In this document: positions 1 to 64,000 of the stretch, one piece after another
Layout: the number at the start of each line of letters is the position of its first letter
Numbering within the stretch: the stretch's first letter is position 1
NCBI GenBank assembly: GCA_016867815.1
Contig: VGIR01000002.1
Span: forward strand, 912 to 64,911
From: a candidate division WOR-3 bacterium
GTDB taxonomy: Bacteria; Hydrothermota; Tepidihabitantia; Tepidihabitantales; Tepidihabitantaceae
Length of the DNA stretch: 64,000 nucleotides
Reading direction: 5' to 3'
The notes under the pieces: generated by a model
Seen by the model: the letters and a program-made list of their open reading frames with translations, nothing else
Databases searched by the model: none
What the model was told of the DNA's origin: nothing
Translations under genes and position numbers: made by a program

Positions 1-339
1 GGAACCGGGACTCTTCGGCGCCATCGCGTTGTCACGATGCGCAAAGCCATGCATTGCGACTTCCACGAGACCGGTGCGAGCGGCGGCAGTCAATCTCCCT
101 GCGGTCCCCGGGTCTATGGCCGCGCAGTTCGCAGGGTCATCCGTAAACGTTTCGGATACGTACGGTATCACTCCATAGGTGCAGGGGATGTTGCGCTTCT
201 GGAAGACCGTGAGCAGCTCATCGCCGATACTCGAACCCGACCCCGCGTAGTCGTCGAAACGGAAGATGACTGTAATCCGTCGTGCCCGTGAGGCCGACGC
301 GGCCCGGGCAGGGACACGGCACGCAAGAGGCAGTAGCAC
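1..339 (-). CDS. Secreted polysaccharide-deacetylase-like protein, 5' portion only; continues past the window edge. The GTG start at 339 is tentative.
   Basis: The reverse-complement translation reads ...RCLALVLVLLPLACRVPARAASASRARRITVIFRFDDYAGSGSSIGDELLTVFQKRNIPCTYGVIPYVSE...EVAMHGFAH. It has a signal-peptide-like N-terminus, RFDDY and MHGFAH motifs reminiscent of NodB-type deacetylases, and no stop codon before position 1. Confidence 0.3.
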   Translation of the reverse strand, partial: MLLPLACRVPARAASASRARRITVIFRFDDYAGSGSSIGDELLTVFQKRNIPCTYGVIPYVSETFTDDPANCAAIDPGTAGRLTAAARTGLVEVAMHGFAHRDNAMAPKSPGS

Positions 340-707
340 GAGAACGAGCGCCAGGCACCGCTGCCAGCTTAGCCGGGCCAAGCGCATGCATTGGCCCGTG
401 CGCGAATTGTGCTGAGAGGTCATGGCTCGGGCGAGGCTTAAGGTTAGGTTGACGCCGACGGCGGTCCTTGGCTCACAGCTTCATTGTAGCGGAGTACCGT
501 GAGTCTGCAAGAACGCGATGACCAACCGGAGCGCGACCCTGTGACCCGGACGTGCCGGCCAGTATCCGGCAGGACGTCTTCAACCCGCTCGCGCCGGTCC
601 ACCAGCCTCTTTGTACGCGCGCACGGCAGCGGGGAAGGAAACGGACCGTCCGGCCGAAAAGCAGAGGGGAGGCGTGAGCCTCCCCCTTCGATAGTGCGGT
701 ACTGCTG

Positions 708-2660
708 CTACTTCTCTCCTAAGATCTTGAACTCAACCCGGCGGTTGAGTGCGCGGCCGGCGTCGGTGTCGTTTGTGGCAATCGGCATGCTCTCACCGTA
801 ACCCCTGGAAGTCAGGCGCGACACGTCGATACCCAGGTTCTGCACCAGGTAGGAGACCACTGAGGCGGCCCGCCGGTCGGAGAGCGACAGGTTGTATGAG
901 TCCGAGCCCTTGCTGTCGGTGTGGCCCTGGATCTCGACGTTGATCGTCGGGTTCTCGTTGAGCATGTTGGCAGCGGCCTCGAGCGCCGGCTTCGACTCAG
1001 GCTTGATGGTCGCCAGGTTGAAGTCGAAGTATATACCTTTGAGCGTAACCGACATACCCACCTTCAGCATCGCGAAGTCGCGTACGAACGGCTTGTCTTT
1101 CTCGACGATGAGCGCCGTGGTCTGCTTCACGTAGTCCTTCGACTCAACCACGACGGTGTAGGAGCCGGGCATCAACTGCGCCTTGTAGACGCCGGTGGCC
1201 GGGTCGGTATTGAAGAGAGCGTTGTCGAACGTAACCGTGGCCGACAGCCCCGCGTCCGTCTTCTTGTCGGAAACCCGGCCGGTAGCGGCGACGGCGACCT
1301 CGGCCGGCGAGAGCTTGAATGAGGCCGTAGCCAGCTTGTTGTCTTCGACCGCCAGGGTGATCGTCGCGGCGACGTGCCTGTCCGCGGTCGCGGTTATGGT
1401 GTAGACTCCGGTCTCCACCTGGTCGACCTGGAAGGCGCCGGTGACCGGGTCGGCGTTCACCGGAGCAAGTGCGGTGCCGGGGAACTCGATACGAGCACCC
1501 ATCGGCGCACTGCTCACCGCGTCGATGACGGTGCCGGCAATCGTGCCGTAGGTCTTGAGCGGCCGCAGCTTGAAAGCGTAGTTGGTGACCTTGTCTTCCT
1601 CGACGGCCAGCGGCACCGCCTGTCGGTTGTAGCCCTCGGCGCTGACCTCGACCGTAACCGCGCCCACCGGGGCTTTCCTGGCCTCGAAGACGCCATCGGC
1701 GTCGGTGGTTATGGATGCCATCTTGGGGTCGTCCGGGAAGGCGATGGTGGCGGCCACCGGCCTGCCGGTGCTGGCGTTGGTCACAGTGCCGACAATCGTG
1801 CCATACACGGCCGGCGTGCGCCTGCCGAACGGCGTCGCGAAGCCGAGGCCGACGATGACCTCGTTAGGCTGTTTCACGCTGTCCATCGTGCCGGAGCTGA
1901 ACGTGTAGCCAGCCTTGAGGAAACCACCGTTGGCGTTGCCGAGGACCACGCCCGGCGTGAGGTGGAGATGGCCGTCAGTAGTACCGAGGATGTCGGTTCC
2001 GTTCTGCAGCGAGACTCCCTCGACGAACAGGCCGAATCCTTTGCCCTGCAACTCGACCGCCGCCGCGTACTGGGTCTTGCCTCCGATCTTCCCGTAGTTG
2101 ACTATCAGGTTCGGAGCCGAAGGCAGCACATCCTGGAACTGGAGCGTGAGCAGACCACTCCACGCGAGCTTGCTGGCTGGGTCGTAGGGGAGGGCTCCAG
2201 GGTCGAGGAATCCTGCTGTGTCACGGTACATGAAGGTATAGCTGGCCGTGCCGCCGATCTTGAGCACGGGAATGACCGGAACCGAGAGCTTGCCGCCGGC
2301 CTTCAGATCGCCGAACTTCCAGGTGAATCCATCCTCGGCGTAGGACTTGGGCATCTGAATCGCTCCACCCGAGGATGCGAACAACTCCAGCCCGACGTAC
2401 TTTGTGGCGATTGGCGCGTAGCTAAGCTCGGGCGCGATGGCGTCGGCAACCCAGGCACTCGCGTTTGGGGAATCCTGGGGGGGCAGGAAATCGGCATTCC
2501 GGGCGAGCGCGTGAAGCGAGATCGTTAGACCGGCCTCTTCCTCGACCATCGCGTTCTGTACTCGGAACAACCCTTTGCCGCCACCGAACCCCGGGTACGC
2601 GAATACGAAGGCGGGTAGCACTGCCATCAGCAGCGCCAGTACTGACACCCTTGTTCTCAC
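708..2660 (-). CDS. OmpA-family outer membrane protein with central carboxypeptidase-regulatory-like (CarbopepD_reg) repeats and a C-terminal OmpA peptidoglycan-binding domain
   Basis: 650 aa. A GTG start at 2660 is preceded by AGAGGAG. There is a signal peptide (MRTRVSVLALLMAVLPAFVFA), repeated 'GTIAGTV..A..G.P..A.I.F' modules, and a C-terminus reading GIYFDFNLATIKPES...NVEIQGHTDSKGSDSYNLSLSDRRAASV...NRRVEFKILG, which is the OmpA_C-like signature. Confidence 0.8.
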   Translation of the reverse strand: MRTRVSVLALLMAVLPAFVFAYPGFGGGKGLFRVQNAMVEEEAGLTISLHALARNADFLPPQDSPNASAWVADAIAPELSYAPIATKYVGLELFASSGGAIQMPKSYAEDGFTWKFGDLKAGGKLSVPVIPVLKIGGTASYTFMYRDTAGFLDPGALPYDPASKLAWSGLLTLQFQDVLPSAPNLIVNYGKIGGKTQYAAAVELQGKGFGLFVEGVSLQNGTDILGTTDGHLHLTPGVVLGNANGGFLKAGYTFSSGTMDSVKQPNEVIVGLGFATPFGRRTPAVYGTIVGTVTNASTGRPVAATIAFPDDPKMASITTDADGVFEARKAPVGAVTVEVSAEGYNRQAVPLAVEEDKVTNYAFKLRPLKTYGTIAGTVIDAVSSAPMGARIEFPGTALAPVNADPVTGAFQVDQVETGVYTITATADRHVAATITLAVEDNKLATASFKLSPAEVAVAATGRVSDKKTDAGLSATVTFDNALFNTDPATGVYKAQLMPGSYTVVVESKDYVKQTTALIVEKDKPFVRDFAMLKVGMSVTLKGIYFDFNLATIKPESKPALEAAANMLNENPTINVEIQGHTDSKGSDSYNLSLSDRRAASVVSYLVQNLGIDVSRLTSRGYGESMPIATNDTDAGRALNRRVEFKILGEK

Positions 2661-3101
2661 CTTAGCTCCTCTGGCTCCTGCGAGCCGCTATGCCTGTTTG
2701 ACGGATTGTTGCTGGTGTAGCCAGGTCTCCGCGACAATGACTGCCGACTTCTGCGAGTGCTGAAGACCGGATTCACTGGGTCACCTCCAGGGCTCCGAGG
2801 AGCCTCGGTGGATGACGTGAAGGGTCTGTCGCACTGCAACCTGCCGGCACTAATATATTGACTCGCGGCAGCTTGTCAAGCCTTCGCCAGGACCCGCAAG
2901 ACGACGTTAGAGTCACGAAACGCACGAGACGAACGGGTGTTGGACGCTTCAAGCCCGTTTCCCTCGGTTTCAGTTTCCTCGGGGCCATCATGTCCGAAGT
3001 CGGGGCAAGAGAGAGCCGCAAGGCACGCAAGGGTCGCGACCCGTGCGCAGAAGCCGGGCACATTCTGTTTCAGCACGCAGACGTTGTGTTTCTGGGAGAC
3101 T

Positions 3102-3443
3102 CTAGACCGCAGTCTCTCCGCGCTCACCTGTGCTGATGCGGACGGCATCCTCAACGGGAGAGACATAGACCTTGCCGTCGGCACGCAACCCGGTGTGGGC
3201 GCCCGCTTGGATGGCGGATATCACGATCTCGACCAACTCGTCACGGCAGACAATCTCGATCTTCACGTGAGGCACCCAGCGGACACCGTTGTCCTCAATG
3301 TGTACCGGTTCGCTTTCGCCGCGGCTTCTGCCGAAGCCGTGGATATCGAAGACGCTCACGCCGGTCAGGCCCGCGAGTCCGTGCAAGCGCTCAATAACTG
3401 CCGCCAGCCGTTGGCGCTTGATATAGGCCTCTATCTTCTTCAC
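3102..3443 (-). CDS. P-II (GlnB-like) family protein of the efflux-associated type (PII-NG)
   Basis: 113 aa starting MKKIEAYIKRQRL..., with a GlnB-like N-terminus and length. It overlaps the czcA stop by 4 nt, so it sits in the same operon. Confidence 0.7.
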   Translation of the reverse strand: MKKIEAYIKRQRLAAVIERLHGLAGLTGVSVFDIHGFGRSRGESEPVHIEDNGVRWVPHVKIEIVCRDELVEIVISAIQAGAHTGLRADGKVYVSPVEDAVRISTGERGETAV

Positions 3444-6400
3444 GATCTACCTCCTGACAGAATCTGCGTTTCAGACCGCCGGTCCTCTTGGACGAAACGT
3501 GGCGCAAGCCACGGGTACATGGCGGGAATGAGGATGAGCGTTAGGATCGTCGATGTCACCAGCCCGAAAACCACGACTACCGCCAGTGGACGCTGGACTT
3601 CTGAACCCATCCCGGTCGACATCAGCAGCGGCACCAAACCCAGCACCGTGGTGATGGCTGTCATCAGCACCGGACGCAGGCGCAGCAGCCCGGCCTGGAT
3701 GATGGCCGTTCGCGTTTCGGTCCCCTCCTCACGCAGTTGGTTGATGCAGGTCACCAGGACGAGGGCATTCTGCACCGCGATTCCGAACAACGCGATGAAA
3801 CCGATTGCCGCCGGCACCGAGAGGTACTCGCCGAAAACCAGCAACCCCAGGACTCCACCGATGAGGGCGAGCGGCACGTTGGCAAAGATGAGCGCCGCCT
3901 GTCGGATGGAGCCGAGCGACAGGAATAGCATCAGGAAGATGAGCACCAAAGCGGTCGGGACGATGAAGGCAAGACGTCCCATGGCTCGCTGTTGGTTCTC
4001 GAACTGCCCCCCGTACTTCAGCCAGTAGCCCGGCGGCAGCTTGACCTTCGCCTCTACCTGCCGGCGCATGTCGGCCACAACGCTGCCTATGTCGCGGCCG
4101 CGCACGTTTGCCGCGATCGTCCAGCATCGCTGATTGTCCTCGCGGTTGACCTGTATCGGCCCGACCGTCGATCGCACGTCCGCCACCTGGCCAAGCGGCA
4201 CGAGCTTGCCGTCGCGGGAGCTCACCAGCAGGTTCCCGATGGCCTCCGCATCCCGGCGGTACTCCTCCTGCAAGCGAACATTGATGCCATAGCGGCGGGT
4301 GTTGAGGTAGATGTGGTCGACTACCTCGCCGCCGACACCCAGTTCCACCGCCTCCAGAATGTCGGCCACACTCACCCCGTGGCGGGAGCAAGCCTCGCGG
4401 TCCGCGACTACCTGGACCTGTGGCTGTCCGTAGCTCTGCTCCGCGGCCAGGTCGACGAGCCCGGGTACGCCCTTCACGACCGCCTGTATCTCCTCGGCCT
4501 TGAGCCGCAACGTGTCCAGGTCGTCACCGAAGAGCTTGACCGCGAGCTGGGTCTTGACGCCTGACAGCAGCTCGTCAAACATGTTCTGTATCGGCTGCGT
4601 GAATCCGACTTGTATCCCGGGGAACTCACCAAGCAGACGGCTCATGTCGTTGACCAGGGCCTCCTTGGAGGCCCAGCGCCGGCGCCAGCCCCGTTCCGGC
4701 TTGAGTTCCATCTGGATATGCGCGGAGTTCACCGGATGCGGATGGCTGCCGGCCTCGGGTCGGCCGATCTTGGCGATGGTCTGTTGAATCGCCTGCCCGT
4801 ACTCAGAGAGAAGCACGCGCTCGACCTGCTGCACCGTCGCGGTGGCCTTCTCCAGCGATATCGACGGCGCCATGGTGACGTTGACCTGAACAACACCTTC
4901 TTCCAGAACCGGGATGAACTCCGTGCCCAGCCGCGTCGCTGCGAAGATGCTCAGTGCCAGCGCAATACCGGCCGCGATCGCCACCCGGACCGGACGCCGC
5001 ACCGTCTGCTCGAGCAATGGCTGGTAGGCCTGCTTCAGCCAGCGGACCAGGAAGAAGTCGCCCCCGGCCCGTCCGCGCAGCAGGAACGATGAGAGCATCG
5101 GTGAGAAGACGAAGGCGAAGATGAGCGACCCGGCCAGCGCGAAGAGTATCGTGTAGGCCATCGGCGAGAACATCTTACCTTCCACGCCCTGCAGCGAGAA
5201 CAGCGGCAGAAAGACGATAGCAATGATCGCCACCGAGAAGAGTATTGGCCGCGCGACCTCGGCCGACGCCTGAGTGATCAGTTTCAGCCGGCTGGCGTTG
5301 CGACGGCTCGGTTCGGACATGTGGCGGTACGCGTTCTCCACCAGCACCGTCGCAGCGTCGCCGAGCATACCGATGGCGATGGCGACGCCGCCCAGTGACA
5401 TCAGGTTTGCGGAGAGCCCGGCAGCCCCCATGAAGATGACGGCAAAGAGCACGCACATCGGCAGGCTCAGGGCCACGACGATGGCGGCGCGCAGGTTGCC
5501 GAGGAACAGAATCAGCGTGATGATCACGAGGATTCCGCCGAGCACCAGCGAGGTCTTGACCGTGTTGGTGGCATTATTGACCAGCCGCTGTTGGTTGTAG
5601 TAGGGAATCAGTCTGACGCCCGCGGGCAGGGAGGACTGGACCGCAGGGACCTTCCGGTCCAGTCGAGCGATGACATCGGACGTGTTCTCCCCGAAGAGCT
5701 TCATGACGATGCCGGCAACAACCTCCTCTGCACCGTCTCGCGTCACGACACCGCGACGGACCTCGCGGCCGTAGTCGACGTCCGCGACATCACGCAAGTA
5801 GACCGGCGTGCCGCCGACGACCTTGACCTGGACGTCGCCAAGCTGGTCCCGGGTCTGGATCAGCCCGATACCCCGGACCAGGTACTCCTCGGAACCGACT
5901 ACCAGGAACTGACCGCCGGCACTGCCGTTGTTGGCGTTGATCGCCTCGACGACGTCGGCGAGCCCGATTTCGTACTTGGCCAGCGCGTGAGGGTCCAGTG
6001 CCACCTGGTACTGCAGTACATGGCCGCCCATCGAGAGGATCTCGGTGACGCCCGGCACCGTCTGCAGCTGGTACTTGACGATCCGGTCATTGATGTCGCG
6101 CAGGTACGTGTCGGCCGACTTCCCTTCAGTGTCCGCGGTAGAGTCGAGGATCAGATAGTACATGAAGACTTCACCGAGCCCGGTTGAGATCGGGCCGAGC
6201 GCAGGCGGTTCGTGCATCTCCGGCAGGTCCGCCATCGCCCCGGCCAGCCGTTCGGCGACGATCTGGCGGGCGAAGTAGATGTCGGTCTCGTCCCGGAAGT
6301 AGACATAGATGACAGCCATCCCGAAGGCGGATGTGGACTTCACCCGGGTGACGCCGGGCAGTCCGTTCATGGCCGACTCGATCGGGAACGTTATGAGTCG

Positions 6401-6583
6401 TTCGACTTCCTCCGGGGCCATACCATGAGCTTCGGCAAAGACCGGGACCATCACGGGCGAGACGTCGGGGAAAGCGTCGGTCGGCAGCTTCCGGTAGGCG
6501 ATGGCGCCCCAGACGATGACACCAAGCAGCACCGCGGCGGCGACGACTCGCTGCGTCTGGATGAACTCGAAGAAGCGGTTCAT
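3440..6583 (-). CDS. czcA: Heavy-metal efflux RND transporter, CusA/CzcA (HME) family
   Basis: 1047 aa with 12-TM RND architecture. The N-terminus reads ...LPTDAFPDVSPVMVPVFAEAHGMAPEEVERLITFPIESAMNGLPGVTRVKSTSAFGMAVIYVYFRDETDIYFARQIV, typical of HME-RND pumps. Confidence 0.93.
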   Translation of the reverse strand: MNRFFEFIQTQRVVAAAVLLGVIVWGAIAYRKLPTDAFPDVSPVMVPVFAEAHGMAPEEVERLITFPIESAMNGLPGVTRVKSTSAFGMAVIYVYFRDETDIYFARQIVAERLAGAMADLPEMHEPPALGPISTGLGEVFMYYLILDSTADTEGKSADTYLRDINDRIVKYQLQTVPGVTEILSMGGHVLQYQVALDPHALAKYEIGLADVVEAINANNGSAGGQFLVVGSEEYLVRGIGLIQTRDQLGDVQVKVVGGTPVYLRDVADVDYGREVRRGVVTRDGAEEVVAGIVMKLFGENTSDVIARLDRKVPAVQSSLPAGVRLIPYYNQQRLVNNATNTVKTSLVLGGILVIITLILFLGNLRAAIVVALSLPMCVLFAVIFMGAAGLSANLMSLGGVAIAIGMLGDAATVLVENAYRHMSEPSRRNASRLKLITQASAEVARPILFSVAIIAIVFLPLFSLQGVEGKMFSPMAYTILFALAGSLIFAFVFSPMLSSFLLRGRAGGDFFLVRWLKQAYQPLLEQTVRRPVRVAIAAGIALALSIFAATRLGTEFIPVLEEGVVQVNVTMAPSISLEKATATVQQVERVLLSEYGQAIQQTIAKIGRPEAGSHPHPVNSAHIQMELKPERGWRRRWASKEALVNDMSRLLGEFPGIQVGFTQPIQNMFDELLSGVKTQLAVKLFGDDLDTLRLKAEEIQAVVKGVPGLVDLAAEQSYGQPQVQVVADREACSRHGVSVADILEAVELGVGGEVVDHIYLNTRRYGINVRLQEEYRRDAEAIGNLLVSSRDGKLVPLGQVADVRSTVGPIQVNREDNQRCWTIAANVRGRDIGSVVADMRRQVEAKVKLPPGYWLKYGGQFENQQRAMGRLAFIVPTALVLIFLMLFLSLGSIRQAALIFANVPLALIGGVLGLLVFGEYLSVPAAIGFIALFGIAVQNALVLVTCINQLREEGTETRTAIIQAGLLRLRPVLMTAITTVLGLVPLLMSTGMGSEVQRPLAVVVVFGLVTSTILTLILIPAMYPWLAPRFVQEDRRSETQILSGGRS

Positions 6584-6598
6584 TGGCGGCTCGCCCTG

Positions 6599-7660
6599 TT
6601 AGTGGCCATGCCCGGCGTGCCCGCCGAGCGAGCTGGTGACGAGCTTGGCCTTCAGCTCGAATGCCCCGGCGGCCACGTAGGCGTCACCGGGAACAAGGCC
6701 GGCTTTGATCTCGGTGTGGGTCGGGCCAGTCGCGCCTACCGTTACCGGCACGGCACGGAACAGGCTGTCGCCAACCGGGACAAAGACAACTGCCTTCTCG
6801 TCCAGTCTCTGGACTGCCTCGGACTCGACCGCTGTGACTTGGTCTCCTCCCCCGACGCTGACCTCGGCCCTCACAAACATGCCCGGACGCCATTGGCCGT
6901 CAGGATTGGGGAGCACGACTCGCGCCAGGGCGACGCGGCGCTCGCGGTCGAACACCGGGGCCACGTAGGAGATGGTTCCGGTCGCGGACTGCGGGGAACC
7001 GACGCTCCGGACGACTGCACGCGCACCCTCCCGAACGTCCGCAAGGTGACGAGGATAGACAACGAGGTCGATCCATACTGTTGACAGGTCGGCAACCGTG
7101 AAGAGCGTTGTCTCCTCAGAGGCGTACGCACCGACCGCGCCCTCCCGGGCAACCACCCGACCGGAGAGCGGCGCACGGACCTCGTAAGAAGTCAGGTTCT
7201 CGTTCGATTCGACCACAGCGAGCACATCGTCCTTTTCGACCCTGGTGCCGAGAGTGGCATGCATCTCCCGGATGACACAACCGTAGCGCGGCGTGACGTG
7301 CACCCGCAGGTCCTCGTTGAAACCGACCTCTCCAGGTAGGACCACCGACCGACCGACGACGACCTTGGCAACCTTGGCAACCTTGATGCCGCCCAGTTCC
7401 TGGCCTCGGCTCGATAGTCGGACGGTAGCGTCGCTCTCGCCTTCGTGGAGGTCGGTATCTCCTTCTTCGTGCTCTCCGGGGTCTTCGTGCTTGTCCTGCT
7501 CCTCCGCTCTGTGCTCAATGTCCTCGTCATGGCCGTGGTCGGATTCGGCCGCCGGAAGTGGTCCGGCAAGCAGAAAGAGGGTGCCAAGGATGACGATCAC
7601 TAGCCGGCCGAGTCGCGGAAGCATATCACTCGCGCGGACTGGTACTGCATGTAGTTTCAC
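6599..7660 (-). CDS. czcB: RND efflux membrane fusion (periplasmic adaptor) protein, CusB/CzcB-like, with a His/Asp/Glu-rich metal-binding N-terminus and a C-terminal GHAGHGH tail
   Basis: 353 aa. It has a signal/anchor sequence, an N-terminal 'ESDHGHDEDIEHRAEEQDKHEDPGEHEEGDTDLHEGESD' segment, and the beta-barrel and lipoyl-like regions of the HlyD/MFP family. It lies immediately upstream of czcA on the same strand. Confidence 0.85.
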   Translation of the reverse strand: MKLHAVPVRASDMLPRLGRLVIVILGTLFLLAGPLPAAESDHGHDEDIEHRAEEQDKHEDPGEHEEGDTDLHEGESDATVRLSSRGQELGGIKVAKVAKVVVGRSVVLPGEVGFNEDLRVHVTPRYGCVIREMHATLGTRVEKDDVLAVVESNENLTSYEVRAPLSGRVVAREGAVGAYASEETTLFTVADLSTVWIDLVVYPRHLADVREGARAVVRSVGSPQSATGTISYVAPVFDRERRVALARVVLPNPDGQWRPGMFVRAEVSVGGGDQVTAVESEAVQRLDEKAVVFVPVGDSLFRAVPVTVGATGPTHTEIKAGLVPGDAYVAAGAFELKAKLVTSSLGGHAGHGH

Positions 7661-7663
7661 TTG

Positions 7664-8896
7664 CTACTCCTTGATGACTTCCGGCTCCACGCCGGTAATC
7701 TCGAGCAGGTCCGCAACGTGCGCTACCCGCTCGGCTTGGGACTCAATCAACTCCATCGTCGTCTCGTGAAGAACACGCTGGGCTGCTATCAGTTCAGCGA
7801 CACCAACGGCGCCCTGCTCGTAGTGCCGTGACAGATCATCGAGCACTCTTCGCTGCGCAGGCAGCAGGACCGAGTACCCGGTGTCGAGCTGTTCGGACCG
7901 GTTGGCCAGCTCTGCCAGCAGTCTGTCGATCTGCACCTCGATGTCCGATCGAGTCTGCTGCGCGGCCCACTCCGCTTCGGCAACCCCGAATCGCGCCGCC
8001 CGCACCGCACCCTGGTTCCAGTTGAGGACCGGAAGCGGCAGGGATGCCCCCACGCGGGTCGAACTCCCCCCCGACTCCGGGTCGCGCGTCCATGCTCCGA
8101 ACAGCGCCGGGGCGGGAAGCACGTCGGCTCGCGCCGCGCTCAAGCCGGCTCGGGCTGCGGCGACTTCGTTCACGGCCAGGATCACTGCCGGCTGGCTCAT
8201 GGCGAGTTTGACGAGCTCCGCCTGGCCGGGAAGCTTCGGGCCGATGACGAATGACCCGGCCGGTCGCCGGCAGGTGTCGGACGAGTCCGCCCACAACGAA
8301 GCGAGCGACCGGCAGGCAGCATCGTATCTGCGACGCAGTCCTGCAGCCTCGACATCAAGTGCGGTAAGCTCAAGTTGCTCCCTGACACGGTCGATGTCCC
8401 TGGCAGCCCCGGCTGCGACGCGGCGAGACATGTCCGCTACCGACGACCGCAGCAACGCTTGCAGCGTGTCGGCGGCCGCGAGTTGGTCGCGGAGTGCGAG
8501 CGCGGTTGCGAAACGTCGCAGTGTCTCGGCCCGCAGCCGCAGGCGCGTCGCGGATTCCTCCAGTCGCGCCGCCTTCAGACCGGCCTGTGCCGTCCGCACG
8601 CGTGCGCGCCGCTGACCCGCGATCTCCAGCGGAAGTGTGATCCCGACTTCCAGTGAACCACGGCCGAACTCCTCAGTTGCGAGTTCCAGCTCCGGATTGG
8701 GAGGCAGCTGGCCCTGCGTCAGCAACGCCTGGGCGGCTCGAACCGCGATGGCGGCTCGGGCGATCGACGGATTGCCTGCCTGGACACGATTCCAGGCCTC
8801 GGACAGCAGGATGTCCTGCGCTCCCGCAGCAACCGCCAGGCGGGCAAAGCAGAGCAGGGCAATGATTGCCACCCTGTCGCTGAAAGGACGTTTCAT
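7664..8896 (-). CDS. czcC: Outer membrane efflux protein (TolC/CzcC family)
   Basis: 410 aa with a signal peptide and two coiled-coil/OEP repeats rich in A/L/R/Q/E. It is the first gene of the czcCBA-like operon. Confidence 0.85.
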   Translation of the reverse strand: MKRPFSDRVAIIALLCFARLAVAAGAQDILLSEAWNRVQAGNPSIARAAIAVRAAQALLTQGQLPPNPELELATEEFGRGSLEVGITLPLEIAGQRRARVRTAQAGLKAARLEESATRLRLRAETLRRFATALALRDQLAAADTLQALLRSSVADMSRRVAAGAARDIDRVREQLELTALDVEAAGLRRRYDAACRSLASLWADSSDTCRRPAGSFVIGPKLPGQAELVKLAMSQPAVILAVNEVAAARAGLSAARADVLPAPALFGAWTRDPESGGSSTRVGASLPLPVLNWNQGAVRAARFGVAEAEWAAQQTRSDIEVQIDRLLAELANRSEQLDTGYSVLLPAQRRVLDDLSRHYEQGAVGVAELIAAQRVLHETTMELIESQAERVAHVADLLEITGVEPEVIKE

Positions 8897-9005
8897 ATCC
8901 TCTTCTCCTTTGAATCCATCTCACATCCAAGTTCGTGCATCTGATTTGTCGTCCAAACTGACCCGCGCAACGCGGGTCGGACTGAGGCAAAGTTGTGGAG
9001 CTAGT

Positions 9006-9425
9006 CTAGCAGCGTAGGACGGTCGAGCAGTCGGACGGGCTCAACGGAGTGTCGTGTCCGCCATCGAAAGAGGCGACAGACTGCCGGCACGGACCCACTA
9101 CCGCTAGTGCCATGCCGGACTCGGACTGACCGCCATCGTGACCGCCCATCCGGGAACCGCAGCACTGCTTGCGTGCCGCGACCACAGTCGCGGGCACTGA
9201 TACATACCTGCAGGTGCTCGACTTGGCTGGGCAGGGCTCCGACACATGGCCGACCTTAGGACTGCAGTCAGCGATGTCGCAACCAGCAAGGGGCCGGGAG
9301 AACGCTGTGTGCGGGAGATGGTCGTCGTTTGCGATGCAGTATGACATGTCGCTCAGCGCCACGCACCAGATGAGGATCACCACAGGCAGGGACCTGGCGA
9401 GAGCCGCGACGGTTGACATGACCAT
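9006..9425 (-). CDS. Small Cys/His-rich putatively secreted protein upstream of czcC; possible periplasmic metal-binding or CzcI-like accessory protein
   Basis: 139 aa with ATG at 9425. The signal-like N-terminus reads MVMSTVAALARSLPVVILIWCVAL. It contains 14 Cys and 7 His, has high GC3 codon bias, and sits on the same strand directly upstream of czcC. Confidence 0.3.
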   Translation of the reverse strand: MVMSTVAALARSLPVVILIWCVALSDMSYCIANDDHLPHTAFSRPLAGCDIADCSPKVGHVSEPCPAKSSTCRYVSVPATVVAARKQCCGSRMGGHDGGQSESGMALAVVGPCRQSVASFDGGHDTPLSPSDCSTVLRC

Positions 9426-9589
9426 GATACGATCTCATTCTACTCGCGGGACGAGTAGAGTCAACCTCCCCCTCTGTCGCTCCCCCTCTGTCGCTCACCA
9501 ATGATCTCCGTGAGAGCAGTGCAAGGAACTCGAGTTTCGTCACCGGTGCGCCGAACCACGGAGGAAGGCGCAGAAGTTCGTCCGCAGTA

Positions 9590-11320
9590 CTACCGGTCGG
9601 GCGAGGTCTTCCCGTCCTGGCCCAGGATCAAGAAGTCCACCCGGCGATTGATCCCGCGGCCGTCGGCCGTGGCGTTATCAGCGACCGGACGGGATTCGCC
9701 GTAGCCTTTTGCCGTCAAGCGACTCGGGTCCATTCCCAACTCATGGACGAGGTAGTCGACCACTGACTTGGCGCGCCTTCCGGAAAGCCCGAGGTTGTAC
9801 TCGTCCGACCCCTTGCTGTCGGTGTGGCCCTGTATCTCGACCCGGATGGTGGGATTCTGAATGAGAATCTTCGCGGCATCCTCGAGGGCAGGGCGCGATT
9901 CGGACTTGATGGCTGCCTGGTCGAAGTCGAAGTAGACGCCCTGCAGGGTGATGACCATCAGTTCACTCACGAGCTGGAAGTCCCGCGCCAGGGGCTTGTC
10001 CCGTTCGACCAGCACCGTCCCGAGCTGCTCCAGATAGTCGGGCGACTCGACGATCAGCGTGTAGAGGCCGGGCAGCAACTGCGCCTCGTAGATGCCGGTT
10101 GCCGCGTCCGTTGTGACCACGGCCGAATCGGCTTCCGGCACCCTGACCGTCGCGGCCAGCGACTTGCCGGTTTTCCGGTCGGTTACCCTGCCCGTGACCT
10201 TGACGACAGCGACTGCCCGTGGGAGCGCGATAGCCGCGACGGACGGCCTGCGACTCTCTACCATGAGCGGTATCGTTCGACTCTCGTAGCCCGGGGCACT
10301 GGCCTCGACGGTCACGGCGCCTGCCGGTACCTTCGTCGCCCTGAATCCGCCCGTGCTTGTGTCCGTCGCCATCCGGCCGAGTTTCGGATAGTCGGGAAAC
10401 GTGATGGTTGCGGCCATGGGCGCACCACTTGCGGCGTCCGCAACGGTGCCGACAATCTGCCCGTATTCGTCGGCATGCCCGCCAAGCGGTGTCCCGAAGC
10501 CGCCACCGACGACGATTTCGTTCGGGCGTCTGTTTCCATTCAGCCTGTTGTCGAGGCTCAATGTGTATCCCACCTTGAGGAACGCCGAGGTGGCCGTACC
10601 CAGGGTGATGCCCGGCGTCACCTGGACGTGACCGTTCTTCGTGTCCAGCACACCTTGCGACTTTCCGTCGGGTTGCCGGGAGAGAGCCTCCACGAAGAGA
10701 CAGAACTGGTCACCATGGAACTCGACGGCCGCGGCGTACTGCGTCTCGCTGCCAGCCCTGCCGCAGTTGACCATCACGTTCGGCACGGCCTTTGCGAGAT
10801 CCTGGAAGTGCAGAGTAAGCAGGCCGTTCCATGCCAGACCGGTTGCCGGTGGCAGGGCCGAGGGATCGAGCACCTCCCAGCCGGTTCCGGCCGCGCGCGA
10901 AATGAAGGTGTAGGACGCGCTGGCACCCAGCTTCAGCACGGGAATGACCGGAACCGAGAGTTTCCCACCTGCCTTCAGATCGTGTAGCCTCCACACCAGC
11001 TCATCTGAGGTTGCGGACATGGGCTTCTGGAGTATCCCGCCCCAGGAACCGAACAATTCGAGACCGAAGCGCTTCCCGGCGACGGGCGCGTAGCTAATTT
11101 CGGGGACGAGCAGGTCTGCTATCCAGCCGCGCCTGCCGTTCGTGCCCAGACCGACATTGCGGGTCAGCGAGTGGAGCGAGACGATCAGTCCTGCTTCCGG
11201 TTCGACCAACGCGCTCTGCGTACGGAACAGACCTCTGCCGCCTCCCAACCCCGGGTAGGCGAACAGGAGTGCGGGCAGCAGTGCCGTCACCAGGGCAGAC
11301 ATCTGTACTTTCACCCTCAT
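9590..11320 (-). CDS. OmpA-family outer membrane protein with CarbopepD_reg-like repeats; paralog of 708-2660
   Basis: The start is taken at the internal ATG (11320), which is preceded by AAGGAGAGG. The protein reads MRVKVQMSALVTALLPALLFAYPGLGGGRGLFRTQS..., and its C-terminus GVYFDFDQAAIKSESRPALE...IQGHTDSKGSDEYNLGLSGRRAKSV...NRRVDFLILG is an OmpA_C domain. Identity to the 708-2660 product is about 65-70% across the conserved blocks. Confidence 0.8.
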   Translation of the reverse strand: MRVKVQMSALVTALLPALLFAYPGLGGGRGLFRTQSALVEPEAGLIVSLHSLTRNVGLGTNGRRGWIADLLVPEISYAPVAGKRFGLELFGSWGGILQKPMSATSDELVWRLHDLKAGGKLSVPVIPVLKLGASASYTFISRAAGTGWEVLDPSALPPATGLAWNGLLTLHFQDLAKAVPNVMVNCGRAGSETQYAAAVEFHGDQFCLFVEALSRQPDGKSQGVLDTKNGHVQVTPGITLGTATSAFLKVGYTLSLDNRLNGNRRPNEIVVGGGFGTPLGGHADEYGQIVGTVADAASGAPMAATITFPDYPKLGRMATDTSTGGFRATKVPAGAVTVEASAPGYESRTIPLMVESRRPSVAAIALPRAVAVVKVTGRVTDRKTGKSLAATVRVPEADSAVVTTDAATGIYEAQLLPGLYTLIVESPDYLEQLGTVLVERDKPLARDFQLVSELMVITLQGVYFDFDQAAIKSESRPALEDAAKILIQNPTIRVEIQGHTDSKGSDEYNLGLSGRRAKSVVDYLVHELGMDPSRLTAKGYGESRPVADNATADGRGINRRVDFLILGQDGKTSPDR

Positions 11321-11494
11321 GTCCTCTCCTTGTGCGACTGCGGATTGCCGCCGATTCATGGCCGTGCAGGTCCGCTTGACTGGGTAGCCAGTCCGCCCGG
11401 GAATAGCGAAGCAGCCGCAGAGATGCGGCTGCTTCGACTGTCAGGAACCGTTATGCCTGGCTTCTCAGGCTCAATGGGACCTGGGTCCCGCTTT

Positions 11495-12109
11495 CTACTC
11501 GCCGAACCGGCTCAGGTCGTCGAAGAAATTGCCAAACTCGACCTGGAGGCTGCCAACGGCTCTCACGTCGCGGTTGGCCACGGAATCGAAGCCGGTGAAG
11601 GTGAACGTGGCGTCCGCGAGGTCGACGATGTCGTAGTCAGGTGGCTCAAGAAAGAAGTCGGCGAAGGTCAACTGCTTCCAGACAGCCGGTATGCAGGTCA
11701 TGTAGAACGTGGTCTGCGACTTTCCGGTGGCGTCGGCCATGACCGCCTGCCCCAGCGGAACCGTTACCTTCGTGTATATGGGGGGGTCATCGCCGCCGGG
11801 AGTATTGCTTCTGAAGCTGATGCTCGCCTTGTTGATGGTTGCCTGGTACGGGGTCCAGGTCGGCAGTCCGGCGCCGATCTCGACGTACTGCAGCACGACT
11901 TCGACCGAATCAGGCATATACTGGTAGAGAGTGACATAGTCGCTGTCGATCTTGTCGAAGTACTGCAGGAAATCTGAGATGTCGACCCGTAATGAATTGC
12001 CGCCATTGATCGAGACAACGCGAAGCACGCTGGCTCGCTCGCAGCCGGCCGTCAGGAGCAGGCCAGCTATGGCGACCACGGTCAAGAGGCCAAGCAGAGA
12101 ACGACGCAT
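11495..12109 (-). CDS. Lipoprotein of unknown function
   Basis: The start is the internal ATG at 12109, preceded by GGAGGAA. A lipobox is present (MRRSLLGLLTVVAIAGLLLTAGC). The mature protein is about 180 aa with no recognisable domain. Confidence 0.5.
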   Translation of the reverse strand: MRRSLLGLLTVVAIAGLLLTAGCERASVLRVVSINGGNSLRVDISDFLQYFDKIDSDYVTLYQYMPDSVEVVLQYVEIGAGLPTWTPYQATINKASISFRSNTPGGDDPPIYTKVTVPLGQAVMADATGKSQTTFYMTCIPAVWKQLTFADFFLEPPDYDIVDLADATFTFTGFDSVANRDVRAVGSLQVEFGNFFDDLSRFGE

Positions 12110-12541
12110 ACGGTTCCTCCTTAGTATAAAGCCGTCGCAGAATTTTACCCCGCAGGGGAGCAGTGTCAAGCGGATTCGGAGCTTACGACTGCTGCCTCCC
12201 GCCCGGCAATGTCTCCGGGCCGGTGGCGGCACGGCCGTATCCGTCTGATCTGTCCGCTGCCTGGAACGACCGGGCAAAGGGCGAGCCCGGATCGCACGAC
12301 TGCTGCCTGCATCCGGATCAGAGGAGCAATCGCCAGCTGGCGCAGGCGCAGGCCCCTTGCCCCGGTCCGGTCATGGGAGTGCCGGTTCGCATGTGTTGAC
12401 TGCCTGGGCCGGTGTGATATTTTCACACGACCCGGTGGTTGCCAATGGCGAGACCCGGTTGGACACAGCGCCTGGTGCGCGAACCGCTCCGGATGCGACG
12501 CGTTCACGGACTGAGAGAGATAGTGGAACCAAGGAGGAAGA

Positions 12542-14005
12542 ATGCGAAAGACAGTACTGGCTCTGATGCTCGTGGCGGCGACGGCCGGAGTCGCGCGTGC
12601 GGCCCGACCGACAACGGCGACGAACTCTACGTCTGACCCGGTCCGGACCGGGCGGGTCACCGGGCACATCGCCGTACTCTACGACCGGGCGGGCAAGCTG
12701 GTGGGTGGTAACAGCGACGCCGTGAGCGGCGACTCGCTCTACTGGAAGAGCTACAACAGCACGACCTACCTTAAATCGTCGGCCAAGGACCATGACCCGG
12801 CTCCTGCCGATAGGACGGCGATGGCGTTCCAGGACAATCAGACTGTCGTATGCATGGACCCGAGCGGTGACTATGTCTACGAGGTCCTCGGCAGCACTAT
12901 GCGGCGGTTCAGTACGACTGACGGTTCGGACACGAGCTTCACGCTTGCGTACCCCGGCAATGGCGCGTGCGGCACCGACGGCCAGTACGTCTACGTTCCC
13001 AGAATCGATTCCATCTACAAATACACTACAACCGGAACGTATGTCAACACGACGAAGATCAACTTCTCCACCAACCAGTACGCGTTCGCGGTGACTAATG
13101 ACACGCTCTGGGCGGGCGACTTCTCGGGCGTCACGTACTACGGGTACGCCTGCGCCAGGTTCGAGGGCGAGTCGCTCAACTATGACGCCACCTGGAACGT
13201 GGGTGGCGGTACCGGTGGCGCGGGGATGAACATAGCGTTTGACGGCACGTACTACTACTGGGCGATGGGCGGCTACCAATCGAACACCTTCAAGCGGTTC
13301 TACTCCGACCGGACGTTGTACACGGAGGGGATGGTTTCCACCGACTGCCGGGGCGTGATGTGCAAGGTCGTCGGGTCTCCGCGAGCGGACGTGGCCTGCG
13401 TCGAGCTCCTCGCGCCGGCCGACACGGTCGACTCGGGCGCGACGATTACACCCCAGGCCGTGATCCGAAACGTCGGCACGACCGACGAGTCCTTTGACGC
13501 GTGGTTCAGCATCGGTTCAGACTACGCGGATACGGTTTCCCTGAGGCTGGCGGCGGGTGCGAGCGACACGGTTGAATTCGCCGGCTGGGAGGCGCTCGAC
13601 CTCGGTACGTTGGCGGTGACTTGTTCTACGATGCTATCGGGCGACGTCGATTCGATGAACGATGCGGTTCACGACTCGGTCGAGGTCGTGCCGTTCACCG
13701 GGATTCGCGGGCGTTTTGACACACACGGCTTGTCTTTGCTCGACGAGGTACTTCCGAACCCGACCAGCGGCCGCGTCGCGGTAAGCTACAGGCTTCCGAA
13801 CCCGACCGAAGTCAGGCTGTCGGTGTACTCGTCGGCTGGCGTCCCGGTGTGGGTCCTGCAGCGCGGGGTGCAGGACGCAGGTCCCCACCAGGTATCATGG
13901 GACGGTCGGGACGAGCAGGGTCGCCGCGTAGCAGCGGGCGTGTACCTCCTGCGGCTCGAGGCCGGCAGGCTTGGCGCTACGCGCAAGCTGGTCGTGCATA
14001 GGTAG
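12542..14005 (+). CDS. Secreted protein with a C-terminal T9SS-type (Por secretion / FlgD-Ig-like) sorting domain
   Basis: 487 aa with a GGAGGAAG RBS and signal peptide MRKTVLALMLVAATAGVARA. The C-terminus reads LPNPTSGRVAVSYRLPNPTEVRLSVYSSAGVPVWVL...HQVSWDGRDEQGRRVAAGVYLLRLEAG..., which is the T9SS C-terminal-domain pattern. Confidence 0.7.
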   Translation: MRKTVLALMLVAATAGVARAARPTTATNSTSDPVRTGRVTGHIAVLYDRAGKLVGGNSDAVSGDSLYWKSYNSTTYLKSSAKDHDPAPADRTAMAFQDNQTVVCMDPSGDYVYEVLGSTMRRFSTTDGSDTSFTLAYPGNGACGTDGQYVYVPRIDSIYKYTTTGTYVNTTKINFSTNQYAFAVTNDTLWAGDFSGVTYYGYACARFEGESLNYDATWNVGGGTGGAGMNIAFDGTYYYWAMGGYQSNTFKRFYSDRTLYTEGMVSTDCRGVMCKVVGSPRADVACVELLAPADTVDSGATITPQAVIRNVGTTDESFDAWFSIGSDYADTVSLRLAAGASDTVEFAGWEALDLGTLAVTCSTMLSGDVDSMNDAVHDSVEVVPFTGIRGRFDTHGLSLLDEVLPNPTSGRVAVSYRLPNPTEVRLSVYSSAGVPVWVLQRGVQDAGPHQVSWDGRDEQGRRVAAGVYLLRLEAGRLGATRKLVVHR

Positions 14006-14080
14006 CAGATCGGCTGCGCAATGGAATGAGCAGGGGCAGGCGAGTGCCTGCCCTTGCGATTCAGCGCCGGCGCGACGGAC

Positions 14081-14503
14081 TCAGGTCTGGACTACTCGGA
14101 CGGTGTAGCCGATCGGGCAGGCCTTCTTGAGCATCGCCGAGACCGAGCAGTACTTCTCCTGCGAAAGCTCGACCGCGCGCTTGACTTTCTCCTCTTCGAG
14201 GGCTTTGCCCGTCACCACATACTCGATGTCGATTCGGGTGTAGACCTTCGGGTGTTCCTCTGAACGCTCCGCCGACACATTGAGTTCGAACGCGGTCACA
14301 TCCTGCCGCATCTTCCTGAGCAGCGGGACGACGTCCATGCCGGTACAGCCGCCAAGCGCGAGGAGCAGCAGTTCCAGCGGCTTGGTGGCAGAACTGTCGC
14401 CGTCGAACTCGGGCGCGGTATCCATCGGGACGAGGTGATTGGTCCCGGCCTTGCCGATGAACGTCATCCGGCCGGCCCAGCGGACGCTGGCTGCATGCTT
14501 CAT
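14081..14503 (-). CDS. OsmC/Ohr family peroxiredoxin-like protein
   Basis: 140 aa containing LELLLLALGGCTGMDVV...EKYCSVSAML, the OsmC-family two-Cys signature. Confidence 0.85.
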   Translation of the reverse strand: MKHAASVRWAGRMTFIGKAGTNHLVPMDTAPEFDGDSSATKPLELLLLALGGCTGMDVVPLLRKMRQDVTAFELNVSAERSEEHPKVYTRIDIEYVVTGKALEEEKVKRAVELSQEKYCSVSAMLKKACPIGYTVRVVQT

Positions 14504-14512
14504 TTGTCCCTC

Positions 14513-15241
14513 CTAGAACTTGCGGAGCAGGTTGAAACCGACACGGAAGTGGCCCCTGAGCAGGTCGAGTACGTCGGAGTTGGCGGTTGGTTCACCGAAG
14601 CTACGGAACATCGCCGGGGCTGACTGTTCGCGCGGAGTCCCGAGCGTGATGATGAAGTTGTGCCAGCCGATCTCTTTCTCAATGGCCAGGCTGGCAGCCA
14701 ATTGCCGCGTCGTTGAGTCCCGGCCCACGAGCACCGGCTCGGCCTCAAGCGAAAGCGACCAAGTGTTGATTACCTGTACCTTGGCGCCGAGTCCGAGCGA
14801 GACGAAGTGCTTGCTAGTGTTGGTCGTGTAGCGCGGCTGGGCCACTACCGCAAGCTTCTCGCCGAACGTACGATGGCAACAGAGCCCGATGTTGAACCAC
14901 GTGCTGTCGAGCTTGAAGCCGTAGAGGTGGGTGTTGATTTCCGGGTAGAGCGTGAGCCAGTCAACCGGGGCGTACGCTCCGCGCAGGCCGAGTTCCCGGC
15001 TGGAGATGGCGTCGGCGATGCCCACCAGCCACCGGTCCCCGAACGACTTGTCGAGAGTCACGCGGACGTTGGCGCCGGTGAATGCCCGCAATGGTTCGCG
15101 GGTCCACTCCGGTGCGGTCACTGCCCAGAGGAACCGGTGCGAGACGCAAACCTGCCAGACGTGCGATTCGGGCCGGACGCCGGTCGGCAGGTTGGCGATG
15201 CGCTGGCCGGGAAAGGCAAGAAACAGAAGAAGTAGAGTCAC
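14513..15241 (-). CDS. Putative outer membrane beta-barrel protein of unknown function
   Basis: 242 aa with a hydrophobic N-terminus. It shows alternating amphipathic beta-strand character and a C-terminal ...GFNLLRKF ending in an aromatic residue, typical of outer membrane proteins. Confidence 0.45.
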   Translation of the reverse strand: MTLLLLFLAFPGQRIANLPTGVRPESHVWQVCVSHRFLWAVTAPEWTREPLRAFTGANVRVTLDKSFGDRWLVGIADAISSRELGLRGAYAPVDWLTLYPEINTHLYGFKLDSTWFNIGLCCHRTFGEKLAVVAQPRYTTNTSKHFVSLGLGAKVQVINTWSLSLEAEPVLVGRDSTTRQLAASLAIEKEIGWHNFIITLGTPREQSAPAMFRSFGEPTANSDVLDLLRGHFRVGFNLLRKF

Positions 15242-15265
15242 GAAGCACCCCTTTCGCGCCGCATC

Positions 15266-16111
15266 TCAGCGGACAAACTGAATCCTGGCAACCGAACTGA
15301 TCTCTTCGCCAAAGCGGACAAAGTACGCCGCGGGCGGTACCAGCCGGCCAGCTGCATCGCGGCCGTTCCAAACGACGCGCACTAGCTCGCCGTCCGGCTG
15401 CGAAATCAGAGTCCTCACGAGCCGGCCCGAGCCTGCGTAGATTCGCACCGGTGAACCGGCCGGGCCCCAGTAGCTGATGACTACCCGATTGCGGGCCGGG
15501 CTTGCGTAGCGCCAGAAGTGGCGGCCCGGGGTCGAGCCCGGTTCGGCAACGCCGGTTTCGGAGACAACCAGGCTGTCACGGCAGATGCGGTCACCGGAGT
15601 TTCCGTTGTCGTTGTTGGCGGCGTTCGCGCACCAATAGAAGCGCACGGCGCCGGCGCCGGCAGCCGGCGCGCGCCAGCCGAAGGTCCAGGTTGTTGGTCC
15701 CGGCGTGCCGGGATGCGTGCCGCTGCTCCTGTGCTTCAAGTATCCCGGCGGCGACGAACTGTACTGGGTATTGGTCGAATCGGTGACGGTGAGCTGGCCG
15801 GCGCTGTTGTTCGCCTGGTCGACGATGGTCAGCTCGAACCCCCAGCGTGACTGGCCCGCGTAGCGAACCGATAGAGTCAGCGAGTAGAGCGAGTCAGGCT
15901 GGTACCAGTTGCCGACGAGACCCGCCAGCTCGGTCGAGTCGGCCGAACCGACGCCGGCATGGCAATCGTTGCACGTGCCCTCGCCCGGACGCCCGGTCTT
16001 GCCGTCCGGGGGCCCGCCCGAGTACGCCATCGCCAGCGCACACCACGAGCAGAGCGCAACCAGTATTCGCGTTTGCCAATCTGCAATCTGCAATCTGAAG
16101 TCTGAAACCAC
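15266..16111 (-). CDS. Secreted single-heme (CXXCH) protein with a T9SS-type C-terminal sorting domain
   Basis: 281 aa with a signal peptide (...RILVALCSWCALAMA) and a CNDCH heme-c binding motif. The C-terminus reads ...RVVISYWGPAGSPVRIYAGSGRLVRTL...VWNGRDAAGRLVPPAAYFVRF, a T9SS CTD pattern. Confidence 0.6.
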   Translation of the reverse strand: MVSDFRLQIADWQTRILVALCSWCALAMAYSGGPPDGKTGRPGEGTCNDCHAGVGSADSTELAGLVGNWYQPDSLYSLTLSVRYAGQSRWGFELTIVDQANNSAGQLTVTDSTNTQYSSSPPGYLKHRSSGTHPGTPGPTTWTFGWRAPAAGAGAVRFYWCANAANNDNGNSGDRICRDSLVVSETGVAEPGSTPGRHFWRYASPARNRVVISYWGPAGSPVRIYAGSGRLVRTLISQPDGELVRVVWNGRDAAGRLVPPAAYFVRFGEEISSVARIQFVR

Positions 16112-16483
16112 CTAGTTGTCCTTCGCGCCCTGGTTTATCCAGTTGCGGATGGTCGCGGTCTTGGTCGTGTCGAGCGGCGCGCCGCCAAGCGGCATCTGGG
16201 GAGTCTCAACGCCCATGATCTTGCGGTAGAGCTTGCTCGAGTCGGCTGAGTCAGGGGTCACGTTCGAAATCGTATCCGAGCCGGTGCCGGTGGCGCCGGC
16301 ATAGCTCGTCAGCGAGTAGCCGCCGGACGGACTAGAGTTACCGTGACAGGTGATGCAGTTGGCGCTGAAGATGGGCTGGACGTCGGTTGCGTACGACGGG
16401 TCAACCGGCACGTCGGACGGAGCGGCGTCGCAACCAAGAACAACCAGTACCAGCAGGATCGGGACCAGTACGAGGAGCTTCAC
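16112..16483 (-). CDS. Small c-type cytochrome lipoprotein, PSCyt1-like domain (planctomycete-type cytochrome c)
   Basis: 123 aa with lipobox LVVLGCD and a CITCHG heme motif. It has the conserved DSSKLY...MP...WI.QGAKD C-terminal pattern of the PSCyt1 domain. Confidence 0.65.
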   Translation of the reverse strand: MKLLVLVPILLVLVVLGCDAAPSDVPVDPSYATDVQPIFSANCITCHGNSSPSGGYSLTSYAGATGTGSDTISNVTPDSADSSKLYRKIMGVETPQMPLGGAPLDTTKTATIRNWINQGAKDN

Positions 16484-16596
16484 AGGTATTTCCTTTCGGT
16501 GCTTGCCGGACAGGAGATTATTGAGCAGCGGCCGCGGGAGTCAAGCAAGAGCGGGCCGGCGTTGCGCCGGCCCGCCCGATGACCGTAGAGAAGGGG

Positions 16597-16986
16597 CTAC
16601 TTGTCCTTGGCGCCTTCGCTGATCCACTTGTGGAAGGTGGCGAGCCTGGCCGAGTCGAGCTTGCCCGCGGGCGGCATCTTGCCGCTCGCCAGCACCTGGT
16701 ACAGCTTGCTGGAGTCGGGCTTGCCGGGGACGACCGGCTTGGCCAGCCCCTCGGGAGTGGTCAGGTCGTACTTGGCGGCGTTGCCGCCGGCCGCGTGGCA
16801 AGGCAGGCAGCTTGCCGTGATGATGGACTGGACCTCATGCGCAAGGACCGGGGCCGGCGCGGTTGTGTCCGCAACCGGAGCCTGTTCGGCCTTGGGGGCG
16901 GCCGGCGCCGCCGGCTGACTGCCGCAGCTGACGAGTAGCAGGACGATGGAAAACATGATCAGTATTCTCACGGTGGTTCCTTTCAT
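16597..16986 (-). CDS. Small c-type cytochrome lipoprotein, PSCyt1-like; paralog of 16112-16483
   Basis: The start is taken at the internal ATG (16986), giving MKGTTVRILIMFSIVLLLVSCGS. It carries a CLPCHAAGG heme motif and the DSSKLY...MPP...WISEGAKDK pattern. The longer ORF would overlap the upstream gene, so the shorter start is preferred. Confidence 0.6.
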   Translation of the reverse strand: MKGTTVRILIMFSIVLLLVSCGSQPAAPAAPKAEQAPVADTTAPAPVLAHEVQSIITASCLPCHAAGGNAAKYDLTTPEGLAKPVVPGKPDSSKLYQVLASGKMPPAGKLDSARLATFHKWISEGAKDK

Positions 16987-17045
16987 TGGCCCTGAGTGGT
17001 CAATCATCAGCCGTGCGAGCCGCCTGTCAAGCGACGGAAGTGCCG

Positions 17046-17966
17046 CTAGCCGTTGAATGCCGGCAGGAGTTTCTGGATGTCGCGGATGGCTTCCTGTTCC
17101 CATGCCTTTGCCTCTAGGACGACGCGAACCTTCTCGCCCGGTTCCATCTCCTTGTTGCTGACCGCCTCAAGCCGGGTTGCGATTCCCTTGTACGTGGAAC
17201 CAAGCTTGCGGGCCTGTGGCGAGACTCGGGCATACTTGTCGGCAATCTCGTCGAACCAGGCAGCGGCCATGGCCCGGCACTCGGACCAGACCATGGCATT
17301 CCACCAACTTCCGTGGCTGGCTCCATGCCCTGCTTCTACGGCCTTGACCCAGTTGTCATAGGCGGCCAGTCCGGTTGAGTACAGCTCTGGGCTGTGGTTT
17401 CTGGGATTCTCGAAGAGGTCCAAAGCGTAGCGCAGGCTGTCGCGGACGACCTTGGATTCGTCCGCGGCCGGTGCTTTCTTGAACGCCCAGAACGTGGCGT
17501 GGACTTCTTTGCCGAATTCCTTCCAGGAACCGTATGTCAGGCTCGGCGGCGTCGTGTCGACGCACGCGGACCAAGGCTGCAGTGCGAGCATCCGGTTGTC
17601 GTCATAGCCGTAGACCAGCTGGTTATCCATGTTGCCCATCCCGCACGGCTGTCCCTGGTCAATGTGCTCTCGCACTTTCCGCTCTATGGCCGCGCGCTCT
17701 TCAGGCGTGCTGCCACTGTGGCAGAACCCGAGTTCGATCATCTCCAGCCCCAGGTTGCGCACAAGCGGATAGAACTCGTCGTACTTCCAGCAGTACGGCC
17801 CGCTCGGGCAGAGCTGTTCGTGGATGTTCATCAGGAAGGCGTGTCCGGAGCCGCCGAAGGTCGCGGCGGCGCTCAGGTCGCCGCCGCAGTAGTCGAGCGC
17901 GCCTTTGACGACTCCTACCAGGCAGGCATTGAACGGCGGCTGGCGGAGACGCTCGAGTTTCTTCAT
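17046..17966 (-). CDS. Hypothetical protein with no recognised domain
   Basis: 306 aa ORF on the same strand as its neighbours and tightly spaced with the ALDH gene. Its composition is protein-like. Confidence 0.55.
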   Translation of the reverse strand: MKKLERLRQPPFNACLVGVVKGALDYCGGDLSAAATFGGSGHAFLMNIHEQLCPSGPYCWKYDEFYPLVRNLGLEMIELGFCHSGSTPEERAAIERKVREHIDQGQPCGMGNMDNQLVYGYDDNRMLALQPWSACVDTTPPSLTYGSWKEFGKEVHATFWAFKKAPAADESKVVRDSLRYALDLFENPRNHSPELYSTGLAAYDNWVKAVEAGHGASHGSWWNAMVWSECRAMAAAWFDEIADKYARVSPQARKLGSTYKGIATRLEAVSNKEMEPGEKVRVVLEAKAWEQEAIRDIQKLLPAFNG

Positions 17967-17987
17967 TCTACTCTCCTCGACTGATGT

Positions 17988-19475
17988 TCAAGCTATGTTG
18001 AAGGACACCATTCTGATATCGGTCATTTCCTCGATGGCGAAGCGCGGGCCTTCGCGGCCGATGCCGGAGTCCTTGACGCCACCGTAGGGCATCTGGTCGG
18101 CGCGGACTGTCGCCGAGTCATTGATGAGGACATTGCCGACCTCGAGCTGCTCGGCGGCGCGAAGCGCCCGGCCGATGTCGCGGGTGAAGACACCGCAGGC
18201 GAGGCCGTAGTCGTACTCACCCAGCGCCGACCCCTGGTTGAATGAGGCTATCGCCTCGTCGTAGTCGCGGAAGGTGTGGATGGTGACGATAGGGGCGAAG
18301 CTTTCCTCGCACACGACGGGCAGTTCCGGCCCGGCACCCAGCAGGATGGTAGGGAACATTATGGTTCCTTCGGCTGAGCCGCCGCACAGGACTTCCGCGC
18401 CCGCGGCCCGGGCTTCTTCGACCAGCGATAGACCGCGGCTGAGCGCGGTCCGGTCTATCATCGGCCCGATGTCGGTTTCGGGCAGAGCCGGGTTGCCGCA
18501 GACGAGTTTCTCGACGGCGTCTACGAACCGGGCTGTGAACTGCTCGGCCACTGACTCGTGCACGTAGAGCCGCTGGGTGTGGATGCAGACCTGGCCGGAG
18601 AAGGAGAAGCCGCCTACCAGGCAGCGGCCAAGTGCTTTGTCGATGTCCGCAGTCTCATCAATGATGGCGCCGGAATTGGAGCCGAGTTCGAGGGTCACGC
18701 GCTTCAGGCCGGAGTCGCGCTTGATCGCTTCCCCGACCGCCGGGCTACCGGTGAAAGTGACCATCCGGATGCGGGAGTCGCGGACCAGAGCCGCGCCGAC
18801 CGTGCCGCCCTCGCCGACGATGATGCTGAGCGCCCTGGGGGGCAGACCGGCGTCGAGTAGCGTCCTTCCCAGCAGCAGCGCGGTCAGCGGAGTCTTGGTC
18901 GCGGGCTTGAGGACCAAGGAATTGCCCGCGGCCAGTGCGGGCGCGACCTTGTGGAGCACCAGGTTGAGCGGGAAGTTGAAGGGCGTGATGGCGGCGATAG
19001 CGCCGAGCGGCACGCGGATGAAGAAGCCGCGGCGGTGCTCCGAGCCGCGCGCTGCGTCCATCGGCACAGTTTCGCCGTGGATGCGGAGTGCCTCGCCTGC
19101 GGCAAAGCGAAGGGTTTCGACGCCACGTGAGACCTCGACAGATGCGTACTTGCGCGGTTTGCCGGCCTCGGCGATGATGGACTCGGTGAACTCGTCGCCT
19201 CGCTGTTCGAGCAGTGCGGCGGCCTTCGCGAGAATCGCGGAGCGACTGTGGGCGGGTAACCGGCGCATATCGGCCGCGCCGGTCGCGGCGGCAGCGATGG
19301 CCGCGTCTGTGACCGACTCAGTGGCAACCGGGATTTCACAAATGACCGATTCATCATACGGATTGATGACCGGCAGAGCTCTCTCGGTGGCGACCCACTC
19401 GCCGGCAATCAGCAGCTTTGGTTGTTCCATCTTGGTGAGAGGATAGGCTGTCGCGTCAGGCAAGTCAAACGTCAT
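17988..19475 (-). CDS. NAD(P)+-dependent aldehyde dehydrogenase family protein
   Basis: 495 aa. ALDH family motifs are present (…FTGSPAVGEAI…, LELGSNSGAII, catalytic Cys region GQVCIHTQRLYVHE) and the length is typical. Confidence 0.9.
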   Translation of the reverse strand: MTFDLPDATAYPLTKMEQPKLLIAGEWVATERALPVINPYDESVICEIPVATESVTDAAIAAAATGAADMRRLPAHSRSAILAKAAALLEQRGDEFTESIIAEAGKPRKYASVEVSRGVETLRFAAGEALRIHGETVPMDAARGSEHRRGFFIRVPLGAIAAITPFNFPLNLVLHKVAPALAAGNSLVLKPATKTPLTALLLGRTLLDAGLPPRALSIIVGEGGTVGAALVRDSRIRMVTFTGSPAVGEAIKRDSGLKRVTLELGSNSGAIIDETADIDKALGRCLVGGFSFSGQVCIHTQRLYVHESVAEQFTARFVDAVEKLVCGNPALPETDIGPMIDRTALSRGLSLVEEARAAGAEVLCGGSAEGTIMFPTILLGAGPELPVVCEESFAPIVTIHTFRDYDEAIASFNQGSALGEYDYGLACGVFTRDIGRALRAAEQLEVGNVLINDSATVRADQMPYGGVKDSGIGREGPRFAIEEMTDIRMVSFNIA

Positions 19476-19552
19476 TTGCGGGACGGCTTCGGAAGGGACG
19501 CAGGGGTGTCCGTTCCATGCCGGCGGCGAAGCTGCGACCTGGTGCTTGGACG

Positions 19553-21181
19553 CTACGGCGCGGCACCCGGCCGTGCCGGTCCGTCTGCGGCCTGGTATGA
19601 CTCCGGCCGGTCCACGTCGTAGAAGCGATACGGACGGTCCAACCGGGAGTAGTAGCTCCGGTCCGGCAGGAGGGCCATCGTCGTGTCAAAGTACTGACTG
19701 AGGACGACCCGGAATGTGTTTACCGGTGAGATTGAGTCGTAGAGCAGGGCAGATGTCTCGGTCCGGCGGCCGGAAGGCGGGAGATACGCCGCGTAGAGAA
19801 TGGCCATACGCTCCTCCAACTGGCTCTGCGCGGAGTCGCCCCAGGAGACCGTTTCTCTCAGCCCGTGGTCGGCCTGGATGATGATGACCGGGGGGCGCTG
19901 CGACTGCGCCATGATTTGTCGCACTACGGCTTCGAGCAGCGAGCCGAGGTAGAGTGCCTGGCCGCCGTAGCTGCTAACGTTAGCAGGCAAACCGCGCGGG
20001 CGGAAGATAAAGGGCCGGTGCGGACTCAGGACGTGGGCGAAGACAAACACCGGGTGACGGCTCCGCCCCGCGTACGGCAGGTTCCGCAAGGTGTAGAGCA
20101 CGCGGTCGCGGTGCCGGTCGACCGAGGAGGCGTGCCGCATAATGAGGATGTCTCGGAGCAGCGTCGTGTTCACCAGGATGCCCTGGAACTCGGTCAGAGA
20201 CCAGGGCGGGGACAGGCGCACGTCGGCGGCGAACTGGTCGGTGCCGGCATCGCCCGAAGCAAACGACACGGTCTTGTAGCCTCGGCGGCGCAGAAAACCG
20301 GCCAGCCGGCTGTTCTTGATCATGCCGAGCAGCGGACCGCCGTTGTCTGATTCCGTGCCCACTGCCGCGGCCAGGCTGTCCAGGTAGGTGAAATTGAGCG
20401 ACGAGGCGAGTGAGGGATGGGTCCAGGCGTAGTTCGAGCGTGCCCGGTCGGCGACGAAGAAACCAAGGCTCTCGAGTTTGCCGAGGAACGCGCTATTGTC
20501 GGCGTTGTGGCCGGACTTAAGCACGTCGGACCGGACGTAGGAATCGGCAATGATGTAGTAGATGTCGGGGTAGCCGGCGCCGGTCGCCGCAGCTTCCTGT
20601 CCGGTTCCGTGCTCGGCGCGCGGCGGACGATGAGCGAAGGCGCGCAGGCCCGTCGCCAGATTGACGGTGAGGATGCCGCCGGCGACGCAGTTCAGCACGA
20701 CCGTGACCCCGGACAGAGAACGTCGAGCCCTGCGCTTCCGGCGTCGGACGACCAGCCAGACTCCGATGCCCAGCAACACGGTCCCTCCCAGGAGCAGTTC
20801 CGCGCTCGCAAACACCTCGGGCATGTATGAGCCGGCGACGTGCCCGTAGAGAAAGAAGAGCACGAGGAACAGCGACACGAGCAGTGCCGCCCGCGCCGCG
20901 CTGTGGAACAGAAGCCCGAGGATCGCCCAGAGGACGGCAGTCATTGCCAGGGAGAGCGCGATGGGCACCAGCAATTCGCGGGGGTCAATCGGGATCCGGG
21001 CGCCGTTGTAGGCGTAGACGAAGAGAACCGGAGCTATCGCGAACAGGACCGGGTGAAGCGGCAGCGCGCTACGGCCCGGTTTCTGGTTGGCTTGTTCTTC
21101 TCTCGCCGCTGGTAGGGTTCCGGAGCGGGCGCCCTGGAGATGGGGCGGCACCGGACGCTCAGGACCGGCTTTCCTCGTCAC
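19553..21181 (-). CDS. LtaS/MdoB-like membrane-anchored sulfatase-family protein (phosphoglycerol/phosphoethanolamine transferase superfamily)
   Basis: 542 aa with about 5 N-terminal TM helices followed by an alkaline-phosphatase/sulfatase-like domain (…YPDIYYIIADSYVRSD…). The start codon is uncertain. Confidence 0.65.
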   Translation of the reverse strand: MTRKAGPERPVPPHLQGARSGTLPAAREEQANQKPGRSALPLHPVLFAIAPVLFVYAYNGARIPIDPRELLVPIALSLAMTAVLWAILGLLFHSAARAALLVSLFLVLFFLYGHVAGSYMPEVFASAELLLGGTVLLGIGVWLVVRRRKRRARRSLSGVTVVLNCVAGGILTVNLATGLRAFAHRPPRAEHGTGQEAAATGAGYPDIYYIIADSYVRSDVLKSGHNADNSAFLGKLESLGFFVADRARSNYAWTHPSLASSLNFTYLDSLAAAVGTESDNGGPLLGMIKNSRLAGFLRRRGYKTVSFASGDAGTDQFAADVRLSPPWSLTEFQGILVNTTLLRDILIMRHASSVDRHRDRVLYTLRNLPYAGRSRHPVFVFAHVLSPHRPFIFRPRGLPANVSSYGGQALYLGSLLEAVVRQIMAQSQRPPVIIIQADHGLRETVSWGDSAQSQLEERMAILYAAYLPPSGRRTETSALLYDSISPVNTFRVVLSQYFDTTMALLPDRSYYSRLDRPYRFYDVDRPESYQAADGPARPGAAP

Positions 21182-21583
21182 TGTTTTTGTACCTGAAGAG
21201 ACGTTTGAAGAAAGTCAGGACCCGTCGCCAGAACACGCCCAGCGCAAACAGCCCGCCCAGCAGGCCGCCAATCAGCAGTTGCACGACGTAGCTGCCCGTT
21301 CCCGGGTCCAGATACGCCTGCGCGACCGAAGGCAGCGCCAGCGGCAACAACGTCAAGAGCAGCAGGGCTCGGGCCGGACTGCCGGGCGCAGGTTTCACGC
21401 GCCTACTTTAGCCGCGCAGATTCAGGCAGTCAAGAGACCCGTGACGTCCGATTGTGGCAAGCGGCCGTCACCAAGTCGGATTGCGGCGGAATGAAAGCGA
21501 CACAGTGGCAGTGTTGACGCCGGACTTGTTGCGGTTGCTGCTGATTTGACAGAGGCGGACAATGGCCTATAATTCAGGCGCGA

Positions 21584-21657
21584 GGGCGATTAGCTCAGTC
21601 GGCTAGAGCGCCTCTCTTACACGGAGGAGGCCATCTGTTCAATTCAGATATCGCCCA
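21584..21657 (+). tRNA. tRNA-Val (anticodon TAC)
   Basis: Cloverleaf folded by hand. The acceptor stem pairs GGGCGAT with ATCGCCC, the D-stem GCTC with GAGC, and the anticodon stem CCTCT with GGAGG around loop CTTACAC. The T-arm pairs ATCTG with CAGAT around loop TTCAATT. The discriminator is A and there is no encoded CCA. Confidence 0.8.
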
Positions 21658-21928
21658 TTTCCGTAACTTCTTTCAATCCAAGCTGTTAGGATTGTAGTCG
21701 GTCAGGCGCGGCAATTGCCGTGCCGCGGGAGCGAATCTGGGCCGCTCGGTTCGGGTCTAAGAAGATGGAAGGTTTTTGTATTACAGAAGTTAGCTGACAA
21801 ATCGCCGCGTTCCGGGAGGTCCCGGAATCAGGCGAGAGTAGTAGGTGTCGGTGCATTGCCGGGAGCGGCAATCCCGGCGAGTAGACTGCGGTTTTCAACT
21901 AGAACTCACAACGTCCTAAGGAGGAGTC

Positions 21929-22225
21929 ATGAAGATACGACCGCTACAGGACAGAATCCTGGTCGAGCGCATCGAAGAGGAAGTAAAGAAGGGTGGAATC
22001 ATCATTCCCGATTCCGCCAGGGAGAAGCCCCAGCAGGGGAAGGTGATCGCCGCCGGTCCGGGAAAAGTGGATGAGAAGGGCACCCGGATTCCGATGGAAG
22101 TGAAGAAGGGCGACATCATCCTGTTCGGGAAGTACTCCGGCAACGAGATCCGCATCGGCGAGGAAGAGCATCTCATCATGCGCGAGGACGACGTTCTCGC
22201 GGTGATCGAGAAGGAAGCGAAGTAA
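21929..22225 (+). CDS. groES: Co-chaperonin GroES
   Basis: 98 aa reading [14 protein letters not shown]...[22 protein letters not shown]...; an AGGAGGAG RBS is present. Confidence 0.96.
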
Positions 22226-22237
22226 GGAGGAGCGAGC

Positions 22238-23893
<1,656 letters not shown>

Positions 23894-23939
23894 AAACGCC
23901 TGACGCGTAACGCATAACGCCTGACGCATGACGCTGGAA

Positions 23940-23978
23940 CCACCCCCGCCGCTTCGCGGCGGGGGTGGTCCTCATTTC
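23940..23978 (+). terminator. Rho-independent terminator of groESL
   Basis: A 13-bp perfect GC-rich stem (ccacccccgccgc / gcggcgggggtgg) closes a ttcg loop and is followed by tcctcattt. Confidence 0.6.
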
Positions 23979-24019
23979 AGCGTGATGCGTGGTGCGTAGA
24001 GCGTAGCGCGTCTCCAGCC

Positions 24020-24280
24020 ATGCCTACCTACGAGTATCAGTGCCAGAAGTGCGGACACCGCTTCAGCGAGTTCCAGCGGATTGTTGACCCGCCCATCAAG
24101 GACTGCCCGAAGTGTAGGAAGAGGAACTGCGTGGAGCAGATCATTTCCGGCGGCAGCGGCCTGATATTCAAGGGCTCCGGTTTCTACACTACCGACTACA
24201 AGCGCAAGCCTTCCAGTGACAGCGGGACATCGGCCAAGTCCGATAGTCCCAAGCCTCCCACCGACACGAATAAGAGCTGA
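24020..24280 (+). CDS. FmdB-family zinc-ribbon putative regulatory protein
   Basis: 86 aa reading MPTYEYQCQKCGHRFSEF...CPKCR, the CxxC-CxxC zinc ribbon typical of the FmdB family, followed by a Ser-rich tail. Confidence 0.75.
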   Translation: MPTYEYQCQKCGHRFSEFQRIVDPPIKDCPKCRKRNCVEQIISGGSGLIFKGSGFYTTDYKRKPSSDSGTSAKSDSPKPPTDTNKS

Positions 24281-24625
24281 GTCAAGGCTTGCGGTCGCCG
24301 GCCGCGGCCTTGGTGGCCGCACAAGCTTCAGGCCGCAGTCTCCGGGTCAAGTACAGCCCCAGGCCGTCTCTCGGGCGCAAACCCAAGCGCAAGCCTTCCT
24401 GAGCTCGATCTCTACTCAGGCCTGAACCTGGATCGGGACAGGCTACTTTCGGCTGTGGTTCGGGTCTCTGTGACCCCACCAGTGGTGTTTCTGCCACGGT
24501 TTTCGAGGTGTCTGGGGACGATTTGCGACCCCTTCACGCTGTCGGTATCCGGGTCTGGCGCGATCCCGAGCTAAGTGTATGAACAGGCAGGATATGAGTG
24601 CCACAAGCTCTGTGCAAGTATGGGG

Positions 24626-24653
24626 TTGACAAAAGGCCGTTTCTCTGTATCCT
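24626..24653 (+). promoter_or_regulatory. Candidate sigma70-type promoter for the 16S rRNA gene
   Basis: A perfect TTGACA at 24626-24631 is followed by a 16-nt spacer and then TATCCT, about 120 bp upstream of the mature 16S 5' end. Confidence 0.3.
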
Positions 24654-24770
24654 TGGTCACAGGCATATCGTTCTTTGATAATTCGGATGTAACCCAAAGC
24701 GTGCTCGGGTTTGTGCCATAACTAGTTGATTCAAGACATCAGAGCAGACAGACCCCTAAGATTTTTTGCT

Positions 24771-26308
<1,538 letters not shown>

Positions 26309-26368
26309 CTACGAGTTTTGCACGAACCCGGGCACGCTTTTTGTCGTTACATCCAATTCTGAAAGATT

Positions 26369-26396
26369 GAAGGCCAAACGGCCTTCTTTCTTTTTG
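26369..26396 (+). terminator. Intrinsic terminator directly downstream of 16S rRNA; possibly bidirectional with rsmG
   Basis: A 7-bp stem (GAAGGCC / GGCCTTC) around an AAAC loop is followed by TTTCTTTTTG. Confidence 0.5.
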
Positions 26397-26406
26397 CGGG
26401 CAGTTC

Positions 26407-27081
26407 CTACTTCTGAGAGCCGAGGACGATGAAACGACGGGGGATGCTGGAAAGGGGGAGAAGGATGTCGTGCGAACCGGCGACACGCAGGAGATTGCGC
26501 GCCAGCAGCCTGCCGGCCTTTGAGAGTTCCGCCGAGCAATCTCGAGTCTTGTACAAGATGATGCTGCCGTTCGGCTTCCGGTGCCGACCCGCGTAGCGCA
26601 CCACGTCCTGGAGAGGCCCGGAAAGCCGGCTGAGGACGACGTCGCATTCCAGGGACGGCAGTGACTCCGCCCGCGCGTTCAGTACCTCAACATGGGCGAG
26701 GCCGAGTTCGGTCACCGCGGTCTGCAGGAAACGACTTCTCTTCTGTGACGATTCGATGAGCTGCATCCTGAGGTCGGGCCGGGCGATGGCGAGAGGTATG
26801 CCGGGCAGGCCGGCCCCGCTCCCGATATCGCATACCCGCGCGGCGGGAGGCAGCAAACGCTGCACGGCCAGGGAGTCAATCGCGTGATAGGAGAGGATGC
26901 GCCCGGTGTCGCGGCGCGAGACGAGGTTGATGCGCTGGTTCCAGTCCCGCAGCAGCTGCGCATAGCGGAGGAGCGAGTCGTATTGCGGCTGGGTCAATTC
27001 GACGCCGAGTTGCCGGCAGGCTGCCTCGAGGGTGGGAAAGTCGGGGTCGGGAACCGGCGACGCGATCGCGGGAGCGAACAT
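26407..27081 (-). CDS. rsmG: 16S rRNA (guanine527-N7)-methyltransferase RsmG (GidB)
   Basis: 224 aa containing ...LRDWNQRINLVSRRD...VCDIGSGAGLPGIPLAIARPDLRMQLIESSQKRSRFL..., the RsmG signature. Confidence 0.9.
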   Translation of the reverse strand: MFAPAIASPVPDPDFPTLEAACRQLGVELTQPQYDSLLRYAQLLRDWNQRINLVSRRDTGRILSYHAIDSLAVQRLLPPAARVCDIGSGAGLPGIPLAIARPDLRMQLIESSQKRSRFLQTAVTELGLAHVEVLNARAESLPSLECDVVLSRLSGPLQDVVRYAGRHRKPNGSIILYKTRDCSAELSKAGRLLARNLLRVAGSHDILLPLSSIPRRFIVLGSQK

Positions 27082-27088
27082 GGCTCGC

Positions 27089-28042
27089 CTATCCGGCGGG
27101 CGGGTCTTTTATGTAGACGTTCGTTTCCAGGTAGGTCTGGTAGTCGGTCCACTTGGTGCCCGGGTTCCTCTCGACCGCCTCGCGGAACATCGCCGCGCGG
27201 GCATCAAGATTGTCCAGGAAGTAGACAATGAACGCCTCGGCGAACTTCGGGGTCTTGGGCGAGCCGAATTCCATCTGGCCGTGGTGGGCCAGGATGATGT
27301 GGAGCAGCATCCGGGCCGTTTCCACCGGGAATCCCTCTATGCCTGCTATCTTGTCCTGGACCATCTGATACCCAAGCGTGATGTGGCCGAGAAGGCGCCC
27401 GTCATAGGAATGGTCAATCGCAACGTCGTAGACGTACTCGCGGATCTTGCCCACGTCGTGCAGTATGACGCCGGCAAGCAAGAGATCGGCGTCAATCTCC
27501 TCGTAGACCAAGGGGAAGCTCCGGGCAAGCCGAGCCATCAGTAGCGTATGCTCGAGCAATCCGCCAAGGTAGGCATGGTGAACCCGGGCGCCGCCCGGGG
27601 CGAGCGAGAACTGCTCGACGAACTTCTCGTCGGCGAAGAAGGAGTCCAGCAGGACGCGGAGATGCTGGTTCTTGACAGCGGCCATGTATCCCCGCAGCTC
27701 GGTCATCATCTCGGCGCGGTCATAGCGGGAGGCGGCGATGAAGTCGTCACGCGAGATGTCGGAAGGGGCGGCCGGGTGGATAACGCTGACGTTGAACTGC
27801 GGTTTGCCCTGGTAGTCTCCCATCCGGCCGGCGACTCGGTAGAAACCTCCGACCTCGACGCAGCGCAGGGCGTCCTCAATCCGGTCCCACATTATGGCTG
27901 CGACCGAGCCGGTCTTGTCACGCAGTTCGAGTGTCAGGAAGGCGCCGCCGTCGCGGCGTTCCTTCACGTCCCGGCGTGAGCAGTAGAAGACGTCATCGAC
28001 CTGCGAGCCGGGCTTGATGTCCTTGATGAACTGTCTCTTCAT
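27089..28042 (-). CDS. YhaM-like 3'-5' exoribonuclease (OB-fold + HD domain hydrolase)
   Basis: 317 aa. An N-terminal OB-fold region is followed by an HD motif (...LLEHTLLMARLA...GVILHDVGKIREY). It is immediately upstream of rsmG on the same strand. Confidence 0.75.
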   Translation of the reverse strand: MKRQFIKDIKPGSQVDDVFYCSRRDVKERRDGGAFLTLELRDKTGSVAAIMWDRIEDALRCVEVGGFYRVAGRMGDYQGKPQFNVSVIHPAAPSDISRDDFIAASRYDRAEMMTELRGYMAAVKNQHLRVLLDSFFADEKFVEQFSLAPGGARVHHAYLGGLLEHTLLMARLARSFPLVYEEIDADLLLAGVILHDVGKIREYVYDVAIDHSYDGRLLGHITLGYQMVQDKIAGIEGFPVETARMLLHIILAHHGQMEFGSPKTPKFAEAFIVYFLDNLDARAAMFREAVERNPGTKWTDYQTYLETNVYIKDPPAG

Positions 28043-28066
28043 GGTTGGTTTGCTGCCGCGAGCGGG

Positions 28067-28969
28067 CTAGAGGGAAAACGCCAGCGAGAGGCGATGGGCG
28101 ACGCCGAGTTCGACCATGGGGATGAAGCAGTAGTCGAGTTGGTATCCGCGCCAGCGGAAGCCGAGGCCGGTGGTCACGCCGGCAAGGATGTCTTCGCCGG
28201 CGCCGGCTCTGAGGTCAACACCTTCGGTTGTATAGCCGGCGCGCACCACCAGAAGGTCGGCAACCCAGCCTTCGACGCCGGCGCGGACGTTGATCCGGTT
28301 GTCAACCGGTTTACGCACGTCTAGTGCCACATTGAGCGCCGGGTTCGGCTGGTAGGCAAGCCCAAGTCCAAAGTCGATCGGCATCGGGTCCACGCTGTCC
28401 CGGAAAGCCCTGATCTGATAGCCGACGTTCTTCACCGCCAAACCGGCGGTCAGCCCAGCGACCGGCAGTCGGTAGGTAGCGCCTAGGTTGCCGGCTAGTC
28501 CCAATCCGAAAAAGGTGTCGATGGAGCCGTATAGCCCTTGCAGGGCAACGCCGACCGCGAAGTCATCGGCGAGCCGCATTGCTCCGCTGAGGTTGAGATT
28601 GGCATAAGAGACGCCGAACGTGCCAAGCTCCTCGCCTCGTTCGTTGGTGCGCTTCATCGTACCGGAGTTCAGGTAGACTATCCCGAACCCCACGCCCTTG
28701 TCAGTGCCGACCGGCTGGCTGTAAGCGGCGGAGCCGGTGTGGATACCTGCCACGTAGTTGAGGTAGCCGACATGGGCGCGCGGGCTTTCCGCCGTCAGCA
28801 CGTGCGCCGGGCTGAACCAGAAGCCCATCGGGCTGGAGGCGCTGCCGATTCCGGCGCCGCCCATTGCCGCCTCGCGGGCGGTCGGCGTTATACGGAGAAA
28901 GTCGAAGCCGGTGGTGCCGGCGTTCGGGTCGATCCCGACTAGAACCAAGGCCAGTGTCAGGGGGAGCAT
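28067..28969 (-). CDS. Putative outer-membrane beta-barrel protein of the PorQ/PorP(SprF)-like T9SS-associated type
   Basis: 300 aa. The N-terminal motif ...FDFLRITPTAREAAMGGAGIGSAS resembles the PorP/PorQ family signature. It has alternating beta-strand character and a C-terminal aromatic residue. Confidence 0.4.
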   Translation of the reverse strand: MLPLTLALVLVGIDPNAGTTGFDFLRITPTAREAAMGGAGIGSASSPMGFWFSPAHVLTAESPRAHVGYLNYVAGIHTGSAAYSQPVGTDKGVGFGIVYLNSGTMKRTNERGEELGTFGVSYANLNLSGAMRLADDFAVGVALQGLYGSIDTFFGLGLAGNLGATYRLPVAGLTAGLAVKNVGYQIRAFRDSVDPMPIDFGLGLAYQPNPALNVALDVRKPVDNRINVRAGVEGWVADLLVVRAGYTTEGVDLRAGAGEDILAGVTTGLGFRWRGYQLDYCFIPMVELGVAHRLSLAFSL

Positions 28970-29165
28970 GATGCTTCAAAGTTAAGGTCGTTTGCCGCAG
29001 TTGTCAAGCTTATTCGAGCGGCACGATGTTGACATCAGTGCCTCCAGCAATAGAATAGGGGCGAGAACACTAGACGATAATCCGAGTCCGGTGTCGTGAC
29101 GGGACTGTCGTTCAATTACTATGCGACAATCGGCGCCGCGGTGCCGGTTGCTGAGGAGGATAGTT

Positions 29166-29921
29166 ATGTCCGGGCATTCTAAATGGTCCACAATCAAGCA
29201 CAAGAAGGGCAAGGCAGACCAAGCGCGGGGCGCGGCCTTTTCGAAGCTGATTCGGGAAATCACTACGGCTGCCAGGATCGGCGGCGGCGACGTGAACGCC
29301 AACCCCAGGCTGCGCACGGCGGTCGAGTCGGCCAAGGCGATCAACATGCCGGCCGACAACGTCGACCGCGCCATCAAGAAAGGCACCGGCGAACTGCCGG
29401 GCGTCACCTATGAAGAGACCATTTACGAAGGCTACGGTCCGGGCGGAGTGGCCCTGATGATCCGAGCGCTGACCGACAACAAGAACCGGAGCACGGCGGA
29501 AGTCCGTCACGTCTTCGACAAGTACGGCGGCAGTATGGGCGCGGCCGGGTCGGTCGCGTGGCAGTTCAAACCGCAGGGACTGATAGTCGTGTCAAAGGAC
29601 AAGGCGAGCGAGGACGCCGTTCTGAACGCGGCGCTGGAGGCCGGGGCCGACGACGTGAAGACCGAAGCGAGCGCCTACTCGATCACGACCCCGATTGGTG
29701 CGCTTGAGAAGGTGAAGAAGCAACTCAAGGACGCCACCATCCCGTTTGAAAGCGCGGAATTGACCATGATCGCAGCCAACTCGGTCAAGCTGTCCGAGGC
29801 GGAAGCGCCCAAGGTCCTCAAGCTGATTGAGATGCTGGAGGAACTCGAAGAGGTCCAACAGGTCTACGACAACTCCGACATCCCCGAAGAGATACTGGAG
29901 AAGATAGCGGCCGAGGACTAG
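29166..29921 (+). CDS. yebC: YebC/PmpR family DNA-binding transcriptional regulator
   Basis: The start is the internal ATG after GAGGAGGA, giving MSGHSKWSTIKHKKGKADQARG...; this is the YebC signature N-terminus. Confidence 0.9.
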   Translation: MSGHSKWSTIKHKKGKADQARGAAFSKLIREITTAARIGGGDVNANPRLRTAVESAKAINMPADNVDRAIKKGTGELPGVTYEETIYEGYGPGGVALMIRALTDNKNRSTAEVRHVFDKYGGSMGAAGSVAWQFKPQGLIVVSKDKASEDAVLNAALEAGADDVKTEASAYSITTPIGALEKVKKQLKDATIPFESAELTMIAANSVKLSEAEAPKVLKLIEMLEELEEVQQVYDNSDIPEEILEKIAAED

Positions 29922-29927
29922 TCTGTC

Positions 29928-30407
29928 TTGAGGATTCTGGGGATTGACCCAGGGCTGGGCGCGACCGGATACGGGATCATCGAAGACGGCGAGGCCACCG
30001 AGTTCGGCCTCATCACGACTGACGCAGGTCAACCCACTCCAGAACGGCTCCGATCGCTGGGCGAGGGTCTCGAAGAGGTGGTCCGGCGCAACCGGCCGAC
30101 AATCTGCGCGCTTGAGACCCTCTTCTTCAAGTCGGTCGGGGCGAGGAGCGTGATTCGCTCGGCCGAGGCTCGCGGCACGATCATCTACGTTCTGGGCCGG
30201 AACCGCATACCGGTAACCGAGCTGACCCCAGCTACCATCAAGCTGGCCCTGACCGGGAGTGGCCGGGCGTCGAAACACCAGATGAATTACATGGTCAAAC
30301 GGCTGCTCTCTCTGGGGGAGAGGGTTTCTGAGCACGCGGCAGATGCCCTGGCCGCCGCCTACTGCCTCAGTCGTAGGCAGCCGGCGAGAGCGGGGCGGCG
30401 ATGCTAG
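29928..30407 (+). CDS. ruvC: Holliday junction resolvase RuvC
   Basis: The TTG start gives (M)RILGIDPGLGATGYGII..., the RuvC N-terminus with its catalytic Asp. Confidence 0.88.
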   Translation: MRILGIDPGLGATGYGIIEDGEATEFGLITTDAGQPTPERLRSLGEGLEEVVRRNRPTICALETLFFKSVGARSVIRSAEARGTIIYVLGRNRIPVTELTPATIKLALTGSGRASKHQMNYMVKRLLSLGERVSEHAADALAAAYCLSRRQPARAGRRC

Positions 30408-30961
30408 CACGACTACGCGGCCTCCTGGCAGAGAAGGACCCGACACGGGTCGTAGTTGACTGCCAGGGTATCGGGTTCGGCCTGAAAGTCCCGCTGTCCA
30501 CATCACGGCGGTTGGCCGATGACGGCGGCGAGGTCACTCTGCACGTGCACACCCATTTCACCCGGGAAGGGGTGGAGCTGTTCGGTTTCCTGGACAAGGA
30601 TGAGAGGACCGCGTTCCAGCGGCTGATGTCGGTGTCGGGAATCGGACCCAAGGCTGGCCTGAACCTGCTATCCCGATTCGCTCCCGCGGAGATAGAATCC
30701 ATAATAGCCAACGGCAAGGCTGACGTGTTGCGGACCGTGCCCGGTATCGGGCCGACCAAGGCAGACAGTATCATCAAGAAGCTGCAAGCCGAAGCCCTGC
30801 CGCCAGAAGGCGGCTCGGGTCTGCTGGCGGACGCGGAGTCGGCGCTGGTTTCGCTGGGGCTGACGCACCGCGAGGCCAAGGAACGTCTGCGTCGGGTTGG
30901 TTCGGCCGAGAGCCTCAGCCTGCAGGAGCTCCTGAAGCTGGCGCTGGCACATCGAGGCTAG
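30401..30961 (+). CDS. ruvA: Holliday junction branch migration protein RuvA
   Basis: 186 aa starting MLARLRGLLAEKDPTRVVVDCQGIGFGLKVP..., with a helix-hairpin-helix region GIGPKAGLNLL..VPGIGPTKAD. It overlaps the ruvC stop by 7 nt. Confidence 0.9.
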   Translation: MLARLRGLLAEKDPTRVVVDCQGIGFGLKVPLSTSRRLADDGGEVTLHVHTHFTREGVELFGFLDKDERTAFQRLMSVSGIGPKAGLNLLSRFAPAEIESIIANGKADVLRTVPGIGPTKADSIIKKLQAEALPPEGGSGLLADAESALVSLGLTHREAKERLRRVGSAESLSLQELLKLALAHRG

Positions 30962-30968
30962 CCGGGAC

Positions 30969-32000
30969 GTGGTTCAGACGGAACGGATTTCATCTCCTCA
31001 GCGGATGCGGGGAGAGGAGGCGTTGGACGAGGAAATCCGGCCCCGTACCCTAGATGACTTCATTGGCCAGGACCGTCTGAGGGACAACCTGCGGGTTTTC
31101 ATCGAGGCGGCCAAGCTGCGTGGGGAGCCGCTCGAGCACGTCTTGCTCTTCGGTCCGCCCGGCCTGGGCAAGACGACCCTCGCCTACATCATCGCGGGTG
31201 AGATGGGCGCAGCGCTCAGGGCTAGTTCGGGACCGATACTTGAACGACCCGTGGATCTTGCCGGCATCCTCACCGGTCTTGCTGCGAAGGACGTGCTGTT
31301 CATAGACGAGATACATCGGACCAACAAGTCAGTGGAAGAATACCTGTACCCCGCAATGGAGGACTTCTCGCTCGACGTGCTTATCGACAAGGGGCCAGGC
31401 GCCAGATCCGAGAAGATAGGCTTGCACGGTTTTACCCTGGTCGGAGCCACAACCCGTTCCGGTTTGCTGACTGCGCCATTGCGCTCCCGCTTCGGCATGT
31501 CTTTCCATCTCGACTACTATCCGGCTGAGGACCTCGTTCTCATCGTCCGGCGTACTGCGCGCATCCTCGGCGTGAAGGTCGAAGACGATGCGGCCGCGGA
31601 AATCGCCCGAAGGTCTCGCGGAACTCCCAGGATCGCCAACCGGCTGCTGCGGCGCGTCCGCGATTTCGCCCAGGTGGGTGGTAAAGAGCTGGTGGATAAA
31701 GAGATAACTCGCTATGCTCTGACCCAACTCGATGTCGACACGCTCGGACTGGATGAGATGGACAAGAAGATACTCACGACAATAATCGACCGGTTCAGTG
31801 GCGGACCAGTGGGTGCGTCATCGCTGGCAGTGGCCGTAGGAGAGGATGTCGGCACTCTGGAAGAGGTGTACGAGCCATTCCTGGTCCAGCAGGGGCTCAT
31901 TCAGAGGACGCCGCGAGGACGGATTGCCCAGAAACGGGCATACGATCACTTCTGCCGCAAGGCGTCGAACCACCGCCAGAGCGAACTGGACCTCGGCTAA
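30969..32000 (+). CDS. ruvB: Holliday junction branch migration ATPase RuvB
   Basis: 343 aa with Walker A GPPGLGKTTLA and the ...IRPRTLDDFIGQ... N-terminal block. A GTG start is preferred because the ERISSP residues align with the RuvB N-terminus. Confidence 0.93.
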   Translation: MVQTERISSPQRMRGEEALDEEIRPRTLDDFIGQDRLRDNLRVFIEAAKLRGEPLEHVLLFGPPGLGKTTLAYIIAGEMGAALRASSGPILERPVDLAGILTGLAAKDVLFIDEIHRTNKSVEEYLYPAMEDFSLDVLIDKGPGARSEKIGLHGFTLVGATTRSGLLTAPLRSRFGMSFHLDYYPAEDLVLIVRRTARILGVKVEDDAAAEIARRSRGTPRIANRLLRRVRDFAQVGGKELVDKEITRYALTQLDVDTLGLDEMDKKILTTIIDRFSGGPVGASSLAVAVGEDVGTLEEVYEPFLVQQGLIQRTPRGRIAQKRAYDHFCRKASNHRQSELDLG

Positions 32001-32252
32001 GCCCGTCCGCAATACGTGGAGAGGTGCGATTCCTCGTCGCGTGGCTGTGACCGAGGGCACAGCGGGAGTGCTGAGAACAAATGGTCTGAACGCTCTTCGT
32101 GGGGTCCGCGGCGGGTATCACGGCTATCCGGGCCGATCTTCCTGTTAGTTAAGTCTCAGTATTCAAATTACTTAGATTCAGTCACCGGACTTGGCTGAAG
32201 TCTGAGCCAAGGTATCTCTTGACATGGCGGGCAGTATCTGGACCATTGTACC

Positions 32253-32900
32253 ATGAGAAAATGGGCCGTCGGCCTGTTTCTGCTCATGTCGGCCTGTTTC
32301 CTGCCCAAGGCGCAGACCACTAGCAGCATGGTCCGGACGGGAGTCCGGCCTCCCGACTTCATGTTCGGCGGGCGGCAGGACAGCACGGGCACGCCGCGCG
32401 GGCGCTATCTTGGTCGATTCAAGGTCACTTACTATTGGGCGGTTGAGGAGGCGGAGTATCCTACCAGCCGGTCTTCGCCTCTCTACCTGGCCGATGGCCA
32501 GCTTCTCGGCCGATTCTCCTCGGCCTTTGTCAGGGCTTTCCGGCTCGAGGCCGCGGCTCAATTGAGAGACGGGCGGCGCATCAGCTACCTCAAGCGGGCG
32601 AATCGGGCCAAAGTCGTGGACCGATTCCTGGGGAGTGGCGGGCACAAGCTTACCGAACTTAAGTCCATCGCGGTAGATCCCCGTTTGATACCCTTGGGTT
32701 CGGTAGTCTACATCCCGCAAGCCGAAAACGTCTCGATCGACGACCATACCCTTGGCGGCGTCTTCTACGCCCAAGACGTAGGCAGTGCCATAAGGGGCAA
32801 GCACATAGACATCTTTGTCGGCCGCAAACAGAACATGGACGCCTTCGCGTCAGCGGGAATGGGGAGTGCGAGTGGCGTCGACGTCTACATCCTCGAATAG
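32253..32900 (+). CDS. 3D-domain protein (MltA-like peptidoglycan lytic transglycosylase family)
   Basis: 215 aa with a signal peptide and the motifs FKVTYYW...IAVDPRLIPLGSVVYIP...DHTLGGVFYAQDVGSAIRGKHIDIF.G, which is the 3D domain pattern. Confidence 0.75.
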   Translation: MRKWAVGLFLLMSACFLPKAQTTSSMVRTGVRPPDFMFGGRQDSTGTPRGRYLGRFKVTYYWAVEEAEYPTSRSSPLYLADGQLLGRFSSAFVRAFRLEAAAQLRDGRRISYLKRANRAKVVDRFLGSGGHKLTELKSIAVDPRLIPLGSVVYIPQAENVSIDDHTLGGVFYAQDVGSAIRGKHIDIFVGRKQNMDAFASAGMGSASGVDVYILE

Positions 32901-33707
32901 CCGGGTCGGGTCCGATCTGCCGACTGCCTCTACCAGGGCTCGGTTCAGCTTTTCGCGCCACCACTCCCGATAGAGTCCCGCCAGGGTGATGACCCGAACC
33001 TGGCGCCGGTGCATCCACTCCAGCAAGGCTCCGAAGTCATCAACCGACCATTCGGTGAAGACCCGGGGTGTCGGGACGATGCGATGGAGAAGGATGACCG
33101 TCGTCCGGTTCCGGCGGACATGGCCGATTATCTCCGGCAGCCGGGTCTCAATCCTCAGCTCCACCTCCGGTATCCGGTACGGCTCCACCCAGAGGTTCGG
33201 GGTACCCGGGCCGACCTTGCGAGCCAGTTTGTACCCGGCGCGGCGGACCAGGTTGCGGATCCGGCCGTTCATGTCGCCATAGGGATAGACGAACGTGATG
33301 ACTTCAGTGCCGAAGAGCGACTCAAGCTGGACCTTTGAGTCGGCGATCTCGTGCCAGGCGTGCTCAGTCTCCAGCTGACTGAGCCAGGGATGGGTCAGGG
33401 TGTGGCTGGCGATCTCGATGCCGCTGGAGTCCATCATCTCCCTGACCTCTTGTTCGTTCAGGAAGCGGTCGGAAGGACTGTAGGATGGCTTTCCTTCGCC
33501 AATGCAGCCGACGATCAGAGCGAGAGTCATGGTCATCCGGTAGCGCTTGAGCAAGGGGTAGACGTTCTCGTACACGCTGTGGTAGCCATCATCGACCGAC
33601 AGAACTACCGTGCGGTCTGAAAGGTCAATGGTATCCAGCCCCGGCGGGACCGCTGGAGCCGGCCGTGTCAGCTGTGCAGGCAGCAGGATGAGAAGAAGGT
33701 GGAGCAC
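32850..33707 (-). CDS. Polysaccharide deacetylase (NodB-homology) family protein
   Basis: 285 aa reading ...VVLSVDDGYHSVYENVYPLLKRY...SHTLTHPWLSQL... Confidence 0.8.
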   Translation of the reverse strand: MLHLLLILLPAQLTRPAPAVPPGLDTIDLSDRTVVLSVDDGYHSVYENVYPLLKRYRMTMTLALIVGCIGEGKPSYSPSDRFLNEQEVREMMDSSGIEIASHTLTHPWLSQLETEHAWHEIADSKVQLESLFGTEVITFVYPYGDMNGRIRNLVRRAGYKLARKVGPGTPNLWVEPYRIPEVELRIETRLPEIIGHVRRNRTTVILLHRIVPTPRVFTEWSVDDFGALLEWMHRRQVRVITLAGLYREWWREKLNRALVEAVGRSDPTRLFEDVDVDATRTPHSR

Positions 33708-33823
33708 GGGGCAGAGATGATAGGTGAAGCTACCTTTGTTGACAAGAGGTGCGGCTTTGGCAGACTGCTACAAGACAGACGATGAACGATGAGCGCTGCA
33801 CGATGAACGAAGGAAGATAACGA

Positions 33824-35464
33824 ATGAGGATTGGCCTCGCCCAGCTCAACCCGGTTGTCGGTGACTTGCCCGGAAACGTCCGGCGCGTGCAGCAGGCGCT
33901 GGAACACGCCAGCGAATCGAAGCCCGACCTGGTTGTTTTCTCTGAACTGATGCTGACCGGCTACCCGCCGCGGGACCTGTTGGCCCGCAGCTGGTTCATT
34001 GACCGTGTGGAGGCCGGTCTGGCCGACATCGCGCGGATTTCGGAACGATTCCCCGATATCGGCATCATCATCGGCGCTCCGGTACGTTCGTCGGGCGGGC
34101 TGGGAAAGGGTCTGCACAACGCCGCGATACTCTTTGTGGGAGGCAGGGAGCTGTCCCGGCAGGCCAAGTCTCTGCTTCCAACTTACGACGTCTTTGATGA
34201 GACGCGCTACTTCGCACCGGCTGAGGGAGTGCGGCTCGCAGAGTTCCGGGGTGAGAGAATCGGCATGTCCATCTGCGAAGACGCGTGGAACTCACCGGAG
34301 ATGTGGGAGAGGGCGGAGTATCAGCGAGACCCGGTAGCCGAACTCGCTTCGGCCGGTGCGACGCTGATGGTCAACATCTCGGCTTCGCCGTTCGCAGTCG
34401 GCAAGGAGGCTGTACGAAAGCGCCTGATTGCCGGCCACGCTGCGCGGCACCATGTGCCGTTCGTCTTCGTGAACCAGGTTGGCGGGAACGACGAACTGGT
34501 CTTTGACGGCCGCAGCATGGCGTTTGACCGGCAGGGCCGGCCCCAATTGGTGATGGCGTCATTCCAGGAGGGGCTGGCATTGGTCGAGGCGGGTGACGAC
34601 GGGAGCGACACCAACTACCGGGAACTGGAGTCTGTCGAGTCAATCCATGACGCACTTGTGCTCGGTCTACGCGACTACGTGCGGAAATGCGGGTTCACGA
34701 AGGTGGTGCTGGGGCTTTCCGGCGGCATCGACTCCGCGGTCGTCTGCTGCCTGGCTGCTTCGGCCATCGGGCCGGAGAACGTGCTGGGTATCACCATGCC
34801 GTCCGAGTATTCGTCACGCGGCAGTGTCGAGGACTCGCGCCGGCTGGCGGATAATCTCGGGATCGAGTTCCGCGAGGTCGGCATAACCGGGGCATATCAC
34901 GCCTACCTGGCGCTGCTTGAGCACGAGTTCACGGGCCGGAAGCCAGACGCGACGGAGGAGAACATCCAGGCGCGTGTCCGGGGCAACATCCTGATGGCGG
35001 TCTCCAACAAACTCGGGCATCTGGTGCTGGCGACGGGCAACAAGAGCGAGCTGGCGGTCGGGTATTGCACGTTGTACGGCGACATGAGCGGCGGTCTCTG
35101 CGTGCTGGCAGACGTGCCAAAGACCACTGTCTACTCTCTTGCGGACCACATCAATCGCCGGGGCGAGGTGATTCCGGCGGCTGTCATCCGGAAACCGCCG
35201 TCGGCCGAGCTAAGGCCCGACCAGACCGACCAGGACACCCTGCCGCCGTACGATGTGCTCGATGCTGTCATCGCCGGCTATGTGGACGAGGGCCTATCCG
35301 CGGACCAGATCGTGGCGTCCGGACTGGAGCGTAAGACCGTTGAGTGGGTCATCGGCGCCGTGAACCGGAATGAGTACAAGCGACGCCAGGCCGCACCAGG
35401 ACTGAAGGTGACCAGCCGGGCGTTCGGGACCGGCTGGCGCATGCCGATTGCAGCGCGGTACTGA
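33824..35464 (+). CDS. nadE: Glutamine-dependent NAD+ synthetase (nitrilase-like domain + NadE domain)
   Basis: 546 aa. The N-terminal CN-hydrolase domain reads MRIGLAQLNPVVGDL...FSELMLTGYPP and the C-terminal NAD synthetase domain carries the GLSGGIDSAVV PP-loop. Confidence 0.9.
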   Translation: MRIGLAQLNPVVGDLPGNVRRVQQALEHASESKPDLVVFSELMLTGYPPRDLLARSWFIDRVEAGLADIARISERFPDIGIIIGAPVRSSGGLGKGLHNAAILFVGGRELSRQAKSLLPTYDVFDETRYFAPAEGVRLAEFRGERIGMSICEDAWNSPEMWERAEYQRDPVAELASAGATLMVNISASPFAVGKEAVRKRLIAGHAARHHVPFVFVNQVGGNDELVFDGRSMAFDRQGRPQLVMASFQEGLALVEAGDDGSDTNYRELESVESIHDALVLGLRDYVRKCGFTKVVLGLSGGIDSAVVCCLAASAIGPENVLGITMPSEYSSRGSVEDSRRLADNLGIEFREVGITGAYHAYLALLEHEFTGRKPDATEENIQARVRGNILMAVSNKLGHLVLATGNKSELAVGYCTLYGDMSGGLCVLADVPKTTVYSLADHINRRGEVIPAAVIRKPPSAELRPDQTDQDTLPPYDVLDAVIAGYVDEGLSADQIVASGLERKTVEWVIGAVNRNEYKRRQAAPGLKVTSRAFGTGWRMPIAARY

Positions 35465-35473
35465 AGAGAGGGA

Positions 35474-37534
35474 CTAGGGACCTGGGACCGGGGGTGATGA
35501 ATCCGGCGCCAGGTGGTCGCAGAGTTCCTTGACTGCCTGGAGGTCGGGCCGCAGGCGGAGCGCCCGTTCAGCCAGGACGCGGGCCGCGACCGATTCGCCT
35601 TTCGCAGCAGTGAGTACTGCCAGGTTGTACAAGGTCGGCACGTACGTTGAGTCCAGCCGCAGGGCTGACCGGTAGATCCCTTCCGCCCGGTCGGAGTCGC
35701 CGGCGGCGACCAGCAGGCTGCCCAGCTGGTTGAAGTACCGGGCAGTCGGATAGTCGTCGACCACGGCCTGGACCATTGCTGCGGCGCTATCGTACCGCCC
35801 GCGCAGCTTCAGCCGCTCGGCGAGCTGCAGCCGCGCCGATGGCAGCGTGCTGTCCAGCGCCAGGGAGCGGTGCAGTTCTGCTTCTGCCTCTCCCGCTCGT
35901 CCGACTGCAACGAGCGCATTGGAGCGGTTGAGGTGGAGCAGGGCCGAGCCGGGATGGACGGAGATGGCGCGGTCGAAGGTAGCCAGGGCGCTCTCGGCCT
36001 GACCGGCGGCGACAAATGCCAGTCCCAGTACGTTGACGGCGAGTTCCGAGTTAGGCTCCAGTTCGTTGGCAAGGCGCAGATTGTGAATTGCCTGGCGGTG
36101 GTCACCCTTCTCGCTGAGCAGCATCCCGGCGTGTATGTAGGCATGGACGAAACCCTGGTCGAGCCGGAGCGCGTGGTTGTACAGCGCGAGCGCGGAATCC
36201 GGCCGGAGCCCGGCAATCGCGTCACCAAGGTTCGCGTAGGCGCTGGGCGCGTCCGGCGCTTCGCGGACCATCGCCGTGAAGAGCGTCTCGTTGCTTCTCC
36301 AGATCCGGGTGCGTGCCATCGCATCGGCGCCGAGCACCACGATAACCGCGGCGAGCGCGAAGCCGACCACTTTCCGCGTCTTGACCCGGAAAGTGAGCAG
36401 GCGCGAGAGTGCAATCACCAGCACCATCACCATGCCGGCCGAGGGCAGGCAGAGCAGCCGTTCCGCGGCCAGCGGGCCGATGGAAGCGATGTTGGAGACC
36501 GGCAGCAGGAAGGCCAGGGTCCAGGCGTAGCCCCAGAGCGTGGCCGTGAACCGCCGCTTCAGCGCGAGGAGCGGAACCGAGACGATGAAGAGCAGGGCGA
36601 AGAGCAGATGCTGGGTCGGGACGAGGAACGCGTCACTGGCCGGGTACTTGGCGCGGTGCTCGAACGGCCAGAAGAACATCCTGATGTAGAGCCCCAGGGT
36701 GTTGGCGACGGCCGCGAGCCTGCCCCAGATTCCGACTCCGCGCTCGACCGGGATGGGCACCGGAACCGCGACGGCCCGCAGCAGCAGGTAGCCGGCAAGA
36801 ATCGCCACCGCCGCCAGGGTCAGCAGCCAGTAGCGCCGGTCGAACCTGACGCCCAACAGGAACGGGGCAAGCGCGATGAGCAGCGGGAAGAGCACTGCCG
36901 TTTCCTTGCTCAGCAGGGCAAGGCCGAATGCAGGCAGAACCACAAACCACCACCAGCGGTTGTGCTTGCGGAAGGACCGAAGCAGGGAGAAGGAGGCTAC
37001 CCCCACGAACAGGGTCAGCATGATGTCGGTTCGTCCCGATACGAACGCGACTGACTCAACGTGCGACGGATGGGCGGCAAAGAGCATGCCGCCGATCAGT
37101 GCCCAGACTCCCGAATGAAGCAACTCCCACAGCACCAGGGTCACCGCGGCGGCAGCCAGTGCGTAGAGCAGCAGGTTGACGACATGGAACCAGTGCGCGT
37201 TGTTGCGGGACAGGGCCTGGTCCAGCCAGAAGCTCAGGGTTACCAGCGGCCGGTAGTAGGCGGCGCCCGACCCGGCAGCCGGCTCCGGACTGCCGGCCCA
37301 GAATCCGCGCGAGAAGATGTCAGCCGGCCGGGAATGAGCCAGCAGCGAGTTGCCGGCGATAAGCGAGTTATCGTCCCAAACGAAGCCGAACCGCGCAGCC
37401 GGCAGATAGAGAGCAAGCGAAACGAAGGCGACCGCGGCCAACACGACGGCCATGCCGCCCCGGGTGCGCAGCTTCTCCTGGAGGGATTTGCCGTCCATCG
37501 CCCAAAGTCTTGCGGGAAACAGACGGTATGTCAA
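35474..37534 (-). CDS. TMTC-like membrane protein: N-terminal polytopic (PMT/GT-C-like) domain + C-terminal TPR repeats
   Basis: 686 aa with about 11 predicted TM helices followed by multiple TPR-like 34-aa repeats (…AYIHAGMLLSEKGDHRQAIHNLRLANELEPN…). Confidence 0.7.
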   Translation of the reverse strand: MTYRLFPARLWAMDGKSLQEKLRTRGGMAVVLAAVAFVSLALYLPAARFGFVWDDNSLIAGNSLLAHSRPADIFSRGFWAGSPEPAAGSGAAYYRPLVTLSFWLDQALSRNNAHWFHVVNLLLYALAAAAVTLVLWELLHSGVWALIGGMLFAAHPSHVESVAFVSGRTDIMLTLFVGVASFSLLRSFRKHNRWWWFVVLPAFGLALLSKETAVLFPLLIALAPFLLGVRFDRRYWLLTLAAVAILAGYLLLRAVAVPVPIPVERGVGIWGRLAAVANTLGLYIRMFFWPFEHRAKYPASDAFLVPTQHLLFALLFIVSVPLLALKRRFTATLWGYAWTLAFLLPVSNIASIGPLAAERLLCLPSAGMVMVLVIALSRLLTFRVKTRKVVGFALAAVIVVLGADAMARTRIWRSNETLFTAMVREAPDAPSAYANLGDAIAGLRPDSALALYNHALRLDQGFVHAYIHAGMLLSEKGDHRQAIHNLRLANELEPNSELAVNVLGLAFVAAGQAESALATFDRAISVHPGSALLHLNRSNALVAVGRAGEAEAELHRSLALDSTLPSARLQLAERLKLRGRYDSAAAMVQAVVDDYPTARYFNQLGSLLVAAGDSDRAEGIYRSALRLDSTYVPTLYNLAVLTAAKGESVAARVLAERALRLRPDLQAVKELCDHLAPDSSPPVPGP

Positions 37535-37558
37535 GCCAGCCGAGCGACGAGGGAAGGA

Positions 37559-38125
37559 CTACCGGCCGGGCGGTTCGTTCCACGACGCGATGTCGGGGAG
37601 CGGTTTGCGGGGGCGCTCATTGGGGGAGACGTCCGGGGCCGGATAGCCGAGCGCGATGAGCGCCACCGGCTTGTACCCCTTGCCGCGCAGACCCATGTGC
37701 TTGAGCAGCGCCCGGCCGTCATACCAGCCTATCCAGCACGTGCCCAGTCCCTGCTCGGCCGCGGCCAGCACGAAGTGCTCGCCGCCGATGCCGACGTCCA
37801 CCAACTGATACTGCGTGCCCTGAACCGCGCCGGCCACCCTGTTGACCAGCAGGTTCTCCTTCATGAGCAGGGCGACGAGGACCGGGGCGGCGGCGAACTT
37901 CTTCGACGCCGCATATGCGCCCACAAACACGGCGTCAGCCAGCTTCGCCTTCTTCTCCGGGTCGTCGAAGACGATGAACCGCCAAGGCTGCATGTTGTCC
38001 GCTGAGGGCGCGCGCCGCGCCGCCTCAAGGCAGAGTTCAAGTTTCTCGCGTTCCACCGGCCGGTCGGCAAACCGGCGCACCGACCGCCGGGTCCAGCAGA
38101 GCTTCAGGAAATGCAGATCACCCAC
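37559..38125 (-). CDS. Nitroreductase family protein
   Basis: 188 aa reading ...RRSVRRFADRPVEREKLELCLEAARRAPSADNMQPWRFIVF... Confidence 0.85.
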   Translation of the reverse strand: MGDLHFLKLCWTRRSVRRFADRPVEREKLELCLEAARRAPSADNMQPWRFIVFDDPEKKAKLADAVFVGAYAASKKFAAAPVLVALLMKENLLVNRVAGAVQGTQYQLVDVGIGGEHFVLAAAEQGLGTCWIGWYDGRALLKHMGLRGKGYKPVALIALGYPAPDVSPNERPRKPLPDIASWNEPPGR

Positions 38126-38129
38126 TGTT

Positions 38130-38235
38130 AGACCTCATTTCAGATTGCAGACTTCAGGTATCAAATTGCAGATTGAGGAAGCGGGATTCCGCCCGACATT
38201 CTGCACTCTGCATTCTGCAATCTGCATTTTGACTT
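38130..38235. repeat. Intergenic short tandem repeats of a TCTGCA / ATCTGCA motif, with partial inverted symmetry
   Basis: The sequence reads ...cagattgcagacttcaggtatcaaattgcagattgagg...ttctgcactctgcattctgcaatctgcatttt. The same heptamer family recurs at 16076-16105. Confidence 0.6.
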
Positions 38236-38242
38236 CGCCGAA

Positions 38243-38989
38243 TCAGCTAATCAGCCTCGGCAGCAACTCTCCTGCCTTCTCCTTGAAATGTACGTCCACA
38301 ATCGAACCCAACCCGGTATCGCGCGGATTCACGTCAACGAGCATGGCCGCGGCCTCGTGCGCGAGCAGCGCCCACTGCAGGATATACCCGAACGACGCCT
38401 CCGTGCCGATGACGAAGCAAAGGTCAATCCGGCCCTCAAGGAAATAGTGGTGGATTTGCTCGACCGGCTGCCGCGGCAGGTTCTCGCCGAACCAGACAAT
38501 GTCCGGCCGCAAGACATTGCCGCACATACACAATGGCGGGATTTCCGAAAGCGGTGTTTCGCGGTTCTCGAGAACGGTGCCGTCGCGCTCGCACCGCGTG
38601 TGCCAGAGCGAGCCGTGGATGCGCACCACTTCCTTCGAACCGGCCTGCTCGTGCAGGTCATCAACGTTCTGGGTCACGACGAACACCCGCCTGCCCGGCT
38701 TCTCCAGCGCAGCCAGTGCCAGGTGTCCCGGGTTCGGCCTCGCCTGCGCCATGTTGCCCCGGCGCTCATCATACCACTTCCAGACCTTCACCGGGTCGCG
38801 CTTGAAAGCCTCGCGGGTCGCGTAGTCGAGCGGGTTGAACTCCCTCCATAGTCCCCGGTCGTCGCGGAACGTCGGGACGCCGGACTCGGCCGAAATGCCC
38901 GCGCCGGAGATGACCATGATGTTTTTCGCCCTGGCCACCCGCTCGCGCACCAGCGCGATGTCCTCAGTCGTGGTCGTTTCGGTCTTCAT
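38243..38989 (-). CDS. cobB: NAD-dependent protein deacylase (sirtuin, CobB/Sir2 family)
   Basis: 248 aa with ISGAGISAESGVPTFRD..., catalytic His, and zinc-ribbon cysteines. Confidence 0.9.
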   Translation of the reverse strand: MKTETTTTEDIALVRERVARAKNIMVISGAGISAESGVPTFRDDRGLWREFNPLDYATREAFKRDPVKVWKWYDERRGNMAQARPNPGHLALAALEKPGRRVFVVTQNVDDLHEQAGSKEVVRIHGSLWHTRCERDGTVLENRETPLSEIPPLCMCGNVLRPDIVWFGENLPRQPVEQIHHYFLEGRIDLCFVIGTEASFGYILQWALLAHEAAAMLVDVNPRDTGLGSIVDVHFKEKAGELLPRLIS

Positions 38990-39280
38990 TGCCGCGTGAT
39001 TCTACCGGCTCGCTCAGCCCAGTCAAACGACAGAAGCGAAACGGAAGCCGGAAGCCGCGGGCCTCTCAGAAGAAACCCCTCCATCAACGTCGAGGCGACG
39101 GCAGGACCGTCGTCTAGAATGCCTATCGAGGCACTGGAATCCTTGAATCCTCGATTCCTGGAATCCTTCCGCAGTGAACGCTGAACGTTGGACGATGGAC
39201 GAGCTGACGTTGTACGATGTCGCGTTGGGCGGAGAAAGACTCTTGCCGTCCCCGGAATTACTGAACTAAATGATGTTTGG

Positions 39281-40171
39281 CTAGAGCCCAGGCGGTTTGT
39301 CGCCGAACTGCCATCCGTCCGCGAGGAGCCGTTTCACTGCCGGAAAGTGGCTCTTTTCCGATATCGACTTGCTGGTGATTGGCGGCATGTTGTCTTTGGC
39401 AATTGTGCGGGCGACCAGCAGGCCAACAACAGGACCTGCTTGGATGGCGATGACTCCTAGCCATGCATTGACGAAGAACGCTGCAACACCAAACACGATG
39501 CCGATGGCCAAGCCGATGTATCCCGCCTTGTTGACGGAGTCATAGCCATGAACGTGCTCCTTCTGGCAGGCGGGACACCGTGGTACTGCGACGGTGGACT
39601 TCCTCCATTGGTAGTGCGTCCCGTATTGCGTTCCCCTATAGATGGGCGTCTTGCTCGTTACCTTATGCATTGACACTGGGACGGTCGCAGCAGCGTCAGG
39701 CGGGTGCTGCCCGCAGAACCAGCAGCTTCTGGTCTCGATCTCGGCTCGCGCGTCATCGAGCCACTCTTGATCTTGCGGGTTGTCACGCATCGCGACAGCC
39801 TTCTCCAAAAACGGAATCGCCTCTTCTGGTTTTCCCAACTGAACGAGCGTACTCCCCAGCCAATGAAAGTCTATGGCTGTGGCTCGCAGCTCTACGGCGG
39901 CGCGGAGATACAGAAGCGAGTGTTCTTTCTGTCCGTCCCGGGACAAGCTCTGACCGATCTTGGCAAGCCGCGCCGCGACTTCTGCGACACCCTCGTGCGC
40001 AAGAACAGTCTCGGCGCGGTTGAGTGCAGTGATGGTCTCCGGATGTGACTTGTTCTCGACCAGTAGGCGCATGTGCGCCCGCCTAATGTCGGCTCGCGTT
40101 GGCCGCAAGGGCAGTCCCAAAGCCTCCTCGTAGCGTTCGTCGGCGAGCAACAGAGCAACAGCGGCTGACAC
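39281..40171 (-). CDS. Membrane-anchored J-domain-like protein (HPE variant) with TPR repeats and a CxxC...CxxC zinc ribbon; putative co-chaperone of the adjacent Hsp70
   Basis: 296 aa. The N-terminus ...LGLPLRPTRADIRRAHMRLLVENKSHPE aligns with J-domain helix II/III, but HPD is replaced by HPE. TPR-like helices follow (LYLRAAVELR...LGKPEEAIPFLEKAV). It contains CWFC...CPAC and two C-terminal TM helices (IGLAIGIVFGVAAFFVNAWLGVIAI). It lies 7 nt downstream of the Hsp70 gene. Confidence 0.6.
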   Translation of the reverse strand: MSAAVALLLADERYEEALGLPLRPTRADIRRAHMRLLVENKSHPETITALNRAETVLAHEGVAEVAARLAKIGQSLSRDGQKEHSLLYLRAAVELRATAIDFHWLGSTLVQLGKPEEAIPFLEKAVAMRDNPQDQEWLDDARAEIETRSCWFCGQHPPDAAATVPVSMHKVTSKTPIYRGTQYGTHYQWRKSTVAVPRCPACQKEHVHGYDSVNKAGYIGLAIGIVFGVAAFFVNAWLGVIAIQAGPVVGLLVARTIAKDNMPPITSKSISEKSHFPAVKRLLADGWQFGDKPPGL

Positions 40172-40177
40172 GGGAGC

Positions 40178-42217
40178 CTACTTTTTCTCGTCCACCTTGC
40201 TAGGGATAGCGCTGAGCTCGTCAAGAAGCTCACGGAATCGTTTCGGCTCGATGTCCCCTGTGTCCAGTAGGACAGAAAGCAGCTCTCCCGTGCGGTGCAT
40301 GAGGTCAGGGCAGTCGTCATTCGGAGACCCCCCGGCACCCCCAGGCTGCGCTCTTTCGGCAAGTGCCTCCAGTTCCGCGGCCTTGCTCTTCACTCGATCG
40401 TCCCGCGACGACACCATGTCCAGCGCTCGGCGTGCCGTTCGGAGAAGACGCTCCCGGTGGGACTCAGTCCAACTCCCGCTCCGCCCCTTTGCAGCTTCCA
40501 GCCATCCCGCAACATCCTCCTTGGTCAGCGGATCTTCGTGTTCCTCTTGCGCCACGATTTCGCTACCATCGAGCTTGTCCAATCCAACGTAGGTCACCGT
40601 CTTCCCGGACTGGCGATGCTGCAGCGCAAGCGACAGTTTGCGGTTCTCGTCCAGCGACACCTTCACGTCCACCAAGGGCAATTCGCTGTTCGGCCTAAGG
40701 CCAACGGGGACATGACCGAGGAGTTGGTATGACCAGACATCGCTTCCTACCGTCGACTTCGCTGCGTCCGGCACCTTGGAGACAAGACGGAATTTCACTT
40801 GCAGGAGTGTCGGGTCGCCGTATACGACTGAAACGGTGCCATCAATGGGGTATGTTGAGTTCGGGGGGATCGCAGTGTCGAAACGCGGGGCATGGCCCTT
40901 GACGAAGAACGTGGTCCCATACCCGTAGGGCGACCGCTTGACGACTGGCTCGATCACACGACCAGCCTTCAGGGCTGCTCCCTGAGCTACACACTCCATT
41001 GGGTTCACAGGGAAGCCACGCTGTTCAATCTGGTCAATCTGGGTTAGCACCTCTGCTCGGACACCGAGTGTGGCAAGCTCTTCTCGCACAGCCTTTCTGA
41101 TACACGGCATGTGCACAGGCCCGCCGACAAATAGCACATGGTCCAGCTCCTTCGCGGCGACATTGGCCTGACGCAGAGCAACGCCTATCGGTGTGCGGCT
41201 CTTCGCAAGAAACGACTGGTCATCCCCGCTGGCAGACTCAGAGAGAAGCCGCTCCAGGTCTGCACGGGTCAGCTCTAGCGACTGACCATCGGGTGACTCC
41301 ACGACCGTGGATTGTCTCTTGGAGAGTCTGATTTTCGCTCGCTCGACCTCGCTACGCAGCATGGCTTTCATCTTCGGGTCGGCATCAACGTCGTTGAGGC
41401 CGTGCTCATCAACCAAGTGGCTATACAGAACGTCGTCCATGTCGAGCCCGCCGAGCTTCTCGTTACCTGACGTCGCCGCCTCTCCGGGCGCGAGCTTGCC
41501 GCCGACCTCGGTAATGTGCAGGACCGTCACGTCCAGGGTACCCGCACCCATGTCGTAGGCAAGAATAACGGATTCCTTCTGAAGCTGAAGTCCGTACTTG
41601 ACCGCCGCTGCAGTCGGCTCAGCAATCGTGCCGAAATCGGTGAACCCGGCGTCGGCCGCCGCTCTCTGTATGGGTTGAACCCGAGTGTCCTTGAAGTACG
41701 CAGGTACGCTGATGACAGCCCGGCTGATCAGACCTCCGCCGGTGAACAGGTTGAGCGCCCGGTTCTCGGCGTCCTCCTTCACCTCGCGGAGTATGAACGT
41801 CAGAACCTCGGTTGGCGTAAGCGTACGGCCAGCCACGTTGATGAGTATGCCTCGATCAGGCCCTTCGATGATGTCGTACTGGAATCGCCTCACGTCACCG
41901 CTCTTGCATGCGGCGGCGTATGACAGGCCGACGAGCCGTTTGACGCCCCAGATGACGTGTTTGGGATTGATGGCCCAATCTTCCTTCGCCTTCTGGCCAA
42001 CGTACTTGACGTTGCCGTCAGCGCCAAAAGAGACGAACGACGGGAACTGCTTGCCGTAGAGAGTCTTCCCGTAACGACTTTCTATCATAGCTGGTGTGCT
42101 ATCGCGGGCGAATGCCGCAGCCGAGTTGAAAGTCCCGAGGTCGATGCCTATTGTGCGTTCTTCCACATGTTCTCCTTCAAGCGGCGGGAGCCACCTTCTC
42201 CTGGCCTGCACTGACAA
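40178..42217 (-). CDS. Atypical Hsp70-family ATPase (DnaK/HscC-like nucleotide-binding domain with a divergent C-terminal region)
   Basis: 679 aa. Hsp70 nucleotide-binding-domain motifs are present: IGIDLGTFNSAAA (phosphate 1), VISVPAYF, DMGAGTLDV (phosphate 2) and LFVGGPVHMP (adenosine). The C-terminal ~250 aa lack the canonical substrate-binding-domain signature. The start is uncertain: the annotated ATG overlaps the upstream gene by 41 nt, and an in-frame GTG lies about 50 nt downstream. Confidence 0.85.
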   Translation of the reverse strand: MSVQARRRWLPPLEGEHVEERTIGIDLGTFNSAAAFARDSTPAMIESRYGKTLYGKQFPSFVSFGADGNVKYVGQKAKEDWAINPKHVIWGVKRLVGLSYAAACKSGDVRRFQYDIIEGPDRGILINVAGRTLTPTEVLTFILREVKEDAENRALNLFTGGGLISRAVISVPAYFKDTRVQPIQRAAADAGFTDFGTIAEPTAAAVKYGLQLQKESVILAYDMGAGTLDVTVLHITEVGGKLAPGEAATSGNEKLGGLDMDDVLYSHLVDEHGLNDVDADPKMKAMLRSEVERAKIRLSKRQSTVVESPDGQSLELTRADLERLLSESASGDDQSFLAKSRTPIGVALRQANVAAKELDHVLFVGGPVHMPCIRKAVREELATLGVRAEVLTQIDQIEQRGFPVNPMECVAQGAALKAGRVIEPVVKRSPYGYGTTFFVKGHAPRFDTAIPPNSTYPIDGTVSVVYGDPTLLQVKFRLVSKVPDAAKSTVGSDVWSYQLLGHVPVGLRPNSELPLVDVKVSLDENRKLSLALQHRQSGKTVTYVGLDKLDGSEIVAQEEHEDPLTKEDVAGWLEAAKGRSGSWTESHRERLLRTARRALDMVSSRDDRVKSKAAELEALAERAQPGGAGGSPNDDCPDLMHRTGELLSVLLDTGDIEPKRFRELLDELSAIPSKVDEKK

Positions 42218-43490
42218 TTACGTCCGCTGGGCGTAGCACTTCAAGTTCTTCAGGCGAGCCACCTCTGATGCAGTAGCCTTTGCGGGCTACAGACAGCACC
42301 GTGCCCGTCGGTGATGAATCTGGGCGCTTCTCCAAGATGTTGTGTTGCAGATGGACGAACGGCCGACCCATCTCCACGCGGATTTCCTCGATTCCTACGT
42401 CTTCGATCGTCCGTCGTGCGACGCGCAGTTCCCTCGCAAGCTCGCTGTTCATGCCACCGCGCGTCTCGGTCAGTTCGAGGTTGTCTAAGAGCGTGAACAG
42501 GCCGTTCGCAACTGCGTGGTAGCGCGAGCGGGCCTCCCTTGTGACCTCGCCGCCTTCCACTCCGAAGCGCCAGATGCTCGCCCCTAGGTCTCGCATCTTC
42601 TCACGCGCAGCGTCCATCGTTTCCGCAACAGCCGACGCCGTGTCAGCCAGCTCGCCGGCGGTCTGCCCTTCTCGGGCGACGTCAGCAGCGGATCGAGTTT
42701 CAGCGCGCCCCTCTCGTGGTCCAGCAACGAACCGCACAACGAAAGCTGTGACCAAGCATGCCAGAAGCAACCCCCCAACGATGGGAATCCAGAGGGGGAT
42801 ACCCCGGGACGAGCGAGACGGTTGGTTGGATGTGGTCACTAGAGTGCGAGCGAGCATCCGAAGTCTATCGCGGAGTGTGGCTAGATCAGGGGCACTGGAC
42901 ATGTGACCGCCTGCGGCTCGCGCCAAGTCTGCAAGCAGTGACGTGTTAGCGCCCTCTGCGCCGGCGAGCCCGGTTACTAGCACCCGGGATGCTGTCCGGC
43001 GCAGACGCGGGGCCGTCTGTTCAAGGAGGACGGCCGCTGCCGAGTCTGTTGCCCTAGCTCCCCCCGGGACATCAAGCCAGCCGTCGGTGAGCAGAACGAT
43101 GACTCTGTTGGCCATCGGGCGAGCAGCGGCGAGCAGCGAGTCGGACATCATCAGCCCAGGATTCACGTCAGTATAGCCGTCTGCGAACTTGAGACCTTTG
43201 GATTTGAGACCCTTCAGTATCGCTGCGCTGACGCCATCACGGCTAGAGTCGGCCATGACGGTCCACGGTACTATCAGTCTGGCCTCTGACCCGAAGGCCA
43301 CGACTGCAAGTCGGCATTGCGCATCAAGGGAGTCAGCAAACTCCGCCACTGCCGCCGCGGTTGACGCCGGTACGGAGCCGGAGTTGTCAATCACTAGCAC
43401 AACATCGGTCAGTCTCTCGGTCGGAGCCTGCGCTGAGAGAGCGATCGCTACGGCTACCAACAGCAGTACGAACGTGCGCACGGCGGTCAT
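42177..43490 (-). CDS. Fusion protein: signal peptide + periplasmic vWA (MIDAS) domain + single TM + cytoplasmic GrpE-like nucleotide-exchange domain
   Basis: 437 aa. It has signal peptide MTAVRTFVLLLVAVAIALSAQA, vWA MIDAS motif VLVIDNSGS...LLTDG, and TM helix IPLWIPIVGGLLLACLVTAFVV. The C-terminus ...DVGIEEIRVEMGRPFVHLQHNIL...PTGTVLSVARKGYCIRGG...EVLRPADVIVSAG matches the GrpE C-terminal block (G.PFDP..H.A...PGTV..V.QKGY.L..R.LRPA.V.V). It overlaps the AAA+ gene by 4 nt (ATGA). Confidence 0.7.
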   Translation of the reverse strand: MTAVRTFVLLLVAVAIALSAQAPTERLTDVVLVIDNSGSVPASTAAAVAEFADSLDAQCRLAVVAFGSEARLIVPWTVMADSSRDGVSAAILKGLKSKGLKFADGYTDVNPGLMMSDSLLAAARPMANRVIVLLTDGWLDVPGGARATDSAAAVLLEQTAPRLRRTASRVLVTGLAGAEGANTSLLADLARAAGGHMSSAPDLATLRDRLRMLARTLVTTSNQPSRSSRGIPLWIPIVGGLLLACLVTAFVVRFVAGPREGRAETRSAADVAREGQTAGELADTASAVAETMDAAREKMRDLGASIWRFGVEGGEVTREARSRYHAVANGLFTLLDNLELTETRGGMNSELARELRVARRTIEDVGIEEIRVEMGRPFVHLQHNILEKRPDSSPTGTVLSVARKGYCIRGGSPEELEVLRPADVIVSAGQEKVAPAA

Positions 43491-45658
43491 GAGTTCTCCT
43501 TCTTCTCTGCCCCGAAGCCGATGCGCTTTGGCTTCAGCTTCTTGGTTCCTTCCTGAACTCTGGCAATAGCCGCAGTGAGGTGAGCCATTTTCACCACAAT
43601 CCCGCGCGGCGCGAACTTGTTGTCACGCAGGGCGGAGAATGCGGCCTCGCGGCATACCTCGGCCAACTCGGCCCCGGAGAAGCCTTCCGTGATGGCCACA
43701 AGCCGGTCGACACGCACGTCGTCCGCCAGCGGTTTGCGCTTCAGGTGTACGTTCAAGACGGCCTTGCGCGCTCCGGCGTCCGGCAGTGGGACTTCAACTT
43801 GGTAGTCGAATCTGCCGGGCCGAAGCAGCGCGGGGTCGAGGATGTCCGGTCGGTTGGTGGCCCCGATGACGAACACGCCGTCCGCAGACTCGGCGCCGTC
43901 TATCTCGGACAGAATCTGGTTGACCACCGTGGCGTCCGCGCGTTCGCCGTAGCTGCCGAGTCCCTCCGACCTTGCGGCGGCCACCGCGTCAATCTCATCG
44001 AAGAAGACCACGCAGGGGGCGTTCTGCCGGGCTTTGGAGAAGATGAACCGGACACGGTGTTCAGATTCTCCGTACCACTTGGAGCGGATTTCCGGGCCTT
44101 TGACGAAAATGAAGTTGGCACCGCACTCGGCTGCCGCGGCCTTGGCGAGCAGGGTCTTTCCTGTCCCCGGTGGGCCGTACAGAAGGATGCCCTTGGCGGG
44201 CTTCACATCGGCGGCCTCGAAAGCCTCACGCTTGGTCATCGCGTAGGTGATGTTCTCGACCAGGAGTCGTTTCACGTTGTCGAGCCCGCCGACTTCGTCC
44301 CAACTCACGTGCGGGATTTCAATCATGAACTCGCGCATTGCGGATGGCGAGACTGTGGCCAGCGCCTGGTTGAAGTCAGCCTGTGTCACCTGCGTGTCGG
44401 CCGGGACTTCCTTGAGTTCCTCCATACCGGCCACGGGCATCACGCGCCGGAGTGCGTCATACGCCGCCTCACGGCACAGAGAGGCCAGGTCAGCCCCAAC
44501 GTAGCCGACGGCACGCTCTGCCACCGACGCCAAGTCGACCTCAGGTGACAGGGGCATGCCACGCGTGTGTATGAGCAGAATCTCCCGGCGCCCCGAGGGG
44601 TCCGGAACTCCAATCTGGATCTCGTGTTCGAACCGCCCTCCCCGTCTGAGCGCGGGGTCGATCGCGTCGATGCGGTTCGTAGTGCCGATAACCACGACAG
44701 GCCCCTTCTTCTGCTTCAGACCGTCCATTTGAGCAAGGAAAGTCGCAACAACCCGCTGCTCAAGGTCACCGTGCGCAGACTCGCGCTTTGGGACCAGGGA
44801 GTCGAGTTCGTCGACGACTACGATGGCTGGTGCGTGGTTCTCGGCTTCGTCGAAGATACCGCGAACGTTCTCTTCCGTCTTGCCGTACATCGACGTGAAC
44901 AACTCCGGCCCGCTCACGCAGTAGAAGTTGGCCTTGATCTGGCTGGCAAGAGCCTTGGCAATCAGCGTCTTTCCGGTTCCGGGCGGACCATGGAGGATGA
45001 TGCCGCGCGGCGGCGTAATCCCCATGCGCTGGAGGACTTGTGGAAACCGCAGTGGATACTCCACGATCTCGCGAACTCTCGCGATTTCACGGCCCAGGCC
45101 GCCGATGTCGTGATAGCCCAGGGGAGTCTGCACGACCGCCTCTGGCTTCGTAGTGACCTGCGTGTCAGCGGTAATGGCGCAGACCCCCTTTGGATCGGTG
45201 CGTACCACCACGACCGGTCTCGGCTCCCCTGTGAAAGTGAAGAAGGCAGTCTCCTCGCCATCGGTGATAGGCTTGCCCATTATCCCTTCGCGTTCCTTGT
45301 CGCTGAAGTCTACCGGTACGTTCAGTTGTACTCTGCGGGCCTTGCTCGGGGACGAGAACTCAACCGACACGCGGTCCGTAGTCTCGACAGCGAGACAGCG
45401 TAGCTTGTATCTGTCAATCTGCAGGCGGGTCCGCGTGCCCGTTCTTACGTCGTCAATGATGCAGCCGCAGGCGCGGCCGTGAGCCCGGATGGTGGCGTAG
45501 CAGAGGCCGCCACTTGCGCGAGCGGATTCGAAAGCTCTGCGCGCGTCTACGTGCACGTCGGTCACGCATTCCAGCAGGCCGCGGTGCGTGCCGTCCAGGT
45601 CTATGCGACCCGACACCTCGGCAGTCAGCTTGGCCTGCGTCAACAGACTGCCCCACAA
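43487..45658 (-). CDS. CDC48/VCP/VAT-like AAA+ ATPase (N-domain + tandem D1 and D2 AAA modules)
   Basis: 723 aa with a TTG start. It has an N-terminal double-psi-barrel-like region and two complete AAA cassettes (GPPGTGKTLIAKA...DELD...; GPPGTGKTLLAKA...DEID...), each with second-region-of-homology arginines. Confidence 0.9.
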   Translation of the reverse strand: MWGSLLTQAKLTAEVSGRIDLDGTHRGLLECVTDVHVDARRAFESARASGGLCYATIRAHGRACGCIIDDVRTGTRTRLQIDRYKLRCLAVETTDRVSVEFSSPSKARRVQLNVPVDFSDKEREGIMGKPITDGEETAFFTFTGEPRPVVVVRTDPKGVCAITADTQVTTKPEAVVQTPLGYHDIGGLGREIARVREIVEYPLRFPQVLQRMGITPPRGIILHGPPGTGKTLIAKALASQIKANFYCVSGPELFTSMYGKTEENVRGIFDEAENHAPAIVVVDELDSLVPKRESAHGDLEQRVVATFLAQMDGLKQKKGPVVVIGTTNRIDAIDPALRRGGRFEHEIQIGVPDPSGRREILLIHTRGMPLSPEVDLASVAERAVGYVGADLASLCREAAYDALRRVMPVAGMEELKEVPADTQVTQADFNQALATVSPSAMREFMIEIPHVSWDEVGGLDNVKRLLVENITYAMTKREAFEAADVKPAKGILLYGPPGTGKTLLAKAAAAECGANFIFVKGPEIRSKWYGESEHRVRFIFSKARQNAPCVVFFDEIDAVAAARSEGLGSYGERADATVVNQILSEIDGAESADGVFVIGATNRPDILDPALLRPGRFDYQVEVPLPDAGARKAVLNVHLKRKPLADDVRVDRLVAITEGFSGAELAEVCREAAFSALRDNKFAPRGIVVKMAHLTAAIARVQEGTKKLKPKRIGFGAEKKENS

Positions 45659-45855
45659 TCGTCATTGTGATGGATGATGACTCGGTCTAGCATGTGGAGG
45701 TCATAGCGGAAGGCTAGTTCAAGTCAAGCAGCGCGTCGGCGCCGTGGCGGTGGTGAAGAGTTACCGGACGACCCAGCGGAGGACGCGTCGGAGCGACGCG
45801 AGCTTCCAGTTTCCAGTCTGCAGGTTGCAGTGCAAAGGACCAATCGAAGAGATGC

Positions 45856-45893
45856 CGCGCAGGTCAAAGGTCAAAAGGCAAAGGTCAAAGGTC
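45856..45893. repeat. Tandem heptamer repeat (AAGGTCA-like) x5
   Basis: The sequence reads aggtcaaaggtcaaaaggcaaaggtcaaaggtcaag. Confidence 0.6.
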
Positions 45894-46335
45894 AAGATTG
45901 CCGGATGTCCAGGCCGGGTCGGGTCAAGTTCCGGCGCCGGAAATGGCGAGAAGAGAATCAGCCGGAAGGGGGTCCTGACCGAGTAGCGCGCGAAGGGGAA
46001 GAACCTTGAGGGGCAAGCGAAAATCTGCCCCTCGTCTTTCACGAGGCACGCCCAATCGCAGGCAGCAGTGCCCGCGTCCGTCTTCTCGGCCCTGAACTCG
46101 CCCCGCATCGCCCAGCGACCCACTGCGTCAGTTGCAGCCGGGTTTGCGGCTCGCCATTCAGCAGTAGTCACGCTCTCGGGCAGACTCTCACCTCCCTCTT
46201 CGCTGGCCGCCTTAGCTACGACCTAGCTCAGGGCTTGACCCCGAGCCTTGCTTGCGACCCGCAACACCCGTCTGCCCGCACTTCAACCCACGCCCTGACT
46301 CGCGGCCCCGCTTAGGACTCGACCCAGGATTCCGC

Positions 46336-46455
46336 ATCTCAATCGGCACTTCACTCGGCATTTCACTCAGCACTTGAGTCGGCAACTCAGTTAACCACTC
46401 AATTGGCATCTCACTCAGCTACTCATTCGGTATTTCACTAGTCCAGTCAATCGAG
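46336..46455. repeat. Degenerate 12-nt tandem array (~10 units, consensus AyTTCACTCGGC) in a long low-GC non-coding spacer
   Basis: The units are atctcaatcggc, acttcactcggc, atttcactcagc, acttgagtcggc, aactcagttaac, cactcaattggc, atctcactcagc, tactcattcggt, atttcactagtc and cagtcaatcgag. Related 'attcagtc' and 'gagtcact' motifs recur up to about 46620. Confidence 0.65.
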
Positions 46456-46919
46456 TAGTAACTAAAGCATTCAATCCTCGATTCAGTCGGCAAGTCAGCC
46501 GGAGATTCAGTCCTTACTTCACTTGCCAGGTCGCTGCTCGATTCAGTCGAGAGATTACCTGTCTACTCATCTGGGAAATCAGGCGGGGAGTCACTCCCGG
46601 TGTGACTGGGGGAGTCACTGGGGGATTCCTGATGTCAGTGCTGATGCAGGCGCTGGGGCGAATAGGATAGTATATTGATTCTATGATGGTTAGGCAGTCA
46701 CACCGCCGCGCTTGACCGTCGATTCTCTGTGCAGTACTGTGTTGAGCTAGGGTCACGTCTCTGTGAAGCGTGCTGATGGGCTCTGAGTACTGCATTCCGT
46801 GGTCCTCGGTGAACAAAGCCCGGCCGGTAACGGTGAAGACCACGCAATATGGATATGACCCGAGCAGTCTTTAGGGAAGTCAACCCGCGGGGGTGAGGCC
46901 CTGCGAATGGAGGAGAACA

Positions 46920-47444
46920 ATGAGTGACCCGGTGAAGCGAGCGGAGCGGTGGAAGGCAAAGTACAAGACCCAGCGGGTGAAAGAGACGCTGGACGACATC
47001 CGTGAAGACATGGCCAAGCGCTACGAAGCCGCGATTGCCGACGTCTGCGTGATGGAGGGCAAGGTCAAAGAGGTCATCAACGCGGCCGGGGTTTCGACCT
47101 CGCTGTACGTGCCCTACCTCAACTTCGGTCGGCAGCTCTACAAACTGACGCGTCAGCAGAACATCACGGGCGAGAGCTTTGCGATGGCTGCCCAGGTGCT
47201 CCTCGACAAATGGGCGGCGCGCGGCTGCGACGCCTGCACCGGGACACGAGCGGGCAGGCACTGCTCGAAACCGTGGTCGCCTTTCCGGTGCTCCTGTTCT
47301 TCATGCTGGTCGTCATGGAGTTGTCGCTGCTGTACAATGCCAAGCAGTTGGCAAACTACGCCGCGTTCTGCGCGGCCCGCACGGCAGCGGTCAACGGCGT
47401 CAGCGCTACCGGGAAAACGCACTTCGCCGCGGCGATGGCGATGA
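46920..47444 (+). CDS. Hypothetical protein at the head of the Tad locus; the 3' part is questionable because of a frame overlap with the next gene
   Basis: The ATG at 46920 is preceded by GGAGGAG. The first ~100 aa (MSDPVKRAERWKAKYKTQRVKETLDDIREDMAKRYEAAIADV...) are protein-like. The last ~75 aa are Cys/Ser/Trp-rich, junk-like, and overlap the TadE-like gene by 234 nt. Confidence 0.3.
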   Translation: MSDPVKRAERWKAKYKTQRVKETLDDIREDMAKRYEAAIADVCVMEGKVKEVINAAGVSTSLYVPYLNFGRQLYKLTRQQNITGESFAMAAQVLLDKWAARGCDACTGTRAGRHCSKPWSPFRCSCSSCWSSWSCRCCTMPSSWQTTPRSARPARQRSTASALPGKRTSPRRWR

Positions 47445-47842
47445 GTCCGCTTTCCTCCGCGACCAACGTCAATGCCAACGAGATCCTGCTCGACTACGGC
47501 CTGACGAACCCGACCCAGACGGTCGCGGCCATCTGCAGCATCCCCGGTTTCCAGGGCGACAACGACAAGTGGCTGGCTCGTCTCGCCAACGCCTACCTGA
47601 GGACCGGTGCGCCTTCTTTTGCCGTGGCAAACTACGGGACGCGGAAGAACGTCACCGCGAACGTCACCTACGTCTATCGCTGCAGCTTCTGGCCGTTCGG
47701 CATCGTCTGGGGCCAGTCGGCAATCACCACCTACTACAACTCGCTCCCGGCCATCATCAAGCCTTTCGCCACGTTCGTCAATACGTGGCGCTGGAACATT
47801 GTGATTCACGGCCGCGCCGTGACCGACTACTGGTCATCCTAG
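47210..47842 (+). CDS. TadE-like pilus assembly / pseudopilin protein
   Basis: 210 aa reading ...HRDTSGQALLETVVAFPVLLFFMLVVMELSLLYNAKQLANYAAFCAAR, the TadE N-terminal motif with a class-III signal-like hydrophobic helix. Confidence 0.7.
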   Translation: MGGARLRRLHRDTSGQALLETVVAFPVLLFFMLVVMELSLLYNAKQLANYAAFCAARTAAVNGVSATGKTHFAAAMAMSPLSSATNVNANEILLDYGLTNPTQTVAAICSIPGFQGDNDKWLARLANAYLRTGAPSFAVANYGTRKNVTANVTYVYRCSFWPFGIVWGQSAITTYYNSLPAIIKPFATFVNTWRWNIVIHGRAVTDYWSS

Positions 47843-47869
47843 CGGCATGAGGGTACAGGGGGAAACAAC

Positions 47870-49492
47870 ATGAAGCCGTCTTTCAGCCAACGATCGCCGG
47901 TCGCTCTCGGCCGGCGATTGCTCTCTGACACCAGCGGGCAGGTGCTGCTGTTCGGCGCCGTGCTGGTAGTGGCGATTCTGGCATTCCTGTTCGTGATACC
48001 GAACGGAACCCAGATTACCACCAAGAAGATGCGCGCGCAGACCGCGGCCGATGCCGGCGCCTTCACCGGTTCGGTCTGGCTGGCCCGCGCCACCAACCTG
48101 AGCTCGAACATGAACATCGGCATCAAGAGCGTATACGAGTGGACAACGGTGCTGACCGTAGGCTCGGCCCTGGCACAGGCGCTCTATTCCGACACGCTCG
48201 ACTCTTCGGTCCATGCTTTGGGCGGGCAGATCACGCTGGCATTGTTCGGCAGCTCGAACCCGGTGACGGTGCACACCACCGAGTACCCGAGTGCGATCCG
48301 GAAGCTGGATACCGCCGCGCAGTGGCTCTACTCGCTGCAGGGCGACATCGCTACCAGCTTCCACAGCGTGGCAGCCACGCTCGGCACCCAGCAGGCCTGC
48401 AGCAACGTGGGCGTGGCGTATCCGCCGACTCAGGCGGCGGGAGGCTGGGCGATTGTCCGGACCAACGACACGATACCGCTGCTGTTACCGACCACGGCCG
48501 GCGACAGCGTGATCTACGCCGGTCTGAGCCAGCTAGCGCTTGCTCTGGATACTCTTCCGACCCTGGATCCCAACATCACGCCCGCCTACGGGCAGGTGAT
48601 AGTCAGCCCGTCCACCTGGGACGTCTGGGCCTACTATTCCGATACGAGCCTCTGGTTTGACCGCGTCGACAGTATCTACCACTGCTACAAGAAACCCGTC
48701 ATTTTTGAGTTCCAGAACAACTACAGCGGGAAGGTCGACACCGGGATCCAGTACATGGACCCGAGTGACAAGGGATACCCCGACTACAATCGCGGAGACA
48801 GCTGGCCGAAGTGGGTCTTGTACTGTTCCGAGGGTGAAGGGAATCACCACGTCTTCATCTGGCCCAACGGGGTCGGCAATCCTCCCTACAAGAACACCGA
48901 CCAATGGACCTTGATCAACAACCCTCATCCCGGCAACAACCGCTACAAGTTCGACACCGTCTGGACGCATGTACACCTGGCCAAGAGCACGGATACGTCC
49001 AGCCTGAGTGACTACGTGAGCCCCGAGGAGTCGATCTGGCTCGAGGAACACGAAGACGAAATCCGCAGCCACTACTGGAAATCCACCGGGTTCTACACCG
49101 GCGTCGAATCCACCGTCCCCTACAAGGGACCGAAGGTCCGGCCCCGCCGGGTCAATCCCGGCCGGGAGTTTCGCACCGTATGCTATGTCTGGCGGCAGGG
49201 AGCCTCAAGTGCTCCCTACGGCCTGGGCGCGCCGCTGGGCGGTACTTTCTTCCCGCGTAACGCGGTGGCGGCGTCAAGCCCGATGTTCGCGGTTGCCCGG
49301 TCAGTGCCCTACCAGACCCTCAGCAGTCCCACCCAGAACGAGCTTTTCTTTGAACCATCCTGGGACGTCAAGCTAACTCCGTTTGATTCGCTGGCGGTCG
49401 TGGAGATCACCGGCGATACGGCGTATTGCGGGCGGACTGGGTACTGCTTCGACAACCTTGAGGAGCTGCGCAAGTATGCGTTGCTGCCATAG
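47870..49492 (+). CDS. TadG-like large Flp-pilus assembly protein (Tad/PF13400-like N-terminus)
   Basis: 540 aa reading ...LSDTSGQVLLFGAVLVVAILAFLFVIP...KKMRAQTAADAGAFTGSVWLARA... Confidence 0.7.
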   Translation: MKPSFSQRSPVALGRRLLSDTSGQVLLFGAVLVVAILAFLFVIPNGTQITTKKMRAQTAADAGAFTGSVWLARATNLSSNMNIGIKSVYEWTTVLTVGSALAQALYSDTLDSSVHALGGQITLALFGSSNPVTVHTTEYPSAIRKLDTAAQWLYSLQGDIATSFHSVAATLGTQQACSNVGVAYPPTQAAGGWAIVRTNDTIPLLLPTTAGDSVIYAGLSQLALALDTLPTLDPNITPAYGQVIVSPSTWDVWAYYSDTSLWFDRVDSIYHCYKKPVIFEFQNNYSGKVDTGIQYMDPSDKGYPDYNRGDSWPKWVLYCSEGEGNHHVFIWPNGVGNPPYKNTDQWTLINNPHPGNNRYKFDTVWTHVHLAKSTDTSSLSDYVSPEESIWLEEHEDEIRSHYWKSTGFYTGVESTVPYKGPKVRPRRVNPGREFRTVCYVWRQGASSAPYGLGAPLGGTFFPRNAVAASSPMFAVARSVPYQTLSSPTQNELFFEPSWDVKLTPFDSLAVVEITGDTAYCGRTGYCFDNLEELRKYALLP

Positions 49493-49496
49493 GGCC

Positions 49497-50102
49497 GTGA
49501 AGGTCAATCGTCCCGCTTCCATCTTCCATCGCCTGTGTTCCGACGACAGGGGATTGGCGGTGGTCGAAGGGATACTCGTCTTCGTGCTCCTTGCCGGAGT
49601 ACTGCTGGGCTGCGTCCTGCTGGGACAGTGGGGAACGCACCTGCAGAATTCGCAGATGGGCTCGCGGCTGCTGGCATTCAATGCCGGCAGCGCTTCGCTC
49701 GCTAAGTTCGGGAGAGCGGCCGACACTGCTACACAGACGCTTTCCAGTTCGAGCTGGGACACGCTGGCCGCCGGCCTGCCGGCAGGCTGGCTGAACACCA
49801 TGTTCGTGCTGCCGAACGAGAGCTACCGGGGCCGCGTGAAGGGCACGCAGCGGGGGCGGCTGCCGACTGCGGGCCCGTCCACGTTCAGCTTTTCGCCGTC
49901 GTCCGTGGGATACTTCACCAGCTCGGGCGCGGCGACGAACCCATGGAAGACGACGGTGACAGATGCCCGGACGACCTTCATGGGCATAGCCTACTACGTT
50001 GGGCGCTACCGGGTGAGTCCGCAGTCAATCGGTTCAAAACAGACAATCCCGCCCGCGATCCCGGTTGTGGAGAGCATCTACAGCCGTATGGGAGGCCGGT
50101 AG
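49497..50102 (+). CDS. TadE-like pseudopilin (second copy)
   Basis: The GTG start at 49497 gives VKVNRPASIFHRLCSDDRGLAVVEGILVFVLLAGVLLGCVLLGQW, the TadE N-terminal pattern. The longer ATG ORF would overlap the upstream gene. Confidence 0.55.
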   Translation: MKVNRPASIFHRLCSDDRGLAVVEGILVFVLLAGVLLGCVLLGQWGTHLQNSQMGSRLLAFNAGSASLAKFGRAADTATQTLSSSSWDTLAAGLPAGWLNTMFVLPNESYRGRVKGTQRGRLPTAGPSTFSFSPSSVGYFTSSGAATNPWKTTVTDARTTFMGIAYYVGRYRVSPQSIGSKQTIPPAIPVVESIYSRMGGR

Positions 50103-50107
50103 CAGCC

Positions 50108-50848
50108 GTGAAGGTAGTGCTGCGTGTGGTCCTGACGGTGCTGGTGGTCGTGCTCGGGCTGGTGGTCGGTATCAAGCTGACCCCGGGGCTGGCCTCCTGG
50201 ACCGGCCTCGGACGGCGGGCGACGGCTCCCGAACTTCAGTCCGCGCTGGCCGGCGGGACGCAGCCGGACTGGGGCGGCGGACGGGTGACGTTTTCCAACC
50301 GTTCTGCGGCGGGGAGTATTGACTCGGCCAGGACGGCATCGCCGGGAGATAAGTCAAGCCAGCAGACCTTCTCCGGTTCCGCCGGCGGGGTCCTGCTAAG
50401 GCAGAAGTCGGACTCCGACTACGCGCTCACACTGGCGCTGCGGTCCCGCGGCCAGGAGAAGACCACGTTGTTTGAGGTGCCATCATCCGGACGTTTCCGG
50501 AAAGAGATGCTTCCCGGAGAAGCAGATGCCGAGCCCCCGGCCGCGGACATACCTCTCTACCCACAGTCGAGCTGTCGGATGCAGGTGGGCCGCGGCACCG
50601 CTACTTTCATCGGGTTCTACCTGACACCCGACAGCGTGGAAGCGGTGCGTTCCTTCTACATCCGGGCCTTGACTCGACTTGGCTGGCAGCACCTGGCCGC
50701 CGGCGGCCCCGGATTCGTGGAGACTTTCACCAAGCGCAAAGATGACCGGTCGGTCGTTGTGCAGTTGAGGAGACAGGACTCGGTGACGACGCGCATCGGC
50801 CTGGTGGCAACGACCTCGGGCGGTCCTACCCCAAGCGAAAGGAAATGA
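50108..50848 (+). CDS. Membrane-anchored hypothetical protein in the Tad locus
   Basis: The GTG start gives VKVVLRVVLTVLVVVLGLVVGI, an N-terminal TM anchor. The rest is a ~220 aa soluble domain with no recognisable motif and no Walker A, so it is not TadZ/CpaE. Confidence 0.45.
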   Translation: MKVVLRVVLTVLVVVLGLVVGIKLTPGLASWTGLGRRATAPELQSALAGGTQPDWGGGRVTFSNRSAAGSIDSARTASPGDKSSQQTFSGSAGGVLLRQKSDSDYALTLALRSRGQEKTTLFEVPSSGRFRKEMLPGEADAEPPAADIPLYPQSSCRMQVGRGTATFIGFYLTPDSVEAVRSFYIRALTRLGWQHLAAGGPGFVETFTKRKDDRSVVVQLRRQDSVTTRIGLVATTSGGPTPSERK

Positions 50849-50854
50849 ACTGAT

Positions 50855-51610
50855 ATGGCGGATGAGCAGAAAGCCAGTCTGATTCCCTCGGGTTCCCTGC
50901 GGACGCTGATTATCGCCGTGCTGCTGGGCGTAGTCGGCATCGCCCTCATGAACATGTACTTCCGCTCCCGAACCAAGAAAGTGCAGTGGGTTTCGGTCGC
51001 GGTCGCCACCAAGCAGATTACCGGCGGGGACACCATCCGCAACGGCTCGCTGGTAGCCAAGGACCTGCCCAAGGAAGTGATCGGCGGCAAGTTCGTCGAA
51101 GGCAAGGACATCGTTGCCGTTACCGGCAGGGTCGTCGGCGTGGAAATGGACCCCGGTCAGCCTCTCTATTGGAACGCCATTCCGCTTTCGGCCCAGGGCG
51201 GCTACGACAAGTACCTGAGGCCGGAGCTCAGGGAGAGGGCGTTTGCGCTGACCCTGGGCGGAGTGCTCAGTTCCGGAACCAGGGCCGGGGACGTGATCGA
51301 CATCCTGGGCACCTATTCTTCCGAAGGGAGCCGCCGGACGGCATTTGAGGTGCTGCCCGCGGTGACGGTCATCGACAAGATCGGCTCAGTGCTGGTGCTC
51401 AGCGTCACGCCGGAGGAGCAGTTGCTGCTCCTTGCCGCTCAGCCTTTCGAGCTGACCATGTCCATTCGCAGCAAGCTGGAGCCGAATACGGACCTGAAGA
51501 TGACGCCGGTCAGCATGAACGAAGTCCTGCCCCGGGCCAAAGAACTGGGAACGGCAAGAGCGGCGAGACTGCGCAAGGAGGCGGCGGATGGGAAGATCCA
51601 ACGTGACTGA
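50855..51610 (+). CDS. cpaB: Flp pilus assembly protein CpaB/RcpC
   Basis: 251 aa with an N-terminal TM helix (LRTLIIAVLLGVVGIALMNMYF) and SAF-like domains (…VAVATKQITGGDTI…). Confidence 0.8.
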   Translation: MADEQKASLIPSGSLRTLIIAVLLGVVGIALMNMYFRSRTKKVQWVSVAVATKQITGGDTIRNGSLVAKDLPKEVIGGKFVEGKDIVAVTGRVVGVEMDPGQPLYWNAIPLSAQGGYDKYLRPELRERAFALTLGGVLSSGTRAGDVIDILGTYSSEGSRRTAFEVLPAVTVIDKIGSVLVLSVTPEEQLLLLAAQPFELTMSIRSKLEPNTDLKMTPVSMNEVLPRAKELGTARAARLRKEAADGKIQRD

Positions 51611-51629
51611 TACTCGAAAGGGACACGGC

Positions 51630-52790
51630 ATGCGATATCTGATTTCGCTGGCAATCCTGCTCCTGGCCGTCGGCGGCACGGCCCGCGCCGGCTACGAAGA
51701 ATTGACCGTCGGGGTGGGCGAGCAGAGAATCGTCGGCGTCCCCTCCGGCAGCGACATCACCTTCACCGGCCCGCTCCGCATCAAGCGGCTGGACGCTGGA
51801 AGCGTCAAGGTCATCGGCGACGCCCCGGGCTGGGGGTCGGTGACCATCAAGAGCGGCAGTGACATCACGCAGTATTCGGTCACGGTCGTCGAAATCCCGC
51901 CGGAGCAGACGATTTCCCGGCTGAGAGCGCTGCTGCCGGACGTGCCGCTCACCTACTCCACCGGCGGCGGAAAGGTGATCGTCGGCGGCCGCGTCGAAAC
52001 CAGCCGGGACCTGATGCGCTTCAACCGGATAATGGAGATGTTCCCCGGGGTGGTGAATATGGTCACCATCGCCGCCAAGGAACCACTGATCGACATTGCC
52101 GTGACTCTCGTCGAGGTGGACGCGTCGTCCGGCTCGGGCGTGGACCTGCTCAACATCGGCTCGCCTGCCGGCGGGGCCGGCCTGACCGGGTCGATCCCCC
52201 TGGGCGACATAACCGGTGGAACAATCAACCAGGACGATTTCCAGGTTCAACTCAATCTGTCCAGTGCGATTCTCAGCGCGCTGAAAGCGCAGATCGAGGA
52301 TGGCCGGGCCAGAATCGTGGCCAGCCCGAGAGTCGTCACGCAGAACCTGAAGCAGGCGGAGATCACCTCCGGCGGAATGATACCCTATCCCGTCGTCAAC
52401 GCCAACGGGGGGGTGTCCGTCGAATACAAGCCGTACGGCATCAAGCTGACGGTGACGCCGGAAGAACGGGACCAGGACATCCTGCTGCAGTTGCGCCTTG
52501 AGTCGAGCGAACCGGTCGGGACGGTGACAGGCGGTAGCCAGAACCCGCTGACCGCCCGCAGCCTGGATGTGAGCATCGCGGTCGAGAAGGACCGGACCCT
52601 GGCAATCGCCGGGCTGTTCAACGCGGTCACGGCCCGCCAGACCCGCGGCGGCTGCCTCTTCCCTTTGTTCTCCGCCTCCGCCTCCACCCGCCAGCGTGAG
52701 TTGATCGTCCTGGTGACCCCGCGCGTGTCGCTTGACGGCATCCAGCAGGATTTCTTCAAGCTGGTCACGCCCCGGGACCTGACGAAGTAG
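51630..52790 (+). CDS. cpaC: Flp pilus secretin CpaC/RcpA (type II/III secretion system secretin family)
   Basis: The start is the internal ATG giving MRYLISLAILLLAVGGTARA. The secretin C-domain reads ...RIVASPRVVTQNLKQAEITSGGMIPYPVV...YKPYGIKLTVTPE... Confidence 0.85.
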   Translation: MRYLISLAILLLAVGGTARAGYEELTVGVGEQRIVGVPSGSDITFTGPLRIKRLDAGSVKVIGDAPGWGSVTIKSGSDITQYSVTVVEIPPEQTISRLRALLPDVPLTYSTGGGKVIVGGRVETSRDLMRFNRIMEMFPGVVNMVTIAAKEPLIDIAVTLVEVDASSGSGVDLLNIGSPAGGAGLTGSIPLGDITGGTINQDDFQVQLNLSSAILSALKAQIEDGRARIVASPRVVTQNLKQAEITSGGMIPYPVVNANGGVSVEYKPYGIKLTVTPEERDQDILLQLRLESSEPVGTVTGGSQNPLTARSLDVSIAVEKDRTLAIAGLFNAVTARQTRGGCLFPLFSASASTRQRELIVLVTPRVSLDGIQQDFFKLVTPRDLTK

Positions 52791-52803
52791 GGAGTAACGG
52801 ACA

Positions 52804-54447
52804 GTGGCTGACCCGGAAGCGCCGGACAAGAAGCAGGTGCCGTCCGATGTCGGCAGTCGGATTGCGGACGACAAGTCGGACGTGATTGCCGACTCGGAGG
52901 CCTCAAAGGACCTGGCCGAACTACTCGACCGGACCGACCGTCTGCTGGGTACCGGCCCCGGCCGGGGCCGCCGCGCGTCACCGGCAGGCCCGGAACGCAC
53001 CGCGGCTCGTTCGGCGGAAGTCCGGGATGGCGACCGTCTGAGCGCCGGGTCGCCCGGGACGATGCTGGACCTGCTGACGCCGTCCGGGGTGCGGCAAACC
53101 AAACGTGAAGACCTGCAGGAGTCGGAGCCGGGCACGTCCGGTGGATGGTCGCCCACGGGAGCGCCCGGCGACAACGTGGACGACCTCAAGCAGCGAGTCC
53201 AGGACGAGCTGCTGAAGCGCGTGAACAAGCACAAGGCAAGTTTCGAAGGTGTCAGCGACGAGGAGTTCCGGGCCAAGGTCCGCGAGATAGTGGTGGCGAT
53301 ACTCTCGGAGCCCACCACGGTTATTCCCTCCGGCTGGTCACCGGAGGCGCTCCTGACCGAGCTGCTGCACGACTTCCTTGGTCTGGGCGCCCTCGAGCAG
53401 TTCATCGCCGACGATACGATTACCGAAATCATGGTCAACCGGCCCGACCGGATCTACATCGAGCGCGATGGCCGGCTGGAGCTTACCAAGGCCCGGTTCC
53501 TGAACGAGGGGCAGGTTCGAGCCGTCATTCAGAGGATCATCCAGCCCCTGGGCCGGCACGTGGACGAGAGTGTCCCCTACGTCGATGCGAGGTTGTCGGA
53601 CGGTTCGCGCGTGCACGCCATCATCCCGCCCCTCGCCATTGACGGCGCGAAGATCACGATCCGCAAGTTCTTCAAGAACCGCCTGACCACTGAGGACCTG
53701 CTCCGGCTGGGCTCGCTCAACCGACAGATCGCCCGGTTCCTGGAGATGGCAGTCCGCTACCGCGCGAACATCATGATCTCGGGCGGAACCGGCACCGGTA
53801 AGACCACCCTGCTCAACGTCCTCTCCAACTTCATCCCGGACAATCAGCGGATCATCACCGTCGAGGACGCGGCGGAGTTGAAGATCAACAAGCAGCACGT
53901 CATCTCGCTGGAGGCGCGCAACCCGAACACCGAGGGCACCGGCGCCGTGAACATACGCGAACTGGTCAGGAACACGCTCCGCATGCGGCCGGACCGGATC
54001 GTGGTCGGCGAGTGCCGCGGCGGCGAAGCCCTGGACATGTTGCAGGCGATGAACACCGGGCACGACGGGTCGCTCACCACCATTCACGCCAACTCTTCTC
54101 GGGATGCGCTCTCCCGGCTGGAGACGCTGGTGCTCATGGCCGGCGTGGATCTCCCGTCGCGCGCCATCCGGGAACAGGTCGCGGCGGCAATCCATCTCGT
54201 GGTCCAGGTGTCGCGCATGCCTGACGGCTCGCGCAAGGTAACCGACATCACGGAGATCGCCGGCCTCGGCGAGAACAACGTCTTCCTGACCCAGGAGATA
54301 TTCACTTTCAAACAGCAGGGATTCGATGCCGCCGGTCGCGTCATCGGCCGCTTCCGGCCGACCGGCACGGTCCCGAGGATGGTGGAGCGGCTGCGCGCCC
54401 GCGGCGTCAAGTTCCCCATGGAGGTGTTCGCTGCTCCTTCTGCTTAG
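52804..54447 (+). CDS. cpaF: Tad/Flp pilus assembly ATPase CpaF/TadA with a ~180-aa low-complexity N-terminal extension
   Basis: 547 aa with the VirB11/CpaF core ...ITEIMVNRPDRIYIERDGRL..., Walker A ISGGTGTGKTTLLN, and the Asp/His boxes. Confidence 0.9.
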   Translation: MADPEAPDKKQVPSDVGSRIADDKSDVIADSEASKDLAELLDRTDRLLGTGPGRGRRASPAGPERTAARSAEVRDGDRLSAGSPGTMLDLLTPSGVRQTKREDLQESEPGTSGGWSPTGAPGDNVDDLKQRVQDELLKRVNKHKASFEGVSDEEFRAKVREIVVAILSEPTTVIPSGWSPEALLTELLHDFLGLGALEQFIADDTITEIMVNRPDRIYIERDGRLELTKARFLNEGQVRAVIQRIIQPLGRHVDESVPYVDARLSDGSRVHAIIPPLAIDGAKITIRKFFKNRLTTEDLLRLGSLNRQIARFLEMAVRYRANIMISGGTGTGKTTLLNVLSNFIPDNQRIITVEDAAELKINKQHVISLEARNPNTEGTGAVNIRELVRNTLRMRPDRIVVGECRGGEALDMLQAMNTGHDGSLTTIHANSSRDALSRLETLVLMAGVDLPSRAIREQVAAAIHLVVQVSRMPDGSRKVTDITEIAGLGENNVFLTQEIFTFKQQGFDAAGRVIGRFRPTGTVPRMVERLRARGVKFPMEVFAAPSA

Positions 54448-54466
54448 GTTCGCGTCATACGCCGCC

Positions 54467-55279
54467 GTGTTCATAGCCGTGGCCCTTATCGGCCAGCTCG
54501 CGCTGCAGGCCCTGGACGTCTACCGCCGCCGATTCATCGTCCAGACCGAGGAGAAGGTCGAGTCGCTCTACCTGGGCGTTTCACCGCAGCGGTTGTGGCT
54601 CTTCTCGCTCATGGCCGCGGGCGGCGGCGCGCTCCTGCTGGGCCTGGTGTCGGATTTCGCGATCGTGCTGGTCGGGGCGGGGGCCGTGGGCGGGTTCATG
54701 GCACCGCGTTTCTACCTGAATGCCATGGAGCAGCAACGGCGCAAGAAGTTCGACGCCCAGTTGCTTGACGCCATCCCCATGCTGGCCGGCGCCATGAAAG
54801 CCGGCATGAGCCTGATGCAGGCGATGGAGCAGGTCACCAGGGAAATGGGAGCGCCGATACGGCAGGAATTCGCCCACGCCCTGCAGGAGAACCGGGTCGG
54901 CAAGCCGATCATCCAGGCACTTCTGGATATGAAGAACCGCATTCGCTCGGATGACCTCGATATCACCGTGAACGCCATCAGCATCTCGCAGGAGACCGGC
55001 GGAGTGCTGTCCGACCTGCTGGTCAAGATGGGCGAGACAATCCGCACTCGAAACCGGGTGCGGTCGAAGATAGTGACGTTGTCTTCTCAGGGACGCCTGC
55101 AGGGCATCATCATGATCTTCATCCCCTGGTTTCTGGCGCTGGTCGTGTCAATGCTCGACCCGGGCATGATACGTCCGATGTTCACTACCAGTACCGGGCA
55201 GTTGATGCTGGTGGTGATTATCATACTCGAGGGCCTGGGGTGGCTGGTAATCCGACGGATCGTGGCTATCGACGTCTAG
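54467..55279 (+). CDS. tadB: Flp pilus assembly inner membrane protein TadB
   Basis: A GTG start after the cpaF stop is chosen. The protein has an N-terminal TM helix and a GspF/T2SSF-like domain (…LLDAIPMLAGAMKAGMSLMQAMEQV…) plus C-terminal TM helices. Confidence 0.75.
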   Translation: MFIAVALIGQLALQALDVYRRRFIVQTEEKVESLYLGVSPQRLWLFSLMAAGGGALLLGLVSDFAIVLVGAGAVGGFMAPRFYLNAMEQQRRKKFDAQLLDAIPMLAGAMKAGMSLMQAMEQVTREMGAPIRQEFAHALQENRVGKPIIQALLDMKNRIRSDDLDITVNAISISQETGGVLSDLLVKMGETIRTRNRVRSKIVTLSSQGRLQGIIMIFIPWFLALVVSMLDPGMIRPMFTTSTGQLMLVVIIILEGLGWLVIRRIVAIDV

Positions 55280-55286
55280 GAGGCAC

Positions 55287-56162
55287 ATGATAGTCGTAGC
55301 GTTCGCAATCTTCGTGGTCGCCGCCTTTCTCGTCATCCGCTCGTTCGCGCAACGGAAGAAGCCGAAGGCAGCCGCGCCGGTGGCGGAGCTGACCGGCCCG
55401 TCGGACGTACTGCGGTCTGCCCGGCCTCTGCTGCGGCAACTCGGCGGCTACAGCCAGCGAGTGCCGCTGCTCGGGCTCAAGGAGAGGTACGCGAGTCAGC
55501 TGGAGCGAGCCGGTCTGCGCTTCGAGTTGAGCGTCGACGAGTTTCTGGCGTTGAAGGTCGGCGCTTTGGTGGTCGCCATGGTACTCGCTTTCGCTTTCTA
55601 CGCCGGCGTATCGCAGAGCGTTCTGGTCGTGGTCTTCATCATGTTCCTGGGACTGGTTCTGCCCGACCTGCGGTTGTCTTCCGCGGTGCAGAAGCAGCAA
55701 CACGCCCTGTTGCGATCCCTGCCCGGTTTTCTGGACCTGCTGGCGCTCTCCGTGGAAGCCGGAATGGGTTTTGACTCGGCGGTGCTGCGGCTGACCGAGG
55801 TGCTGGAGTCCGGCCCGCTTATCTGGCGCTTCCAGACTTTCCTGCGGAGTGTGAACGTGGGCAAGACCCGCGTCGAGGCATTGAGGGAAATGGCCAAGAA
55901 AGTGGATCTTCCGGACTTCACGACCTTCACCAACACCGTGGTACAGGCAACCGAGACCGGCGCGAGCATGGGACCGGTGTTGCGGGCCGTATCAGGCGAC
56001 ATCCTGTCCCGCCGGTTCGACCGGGCCGAGAAGGCTGCGCACGAACTCCCCATCCGGATATTGCTGCCCCTTTTCGTCTTCGTTTTCCCCGCTACCTTCA
56101 TCATGATTCTCGGGCCCGTCTATTTCCAGTTCCTGGCTTCGGGCGCGGCAGGTGCGCTGTGA
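55287..56162 (+). CDS. tadC: Flp pilus assembly inner membrane protein TadC
   Basis: 291 aa with a T2SSF-like domain (…LPGFLDLLALSVEAGMGFDSAV…) and 3-4 TM helices. Confidence 0.78.
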   Translation: MIVVAFAIFVVAAFLVIRSFAQRKKPKAAAPVAELTGPSDVLRSARPLLRQLGGYSQRVPLLGLKERYASQLERAGLRFELSVDEFLALKVGALVVAMVLAFAFYAGVSQSVLVVVFIMFLGLVLPDLRLSSAVQKQQHALLRSLPGFLDLLALSVEAGMGFDSAVLRLTEVLESGPLIWRFQTFLRSVNVGKTRVEALREMAKKVDLPDFTTFTNTVVQATETGASMGPVLRAVSGDILSRRFDRAEKAAHELPIRILLPLFVFVFPATFIMILGPVYFQFLASGAAGAL

Positions 56163-56791
56163 TACAGGATTCAGATCTCAACGGCATCGAACCGGACTAT
56201 GGTGAGCTGGCGACCATCGAGGATCCGCAGCCTCTTCGGAGGAAACGTCCCGGCAAGGTCATCAGGCTGGCCGGCATTGCGTTCCTTGCCTTTGTCCTGA
56301 TAGCCGGCGTGATCGTGTTCACGCCGAGCCTGAGGCGGGACTTCCTGCCGGAGCTTGCCGCCAGGGCGGGGTTGGTGCGGCGCGCGCCGAAGCCGGCGGA
56401 CCCGGAAGCGCTGCTGCCTGTGCCTGTTCTCTGGGCGAGGCTTGAACTCCGATCGCTGCCGGAAAGCGTCGTCCAGAACCTGACGCAGGGGAGGTACTAC
56501 TATGACAAACGCCTTCCCGGCAACTTCGGCCTGGCAATCGACTACTGGAAGAAGGCCCTGGCCGGCATGGGAGAAGCTGAGAAGGTCGGCGTGCAGCGCC
56601 TCGTTGTTTCGGCCGAGCGAGAGCTGGCCCGGCACTTCAGCGCCGACTCGGCGGACGCGTTCGTCTTGCTCAAGCAGGGCAAGCGCGACGAGGCCGTCGC
56701 CTTGCTGGAGAAGATGCGGGCCGACTACCTCGACGTGAACTCGCCGCAGTACAATTGGGCTTCGCAGATGCTCTACAAGAGGCGACGCTGA
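56159..56791 (+). CDS. TadD-like membrane-anchored TPR protein
   Basis: 210 aa with an N-terminal TM helix (VIRLAGIAFLAFVLIAGVIVF) and TPR-like segments (GRYYYDKRLPGNFGLAIDYWKKALAGMGEAE). It overlaps the tadC stop by 4 nt. Confidence 0.5.
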   Translation: MIQDSDLNGIEPDYGELATIEDPQPLRRKRPGKVIRLAGIAFLAFVLIAGVIVFTPSLRRDFLPELAARAGLVRRAPKPADPEALLPVPVLWARLELRSLPESVVQNLTQGRYYYDKRLPGNFGLAIDYWKKALAGMGEAEKVGVQRLVVSAERELARHFSADSADAFVLLKQGKRDEAVALLEKMRADYLDVNSPQYNWASQMLYKRRR

Positions 56792-56824
56792 GTTGACATG
56801 GTCCGCTATGGCCAGGGGGAGCGT

Positions 56825-57046
56825 ATGACGACAGCCGGGCATGGACACGCGAAGAGCAGAGGTGGGGTTATCACTGTTCTGGCCGGGAGACTGCTTGGCG
56901 ACGAGACCGGTGTCACTACCTTGGAGTACGTGGTAGCCGGCGTCGCCCTCGCGCTGGCGGCCGTGGCTGCCTCCAGGGTATTGGCCAGCGTGCTGAAGAG
57001 CTATCTCCACCGCATCTATCTGGTCGTCCATCTGCCGATACCCTGA
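56825..57046 (+). CDS. flp: Flp/Fap family pilin (class III prepilin)
   Basis: The ATG at 56825 is preceded by GGGGGAG. The sequence ...RLLGDETGVTTLEYVVAGVALALAAVAA matches the Flp motif (G/xxxxEY followed by a hydrophobic helix). The product is 73 aa. Confidence 0.75.
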   Translation: MTTAGHGHAKSRGGVITVLAGRLLGDETGVTTLEYVVAGVALALAAVAASRVLASVLKSYLHRIYLVVHLPIP

Positions 57047-57087
57047 TCTCCAGACCTGGTCCGCGCAGCTTCCTGGTTCGTGCGTTC

Positions 57088-58560
57088 GTGCCCAGCCCCG
57101 CGGTCGGCGTAGCCCTCGCCGCATTCGCCGCCGCGCTGGCACGTCCCGGCAACTCCGACACCCTCTGGCATCTGGCACTAGGCCGGTGGATTCTCACCCG
57201 CCGCGCGATTCCCGACATCAGTAGTTTCTACTATTCGGGGACGACGGGCTTCGGCTACGACTACTCCTGGCTGGCCCAGGCGCTCCTGTATGGCGCGTAC
57301 CGGCTGCTCGGGGGAGCCGGCATCGCCATCCTGAATGCGGTCGTGGCCGGCTTCATCTTCTACTTCCTCTACAAACTGCTGGAACGGAACAGCGTGAACA
57401 TGCTGGTGAACTTCGTCGCTCTCTGCCTGGCACTGGCGACTACCACCGCATATCTGTCGGGGCGGCCGGCGATGTTCACCGTGGCGCTGTTCACTCTGGA
57501 GCTCTTCATCCTCTCCGGCTGGGCCGCGTCCGGCGGCGCGGGCGGGAGCACACGGCCTTTCCGCCTCCTCATCTGGCTGATTCCACCATTGACGGCCCTT
57601 TGGGCCAACCTGCACCCCGGTTTCCCGGTTGCCCCGCTCCTGATCCTGCTCTTCCTGCCCCTGGGGGAAAGAGCGAGGGACCGATGGGTCATGGCCGCGT
57701 GCCTGGCCGCCACCTGCGCTGCCATTGCCCTCAATCCCTACGGCTGGAGGATGTACCTGATGCCGCTGGAGATGGCGCGCGCCCTGCCGATGTTGCGCGG
57801 GCTGACAGAGTGGACGGGCGTGTCGGGTGTGGAGGCAGTGCTCTGGGGTGGTTTCGTGGCGCTCGTCACCTGCGGGCTGGCGCTGCGCCGGCAGCCGCTG
57901 CCGCTGGTCGTCTTGACCGCGGGGGCTGCGTTGGCTGCCGGCGTCAGCAACCGCAACATGCCGCTCTTCGGGGTAGTCGCAGTTTTCATACTCGGCCGCA
58001 CCCTGATCCCCGTTCTCGCACCCGGACTTGGACGCGTGAGGCTGGTGCGGAAGTTCGAGGTGAAGTTCGAGGCTGTCGGCGGTTGGTTCTGGGTGATCGC
58101 GGTTCCTCTGTTCGTGGCCGGGGCAGAGCGGTTGGGGATGCCCCTGACTGACCTCTCGTTCAATTTCTCCATCTATCCGTCAGCCGCGGTCCAATACCTC
58201 GAAAAGCACGCCTGCCCGGAGCGGATCTTCGTCCGCGAGGACTGGAGCGGGTATCTGTTGTGGACGTTTCCGGACCGGCAGCTCTTCTACGACGCGAAGG
58301 GCGGCTTCAGCCGCGAGGCAACGCTGGCTCACTCCCAGCTCGTCAAGCCGAAGGCCGAATGGCGCGGAGTGGTAGATCGCTTTGGCCTCTCCACGATGCT
58401 GCTGGATAGAGGTAGCCCGCTTGCCGTTCTACTCAGCGAAGCCTCCGGCTGGAGACGAGAGTACTCCGATTCGCTGTTCGAGGTCTTCGTGCGCCGGCCC
58501 CGTGACCCGGAGCAGGCTCTCTTCCCGTCCTCTCCCGGCCCGGTGACTACGGAACAATGA
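57088..58560 (+). CDS. Polytopic membrane protein, putative GT-C-type glycosyltransferase
   Basis: 490 aa with at least 11 predicted TM helices, an N-terminal ...LWHLALGRWIL... motif, and a C-terminal soluble domain. Confidence 0.5.
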   Translation: MPSPAVGVALAAFAAALARPGNSDTLWHLALGRWILTRRAIPDISSFYYSGTTGFGYDYSWLAQALLYGAYRLLGGAGIAILNAVVAGFIFYFLYKLLERNSVNMLVNFVALCLALATTTAYLSGRPAMFTVALFTLELFILSGWAASGGAGGSTRPFRLLIWLIPPLTALWANLHPGFPVAPLLILLFLPLGERARDRWVMAACLAATCAAIALNPYGWRMYLMPLEMARALPMLRGLTEWTGVSGVEAVLWGGFVALVTCGLALRRQPLPLVVLTAGAALAAGVSNRNMPLFGVVAVFILGRTLIPVLAPGLGRVRLVRKFEVKFEAVGGWFWVIAVPLFVAGAERLGMPLTDLSFNFSIYPSAAVQYLEKHACPERIFVREDWSGYLLWTFPDRQLFYDAKGGFSREATLAHSQLVKPKAEWRGVVDRFGLSTMLLDRGSPLAVLLSEASGWRREYSDSLFEVFVRRPRDPEQALFPSSPGPVTTEQ

Positions 58561-58576
58561 GGGCCGGTATCTAGGG

Positions 58577-60091
58577 GTGAGACACCTGGCTGAGAAGCTG
58601 CGCGCCCTGGTACGGGGCGCGGTTTCCGCTTCCGGTGACGGGCCCGTTGTCGCGGCTGGTGTGGCGGCCGGAGTCCTTTACCTCCTACTGCCGGCAGCGA
58701 CGGGACTCGACTATCGGTTGCTGGCCCAGAGGGGACCGTATCAGTTGATGTGGCTGAATCTGCTGGGCGCACACTATCAGCTTCCCATAGAAACGCCCAA
58801 ACCCCTGAGCGTCCTGCTGGCCGGGATACTCGGGTCCGGGCCGGCCTTCTACGCCGCGACTTGCATAGCAGTTGGACTGTGTGTTGCCGCGGCGCTGCGC
58901 CTGGGAAGGGCCATCAGCGGGAGCTACTGGCCCGGCCTGGTGACAGCGGTGACCGTGTTCGCCCTCAGGGGGGAGGGCATATACTACGTCCTGGTCGGCA
59001 ACGCCGAACCATTTCATGCCGCGCTCGTTCTTCTTGCCCTGGCCGCCATTGCCGAAGGTCGCCTTCGCCTGGCGGCGTTCGTAGTCCTGCTTGCCTGTCT
59101 CCAGAGGCCGGAAGCCTGGGCGCTCGCACCGCTGCCTTTGCTGTTCGCTTTGGCGTCCAGGCGGCGTTTCGATCCGGCGCTGTCGCTGCCGTTCATCGCA
59201 CCTTTCGTCTGGGCGGCTTTTGACCGGGCAATGACAGGAGACTGGCTCTACTCGTTGCACGTGACCGCGTACTACCCGGTTGCCGCCGCCCTTTCCACCA
59301 CTTCGCCCGGCAGCTACTGGGGCGACATGCTCCTTGAGCTGACAAAGGTAGCGGGCGATGTTCCGTTCCTCCTCGGCCTGGTCGGGTTGGGCATCTCGGC
59401 ATGGAAGACCGCCCGCTCTCGTCCGGCCCTGACCGACAGCGAGCGGCCGTTGCGGCCGGCCGGGCGTCCCGCAATCCTCATCGGTCTCGCGCTGGTGCTG
59501 CCGCTCATGACGTCCTGGCTGACTTCCCTGTCCGGGCGCGTGCTGCAAATGGGGAGATTCCAGTTCCCATCCGCTCTGTTACTTGTGCTCTTGGCGACCT
59601 CGGCGCCTTTCCTCCTGCTCAGCGGTCGTGCTCCGCGCTGGCTGGTTGTGGCGATGTCCGCAGTGGTCGGTCTCAGCGCCTTTGCCCCGGGGCAGGTCGT
59701 CAAGTCGATACGCAGGGCCCGAGGCGATGGGCTCCGGGCCGTCGCCTACGCTCCCATAGCCGGTACCGTGAAGCAACTGATTGAGAACGGCACCGCCGAG
59801 GTGGCGGTGGTGTCGGAACGCCGCCTGTTCTATTTTGCCAGGTTGCTTGGCCCGGCCAATTCATGGAAGCTGCATTCGATCCGCAAAGTGAGGAATCTGT
59901 CGGGGGCCGTCCCGGCCACGACCCGGACCGGACTCCTTGCATACTACAACCAGGACGAGATAAACACACCGCCGACCGACAGCGTCTGCCGCTGGGTGCT
60001 GCGAGCCTGGCCGATACCGGCAGTTCTCGAACCGGTCGCGATGACGCCGGACAGTCTGGGCGGTGTCTGGCTGATCAGGCCTTCGCCCTAG
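58577..60091 (+). CDS. Polytopic membrane protein, putative GT-C-type glycosyltransferase (second)
   Basis: 504 aa with a GTG start, about 12 TM helices and a C-terminal soluble domain. Confidence 0.45.
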   Translation: MRHLAEKLRALVRGAVSASGDGPVVAAGVAAGVLYLLLPAATGLDYRLLAQRGPYQLMWLNLLGAHYQLPIETPKPLSVLLAGILGSGPAFYAATCIAVGLCVAAALRLGRAISGSYWPGLVTAVTVFALRGEGIYYVLVGNAEPFHAALVLLALAAIAEGRLRLAAFVVLLACLQRPEAWALAPLPLLFALASRRRFDPALSLPFIAPFVWAAFDRAMTGDWLYSLHVTAYYPVAAALSTTSPGSYWGDMLLELTKVAGDVPFLLGLVGLGISAWKTARSRPALTDSERPLRPAGRPAILIGLALVLPLMTSWLTSLSGRVLQMGRFQFPSALLLVLLATSAPFLLLSGRAPRWLVVAMSAVVGLSAFAPGQVVKSIRRARGDGLRAVAYAPIAGTVKQLIENGTAEVAVVSERRLFYFARLLGPANSWKLHSIRKVRNLSGAVPATTRTGLLAYYNQDEINTPPTDSVCRWVLRAWPIPAVLEPVAMTPDSLGGVWLIRPSP

Positions 60092-60173
60092 CGGGGGCAA
60101 CCCGGACAAGACGATACCCCGGACTGCGCCTTTGCGCATTTGACAAGCGGGAAGGGAAGCTTAACATCTGAAC

Positions 60174-61160
60174 ATGGTGAACAATAGAATCAGGATTCTG
60201 TCGTCAGCTATTGCCGTGGTAGCGTGCCTGGCAGCGACGAGCTGTTCGAGCAACATCAACCCCGATACGCCGCCGCCCCCCGGGGGTACCGTGATCAGCA
60301 AGGTCGGCGTGAACTGTCCGTTCCAGGTGACGGCGAGTGATCCGGATTTTGACCGTGTTTCGGTGCGGATTGACTGGAACAACGGCGACACGTCGGACTG
60401 GAGCGCGGCGTTCTGGTCGGGCGACACGTTGACGCTCGAGCATGCGTGGTCGGCGCCGGGTACGTTCAGGATATCGGCACAGGCCAGGGATGAGAAGGGC
60501 GCATTCTCGGCCTGGTCAAACTGGCATGCGGTCACTATCGCAGACACGGTGAATGCACCTCCCGGACTGCCGTCCGCGCCGGCCGGCCCTGACACGGGCT
60601 TCATAGATTCGACCTACGAGTTCTCGACGCTCGCAGGTGACCCGAACGGCGACCGCATACGACTGCAGTTCGACTGGGGTGACGGCGACACGTCGGGCTG
60701 GAGCAGCCTGGTCCCGGAGAATACTACCGTGACGATGTCGCACGGCTGGTTTCTGCCCGGCGAGTACTCGCTTGTCGCTCGGGCCAAGGACGAGAAGGGG
60801 TTGGTTTCCGACTGGTCCAATGTGCACGTCATGGTTGTTGTCGGCGACTCCGTAAGCCGGCCGCCGGGCATTCCGCTCGTGCCCATCGGCCCCGACACCG
60901 GGTACGTTGATTCGGCGTACGAGTTCCGGACCGCGGGTGGCGATGCCAACGGCGACAGCATCATGCTCCAGTTCGATTGGGGGAATGGCGATACGTCGGC
61001 CTGGAGCGCCCCGGTCGCGGAAAGCACGATCGTCAGCCTCAGCCATTCGTGGACTGCCGCCGGCGATTTCTCGATTCGGGCCAGGGCCAGGGACGTGGGG
61101 GACCTGGTCTCGGATTGGTCCAGCTTCCACGTCTTGACGGTCAGGGACTCGCTCAAGTAG
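60174..61160 (+). CDS. Lipoprotein with three tandem PKD-like repeats
   Basis: A lipobox is present (VVACLAATSCSS). There are three ~95-aa repeats, each reading ...P.GPDTG..DS.YEF.T..GD.NGD.I.LQFDWG.GDTS.WS...T...H.W...G.....ARA.D..G.VSDWS..H... Confidence 0.65.
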   Translation: MVNNRIRILSSAIAVVACLAATSCSSNINPDTPPPPGGTVISKVGVNCPFQVTASDPDFDRVSVRIDWNNGDTSDWSAAFWSGDTLTLEHAWSAPGTFRISAQARDEKGAFSAWSNWHAVTIADTVNAPPGLPSAPAGPDTGFIDSTYEFSTLAGDPNGDRIRLQFDWGDGDTSGWSSLVPENTTVTMSHGWFLPGEYSLVARAKDEKGLVSDWSNVHVMVVVGDSVSRPPGIPLVPIGPDTGYVDSAYEFRTAGGDANGDSIMLQFDWGNGDTSAWSAPVAESTIVSLSHSWTAAGDFSIRARARDVGDLVSDWSSFHVLTVRDSLK

Positions 61161-61289
61161 GGGAGAGGTAGCCCCACACCGCCGCAGCCGCTGGCGCGCC
61201 CGTTGACAGCGGGCTCGGCCTTTCTATAATACAAACGATTGTTTGAAACAAACGTATGATTGCCAACGTCCTATTCGAAAGGTGCTGAT

Positions 61290-61991
61290 ATGAAGACTGA
61301 ACATGCCGAGGCCAAGCAGAGGCTGTTCGACGCTGCCGTATCTCTTTTTGCGCGAGAGGGTTACGCGGCGGTCGGTGTGCGCGAGATCGCCAAGACCGCC
61401 GGGGTGAACATATCCAGCGTCTCCTACTACTACGGCGGCAAGGCCGGGCTGCTCTTGGCTATCATCGATGAGACATACTCCCGCTATGGCAGGATGCTGG
61501 CCGAGGCGGGGGATGATTCGACTCCGGCCGAGGAACACGTGCGCAGGATGGTTAGAGGCATCGTTCGGTTCTTCCGAGAGAACACGGAACTGGGGCTGGT
61601 GGCATTCGACTCCTTCCCGCCGGTGGATGATGCCAACACGATTGCGCTGAGGGTGAAGTGGGCCGAGGAAATCGGTGCCAGGCTGGCCGGCTTCTTCGGA
61701 AAGCTCGGGCTTGACACCAGCGACCCGGTGCAGATGGGCGTGGTACGCCGTTCGCTGCCGATGAGCGTCAAGGCTTTCTTCGAGGGCATCTTTGCGCTGG
61801 AGCAGAGCGGGGCAAGGGACCGGCTCGGGCCGCTGCCCAGTCTCGACGACGCGTTCTTCGAACACTACGCCGAACACCTTGCTGAACTCTTCCTGTACGG
61901 CGTGACTGGCATGACCAGGATGAGCCGCGAAAGGAAGAGCAAGCGCAGTTCCCGAGGTTCGAAGCCGAGGGGCAGGGCCAAGCCCAGATGA
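61290..61991 (+). CDS. TetR/AcrR family transcriptional regulator
   Basis: The ATG at 61290 gives MKTEHAEAKQRLFDAAVSLFAREGYAAVGVREIAKTAGVNISSVSYYYGGKAGLL, a TetR N-terminal HTH. Confidence 0.85.
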   Translation: MKTEHAEAKQRLFDAAVSLFAREGYAAVGVREIAKTAGVNISSVSYYYGGKAGLLLAIIDETYSRYGRMLAEAGDDSTPAEEHVRRMVRGIVRFFRENTELGLVAFDSFPPVDDANTIALRVKWAEEIGARLAGFFGKLGLDTSDPVQMGVVRRSLPMSVKAFFEGIFALEQSGARDRLGPLPSLDDAFFEHYAEHLAELFLYGVTGMTRMSRERKSKRSSRGSKPRGRAKPR

Positions 61992-63148
61992 AGAGAGCGG
62001 TGATGACACGTCACGCAACCGGATGCGGCGCTCGATTGCTGCTTGTTGTCACGGCTGCCGGCGCCTGGGCCGCGACGTTGGACTTCAACGGCCGGGCATC
62101 AGGCTGGCTGGGCGCGAGTCGCGACAGTTCATATCGCGTCTTGGCGGGACTACGGTATCTGCCCGAGGCTCGGTTCTCCACGCCCATAGGCGAGCAGTTC
62201 GCCTTTGATGCCGAGGCGTCGGTCAATGCCCTCCTTGCCGCCGACGTCCGCAGCCGAGCTTGTTCGCTTGCCGCACGACTCAAGCCGTACCGCGGATTCG
62301 TGCGGCTGTCGTCTTCGCAGTTCGAAGCTCGCGCCGGTCTGCAGAAGATCAACTTCGGCTCGGCGACACTGCTCAGGCCGCTGATGTGGTTCGACCGGGT
62401 TGACCCGCGCGACCCGCTGGAACTGACCGACGGCGTGTACGGCCTGCTTGGGCGCTACTACTTTCAGAACAACATCAACGTCTGGGCGTGGGGCTTGCTG
62501 GGCAACAGCGCAGCCAAAGGCTGGGAGCAGCTTGGCGCGGTGCGCTGGAAGCCGGAACTCGGCGGGCGAGTACAGGTCCCGTTTCCTCGGGGCGAAGCAG
62601 CCGCAACCTACCATCATCGGATAGTAGACTACCACCACGTGGTGAAGATACCGGAGGCGCTGGACGAGCAGGACGAAGACAGGTTTGCCGTCGATACGAA
62701 GGTGGATATTGGGATTGGCCTTTGGGTTGAGGGAGCACTATCCCGCGAGACGCGGAGACTGGACTACAAGGAACTCCCGCCGATGTGGACGCGCGCGGCT
62801 GTCGTGGGCGCGGACTACACTTTCGGCATCGGCAGCGGACTGGGTGTCATGGCCGAGCACATGCTGGTCGGCAGCGCGAGTGAGCCGTTTGGCAGGGGAA
62901 CCGACGTCCAACTCTCGGCCCTGATGCTCGGTTTACCGCTCGGGCTGCTCGACAACCTGCGGGGAATGGTCTACTACGACTGGACGAACCATGATCCCTA
63001 CAGCTACCTTGGCTGGCAGCGGACGCTGGACAACTGGGTATTCAGCGTCGGGGCGTTCTGGAATCCGGATACGCCGGTTTCCCTCGGAGCGCCCGGCGGA
63101 GGCGCCGCGGGCAAGGGGATTCAATTGACGGTGGTCTTCAACCACTGA
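61988..63148 (+). CDS. Putative outer membrane beta-barrel protein
   Basis: 386 aa with a signal peptide (…RLLLVVTAAGAWA). It is amphipathic-strand rich and its start overlaps the TetR stop, indicating an operon. Confidence 0.5.
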   Translation: MKRAVMTRHATGCGARLLLVVTAAGAWAATLDFNGRASGWLGASRDSSYRVLAGLRYLPEARFSTPIGEQFAFDAEASVNALLAADVRSRACSLAARLKPYRGFVRLSSSQFEARAGLQKINFGSATLLRPLMWFDRVDPRDPLELTDGVYGLLGRYYFQNNINVWAWGLLGNSAAKGWEQLGAVRWKPELGGRVQVPFPRGEAAATYHHRIVDYHHVVKIPEALDEQDEDRFAVDTKVDIGIGLWVEGALSRETRRLDYKELPPMWTRAAVVGADYTFGIGSGLGVMAEHMLVGSASEPFGRGTDVQLSALMLGLPLGLLDNLRGMVYYDWTNHDPYSYLGWQRTLDNWVFSVGAFWNPDTPVSLGAPGGGAAGKGIQLTVVFNH

Positions 63149-63158
63149 GGAGTGACAA

Positions 63159-63881
63159 ATGGTGAACAACGGCGTGGTGATAGCTACGGACAAGCTGGTG
63201 AAGAAGTACCCGATGGGCAGGAACGAGCTGGTTGCGCTGAAAGGCGTGAGTCTGGCCTTCGAGAGGGGCGAGTTCGCCGGACTGGTCGGCCCTTCCGGGT
63301 CGGGCAAGACCACGTTGCTGAACATCATCGGCTCGCTCGATGCGCCGACCGCCGGCAGCGCCACTGTGCTTGGCAGCCAGGTTGAATGTCTGAGCCACGC
63401 GCAGGCGGCCGAGCTGCGAAACCGCCACATCGGCTTCATATTCCAGACCTTCAACCTGCTGCCGGTCTACACCGCGTTCGAGAACGTTGAGTTTCCCCTG
63501 CTGCTGCTTGGCATGGCGGGAGCCGACCGGCGCAAGGCGGTGATGGAGGCGCTGGAGTGGGTCGGGTTGGCAGATAGGGCCAGGTCCAAGCCGGCGCAGC
63601 TCTCCGGCGGGGAAGGGCAGCGGGTGGCGATTGCCCGGGCAATGGTGAAGAAGCCCGAGGTTGTGCTCGCCGACGAGCCGACCGCCAACCTCGACGCCGA
63701 GAACTCGCACAACATCCTCCATACGATGGAGAAGCTGAACCTCGACCTCGGCACGACCTTCGTCTTCTCGACCCATGACCAGAAGGTAATCGAGCATCTG
63801 CGCCGGAAGATTGTGCTGGTTGACGGCAAGATAGCTGCCGACGAGCGGCTGCAGCCCGAGCCGGACAGGAGCAAGCCATGA
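63159..63881 (+). CDS. ABC transporter ATP-binding protein (LolD/MacB-type)
   Basis: 240 aa with Walker A GPSGSGKTT, an LSGGEGQRVAIARA signature, and Walker B VVLADEPTANLD. Confidence 0.9.
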   Translation: MVNNGVVIATDKLVKKYPMGRNELVALKGVSLAFERGEFAGLVGPSGSGKTTLLNIIGSLDAPTAGSATVLGSQVECLSHAQAAELRNRHIGFIFQTFNLLPVYTAFENVEFPLLLLGMAGADRRKAVMEALEWVGLADRARSKPAQLSGGEGQRVAIARAMVKKPEVVLADEPTANLDAENSHNILHTMEKLNLDLGTTFVFSTHDQKVIEHLRRKIVLVDGKIAADERLQPEPDRSKP

Positions 63882-64000
63882 CCGTTCTCAGACTGGCCTG
63901 GCGCAACCTGATCGGCGCCGGTATCAGGACCTGGCTCAACGTCCTCGTGCTGTCGCTGAGCTTCGTCGTCATCGTCTGGATGCAGGGGTTCCTTGAAGGG
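63878..64000 (+). CDS. ABC transporter permease (FtsX/MacB-like), 5' partial; continues past the window
   Basis: The ATG overlaps the ATPase stop. The sequence MTVLRLAWRNLIGAGIRTWLNVLVLSLSFVVIVWMQGFLEG is typical of an FtsX-like permease N-terminus. Confidence 0.6.
   Translation, partial: MTVLRLAWRNLIGAGIRTWLNVLVLSLSFVVIVWMQGFLEG

Follow-up and report, generated by a model that had tools for sequence, protein, structure and literature searches.

The window, by which we mean the whole 64,000-nucleotide stretch of candidate division WOR-3 DNA that was analyzed, contains four tightly coupled minus-strand genes, A-B-C-D, which we tentatively interpret as a self-contained, four-part machine dedicated to the hand-off of clients from an Hsp70 to a Cdc48-type unfoldase on the inner side of the membrane (probability about 0.45). 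An ORF check confirmed the set as follows:

43487 to 45658, minus strand: gene A, Cdc48/VAT-type double-ring AAA+ ATPase (723 aa)
42177 to 43490, minus strand: gene B, fusion of signal peptide, von Willebrand A (vWA) domain, transmembrane (TM) helix and GrpE (437 aa)
40178 to 42166, minus strand: gene C, divergent Hsp70 (662 aa, start GTG 42166)
39281 to 40171, minus strand: gene D, TPR/zinc-ribbon/TM protein (296 aa)

In the sequence, the start of B overlaps the stop of A as ATGA, and the spacers that follow measure 10 nt between B and C, with the Hsp70 starting at GTG 42166, and 6 nt between C and D, which bears out the sequence-only reading of the four genes as one operon. The GTG start has an AGGAG Shine-Dalgarno motif 5 nt upstream and agrees with the homologue in locus L001 and with the genes called in L007 and L009 at 662 aa.

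The same cassette recurs elsewhere, and wherever a related locus extends far enough to include all four genes, their order is A-B-C-D. It is present as a whole in four genome loci (L012, L015, L017, L019) and two metagenome loci (L034, L035), it is followed as far as contig ends permit in L011, L013, L014, L016, L018, L031-L033, L036-L038 and L040-L043, and it is likewise found in the close relatives L001 and L002. The carriers found, all of them uncultured MAGs or metagenome contigs, belong to WOR-3, Myxococcota/"Deltaproteobacteria" and Actinomycetota MAGs as well as metagenomes, and thus to at least three bacterial phyla. This co-occurrence in distant lineages, in the same order, settles the doubt raised with the first reading that the four genes might not be co-conserved. 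The cassette is flanked by unrelated housekeeping genes; since these differ in every lineage, we regard the four genes as a functional unit. In the window, the operon adjoins a Tad-type pilus locus, from which it runs divergently (gene table L003).

Gene A has the architecture of the Cdc48/p97/VAT segregases of archaea and eukaryotes (also actinobacterial Cpa), with an N domain followed by the D1 and D2 rings. Its assignment as a two-ring CDC48/VCP-type unfoldase, already made from the letters, agrees with the matches in Pfam (two PF00004 AAA, two AAA_lid_3 and a weak CDC48_2), with that to TIGR01243 CDC48 (705 bits, under the cutoff of 802.65) and with phmmer searches against PDB, in which p97, CDC48 and VAT are the best solved relatives at about 590 bits, VAT being aligned over 17-683. 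The Walker A (aa 224 and 495) and Walker B motifs (279 and 550) are intact in both rings, and both carry aromatic pore loops (SMYGKTE at 256, KWYGESE at 527), as does the processive unfoldase VAT. Besides the score below the TIGR01243 cutoff, A differs from these segregases in the absence of a C-terminal HbYX motif for proteasome docking, in family-specific N-domain motifs (GRxDLDGTHR, CGC), and in having an Hsp70 set rather than ubiquitin-type adaptors as operon partners. Identity to the homologues in other cassettes is 51-59%.

The product of gene B, for which an identical NCBI entry is named 'nucleotide exchange factor GrpE [candidate division WOR-3 bacterium]', comprises four parts:

43425 to 43490, minus strand: aa 1-22, hydrophobic signal-peptide-like helix (…ALSAQA/P; hydropathy window, AF2 helix 2-19)
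42837 to 43409, minus strand: aa 28-218, von Willebrand A domain (Pfam, AF2, Foldseek, MIDAS motif)
42726 to 42791, minus strand: aa 234-255, single transmembrane helix (hydropathy, AF2 helix 234-255)
42201 to 42659, minus strand: aa 278-430, GrpE-like domain (PF01025, profile match, AF2)

The signal peptide is probably cleaved, and the predicted topology places the vWA domain outside the cytoplasm and the GrpE domain inside. The vWA domain matches VWA/VWA_2 at aa 29-207 (PF13519, 1.1e-11; PF00092, 1.1e-9), is modelled by AF2 with pLDDT >90, and has intact MIDAS residues (D35-N-S-G-S, i.e. DNSGS, T107 and D136). Foldseek places only vWA domains among its top matches (best E 1.4e-10), those of the pilus adhesins PitA and PilB minor pilin included. 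In the GrpE-like part, AF2 predicts a long helix (278-343), a short helix (349-365) and a C-terminal β-domain (367-427), and the family alignment shows the conserved motif EGIEEI..G..FDG..H…G.VLEV.RKGY…VLRPAEV.VS. The first reading had staked its case on this domain being GrpE-like, and it withstands the comparison: PF01025 scores 29.1 bits against a cutoff of 25.8, and the family profile matches the solved GrpE of G. kaustophilus (4ani) with an E-value of 4.4e-14 (profile 279-442 to GrpE 48-213). Sequence and model thus make a solid case that the C-terminus of B is a genuine GrpE homologue.

The sequence-only reading went further and proposed trans-envelope signalling, in which a ligand bound to the periplasmic vWA/MIDAS gates Hsp70 nucleotide exchange through GrpE. 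The fusion that this requires is real and recurrent, its predicted topology has vWA outside and GrpE inside, and the MIDAS is intact here and in 18 of the 29 family members; in the other 11, however, it is degenerate, and the cassette can dispense with the vWA domain altogether, as in a subgroup with short forms of B (243 aa in Actinomycetota, 195-243 aa in metagenomes). Further, the linkers on either side of the TM helix (aa 220-232 and 257-277) are of low confidence in AF2 (pLDDT <50) and differ widely in length within the family alignment, which makes them ill-suited to relay a conformational signal and speaks for a tether and against a rigid relay across the membrane. We therefore regard gating by a ligand as improbable and the proposed physical coupling of the vWA domain to nucleotide exchange as poorly founded; ligand-induced clustering is possible. 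Some relatives have no vWA domain, and the MIDAS is intact in only part of the family; this domain, like the membrane anchors, is accessory, and it does not belong to the core of the system.

Gene C encodes an Hsp70 of two parts:

40958 to 42166, minus strand: aa 1-403, nucleotide-binding domain (NBD) with ATPase motifs GIDLGT, KRLVG, EPTAAA, DMGAGTLD and GGPVHMP
40181 to 40957, minus strand: aa 404-662, diverged β-subdomain of the substrate-binding domain (SBD-β) and helical lid (aligned by profile with E. coli DnaK 2kho up to residue 592)

The NBD is intact, as had been stated, with all ATPase motifs kept, and it alone is covered by the match to PF00012 (231 bits). The C-terminus, in contrast, had been called unlike that of DnaK, whereas the family profile spans full-length E. 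coli DnaK (profile 1-613 to DnaK 1-592), revealing a DnaK-type SBD-β and lid that have diverged. Conserved motifs of the SBD are specific to the family (GYGT, NSxYPI, WTxxHLEHH, PNDDCPN). The homologues in other cassettes are 42-56% identical to C over the span aligned; this span covers the entire gene wherever the contig includes all of it. The interdomain linker reads VVKRSP here and KVIAE in the family, in place of the hydrophobic DVLLLD of DnaK, and in our reading of the profile alignment DnaK R167 and N170 are replaced in this family by G/D and A, respectively. Owing to these changes, stimulation of the J type may be inoperative in C; judging from its sequence, C could act more as a holdase or adaptor.

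The product of gene D combines the following elements:

39992 to 40141, minus strand: aa 11-60, J-like helical module (YEEALG…R..INRAH.RL…P.V..ALN.AK; alignments, hhalign)
39728 to 39988, minus strand: aa 62-148, TPR-type helical repeats
39566 to 39724, minus strand: aa 150-202, zinc-ribbon-like pair CWFC … CPAC around a long β-hairpin (motif positions, AF2)
39395 to 39529, minus strand: aa 215-259, membrane hairpin of two hydrophobic helices (hydropathy, AF2 helices 200-234 and 236-260)

The other parts first ascribed to D, namely TPR repeats, zinc ribbon (CWFC...CPAC) and TM segment (the hydrophobic hairpin), are present. The ribbon strands (159-179, 182-198) have pLDDT values of about 70; the cysteines are kept in P0154 and P0155, and the element is missing from other lineages. 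From the membrane hairpin, both termini of D would lie in the cytoplasm. Only the N-terminal ~60 residues are conserved across lineages in the family alignments, followed by TPR repeats only, TPR repeats with a tail anchor, a polytopic TM region, or a TM segment with an RCC1 propeller, a design of conserved N-terminal module and variable C-terminus that D shares with class-C J-proteins. The description of the N-terminus as J-like with HPE for HPD holds in part: hhalign detects remote similarity to helices I-II of J-domains (probability 63%, E 7e-5, 32 columns ending before the HPD), but none of 10 family members has a Pfam DnaJ match, and the HPE at aa 43-45 is not conserved even in relatives of 51-60% identity. 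Across the family HPD is absent or variable, and the canonical J-Hsp70 interface is not conserved.

That every accessory component is membrane-anchored, as had been claimed, is true of this genome but not of the family. Many D homologues have no TM segment (including those in L012, L013, L015 and L019), and short B homologues in L037 and L042, whose D partners could not be seen, have no hydrophobic segment, so that membrane association may not be universal. Such forms would suit a general cytosolic stress disaggregase, an alternative Hsp70/AAA+ bi-chaperone that replaces or supplements DnaK-ClpB without a special membrane role, and an Hsp70, a nucleotide exchange factor and a threading AAA+ ATPase are indeed the known recipe for a disaggregase. 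Yet wherever both B and D are readable, a TM segment is present in one or both, and an extracytoplasmic vWA domain or RCC1 propeller would make no sense in a purely cytosolic machine. The non-canonical Hsp70 linker and J interface, and a distribution that is rare and patchy, unlike that of core proteostasis genes, also render this explanation highly improbable.

The same distribution bears on a role in biological conflict, as an anti-phage or abortive-infection system in which the variable modules that face outward (vWA, RCC1) would detect invaders at the envelope, with the Hsp70 and Cdc48 ATPases as threshold switch or effector. Full-length B fusions form only about 30 representative clusters among 1.84 billion representatives, and the patchy spread of the cassette over distant phyla, together with the high conservation of A and C, suggests horizontal transfer. 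Divergence is uneven within the cassette, B and D changing far more quickly than A and C: relative to L001, identity is 87% for A, 76% for C and about 54-55% for B, and the closest relatives of D, which are on other contigs, are 51-60% identical. Added to this are the variable C-terminal modules of D and published conflict systems in which vWA is paired with chaperones of the AAA+ class, or HSP70, GrpE and DnaJ/TPR proteins accompany GTPases (PMC7159879). Nevertheless, we consider this role distinctly unlikely: in A, PADLOC models match only the generic AAA core, and they match nothing in B, C or D, the flanks are housekeeping genes and hold no defence islands or mobile elements, effectors of nuclease, protease, TIR or pore type are all absent, no relatives were found in plasmid, phage and viral-contig collections, and between close relatives the vWA domain is not more variable than the GrpE β-domain. 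The GAP1-N2 GTPase conflict systems (Kaur et al. 2020, PMC7159879), in whose related systems vWA proteins occur, likewise have a private Hsp70, GrpE and DnaJ-/TPR-containing partner in an NTPase-centred cluster, but their core NTPase is a GTPase with FNIII-repeat proteins instead of a Cdc48, and their GrpE is not described as a vWA-TM fusion. We found no GTPase gene among the cassette ORFs or the scanned flanking ORFs.

A further, unlikely alternative is a chaperone dedicated to the assembly, disassembly or regulation of one envelope machine, such as a pilus, secretion system or polysaccharide exporter, which the vWA domain would contact in the periplasm. In Myxococcus (bioRxiv 10.64898/2026.08.28.747804) and Nostoc (PMC9239167), EPS and type IV pilus function are under the control of specialised DnaK/GrpE sets. 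These sets, SglK-GrpS(-SgmC) in Myxococcus and DnaK1-DnaJ3-GrpE in Nostoc, would resemble the cassette in that a dedicated Hsp70 with a GrpE works on membrane-embedded machines; neither a Cdc48-type ATPase nor a vWA fusion has been reported there. The adjoining Tad locus, the vWA domains of pilus adhesins and the fact that most carriers are Myxococcota speak for such a role. Against it, the Tad neighbour was not seen in the scanned flanks of L011, L012, L015, L017, L019, L034 and L036, the cassette has no envelope-machine gene conserved alongside it, and one subgroup has no vWA domain.

Among chaperone systems, DnaK-DnaJ-GrpE with ClpB likewise combines an Hsp70 ATPase and its GrpE-type exchange factor with a co-factor for targeting and a threading AAA+ protein of two rings. 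There, however, the AAA+ protein is ClpB with its M-domain, whereas A is of the Cdc48/VAT type, a classic-clade ATPase with an N domain. The cassette is further distinguished by the union of all four genes in a single operon, the membrane-tethered and vWA-fused GrpE, a co-factor D without a canonical HPD J-domain, and the loss of the DVLLLD linker. The mitochondrial PAM import motor consists of mtHsp70, the J-protein Pam18, the J-like Pam16 without HPD, Mge1/GrpE and Tim44. The resemblance to the cassette is one of analogy only: anchored J or J-like proteins, together with a GrpE-family factor, keep an Hsp70 cycle at one face of a membrane, and a J-like partner has no HPD. In the cassette, neither a translocon nor a Tim44-like component is linked, the anchor sits on GrpE itself, and a Cdc48-type ATPase is added. 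In E. coli, HscC and the tail-anchored DjlB/DjlC also form a specialised Hsp70 paralogue with membrane-anchored co-factors encoded nearby (PMC8215388). That review describes DjlB and DjlC as J-domain proteins, whereas D has neither an HPD nor a Pfam DnaJ match; for the HscC module, the text consulted mentions neither a dedicated GrpE nor a Cdc48-type ATPase. We rate the cassette as a variant of known chaperone systems; we found no description of its composition in the searchable literature, in keeping with the initial impression that it had not been described.

Precedents for specialised, membrane-directed Hsp70 systems exist in HscC-DjlB/DjlC (PMC8215388) and in the Nostoc DnaK1-DnaJ3-GrpE set at type IV pilus motors (PMC9239167). 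The analysis establishes which domains the four genes encode, that they are coupled in one operon and that they are conserved together. For the Hsp70-to-Cdc48 hand-off that we favour, we infer beyond this that A, B, C and D interact physically and act at the membrane on membrane-associated clients. Against this reading count the non-conserved J-Hsp70 interface, the lost DVLLLD linker, the B homologues without a hydrophobic segment and the finding that no gene for a client, channel or protease is linked to the cassette. C would be the specialised Hsp70 and B its own GrpE-type exchange factor, tethered to the cytoplasmic membrane with the vWA domain facing outward and most likely attaching the machine to some partner or structure in the periplasm. 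D would be the targeting co-factor, with the J-like N-terminal module as presumed Hsp70-docking element and a variable C-terminal part, here TPR repeats, zinc ribbon and membrane hairpin, that may set location or client choice. B and D together would concentrate the Hsp70 cycle at the inner membrane face, where C could capture exposed segments of membrane-associated clients and pass them to the hexameric unfoldase A, which would thread them through its aromatic pore loops for extraction, disassembly or unfolding. The whole scheme would represent a Cdc48-based counterpart of the DnaK-to-ClpB hand-off.

On the minus strand of the window, four long ORFs are arranged head-to-tail and form one operon, which is directly followed by a deacetylase gene:

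43487-45658, minus strand: gene A, 723-aa ORF, Cdc48/VAT-type AAA+ protein
42177-43490, minus strand: gene B, 437-aa ORF, vWA-TM-GrpE fusion with a putative signal peptide
40178-42217 as listed, start revised to a GTG at 42166, minus strand: gene C, 662 aa, divergent Hsp70
39281-40171, minus strand: gene D, 296-aa ORF, TPR/zinc-ribbon/TM protein
38243-38989, minus strand: canonical-looking Sir2/CobB deacetylase gene, directly downstream of the operon

The stop codon of A overlaps the start codon of B in an ATGA, and C and D are spaced by 6 nt. The revised GTG start of C is preceded by an AGGAG and lies 10 nt past the stop codon of B; a homologue with 76% identity starts at the corresponding residue, and independent gene calls agree with it in giving a protein of 662 aa. 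The unit ends with D, because the next gene, Sir2/CobB, has a sigma-70-like, promoter-like site of its own directly upstream (39026-38999). As this gene is also absent downstream of the cassette, as we call the gene order A-B-C-D, in other lineages, we rejected it as a fifth component. We likewise excluded a 136-aa ORF at 45761-46171, upstream of A, since it matches no Pfam family, is unconserved elsewhere and overlaps simple repeats.

Upstream of A lies a gene-poor stretch of 1.2 kb (45659-46890, read on the minus strand), in which the segments 45861-45895 and 46334-46625 stand out. The heptamer TTGACCT occurs there in five tandem copies about 200 nt ahead of the start of A, with degenerate 12/24-nt repeats farther upstream. 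A candidate −35/−10 pair, read by eye at a place where the promoter scan made no call, lies some 40 nt upstream of the start codon (TTGACT, 45727-45722; 16-nt spacer; TATGAC, 45705-45700). The repeats and the putative promoter could be regulator-binding sites.

NCBI lists a B protein identical to that of the window under the name GrpE, from a candidate division WOR-3 bacterium, and this genome segment is also present in several public metagenome assemblies (JGI, Logan). Elsewhere in the window there are a complete 16S rRNA gene (24767-26308, plus strand) and a sole tRNA gene, for tRNA-Val (21584-21657). No 23S or 5S gene was found anywhere in the 64 kb, so that in this genome the rRNA genes seem not to be linked.

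From N- to C-terminus, protein B consists of a signal-like helix, a MIDAS-containing vWA domain, a single TM helix and a GrpE domain. The sequence-only reading had called its C-terminus GrpE-like, and this is borne out by the profile comparisons. Residues 360-427 match the Pfam GrpE family (PF01025) with 29.1 bits against a cutoff of 25.8 (E 9.4e-7), and a family profile built from 29 B members aligns over positions 279-442 to residues 48-213 of the solved GrpE structure 4ani (E 4.4e-14), a match that spans essentially the whole GrpE chain; a second GrpE structure, 3a6m, is matched with E 8e-8. The AF2 model (overall pLDDT 85) contains the vWA domain and the TM helix, followed by a long and a short helix and a β domain. 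Its GrpE part, with helices at 278-343 and 349-365 and β structure at 367-427, is modeled with a pLDDT of about 90-97; confidence is low in the linkers on both sides of the TM helix. We infer that B would act as a GrpE-type nucleotide-exchange factor for its partner Hsp70. The vWA assignment exceeds the cutoffs of two Pfam families (PF13519, 45.8 bits; PF00092, 39.2 bits), and Foldseek matches for this region are vWA domains. The MIDAS (DxSxS … T … D) reads DNSGS at residue 35, with YTDVN and LLTDG as the other contexts, and is intact in 18 of the 29 family members.

The Hsp70 encoded by C carries all ATPase motifs of its superfamily (GIDLGT, KRLVG, EPTAAA, DMGAGTLD, GGPVHMP). It matches PF00012 with 231 bits over profile positions 2-373, that is, in the nucleotide-binding domain (NBD) alone, and had been taken to have a non-DnaK C-terminus. 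The family profile corrects this: it aligns to residues 1-592 of E. coli DnaK in both 2kho and 9dvi, and because the alignment runs through SBD-β and lid, which Pfam alone misses, we regard C as a full-length but diverged Hsp70. The divergence is considerable. C scores at best 224 bits against the NCBIfam DnaK equivalogs, whose cutoffs are 648 and 822, and 208 bits against the HscA equivalog, with a cutoff of 708. DnaK contacts the HPD of the J-domain with R167 and N170; as we read the profile alignment, these are G/D and A in the C family. The interdomain linker DVLLLD is not kept either, being replaced by VVKRSP in the C of the window and, family-wide, by KVIAE; a 2026 review takes this hydrophobic linker as diagnostic of bona fide DnaK (PMC13580251).

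Protein A has two tandem AAA modules of the classic clade, each with a lid. The Walker A and Walker B motifs are intact in the two modules, and each ring carries an aromatic pore loop (SMYGKTE and KWYGESE). A Cdc48-type N domain is recognized at residues 127-173 (CDC48_2, 24.1 bits, cutoff 22.4), and the alignment to the VAT structures 5g4f and 5g4g begins at residue 17. Scores against p97, CDC48 and VAT are about 590 bits; the score against TIGR01243, 705.5 bits, is below the family cutoff of 802.65. The HbYX docking motif for coupling to the proteasome is absent from the C-terminus of A (…GFGAEKKENS) and likewise from the C-terminal tails of its homologues. Within the N domain (window 45400-45620, residues ∼15-85), the motifs GR(V/I/P)DLDG(T/S)HR, CGC and FxGKP…GExTA..TF(S/T)GE are invariant or nearly so among the Cdc48-like ATPases of the cassette, and may indicate where this subfamily binds adaptors or clients.

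Protein D contains TPR repeats, a CWFC…CPAC element and a predicted two-helix membrane hairpin, and only its N-terminal ∼60 residues are kept throughout the family. These had been described as J-like with HPE in place of HPD, a description that our searches weaken. HPD is indeed absent and replaced by HPE in D, yet HPE is not conserved: the aligned positions of 12 relatives read SPE, YPS, EPL, CAE, NPT (twice), SVD (twice), FPE, HPK, HPE and YPE, and a further relative (P0154) reads HQD. The D of the window has no match to the J-domain family PF00226 at E ≤ 10, and this family is not among the 25 listed of the 53 Pfam families matched by 10 D members. An hhalign comparison of 13 D N-termini with eight manually entered J-domain sequences gave a probability of 63% (E 7e-5) over 32 columns covering helices I-II only; with nine D N-termini the probability was 15%. 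The AF2 model of D, built from three sequences and confident solely for residues 1-148, has helices at 14-18, 26-39 and, after a loop, 44-59, and fold searches with it gave TPR proteins only. We infer a J-like N-terminus from the hhalign comparison, a weak profile-profile match on which the assignment depends.

An exhaustive HMMER search with B yielded 436 matches at E ≤ 0.001, with full-length vWA-TM-GrpE fusions in about 30 representative clusters. Cassette-family loci numbered nine in a scan of one genome per species, queried with a 10-sequence subset of the 29-sequence B alignment, and 13 in JGI metagenomes. The carriers, all uncultured, are MAGs of Myxococcota/"Deltaproteobacteria"/Pseudomonadota and of Actinomycetota, as well as WOR-3. 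Co-conservation of the four genes, which the sequence-only reading had also claimed, holds in these relatives: wherever the contig is long enough, A is immediately upstream of B, with C and then D downstream. Identities to the proteins of the window are 51-59% for A, 42-56% for C, 30-40% for the N-terminus of D and 25-39% for B. The flanks are unrelated housekeeping genes that differ per lineage, and since the gene order recurs between them, the four genes constitute one conserved, self-contained module. Carriage on mobile elements was rejected, as searches of plasmid, phage and viral-contig collections found no relatives of the cassette. Genes for BcrAD_BadFG-type ATPases, which are CoA-enzyme activase-like and also of the actin/Hsp70 fold, lie upstream of the cassette in an Actinomycetota and a Deltaproteobacteria MAG (loci L019, 1113-5396, and L012, 1304-3322, both minus strand); this adjacency may be a coincidence.

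Variation is concentrated in particular parts of B and D. B occurs with the vWA domain (430-490 aa), as TM helix and GrpE only (243 aa, Actinomycetota) and in a short form without a hydrophobic segment. A periplasmic vWA signaling across the envelope to the Hsp70, as had been proposed, is very unlikely given that the vWA is dispensable, its MIDAS degenerate in 11 of the 29 members and the linkers around the TM helix floppy. Hypervariability of the vWA as the signature of a sensor was rejected: between close relatives the vWA is 62-66% and the GrpE β domain 65-71% identical, and the fastest-diverging parts of B are the linkers and the GrpE helices. The C-terminus of D takes the form of TPR repeats only, TPR with a tail anchor, long TPR arrays, polytopic TM segments, or a TM helix with a seven-bladed RCC1 propeller. 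In the last form (L034, 5601-7076, plus strand), the J-like N-terminus and TM helix are followed by a β-propeller of seven RCC1 repeats (PF00415, E 1.9e-106). In L036, a sister contig, the homologous D gene is truncated just past the TM helix, showing that the outward-facing module turns over rapidly. At least one of B and D is predicted to be membrane-anchored in all loci in which both proteins are readable, and we consider a general cytosolic disaggregase the most improbable of the functions discussed here. A patchy distribution and variable modules would fit a conflict system, for which there are Aravind-type precedents; this is nevertheless unlikely, as we found neither an effector nor a defence context, and in PADLOC-DB 2.0 A matches generic AAA models only (IetA, TRIP13) and B, C and D match none.

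In the window, the chaperone operon and a Tad/Flp-type pilus locus (47210 to about 56000, plus strand) are divergently transcribed. The pilus locus includes genes for a TadE-like protein, a 540-aa Tad-like protein, a secretin and a T2SSE ATPase, labels taken from positions 1-6281 of L003, a retrieved locus that overlaps this segment. This neighborhood would suit a chaperone dedicated to one envelope machine as its client, in line with the precedents SglK-GrpS and Nostoc DnaK1-DnaJ3-GrpE. None of the other loci with scanned flanks shows the adjacency, so that we rejected a link of the cassette to the Tad pilus and view a client-specific chaperone as possible but rather doubtful.

The four genes of the cassette are inherited together and translationally coupled; they encode a dedicated Hsp70 with an exchange factor of its own, a threading unfoldase and, in D, a conserved, presumably Hsp70-facing adaptor module with swappable targeting parts. 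The most economical interpretation is a machine, usually at the cytoplasmic face of the membrane, in which clients would be handed off from the Hsp70 to the AAA+ ring, by analogy to DnaK-ClpB. Such a machine would extract, disassemble or unfold membrane-associated clients, with the outward modules serving in docking or selection. We assign this interpretation as a whole a probability of about 45%. Quite unlikely is a so far unrecognised bacterial machine for membrane extraction or retro-translocation, in which a membrane-tethered Hsp70 motor and the Cdc48-type segregase would together draw proteins of the envelope or membrane into the cytoplasm, selected by outward-facing vWA or RCC1 modules. 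The anchored GrpE and J-like adaptor would then resemble the mitochondrial PAM motor and the coupled Cdc48-type segregase would resemble ERAD. Should this hold, a functional analogue of the eukaryotic Hsp70/Cdc48 extraction pathways would exist in bacteria.

By sequence, the parts of the cassette belong to known superfamilies (GrpE, Hsp70, vWA, TPR, Cdc48), and C falls short of the DnaK and HscA equivalogs and of the DnaK linker, A is under the CDC48 subfamily cutoff and D is outside the J-domain definition. We classify the cassette as a specialised Hsp70 system with a coupled AAA+ unfoldase. Full-text literature searches, whose coverage excluded most subscription journals so that a prior description is possible, found no description of it, and neither did the closest papers on related systems. 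In eukaryotic membrane-protein extraction, Cdc48/p97-type segregases cooperate with Hsp70s; no bacterial system in which the two are genetically hard-wired is known to us.

An Hsp70 hard-wired to a Cdc48-type motor in bacteria should be of specialist interest, and the cassette is a compact, co-conserved four-protein unit in which the Hsp70-Cdc48 partnership is directly testable. It supplies a natural membrane-anchored GrpE, a GrpE fused to a ligand-binding domain predicted to be extracytoplasmic, and a J-like partner without HPD that is paired with an Hsp70 without the canonical linker, and thus constitutes a natural experiment on the rewiring of Hsp70 cycles. The functions of bacterial DnaK paralogues are treated as an open question in the 2026 review (PMC13580251). 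If the cassette is a defence or extraction device, it would represent a new class of mechanism; as a client-specific chaperone, it would still explain one family of 'orphan' Hsp70 paralogues.

Follow-up and report, generated by a model that had tools for sequence, protein, structure and literature searches.

Results

The gene and its homologs

The window, by which we mean the whole stretch of 64,000 nucleotides analyzed, carries on its minus strand a four-gene cassette. A Cdc48/VAT-like AAA+ ATPase comes first, followed by a vWA/GrpE-like protein, a divergent Hsp70 and the gene studied here, which encodes a J-like/TPR protein (Table 1). According to the list of open reading frames, this last gene has a product of 296 aa and a GTG start 6 nt past the Hsp70 stop. 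The same 296-aa protein was called on 10 metagenomic contigs, and we therefore consider the gene real. The full-length AF2 model of the protein had a pLDDT of 94.3 and a pTM of 0.82.

Pfam and NCBIfam scans of the 296-aa protein yielded TPR matches only. A word-index search for homologs returned just three proteins, and a search with the family alignment was flooded by generic TPR candidates. When the GTDB genomes were searched with the close-relative alignment A1, no relative was found; with alignment A6 as query, a single match, to TPR only, was detected in a Novipirellula MAG.

Table 1. Positions in the window of the cassette genes and of the parts of the J-like/TPR protein
Feature	Position	Strand	Content or basis
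AAA+ ATPase, Cdc48/VAT-like, double ring, first cassette gene	43487..45658	-	NCBIfam, Pfam
vWA/GrpE-like protein	42177..43490	-	Signal peptide, vWA, one TM helix (229-259), cytoplasmic GrpE-like domain
Partner Hsp70, maximal ORF 679 aa	40178..42217	-	Pfam HSP70 2.3e-68, NBD only
J-like/TPR protein, whole gene	39281..40171	-	J-like domain, TPR, 4-Cys ribbon, 2-helix membrane hairpin, conserved tail
J-like domain, aa 1-60	39992..40171	-	PDB family profile, hhalign, Foldseek
HPE tripeptide, aa 43-45	40037..40045	-	Translation; 2 residues after HPD register
TPR region, aa 62-146, five helices, ~2.5 repeats	39734..39988	-	Pfam, PDB, Foldseek
Putative zinc-ribbon-like module, four Cys, C150xxC153 ... 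C199xxC202	39542..39733	-	Cys content, conservation, AF2 strands
Membrane hairpin, aa 211-261, two hydrophobic helices	39389..39541	-	Kyte-Doolittle, AF2
Conserved C-terminal tail FPAVKRLLADGWQFGDKP, common to class B family	39281..39388	-	Invariant columns, HMMER

A conserved four-gene cassette

J-like proteins of class A were found directly downstream of one Hsp70 subfamily in 14/14 loci (the window, L004, L007, L015, L016, L017, L020, L022, L023, L024, L028, L030, L032 and L033). A GrpE-like gene was present upstream in eight of these (the window, L015, L017, L020, L024, L028, L030 and L032), and a gene for an AAA+ ATPase in all six loci with a contig long enough. The AAA+ protein of the window matched the NCBIfam CDC48 model TIGR01243 with 705 bits and the Pfam models AAA (twice), AAA_lid_3 (twice) and CDC48_2, and was 48-54% identical to the first cassette gene of L015, L017, L030 and L032. 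The Cdc48-like ATPase, previously suggested as something that the J-like protein could recruit, belongs to the same cassette. In the vWA/GrpE-like protein, Pfam identified VWA_2 (1.1e-11) and GrpE (9.4e-7; 29.1 bits versus a cut-off of 25.8). Its hydrophobic segments span residues 1-25 and 229-259, the GrpE-like domain corresponds to residues 270-437, and the vWA domain is predicted to be extracytoplasmic (periplasmic).

No HPD-bearing J domain was found in any other cassette protein examined. PADLOC left the J-like, Hsp70 and vWA-GrpE proteins unmatched and assigned the AAA+ protein only to generic models (IetA, TRIP13). Neighborhoods varied among loci: L015 has restriction-modification genes nearby, L024 has NACHT as well as toxin-antitoxin genes, and the window, where a 16S gene is also present (24767-26308), has housekeeping genes. 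A Sir2 gene downstream in the window was considered as an operon member and rejected, as it has its own promoter-like site, lies beyond a 291-nt gap and is missing from the other cassettes. Pfam scans of the cassette proteins in the window and the related loci detected no GTPase, McrBC, HEPN or effector domain. The cassette is conserved across several phyla and is uncharacterized; we found no published description of this four-gene arrangement.

The partner Hsp70

The called product of the Hsp70 gene is 662 aa long, with GTG 42166 as its probable start. Alignment to DnaK showed the ATPase domain to be complete and the beta substrate-binding domain to be divergent. The best NCBIfam matches were DnaK and HscA, both far under the cut-off, and the protein could be placed in no named subfamily. 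Members of the Hsp70 subfamily form more than 100 clusters at 90% identity and occur in MAGs labeled as Acidobacteriota (Bryobacteraceae, Acidoferrales), Planctomycetota (Sedimentisphaerales), Deltaproteobacteria and Pseudomonadota.

Residue statistics were derived from 116 subfamily sequences, with DnaK numbering. The ATPase residues are retained (no sequence deviates at K70, E171, T199 or D201, and 115/116 have D194), whereas the residues contacted by canonical J domains are lost. Arg occurs at position 167 in just 2/116 sequences, and an acidic residue (D/E) in 79/116 (68%). Position 378, Gln in DnaK, is Lys in 91/116, the acidic residues E206/D211/E217 are lost, and the VLLLD linker is deleted, leaving a linker shorter by approximately 5 residues. 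The strict adjacency of the two genes supports the original prediction that the J-like protein is paired with a divergent Hsp70, and, given these losses, insulation of a dedicated pair from DnaJ and DnaK is plausible.

A J-like fold at the N-terminus

The window protein did not match the Pfam DnaJ model PF00226 at a listing threshold of E<=1, although HMMER filters discard most matches above about 0.1. Only 2/30 N-termini of the family were matched by the DnaJ profile, and the best E-value (0.044) was not significant. The direct search with the DnaJ HMM therefore gave nothing significant, and the likeness to J domains that had been proposed holds at the level of profiles and fold, not of a single-sequence match. 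When a profile of 31 family sequences was compared with the PDB, the top 19 matches were all J domains (best E=0.004). An hhalign comparison of the family with a manually compiled J-domain reference alignment gave a probability of 94% over 39 columns, which extend from helix I no further than the first part of the loop after helix II.

Structure prediction pointed in the same direction. In the AF2 model, residues 1-60 begin with an additional helix (2-10), which is followed by helix I (14-18), helix II (26-39) and helix III (44-59). Helices II and III form an antiparallel hairpin packed by helix I, as in the J-domain fold, and are connected by a loop of 4 residues (N40-H43), versus about 9 in DnaJ. 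Using an AF2 model of residues 1-69 (pLDDT 85.7), Foldseek retrieved essentially only J domains among its top ~42 matches (probability up to 0.99, TM 0.5-0.6, rmsd 1.5-3 A, with E-values all >0.2 for this 69-aa model), including the Tim14-Tim16 structure (PDB 2guz). The YxxxLGv...A....I..A signature of J helices I-II is present, and helix II is basic, with R/K at positions 31, 35 and 39 in 25/31, 16/31 and 20/31 sequences, respectively; the window protein itself has R31 and R35 but Glu at position 39. Two outcomes had been named as telling against a J-like domain, namely no profile similarity to J domains and an HPE segment outside a helical hairpin; what we found was similarity at the profile level and an HPE at the hairpin. 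These observations suggest a J-domain ancestry for the N-terminal domain, with the fold and a basic helix II preserved.

HPE is not a conserved substitute for HPD

It had been proposed that HPE replaces the invariant HPD in this protein and is a functional variant co-evolved with the Hsp70. On this view, HPE would take the place of HPD in a J domain that is catalytically competent and stimulates the cognate Hsp70 through a compensated form of the canonical contact. The tripeptide is indeed located at the helix II/III hairpin, with H43 as the last loop residue and P44-E45 opening helix III, and Asp to Glu is a conservative change. Among 38 family members, an acidic residue is common at position 45 (25/38) and Pro is found at position 44 in 15/38; in addition, the R167 equivalent of the Hsp70 is changed. 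However, His occurs in just 5/38, HP[DE] in 2/38 and HPD in none (0/38), and the two closest orthologs read HQD and SPE at this site. Moreover, the hhalign register places H33-P34-D35 of DnaJ on K41-S42-H43, two residues upstream of HPE.

The partner side argues against this reading as well. HPE occurs with both Gly (window) and Asp (L007) at Hsp70 position 167, so the state at the HPD position and this residue do not covary, and the 12 paired loci showed no pattern. The Hsp70 linker, the contact of His33 in DnaK, is deleted, and replacement of His or Asp ends ATPase stimulation in every system tested (PMC8215388). A competent J domain with HPE in place of HPD is thus unlikely. We also considered a charge swap between a basic residue at J-like position 41 and an acidic residue at Hsp70 position 167, and discarded it: the counts (4/6 basic versus 2/6 non-basic loci, the loci not being independent) were not significant.

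Judged from the sequences, the N-terminus is an HPD-degenerate J-like domain, because the triplet is absent from all 38 family members, HP[DE] is sporadic, the orthologs differ and the register is offset. The HPE of the window appears to be an incidental state of its lineage and no conserved HPD variant, since the family has lost the catalytic triplet. The x-P-[D/E]-V that opens helix III is moderately conserved and might represent a functional remnant of HPD.

TPR repeats, cysteine module and membrane hairpin

The TPR repeats that had been predicted were recovered by several methods. Pfam TPR_8 matched residues 103-129 (E=8.6e-8; 32.2 bits versus a cut-off of 25.7), designed TPR proteins in the PDB matched with E=7e-10, and the AF2 model contains five stacked helices (62-78, 82-95, 99-111, 115-129 and 132-146). 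A Foldseek search with the full-length model was dominated by TPR proteins, including CHIP, Sgt2 and Sec72, and gave nothing informative on the ribbon and membrane module.

The presence of TPR repeats raises the alternative that the N-terminus is merely the capping hairpin of the TPR array and that the protein is a TPR co-chaperone whose groove binds Hsp70, as in Hop, CHIP and Sgt2. Two antiparallel helices of about 15 residues joined by a 4-residue turn do have TPR-like geometry, the full model resembles Hsp70-binding TPR domains (those of CHIP, Sgt2 and Sec72), and a Pfam DnaJ match is absent. Against this, the isolated domain retrieves J domains from the PDB, although TPRs are abundant there; hhalign, which aligned it strongly to J domains, gave just 40-67% over 14 columns to the family's own TPR region; and the helix I-II signature of J domains is present. 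Furthermore, no acidic EEVD-like C-terminus was found in the subfamily consensus of the partner Hsp70, and an EEVD-clamp role for the TPR was rejected for this reason. We regard a capping hairpin as quite improbable.

The only four Cys residues of the protein (150, 153, 199 and 202) form two CxxC pairs, as had been noted, and are invariant in close relatives. They flank a long beta-hairpin at 164-196 (AF2 strands 164-179 and 182-196), consistent with a putative zinc ribbon; Pfam zinc-ribbon models did not match significantly (E=0.55). CWFC and RC motifs recur throughout the C-terminal segments of class B.

The membrane anchor that had been predicted corresponds to a hydrophobic stretch of 44 residues (215-258 in the Kyte-Doolittle profile). 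AF2 models this stretch as two helices (211-234 and 236-261), followed by a conserved tail of 35 aa, indicating a membrane hairpin plus tail instead of a simple anchor. Tail columns are invariant in alignment A1, and exhaustive HMMER searches recovered the tail module from over 70 cluster representatives. L024 has a gene of its own for the ribbon-plus-TM part, after one for a 143-aa J-like/TPR protein, which shows that the modules are functionally linked yet separable.

Discussion

In our interpretation, to which we assign a probability of about 0.62, the J-like protein, with its HPD-less domain derived from a J domain, serves as membrane-anchored adaptor subunit in an Hsp70 machine that is self-contained and encoded by the four consecutive genes. 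In this machine the Cdc48-like AAA+ protein would be the unfoldase and the membrane-anchored GrpE-like protein the exchange factor, next to the divergent Hsp70 and the J-like protein. The J-like domain would dock on its cognate Hsp70 through a rewired, non-canonical interface. Because the Hsp70 has lost R167 and Q378 as well as its acidic patch and the VLLLD linker, the pair would not cross-talk with housekeeping DnaK and DnaJ. The TPR repeats may bind a client or another subunit, and the ribbon, hairpin and tail would fix the complex to the membrane on its cytoplasmic side, beside the membrane-bound exchange factor. By analogy with DnaK and ClpB, the Cdc48-like ring probably receives substrates close to the membrane from the Hsp70 cycle and unfolds or extracts them. 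For annotation, the results indicate that genes now labeled as "TPR repeat protein" and "molecular chaperone DnaK" belong to one system.

A regulatory pseudo-J domain of the Tim16/Pam16 type, which tethers or restrains the Hsp70 while a genuine J protein from elsewhere (e.g., housekeeping DnaJ) stimulates it, has a precedent in the HPD-less J-like domain of the membrane Hsp70 motor (Tim14-Tim16, PMC3806816) and agrees with the absence of HPD from the family, but it is decidedly improbable, as all cassettes examined lack a second J protein and help from DnaJ is unlikely for an Hsp70 that has lost the residues needed by a canonical J domain.

Both the HPD motif and the contact it makes, to R167 and to the interdomain linker of Hsp70, are regarded as a universal element of J-domain action (PMC8215388). 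The family described here is a widespread natural case in which this contact is missing on both sides. It makes testable whether a J fold can be coupled to Hsp70 by another route, and raises the question of what a bacterial Hsp70-Cdc48 pair does at the membrane. As a tentative and somewhat doubtful extension of the adaptor model, a membrane-tethered bacterial Hsp70-Cdc48 machine might cycle without the HPD-R167 contact. The J-derived domain and an Hsp70 with reversed charge at position 167 and a deleted linker would then form a new coupling interface, and the extracytoplasmic vWA domain fused to the GrpE-like factor might let an external ligand gate the chaperone, perhaps in membrane-protein extraction or in conflict or defense.

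Comparison with known systems

GAP1-N2 GTPase systems (PMC7159879) and CoCoNuT with its CnuD protein (PMC11090510) are Hsp70-containing conflict systems. Like the cassette, they combine accessory Hsp70 paralogs with GrpE, DnaJ- or TPR-fused proteins, vWA domains or Cdc48-like ATPases. An identity with either CoCoNuT (PMC11090510) or GAP1-N2 (PMC7159879) was rejected, since McrBC and the GTPase are absent from the cassette. In addition, CnuD has degenerate ATPase motifs, whereas the Hsp70 described here keeps them.

The joining of a J-type domain and TPR repeats has parallels among eukaryotic proteins: DNAJC3/p58IPK and DNAJC7 are TPR-plus-J co-chaperones, and Hop, CHIP and Sgt2 are TPR co-chaperones. 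Compared with DNAJC3 and DNAJC7, the order of domains is reversed here, the J-like domain being N-terminal, and HPD is absent. The TPR fold is similar to Hsp70-binding TPR domains such as those of CHIP and Sgt2, but the partner Hsp70 lacks the EEVD tail.

DnaK-DnaJ-GrpE with ClpB, the bi-chaperone disaggregase of bacteria, offers the same set of components, namely an Hsp70, an exchange factor, a J-type protein and a two-ring AAA+ unfoldase, which are here encoded in one operon. The AAA+ protein of the cassette belongs to the Cdc48/VAT type and carries an N-domain (CDC48_2), whereas ClpB has an M-domain, and, unlike in DnaK-DnaJ-GrpE, membrane attachment is predicted for both the exchange factor and the J-like protein, and HPD is absent.

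Tim16/Pam16 likewise has a J fold without HPD and is held at the membrane with an Hsp70 and a GrpE-type factor (mtHsp70 and Mge1); a J fold, lack of HPD and an Hsp70 neighbor in 14/14 loci are what we observed for the present family. However, Tim16 acts as a heterodimer with HPD-bearing Tim14/Pam18, and no such protein is encoded in the cassettes examined here. The mitochondrial import motor is also without TPR, ribbon and Cdc48-like ATPase, and the canonical J interface is intact in mtHsp70.

HscC with the tail-anchored J proteins DjlB and DjlC (YbeS and YbeV) of E. coli, to which the original prediction had compared the pair, is likewise a non-housekeeping Hsp70 beside its own membrane-anchored J-type partner, and the HscC pair is insulated from DnaJ, CbpA and HscB (PMC8215388). 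The HscC locus as described has no GrpE-like factor or AAA+ ATPase, unlike the cassette. The partner Hsp70 described here is without R167 and the linker, in contrast to HscC, and NCBIfam did not place it in the HscC subfamily. With respect to DjlB and DjlC, HPD has been lost, and a two-helix hairpin, which follows a four-Cys ribbon, serves as the anchor. The similarity to the HscC pair is thus confined to function and architecture. Both DjlB and DjlC count as true J-domain proteins, and the HscC ATPase is stimulated by DjlC (PMC8215388); for this reason the analogy fails for the mechanism, although it holds for the dedicated, membrane-anchored partner.

Architecture of the J-like/TPR protein

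The J-like/TPR gene starts 6 nt past the stop codon of the preceding gene, and an identical protein was called on ten metagenomic contigs. A Pfam scan of this protein yielded one significant TPR match (TPR_8, E=8.6e-8, aa 103-129), and DnaJ was not matched; in a PDB sequence search, designed TPR proteins matched at E=7e-10, and one J domain appeared far below significance (E=1.4). Exactly four cysteines were present, as C150xxC153 and C199xxC202, together with a hydrophobic stretch of 44 residues (215-258). The full-length AlphaFold2 model, for which the input alignment had 52 rows, was very confident (pLDDT 94.3, pTM 0.82) and contained N-terminal helices at 2-10, 14-18, 26-39 and 44-59, five TPR-type helices spanning 62-146, a long beta-hairpin (164-196) between both CxxC pairs, and two hydrophobic helices (211-234 and 236-261) followed by a short structured tail. 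Therefore, the parts listed in the original prediction (J-like domain, TPR, CxxC...CxxC ribbon and membrane anchor) were essentially right.

Features of the window in and around the four-gene cassette
Feature	Position	Strand	Remarks
Complete bacterial 16S rRNA gene	24767-26308	+	Rfam RF00177, 1473 bits
CobB-like Sir2 deacetylase	38243-38989	-	Directly after cassette, beyond 291-nt gap
J-like/TPR gene	39281-40171	-	ORF, 296 aa, GTG start
Hsp70	40178-42217	-	Immediately precedes J-like/TPR gene
Signal peptide, vWA, one TM helix and C-terminal GrpE	42177-43490	-	GrpE 29.1 bits, cut-off 25.8
Cdc48/VAT-like double-ring AAA+ ATPase	43487-45658	-	TIGR01243 705 bits; two AAA and lid domains; CDC48_2 N-domain
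TadE-like and TadG-like Flp/Tad pilus genes	47210-49492	+	Divergent from AAA+ gene

Relatives fell into two separate groups in an exhaustive HMMER search that covered 1.84 billion representatives. Class A relatives have the N-terminal domain and TPR region in common with the window protein; in class B relatives, usually ~530 aa long, the shared part is confined to the C-terminal module of ribbon, membrane segment and tail. Both modules occurred together only in the window's small clade; the window protein combines a class A head with a class B membrane module. In a Sedimentisphaerales MAG (locus L024), the J-like/TPR protein has just 143 aa, and the next gene encodes a 230-aa protein that contains CxxC...CxxC and carries a hydrophobic segment at its C terminus; therefore, the two fused halves of the window protein are separate adjacent genes in this locus. 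Hydrophobic hairpins also terminate the class A proteins P0153 and P0154.

A profile built from 31 aligned class A N-termini had J domains as all of its top 19 matches among PDB sequences (best E=0.004). In profile-profile comparisons, the class A domain matched a manually compiled reference J-domain alignment (a caveat for this score) with 94% probability over 39-40 columns, versus 40-67% over 14 columns for its own family's TPR region. The AlphaFold2 model of aa 1-69 (pLDDT 85.7) retrieved essentially only J domains among its first ~42 PDB matches, with probability up to 0.99, TM ~0.55 and rmsd 1.5-3 Å, all E-values being >0.2. Pfam DnaJ was touched individually by 2 of 30 class A members (best E=0.044). 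We conclude from the profile, model and Pfam results that the N-terminal domain has the fold of J domains and probably derives from one, yet cannot be classed as a J domain by Pfam standards. The proposed J-domain-like N-terminus thus stands on fold and profile similarity, but neither single-sequence evidence nor a Pfam DnaJ match accompanies it.

The HPE tripeptide

HPE (aa 43-45, codons at 40037-40045) does lie at a helical hairpin: in the AlphaFold2 models the helix II/III loop comprises four residues only (N40-H43) and helix III opens with P44-E45. The proposal that it replaces the invariant HPD was not sustained. Two orthologues, 51-60% identical to the window protein, have SPE and HQD at this site. 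The HQD was read after extending a short gene call in locus L004, where orthologue P0002 had been called 33 codons short (true start L004:3318). Among 38 class A domains, HPD was never found (0/38) and HP[DE] was present in two, with His in 5, Pro in 15 and Asp/Glu in 25 at the respective columns. Moreover, profile alignments placed DnaJ H33-P34-D35 at K41-S42-H43, two residues upstream of HPE, and no class A domain had HPD in that register either. A basic stripe is kept on helix II (R/K at 31, 35 and 39 in 25/31, 16/31 and 20/31 sequences). Given the variable orthologues, the family counts and the two-residue offset, HPE is a lineage state that turns up sporadically within a degenerate x-P-[D/E]-V motif and not a conserved HPD substitute.

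The partner Hsp70

Homologues of the window Hsp70 formed >120 clusters (35-48% identity over ~96% of length), whose labels went no further than "Hsp70 family protein" or "DnaK"; named sources were MAGs of Bryobacteraceae, Acidoferrales, Sedimentisphaerales and Deltaproteobacteria, and one labelled Saccharimonadales. For 116 of them, an alignment to E. coli DnaK was made; the DnaK sequence was checked only through its expected residues at 164-173 and 389-394. The catalytic residues K70, E171, T199 and D201 (DnaK numbering) were invariant, and D194 was present in 115/116. In the structure of DnaK with a J domain, H33 contacts linker residue L391, D35 contacts R167 and Q378, and basic helix II contacts E206, D211 and E217 (PMC8215388). 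Position 167 was Arg in 2/116 sequences, D/E in 79 and Gly in 4, the window Hsp70 having Gly; position 378 was Lys in 91/116; E206, D211 and E217 were changed to L/Q/M, G and G, respectively; and the VLLLD linker was deleted. Because ATPase residues are kept while J-contact residues and the linker are lost, the window Hsp70 is very probably an active ATPase that a canonical J domain cannot drive.

This loss supports the suggested insulation of the pair from DnaJ, and it argues against compensation between HPE and the Hsp70. The tripeptide did not covary with residue 167 in 12 paired loci: where HPE occurs, that residue is Gly in one case (window) and Asp in another (L007). No other J domain or HPD was found in any cassette protein.

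A conserved four-gene cassette

The J-like/TPR gene is the last of four same-direction, closely packed genes. The AAA+ ATPase sequence shows the two Walker A/B pairs as well as aromatic pore loops. The vWA-TM-GrpE protein is an unusual fusion, with the vWA domain predicted to be extracytoplasmic and the GrpE-like domain cytoplasmic; it looks like a transmembrane link from an external ligand-binding domain to an Hsp70 exchange factor. GrpE-like proteins of loci L017 and L024 have multi-TM or single-TM N-termini in place of vWA. The Sir2 gene was rejected as a member, given the gap before it, a promoter-like site within this gap (38999-39026, minus strand, 10/12 matches) and its absence from cassettes elsewhere; it is probably a separate transcription unit. 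On the other side, ~1.5 kb (45659-47209) with no convincing ORF separates the AAA+ gene from the Tad genes. No 23S rRNA was detected anywhere in the 64-kb window, and the rRNA genes therefore appear unlinked.

Upstream neighbours of class A proteins were identified by BLAST against the window proteins. Wherever visible, the upstream gene encoded a member of that one Hsp70 subfamily, with 34-76% identity to the window Hsp70 (window, L004, L007, L015, L016, L017, L020, L022, L023, L024, L028, L030, L032 and L033). A GrpE-like gene, always with membrane segments and/or a vWA domain, preceded Hsp70 in 8 loci, and a Cdc48-like gene (48-54% identical) was first in all 6 loci whose contig reaches that far. 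Gene linkage is thus strict. L004 (198-3311) has two tandem subfamily Hsp70 genes upstream of the J-like orthologue, the second lacking the C-terminal helical domain.

Some cassettes have defence-type neighbours: a SIR2_2-NACHT-TPR protein, a HepT/MNT toxin-antitoxin pair and an HNH protein in L024 (1-645 and 14263-16018), and a BsuBI/PstI-type restriction enzyme, an Eco57I-type methylase and an ATPase_2 protein in L015 (11045-15474). These are suggestive of a conflict role; such neighbours were not seen in the window, where ordinary metabolic and Tad-pilus genes surround the cassette. PADLOC does not recognise the cassette as a system.

The class B family (>70 cluster representatives of roughly 530 aa, e.g., P0022, P0029 and P0034) has an HPD-less J-like N-terminus, a long helical middle, a CxxC...CxxC ribbon, a membrane segment and a FPAIKxLxxGWxFGEKP tail. 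Its own N-terminal domain (consensus LYRxNAFRVLGLPvDAs...REAxQRLxDPExRLvDEFFWFWP) matched the J profile with 95% probability over 65 columns (hhalign). In locus L008 (5680-11504), a class B gene has two Hsp70 genes as neighbours, one for a 403-aa protein with the NBD only and one for an 828-aa protein. It therefore seems that the placement of HPD-less J-like domains next to atypical Hsp70s is a more widespread pattern.

Proposed mechanism and comparison with known systems

We regard the J-like/TPR protein as a J-like co-chaperone belonging to a dedicated Hsp70 system; the original observation was largely confirmed, but not its specific interpretation of HPE. The J-like domain would dock on its cognate Hsp70 through a rewired interface, and the TPR may bind a client or another subunit. 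Membrane segments are predicted for the exchange factor as well as for the J-like protein. Through its ribbon, hairpin and tail, the latter could keep the complex at the inner membrane face, beside the GrpE-like factor, whose vWA domain would face outward. By analogy with DnaK-ClpB, the Cdc48-like ring might then receive the substrates.

No description of the four-gene cassette was found in the full-text literature, whose coverage was incomplete, so that this is absence of evidence only. Its closest functional analogues are HscC with DjlB/DjlC, Tim16/Pam16 and DnaK/ClpB. Hsp70-containing conflict systems have different cores, i.e., GTPases and McrBC (PMC7159879, PMC11090510). Like the Hsp70 of the cassette, HscC with tail-anchored DjlB/DjlC has a dedicated membrane-anchored partner; however, that partner is a true, ATPase-stimulating J-domain protein (PMC8215388). 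Tim16/Pam16 is also a J-like domain that lacks HPD and sits at a membrane-bound Hsp70 motor alongside a GrpE-type factor, but its partner is a true J protein.

What the first reader, a model, noticed from the sequence alone, without database searches (positions are those of the whole stretch)
42177..43490. GrpE-like nucleotide-exchange domain fused to an extracytoplasmic vWA domain
The cleavable signal peptide and MIDAS motif (DNSGS) place a vWA domain outside the inner membrane. A single TM helix follows. The cytoplasmic tail ends with ...GIEEIRVEMGRPFVHLQHNIL...PTGTVLSVARKGYCIRGG..VLRPADVIVSAG. This aligns residue by residue with the GrpE beta-sheet arm that inserts into the Hsp70 nucleotide-binding domain (E. 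coli GrpE ...[57 protein letters not shown]).

A nucleotide-exchange factor whose activity could be gated by an extracytoplasmic ligand-binding domain would be a new regulatory principle for Hsp70 systems.
Basis: seen in the sequence. Interest (0 to 1): 0.85.

Follow-up and report, generated by a model that had tools for sequence, protein, structure and literature searches.

The report
Membrane-anchored GrpE with periplasmic vWA domain
A rare bacterial gene joins an outward-facing vWA binding domain, through a membrane helix, to a genuine GrpE-type Hsp70 recycling factor. It always sits in a four-gene set with its own unusual Hsp70 and a Cdc48-like unfolding motor, which points to a chaperone machine at the cell membrane that I could not find described.

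Summary
The ORF at 42177..43490 (-) encodes 437 aa: an N-terminal signal or anchor helix, a vWA domain with a complete MIDAS motif (D35-x-S37-x-S39, T107, D136), one TM helix (about 232-256), a disordered linker, and a complete GrpE module (long helix, helical bundle, beta domain).

GrpE homology holds at three levels:
- Pfam PF01025 scores above its gathering cut-off.
- A family profile hits GrpE chains in the PDB at E 2.5e-13.
- The top 12 Foldseek PDB hits of the C-terminal model are all GrpE or GrpEL1.

The fusion is not a one-off. At least 34 clusters at 50% identity share the architecture, all from MAGs or metagenomes.

The gene is the second of a tight four-gene cassette: Cdc48-like AAA+, then this GrpE, then an atypical Hsp70, then a membrane-anchored TPR protein with a J-like N-terminus. 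The cassette recurs in the ten further loci fetched, from MAGs labelled with three other phyla and from metagenome contigs.

Relatives in the same cassette replace the vWA domain with four TM helices or a bare anchor, and MIDAS is degenerate in 19 of 34. Membrane tethering is therefore the conserved feature, not ligand sensing.

The likeliest role is a membrane-tethered exchange factor for the co-encoded Hsp70. Gating by an outside ligand is unproven. This is a new variant of a known kind.

The parts
43425..43490 (-). Residues 1-22: N-terminal hydrophobic helix, a signal peptide or signal anchor (MTAVRTFVLLLVAVAIALSAQA).
   Evidence: Hydropathy segment 1-25. Helix 2-19 in the model. An N-terminal hydrophobic stretch is visible in most of the 34 family members aligned. 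Cleavage was not tested.
42825..43409 (-). Residues 28-222: vWA domain with a complete MIDAS motif (D35, S37, S39, T107, D136), predicted to be periplasmic.
   Evidence: Pfam VWA_2 and VWA. Alpha/beta model with pLDDT mostly above 90. Foldseek PDB hits to vWA and I-domains, E 1e-9 to 1e-7. MIDAS columns counted.
42723..42797 (-). Residues 232-256: a single transmembrane helix.
   Evidence: Hydropathy 229-259. Helix 234-255. All 34 representatives of 400 aa or more among the listed hits carry at least one predicted TM segment, and the segment is aligned.
42660..42722 (-). Residues 257-277: cytoplasmic linker, predicted disordered.
   Evidence: pLDDT below 50 at 256-277. Gap-rich and variable in length in alignment A3.
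42396..42659 (-). Residues 278-365: GrpE helical part, equivalent to the long dimerisation helix plus the helical bundle.
   Evidence: Helices 278-343 and 349-365. Profile alignment to 4ANI GrpE residues 60-213. NCBIfam PRK14139 GrpE match at 279-429 against profile 31-187 of 188.
42207..42395 (-). Residues 366-428: GrpE beta domain, the part that contacts the Hsp70 nucleotide-binding domain in 1DKG.
   Evidence: Pfam GrpE 360-427. Strands 367-427. Foldseek top 12 hits are all GrpE or GrpEL1. Y406, R420, V424 and V426 align to E. coli Y178, R186, V190 and V192; R420 and V424 are invariant in A3.
43487..45658 (-). First gene of the cassette: a Cdc48-like double-ring AAA+ ATPase (723 aa).
   Evidence: TIGR01243 CDC48 at 705 bits, two Pfam AAA domains, and CDC48_2 N-domain. 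52-87% identical orthologues lie directly upstream of the GrpE gene in L001-L004, L006-L008 and L010. L083 and L084 have an AAA+ gene in the same position by Pfam.
40178..42166 (-). Third gene: an atypical Hsp70 (662 aa from GTG 42166; the ORF list starts it at TTG 42217).
   Evidence: Pfam HSP70 at 231 bits, covering the NBD only. DnaK NBD chains hit at E 2e-50. AGGAGA followed by an in-frame GTG at 42166, and the orthologue in L001 starts at the same point. Catalytic residues are kept, but R167, R151, N170 and the VLLL linker are not.
39281..40171 (-). Fourth gene: a 296-aa protein with a J-like N-terminus (no conserved HPD), TPR, a Cys4 zinc-ribbon-like motif and a C-terminal hydrophobic hairpin.
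   Evidence: Pfam TPR families. Hydropathy 215-258. Orthologues lie directly after the Hsp70 in L004, L005 and L007-L010. hhalign against J-domains gives P 0.001, probability 21%, over 30 columns.

Best explanation
The gene encodes a bitopic inner-membrane protein. A vWA domain faces the periplasm, and a complete GrpE-family module hangs from the cytoplasmic face on a flexible linker. It is the dedicated, membrane-tethered nucleotide-exchange factor, and thereby the membrane recruiter, of the atypical Hsp70 encoded immediately downstream.

Together with the membrane-anchored J-like/TPR protein and the Cdc48-like AAA+ unfoldase, it forms a self-contained four-gene machine that handles polypeptides at the cytoplasmic face of the membrane.

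Shown here: the domain homologies, the predicted topology and the conserved gene order.

Inferred:
- The GrpE module dimerises and accelerates ADP release from the partner Hsp70.
- The tether orients the Hsp70 towards the membrane.
- The vWA domain acts as a periplasmic docking or sensing accessory rather than the core of the mechanism.
- The AAA+ extracts or unfolds the clients.
For: GrpE homology over the whole module: Pfam above its gathering score, profile against PDB GrpE at E 2.5e-13, and a Foldseek top 12 made up entirely of GrpE or GrpEL1. All 34 long family members match Pfam GrpE and 29 of 34 match VWA.

Tight operon: there is a 4-nt overlap with the AAA+ gene, and the Hsp70 start lies about 11 nt after the GrpE stop, behind an AGGAGA.

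The order AAA+, GrpE-like, Hsp70, J-like/TPR recurs in MAGs labelled Pseudomonadota, Deltaproteobacteria, Myxococcota and Actinomycetota and in metagenome contigs. The window itself is from a WOR-3 bacterium. In eight loci compared with the window, these four are the only genes shared.

Membrane anchoring of the GrpE module is kept even where vWA is replaced by four TM helices or a bare anchor. Among the best 60 representative hits, 48 carry a predicted TM segment, whereas soluble canonical GrpEs only appear at weaker scores.

The partner Hsp70 keeps the ATPase residues D8, K70, E171, D194, T199 and D201, so it has a nucleotide cycle that needs resetting.

The core beta-domain residues equivalent to E. 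coli Y178, R186, V190 and V192 are conserved.
Against: No biochemical evidence exists.

Several positions that are strongly conserved in canonical GrpE and that I recall as DnaK contacts are not kept in this clade. These are the equivalents of E. coli G122, P151, F86, R183, R104 and R73/R74. The helical register of that alignment is uncertain, and the contact list is from memory of Harrison 1997 and Gelinas 2003.

The partner Hsp70 lacks R167, the VLLL interdomain linker and N170, and the J-like partner lacks HPD. The canonical J-stimulated cycle may therefore not operate, and the need for an exchange factor is less certain.

Topology is predicted, not measured. No client, effector or regulatory element was identified, and flanking genes differ between loci.
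Confidence: 0.55

Rival explanations
1. One reading: outside-in gating. Ligand or metal binding at the periplasmic MIDAS site changes the oligomeric or conformational state of the protein. This switches the cytoplasmic GrpE exchange activity, and so the Hsp70/Cdc48 machine, on or off.
For: The window protein has a complete MIDAS motif and a single-pass topology. From general knowledge, GrpE works as a dimer, so ligand-driven dimerisation of a single-pass protein is a plausible switch. vWA is the commonest N-terminal module in the clade (29 of 34 long members).
Against: vWA is dispensable. The same GrpE module occurs with four TM helices (database proteins whose gene context was not examined) and, inside the same cassette, with a bare anchor in L009 and L010. 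MIDAS is incomplete in 19 of 34. The TM-GrpE linker is disordered and variable in length, with no HAMP-like rigid coupler. No ligand is known.
Confidence: 0.15
2. A pseudo-exchange factor or pure tether. The GrpE-like module has lost exchange activity and serves only as a membrane docking site for the Hsp70 NBD, functionally like Tim44, or as a coiled-coil scaffold for the AAA+.
For: The canonical GrpE hallmark positions G122, P151, F86 and R183 are lost. The Hsp70 is atypical and lacks the elements for canonical allostery. The J-like partner has no HPD.
Against: The entire GrpE fold, including the beta domain and its invariant R/V/V/Y core, is maintained at 25-30% identity to the window protein across lineages labelled with different phyla. 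This is more than a tether would need. The interface may have co-evolved with the divergent Hsp70.
Confidence: 0.15
3. A conflict or defence cassette. The four genes are a horizontally mobile anti-invader or envelope-surveillance system, thematically like the vWA/AAA+ and Hsp70/GrpE-containing systems of Kaur et al. 2020. The periplasmic vWA acts as sensor and the ATPases act as effector or threshold devices.
For: The cassette has a patchy distribution across MAGs labelled with distant phyla, with unrelated flanks. In L084 it lies between trmD and rplS, genes that to my knowledge are normally adjacent. Kaur et al. (PMC7159879) report Hsp70 + GrpE + DnaJ/TPR modules inside GTPase-centred conflict systems.
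Against: The GrpE, Hsp70 and J-like proteins have no PADLOC match, and the AAA+ gives only generic AAA matches. There is no recognisable toxin, nuclease or protease effector in the cassette. The neighbours are housekeeping genes, not defence islands. The AAA+ is Cdc48-type, not MoxR, and no GTPase was seen nearby.
Confidence: 0.1
4. An artefact: a chimeric assembly or a mis-called ORF joining two unrelated genes.
For: None beyond the fact that all instances come from metagenome assemblies.
Against: The identical architecture appears in at least 34 clusters at 50% identity from independent samples and assemblers, with conserved neighbours.
Confidence: 0.01

Closest known systems
Canonical bacterial GrpE (PF01025; E. 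coli GrpE-DnaK 1DKG, Geobacillus 4ANI, M. tuberculosis 8GB3)
   Same: It is homologous over the whole structured protein: long helix, helical bundle and beta domain. The beta-domain core residues are conserved (E. coli Y178, R186, V190, V192). It is encoded next to an Hsp70.
   Different: It is integrated into the membrane behind a periplasmic vWA domain, whereas canonical GrpE is soluble. Several hallmark positions are lost (G122, P151, F86, R183 equivalents). The partner is not DnaK but an Hsp70 without R167 or the VLLL linker. No CIRCE element was found.
Mitochondrial import motor (Tim44, mtHsp70, Mge1/GrpEL1, Pam18, J-like Pam16). This is a functional analogy from general knowledge.
   Same: An Hsp70 cycle is localised to a membrane face by membrane-bound co-factors, including a J-like protein without HPD and a GrpE-family exchange factor.
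   Different: In mitochondria the exchange factor is soluble and the tether is a separate protein (Tim44). Here the exchange factor is itself the membrane protein, a Cdc48-like AAA+ is part of the set, and there is no evidence of a translocon.
Hsp70 + GrpE + DnaJ/TPR modules in GAP1-N2 GTPase-centred conflict systems, and MoxR-vWA ternary systems (Kaur et al. 2020, PMC7159879)
   Same: These are non-housekeeping Hsp70/GrpE/J-or-TPR gene sets, with vWA domains paired with AAA+ ATPases, in sporadically distributed operons.
   Different: There is no GTPase and no FNIII protein. The AAA+ is Cdc48-type rather than MoxR. vWA is fused to GrpE and predicted to be periplasmic, so it cannot touch the cytoplasmic AAA+. 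No effector domains are present.
Specialised DnaK1/DnaJ3/GrpE system acting at type IV pilus motors in cyanobacteria (PMC9239167)
   Same: A dedicated Hsp70 paralogue works at an inner-membrane machine. The window cassette abuts Tad pilus genes, and PilY1 genes flank it in L005 and L083.
   Different: That system uses the cell's single soluble GrpE and canonical J-proteins. The pilus-gene adjacency seen here is not conserved across loci.
Membrane-anchored bacterial vWA proteins such as BatB (3IBS), of the aerotolerance operon
   Same: The vWA fold is attached to the membrane. BatB is the third-best structural match.
   Different: Bat proteins carry no GrpE module and, to my knowledge, are partnered with MoxR rather than with Hsp70 and Cdc48.

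Membership tests
GrpE (PF01025) | A significant match to the family profile, above the curated cut-off. | tested here: met
   29.1 bits against a gathering score of 25.8, E 9.4e-7. 34 of 34 relatives match, best E 2.2e-14. The family profile hits solved GrpE 4ANI at E 2.5e-13.
GrpE (PF01025) | The three-part fold: long N-terminal helix, helical bundle and C-terminal beta domain. | tested here: met
   Model helices 278-343 and 349-365 and strands 367-427, with pLDDT mostly above 90. The Foldseek top 12 PDB hits are all GrpE or GrpEL1, aligned over 150-184 columns. The high rmsd reflects the orientation of the long helix in a monomer model.
GrpE (PF01025) | Conservation of residues that contact the Hsp70 NBD in 1DKG. 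| tested here: inconclusive
   The equivalents of Y178, R186, V190, V192 and K176 are kept. The equivalents of G122, P151, F86, R183, R104 and R73/R74 are not. The contact list is from memory and the helical alignment is uncertain. The partner Hsp70 is also divergent.
GrpE (PF01025) | A homodimer with nucleotide-exchange activity on an Hsp70. | not testable with these tools
   This needs biochemistry or multimer modelling. Adjacency to an Hsp70 gene in every locus long enough to show it is supportive only.
GrpE (PF01025) | A soluble cytoplasmic or matrix protein of about 180-240 aa. | tested here: not met
   The protein is 437 aa with two hydrophobic segments and an N-terminal vWA domain. This makes it an architectural variant.
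vWA domain (PF00092/PF13519) | A profile match and the alpha/beta Rossmann-like fold. | tested here: met
   E 1.1e-11 and 1.1e-9. Foldseek hits to vWA and integrin I-domains at E about 1e-9.
vWA domain (PF00092/PF13519) | The MIDAS motif DxSxS...T...D. | tested here: met
   D35, S37, S39, T107 and D136 are present in the window protein. The DxSxS and D136 positions are complete in only 15 of 34 family representatives.
MoxR-vWA ternary conflict systems (Kaur et al. 2020) | A MoxR-clade AAA+ partner, a cytoplasmic vWA co-chaperone and a variable effector. | tested here: not met
   The AAA+ is a CDC48-type double ring (TIGR01243, 705 bits). vWA is predicted to be periplasmic. The cassette contains no effector domain.
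Canonical dnaK operon (grpE-dnaK-dnaJ, HrcA/CIRCE-regulated) | DnaK with R167 and the VLLL linker, a J-protein with HPD, and in many bacteria a CIRCE operator. | tested here: not met
   R167 is G or D, the linker is absent and N170 is A. HPD is absent in the J-like orthologues. hhalign to J-domains gives only P 0.001 and probability 21%. No CIRCE element is found with up to 3 mismatches.
Known anti-phage systems (PADLOC-DB 2.0) | A match of the cassette proteins to a defence-system model. | tested here: not met
   There are no hits for the GrpE-like, Hsp70 or J-like proteins. The AAA+ gives only generic AAA matches (IetA, TRIP13).

The most novel reading that the evidence does not exclude
The cassette could be a bacterial outside-in proteostasis device. 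Binding of a periplasmic ligand or damaged envelope component to the vWA MIDAS site would drive dimerisation of the single-pass protein and assemble an active GrpE dimer on the cytoplasmic face. That dimer would license a dedicated Hsp70 and a Cdc48-like unfoldase to extract or remodel membrane proteins. The logic is ERAD-like or unfolded-protein-response-like, and it would be the first Hsp70 exchange factor controlled from across a membrane.
Probability: 0.12. Interest if true: 0.88.

Novelty: new variant of a known kind. Interest (0 to 1): 0.6.

Why it matters
To my knowledge, every characterised GrpE-family exchange factor is soluble. Hsp70s are brought to membranes by J-proteins or separate tethers such as DjlA, Sec63, Tim44 and Pam18. 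In this family the exchange factor is itself an integral membrane protein. It is usually topped by an extracytoplasmic binding domain and is genetically locked to its own divergent Hsp70, a Cdc48-like unfoldase and a J-like/TPR membrane protein.

This would extend the known ways of localising, and possibly controlling, the Hsp70 cycle. It also defines a compact four-gene system, seen so far only in MAGs and metagenomes, that could be reconstituted. The partner Hsp70 lacks R167 and the hydrophobic linker, and the J-like partner lacks HPD. The set is therefore a natural test of how much of the canonical Hsp70 allosteric cycle is dispensable.

Seven literature searches found no description. Databases already auto-label the protein 'nucleotide exchange factor GrpE', so the domain content itself is not new.

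Tried and rejected
- Single-sequence phmmer of the cytoplasmic tail against PDB found no GrpE, only spurious aldolase hits at E 0.07 or worse.
- tblastn with E. coli GrpE against the window gave E 0.22 at the right place. Pairwise similarity alone is not evidence.
- The search for homologous proteins with the whole protein found only 4 close relatives. The exhaustive representative search was needed to see the family.
- The search for related loci with the 34-sequence alignment failed for lack of conserved stretches and was rerun with 10 sequences.
- Foldseek of the full model returned only vWA hits, so the tail was modelled separately.
- The afdb50 library was not available.
- The J-domain question stayed open. 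Pfam shows no DnaJ hit at E up to 1, hhalign is weak, and a profile search with the J-like N-terminus found only 2 unannotated proteins.
- PADLOC found nothing specific.
- No CIRCE operator was found. Promoter and terminator scans were at background level. There were no Rfam families in 38-48 kb, and the only tRNA is far away at 21.6 kb.
- The window contains no canonical grpE, dnaK or dnaJ, so I cannot say whether the genome also has the housekeeping set.
- Seven literature searches found no description of this fusion or cassette.
- I considered a link to pilus genes and did not adopt it as part of the system. Tad genes lie next to the window cassette, and PilY1 genes next to L005 and L083, but the adjacency is not conserved across loci.

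Full report
**1. The observation**

The minus-strand ORF 42177..43490 is real: 437 aa, ATG start. Its start overlaps the stop of the upstream gene by 4 nt.

Pfam finds vWA (VWA_2 at 30-137, E 1.1e-11; VWA at 29-207) and GrpE PF01025 at 360-427. The GrpE hit matches profile positions 103-164 of 165 and scores 29.1 bits, above the curated 25.8-bit cut-off. NCBIfam GrpE models match weakly but over the full GrpE length: PRK14139 aligns 279-429 to 31-187 of 188.

Hydropathy gives two hydrophobic segments, 1-25 and 229-259. The MIDAS residues D35, S37, S39, T107 and D136 are all present.

**2. Is the GrpE similarity more than chance?**

Pairwise methods say little. phmmer of the tail against PDB finds no GrpE, and tblastn with E. 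coli GrpE (sequence recalled from memory; 13 landmark residues checked) gives E 0.22.

Profile and fold methods are decisive:
- A profile of 29 family tails (A5) hits solved GrpE chains: 4ANI at E 2.5e-13 over profile 5-156 against chain 60-213, 3A6M and 8GB3 at 1.7e-6, and 1DKG at 0.008.
- The full-length AF2 model (34-sequence alignment, mean pLDDT 86.4) has this layout: helix 2-19, an alpha/beta domain at 28-222, helix 234-255, a disordered stretch at 256-277, a 66-residue helix at 278-343, helix 349-365, and a beta domain at 367-427.
- Foldseek of the whole model returns only vWA and integrin I-domain structures, at E about 1e-9.
- The separately modelled tail (pLDDT 86.8) returns GrpE or GrpEL1 as its 12 best PDB matches (1DKG, 3A6M, 4ANI, 9BLS/9BLT, 8GB3; probability 1.00). 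The next hit is at E 0.3.

**3. The family**

The word-indexed search found only four close relatives. It also showed that NCBI names the identical protein 'nucleotide exchange factor GrpE [candidate division WOR-3 bacterium]'.

An exhaustive profile search of 1.84 billion representatives with the cytoplasmic tail found 261 proteins at E up to 1e-3. Among the best 60, 48 carry a predicted TM segment. Soluble GrpEs of canonical length dominate only below about E 1e-8.

Thirty-four representatives of 420-520 aa share the layout: hydrophobic N-terminus, vWA, TM, GrpE (alignment A3). All 34 match Pfam GrpE and 29 match VWA.

The same GrpE tail also occurs in two other forms:
- behind a four-TM bundle, in proteins of about 300-330 aa (for example P0012, P0031, P0032, P0037);
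- behind a bare one- or two-helix anchor, in the 243-aa Actinomycetota proteins of L009 and L010.

MIDAS is complete in only 15 of 34 vWA-bearing members. Clusters are tiny (1-4 members), come only from MAGs or metagenomes, and are auto-named GrpE.

The conserved feature of the clade is therefore a membrane-anchored GrpE. The vWA domain is a frequent but replaceable periplasmic add-on.

**4. Context**

The gene is the second of four co-directional, tightly spaced genes.

*Gene 1, 43487..45658.* A Cdc48-like double-ring AAA+ (TIGR01243 at 705 bits, two AAA domains, CDC48_2 N-domain).

*Gene 2.* The vWA-TM-GrpE gene.

*Gene 3.* An Hsp70. Its real start is most likely GTG 42166, behind an AGGAGA that lies immediately after the GrpE stop. 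This agrees with the orthologue in L001.

*Gene 4, 39281..40171.* A 296-aa protein with TPR repeats, a Cys4 motif and a C-terminal hydrophobic hairpin.

tblastn of the four proteins shows the same order in L001/L002 and in MAGs labelled Pseudomonadota (L003), Deltaproteobacteria (L004, L007, L008), Myxococcota (L005, L006) and Actinomycetota (L009, L010). Two further metagenome contigs, L083 and L084, show the same order with precomputed Pfam AAA / VWA+GrpE / HSP70; the fourth gene has TPR hits in L083 and no Pfam hit in L084.

An all-against-all comparison of eight loci with the window finds no other shared gene. Flanks are unrelated and mostly housekeeping:
- Sir2, a nitroreductase and a PMT_2/TPR protein in the window;
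- rpsB-tsf-pyrH-frr in L083;
- trmD and rplS on either side in L084.

**5. The partners are atypical**

I aligned the Hsp70 to E. coli DnaK. The DnaK sequence was recalled from memory, and nine landmark residues were printed and are as expected.

The Hsp70 and its six orthologues keep D8, K70, E171, D194, T199 and D201. They differ at these positions:
- R167 is G or D.
- R151 is V or T.
- N170 is A.
- The VLLL interdomain linker is absent.

From established knowledge, R167 and the linker are central to J-domain coupling. Consistent with that, the fourth protein's N-terminus resembles J-domain helices I-II (YEEALG...R..I.RAH.RLL), but hhalign gives only P 0.001 and probability 21%. The HPD tripeptide is absent in all orthologues; the window's 'SHPE' is a coincidence. 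I call it J-like and unproven.

Aligned to E. coli GrpE, the clade keeps the equivalents of Y178, R186, V190, V192 and K176. It has lost G122, P151, F86, R183, R104 and R73/R74, positions that are well conserved among the 44 canonical GrpEs in the same alignment. The helical register of that alignment is uncertain. The interface may have co-evolved, or exchange activity may be altered.

**6. The most likely mechanism**

I think this is a membrane-tethered, dedicated exchange factor and recruiter for the adjacent Hsp70. It would work with a membrane-anchored J-like/TPR protein and a Cdc48-like unfoldase at the cytoplasmic face of the inner membrane.

Because the N-terminal end of the GrpE long helix is tied to the membrane, a bound Hsp70 would be oriented with its substrate-binding end towards the membrane. 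That suits handling of membrane-associated or emerging polypeptides. This geometric point is inference.

The vWA domain would dock to, or sense, something in the periplasm. A direct vWA-AAA+ partnership of the MoxR type is topologically excluded if the predicted topology holds.

Shown: the homologies, the predicted topology and the conserved synteny. Inferred: dimerisation, exchange activity, the clients and the role of the vWA domain. Confidence is about 0.55.

**7.

The fusion and its topology are supported. 'Activity gated by an extracytoplasmic ligand' remains a hypothesis.

Against it as the general principle:
- the vWA domain is dispensable;
- MIDAS is frequently degenerate;
- the TM-GrpE linker is disordered and variable in length.

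In its favour for this particular protein:
- MIDAS is intact;
- GrpE is a dimer, so dimerisation control of a single-pass protein is conceivable.

I rate it about 0.12-0.15.

Other rivals are a pseudo-exchange factor or tether (0.15) and a mobile conflict cassette (0.1). The conflict reading has no PADLOC support, no effector and housekeeping flanks. An assembly artefact is excluded by recurrence.

**8. Comparison with known systems and novelty**

By the tests run, the protein is a member of the GrpE family and of the vWA family, but it is an architectural variant of GrpE: membrane-integrated, fused to vWA, with divergent contact positions. It is not a member of any of the following:
- the MoxR-vWA ternary systems or the GAP1-N2 Hsp70/GrpE systems of Kaur et al. 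2020 (PMC7159879);
- the CoCoNuT Hsp70-like systems (PMC11090510);
- a canonical CIRCE-regulated dnaK operon.

The closest functional analogy is the mitochondrial import motor, which has a membrane-bound J and J-like pair plus a GrpE-family factor. There, however, the exchange factor is soluble.

Seven full-text searches found no description of a membrane-anchored GrpE or of this cassette. The library is incomplete, so prior description cannot be excluded. Databases already annotate the domains.

**Verdict:** It is a new variant of a known kind, with interest about 0.6.

Noticed in passing
window 42166..42217 (-): The mechanical ORF list starts the Hsp70 at TTG 42217, overlapping the GrpE gene by 41 nt. 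An AGGAGA at 42171-42176 followed by an in-frame GTG at 42166, together with the orthologue in L001, indicates that the true start is 42166 (662 aa).
   Followed up: yes
window 39281..40171 (-); L004, L005, L007-L010 orthologues: The N-terminus of the fourth cassette gene looks like J-domain helices I-II, but the HPD motif is absent in all orthologues and the window's 'SHPE' is coincidental. The partner Hsp70 has correspondingly lost R167 and the VLLL linker. This may be a co-evolved non-canonical J-like/Hsp70 pair.
   Followed up: partly
window 47210..49492 (+); L005:4723-8322 (-); L083:15082-17377 (-): Pilus genes lie next to the cassette in three loci: TadE-like and Tad/TadG-like genes divergent from it in the window, and PilY1 beta-propeller genes in L005 and L083. 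The adjacency is not conserved in the other loci. It may be chance, or a link to envelope and pilus machinery.
   Followed up: partly
L084:1118-13191; L083:2699-5765: In L084 the four-gene cassette lies between trmD and rplS, genes that to my knowledge are normally adjacent. In L083 it follows rpsB-tsf-pyrH-frr. This suggests insertion of a mobile cassette into conserved housekeeping gene strings.
   Followed up: no
L004:1304-3322 (-); L010:1113-5396 (-): A BcrAD/BadFG-type (ASKHA-fold) activase ATPase gene lies upstream of the cassette, divergently oriented, in a Deltaproteobacteria MAG and an Actinomycetota MAG. It is not seen in the window.
   Followed up: no
P0012, P0031, P0032, P0037, P0051, P0061 (representative-search hits); L009:179-910, L010:7902-8633: The same GrpE tail occurs behind a four-TM bundle in proteins of about 300-330 aa, or behind a bare one- or two-helix anchor in 243-aa proteins. 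The clade is defined by membrane anchoring rather than by the vWA domain.
   Followed up: partly
window 45659..47209: About 1.5 kb between the AAA+ start and the divergent TadE-like gene holds only weak ORFs with no Pfam match (45761..46171, 46893..47444). It has no Rfam family and no promoter signal above background. This is presumably the shared regulatory region of the cassette and the Tad genes.
   Followed up: partly
window 35474..38989 (-): Downstream of the cassette on the same strand lie a Sir2-family deacylase, a nitroreductase and a 686-aa PMT_2 glycosyltransferase-like membrane protein with C-terminal TPR repeats. None of these is conserved with the cassette elsewhere.
   Followed up: yes
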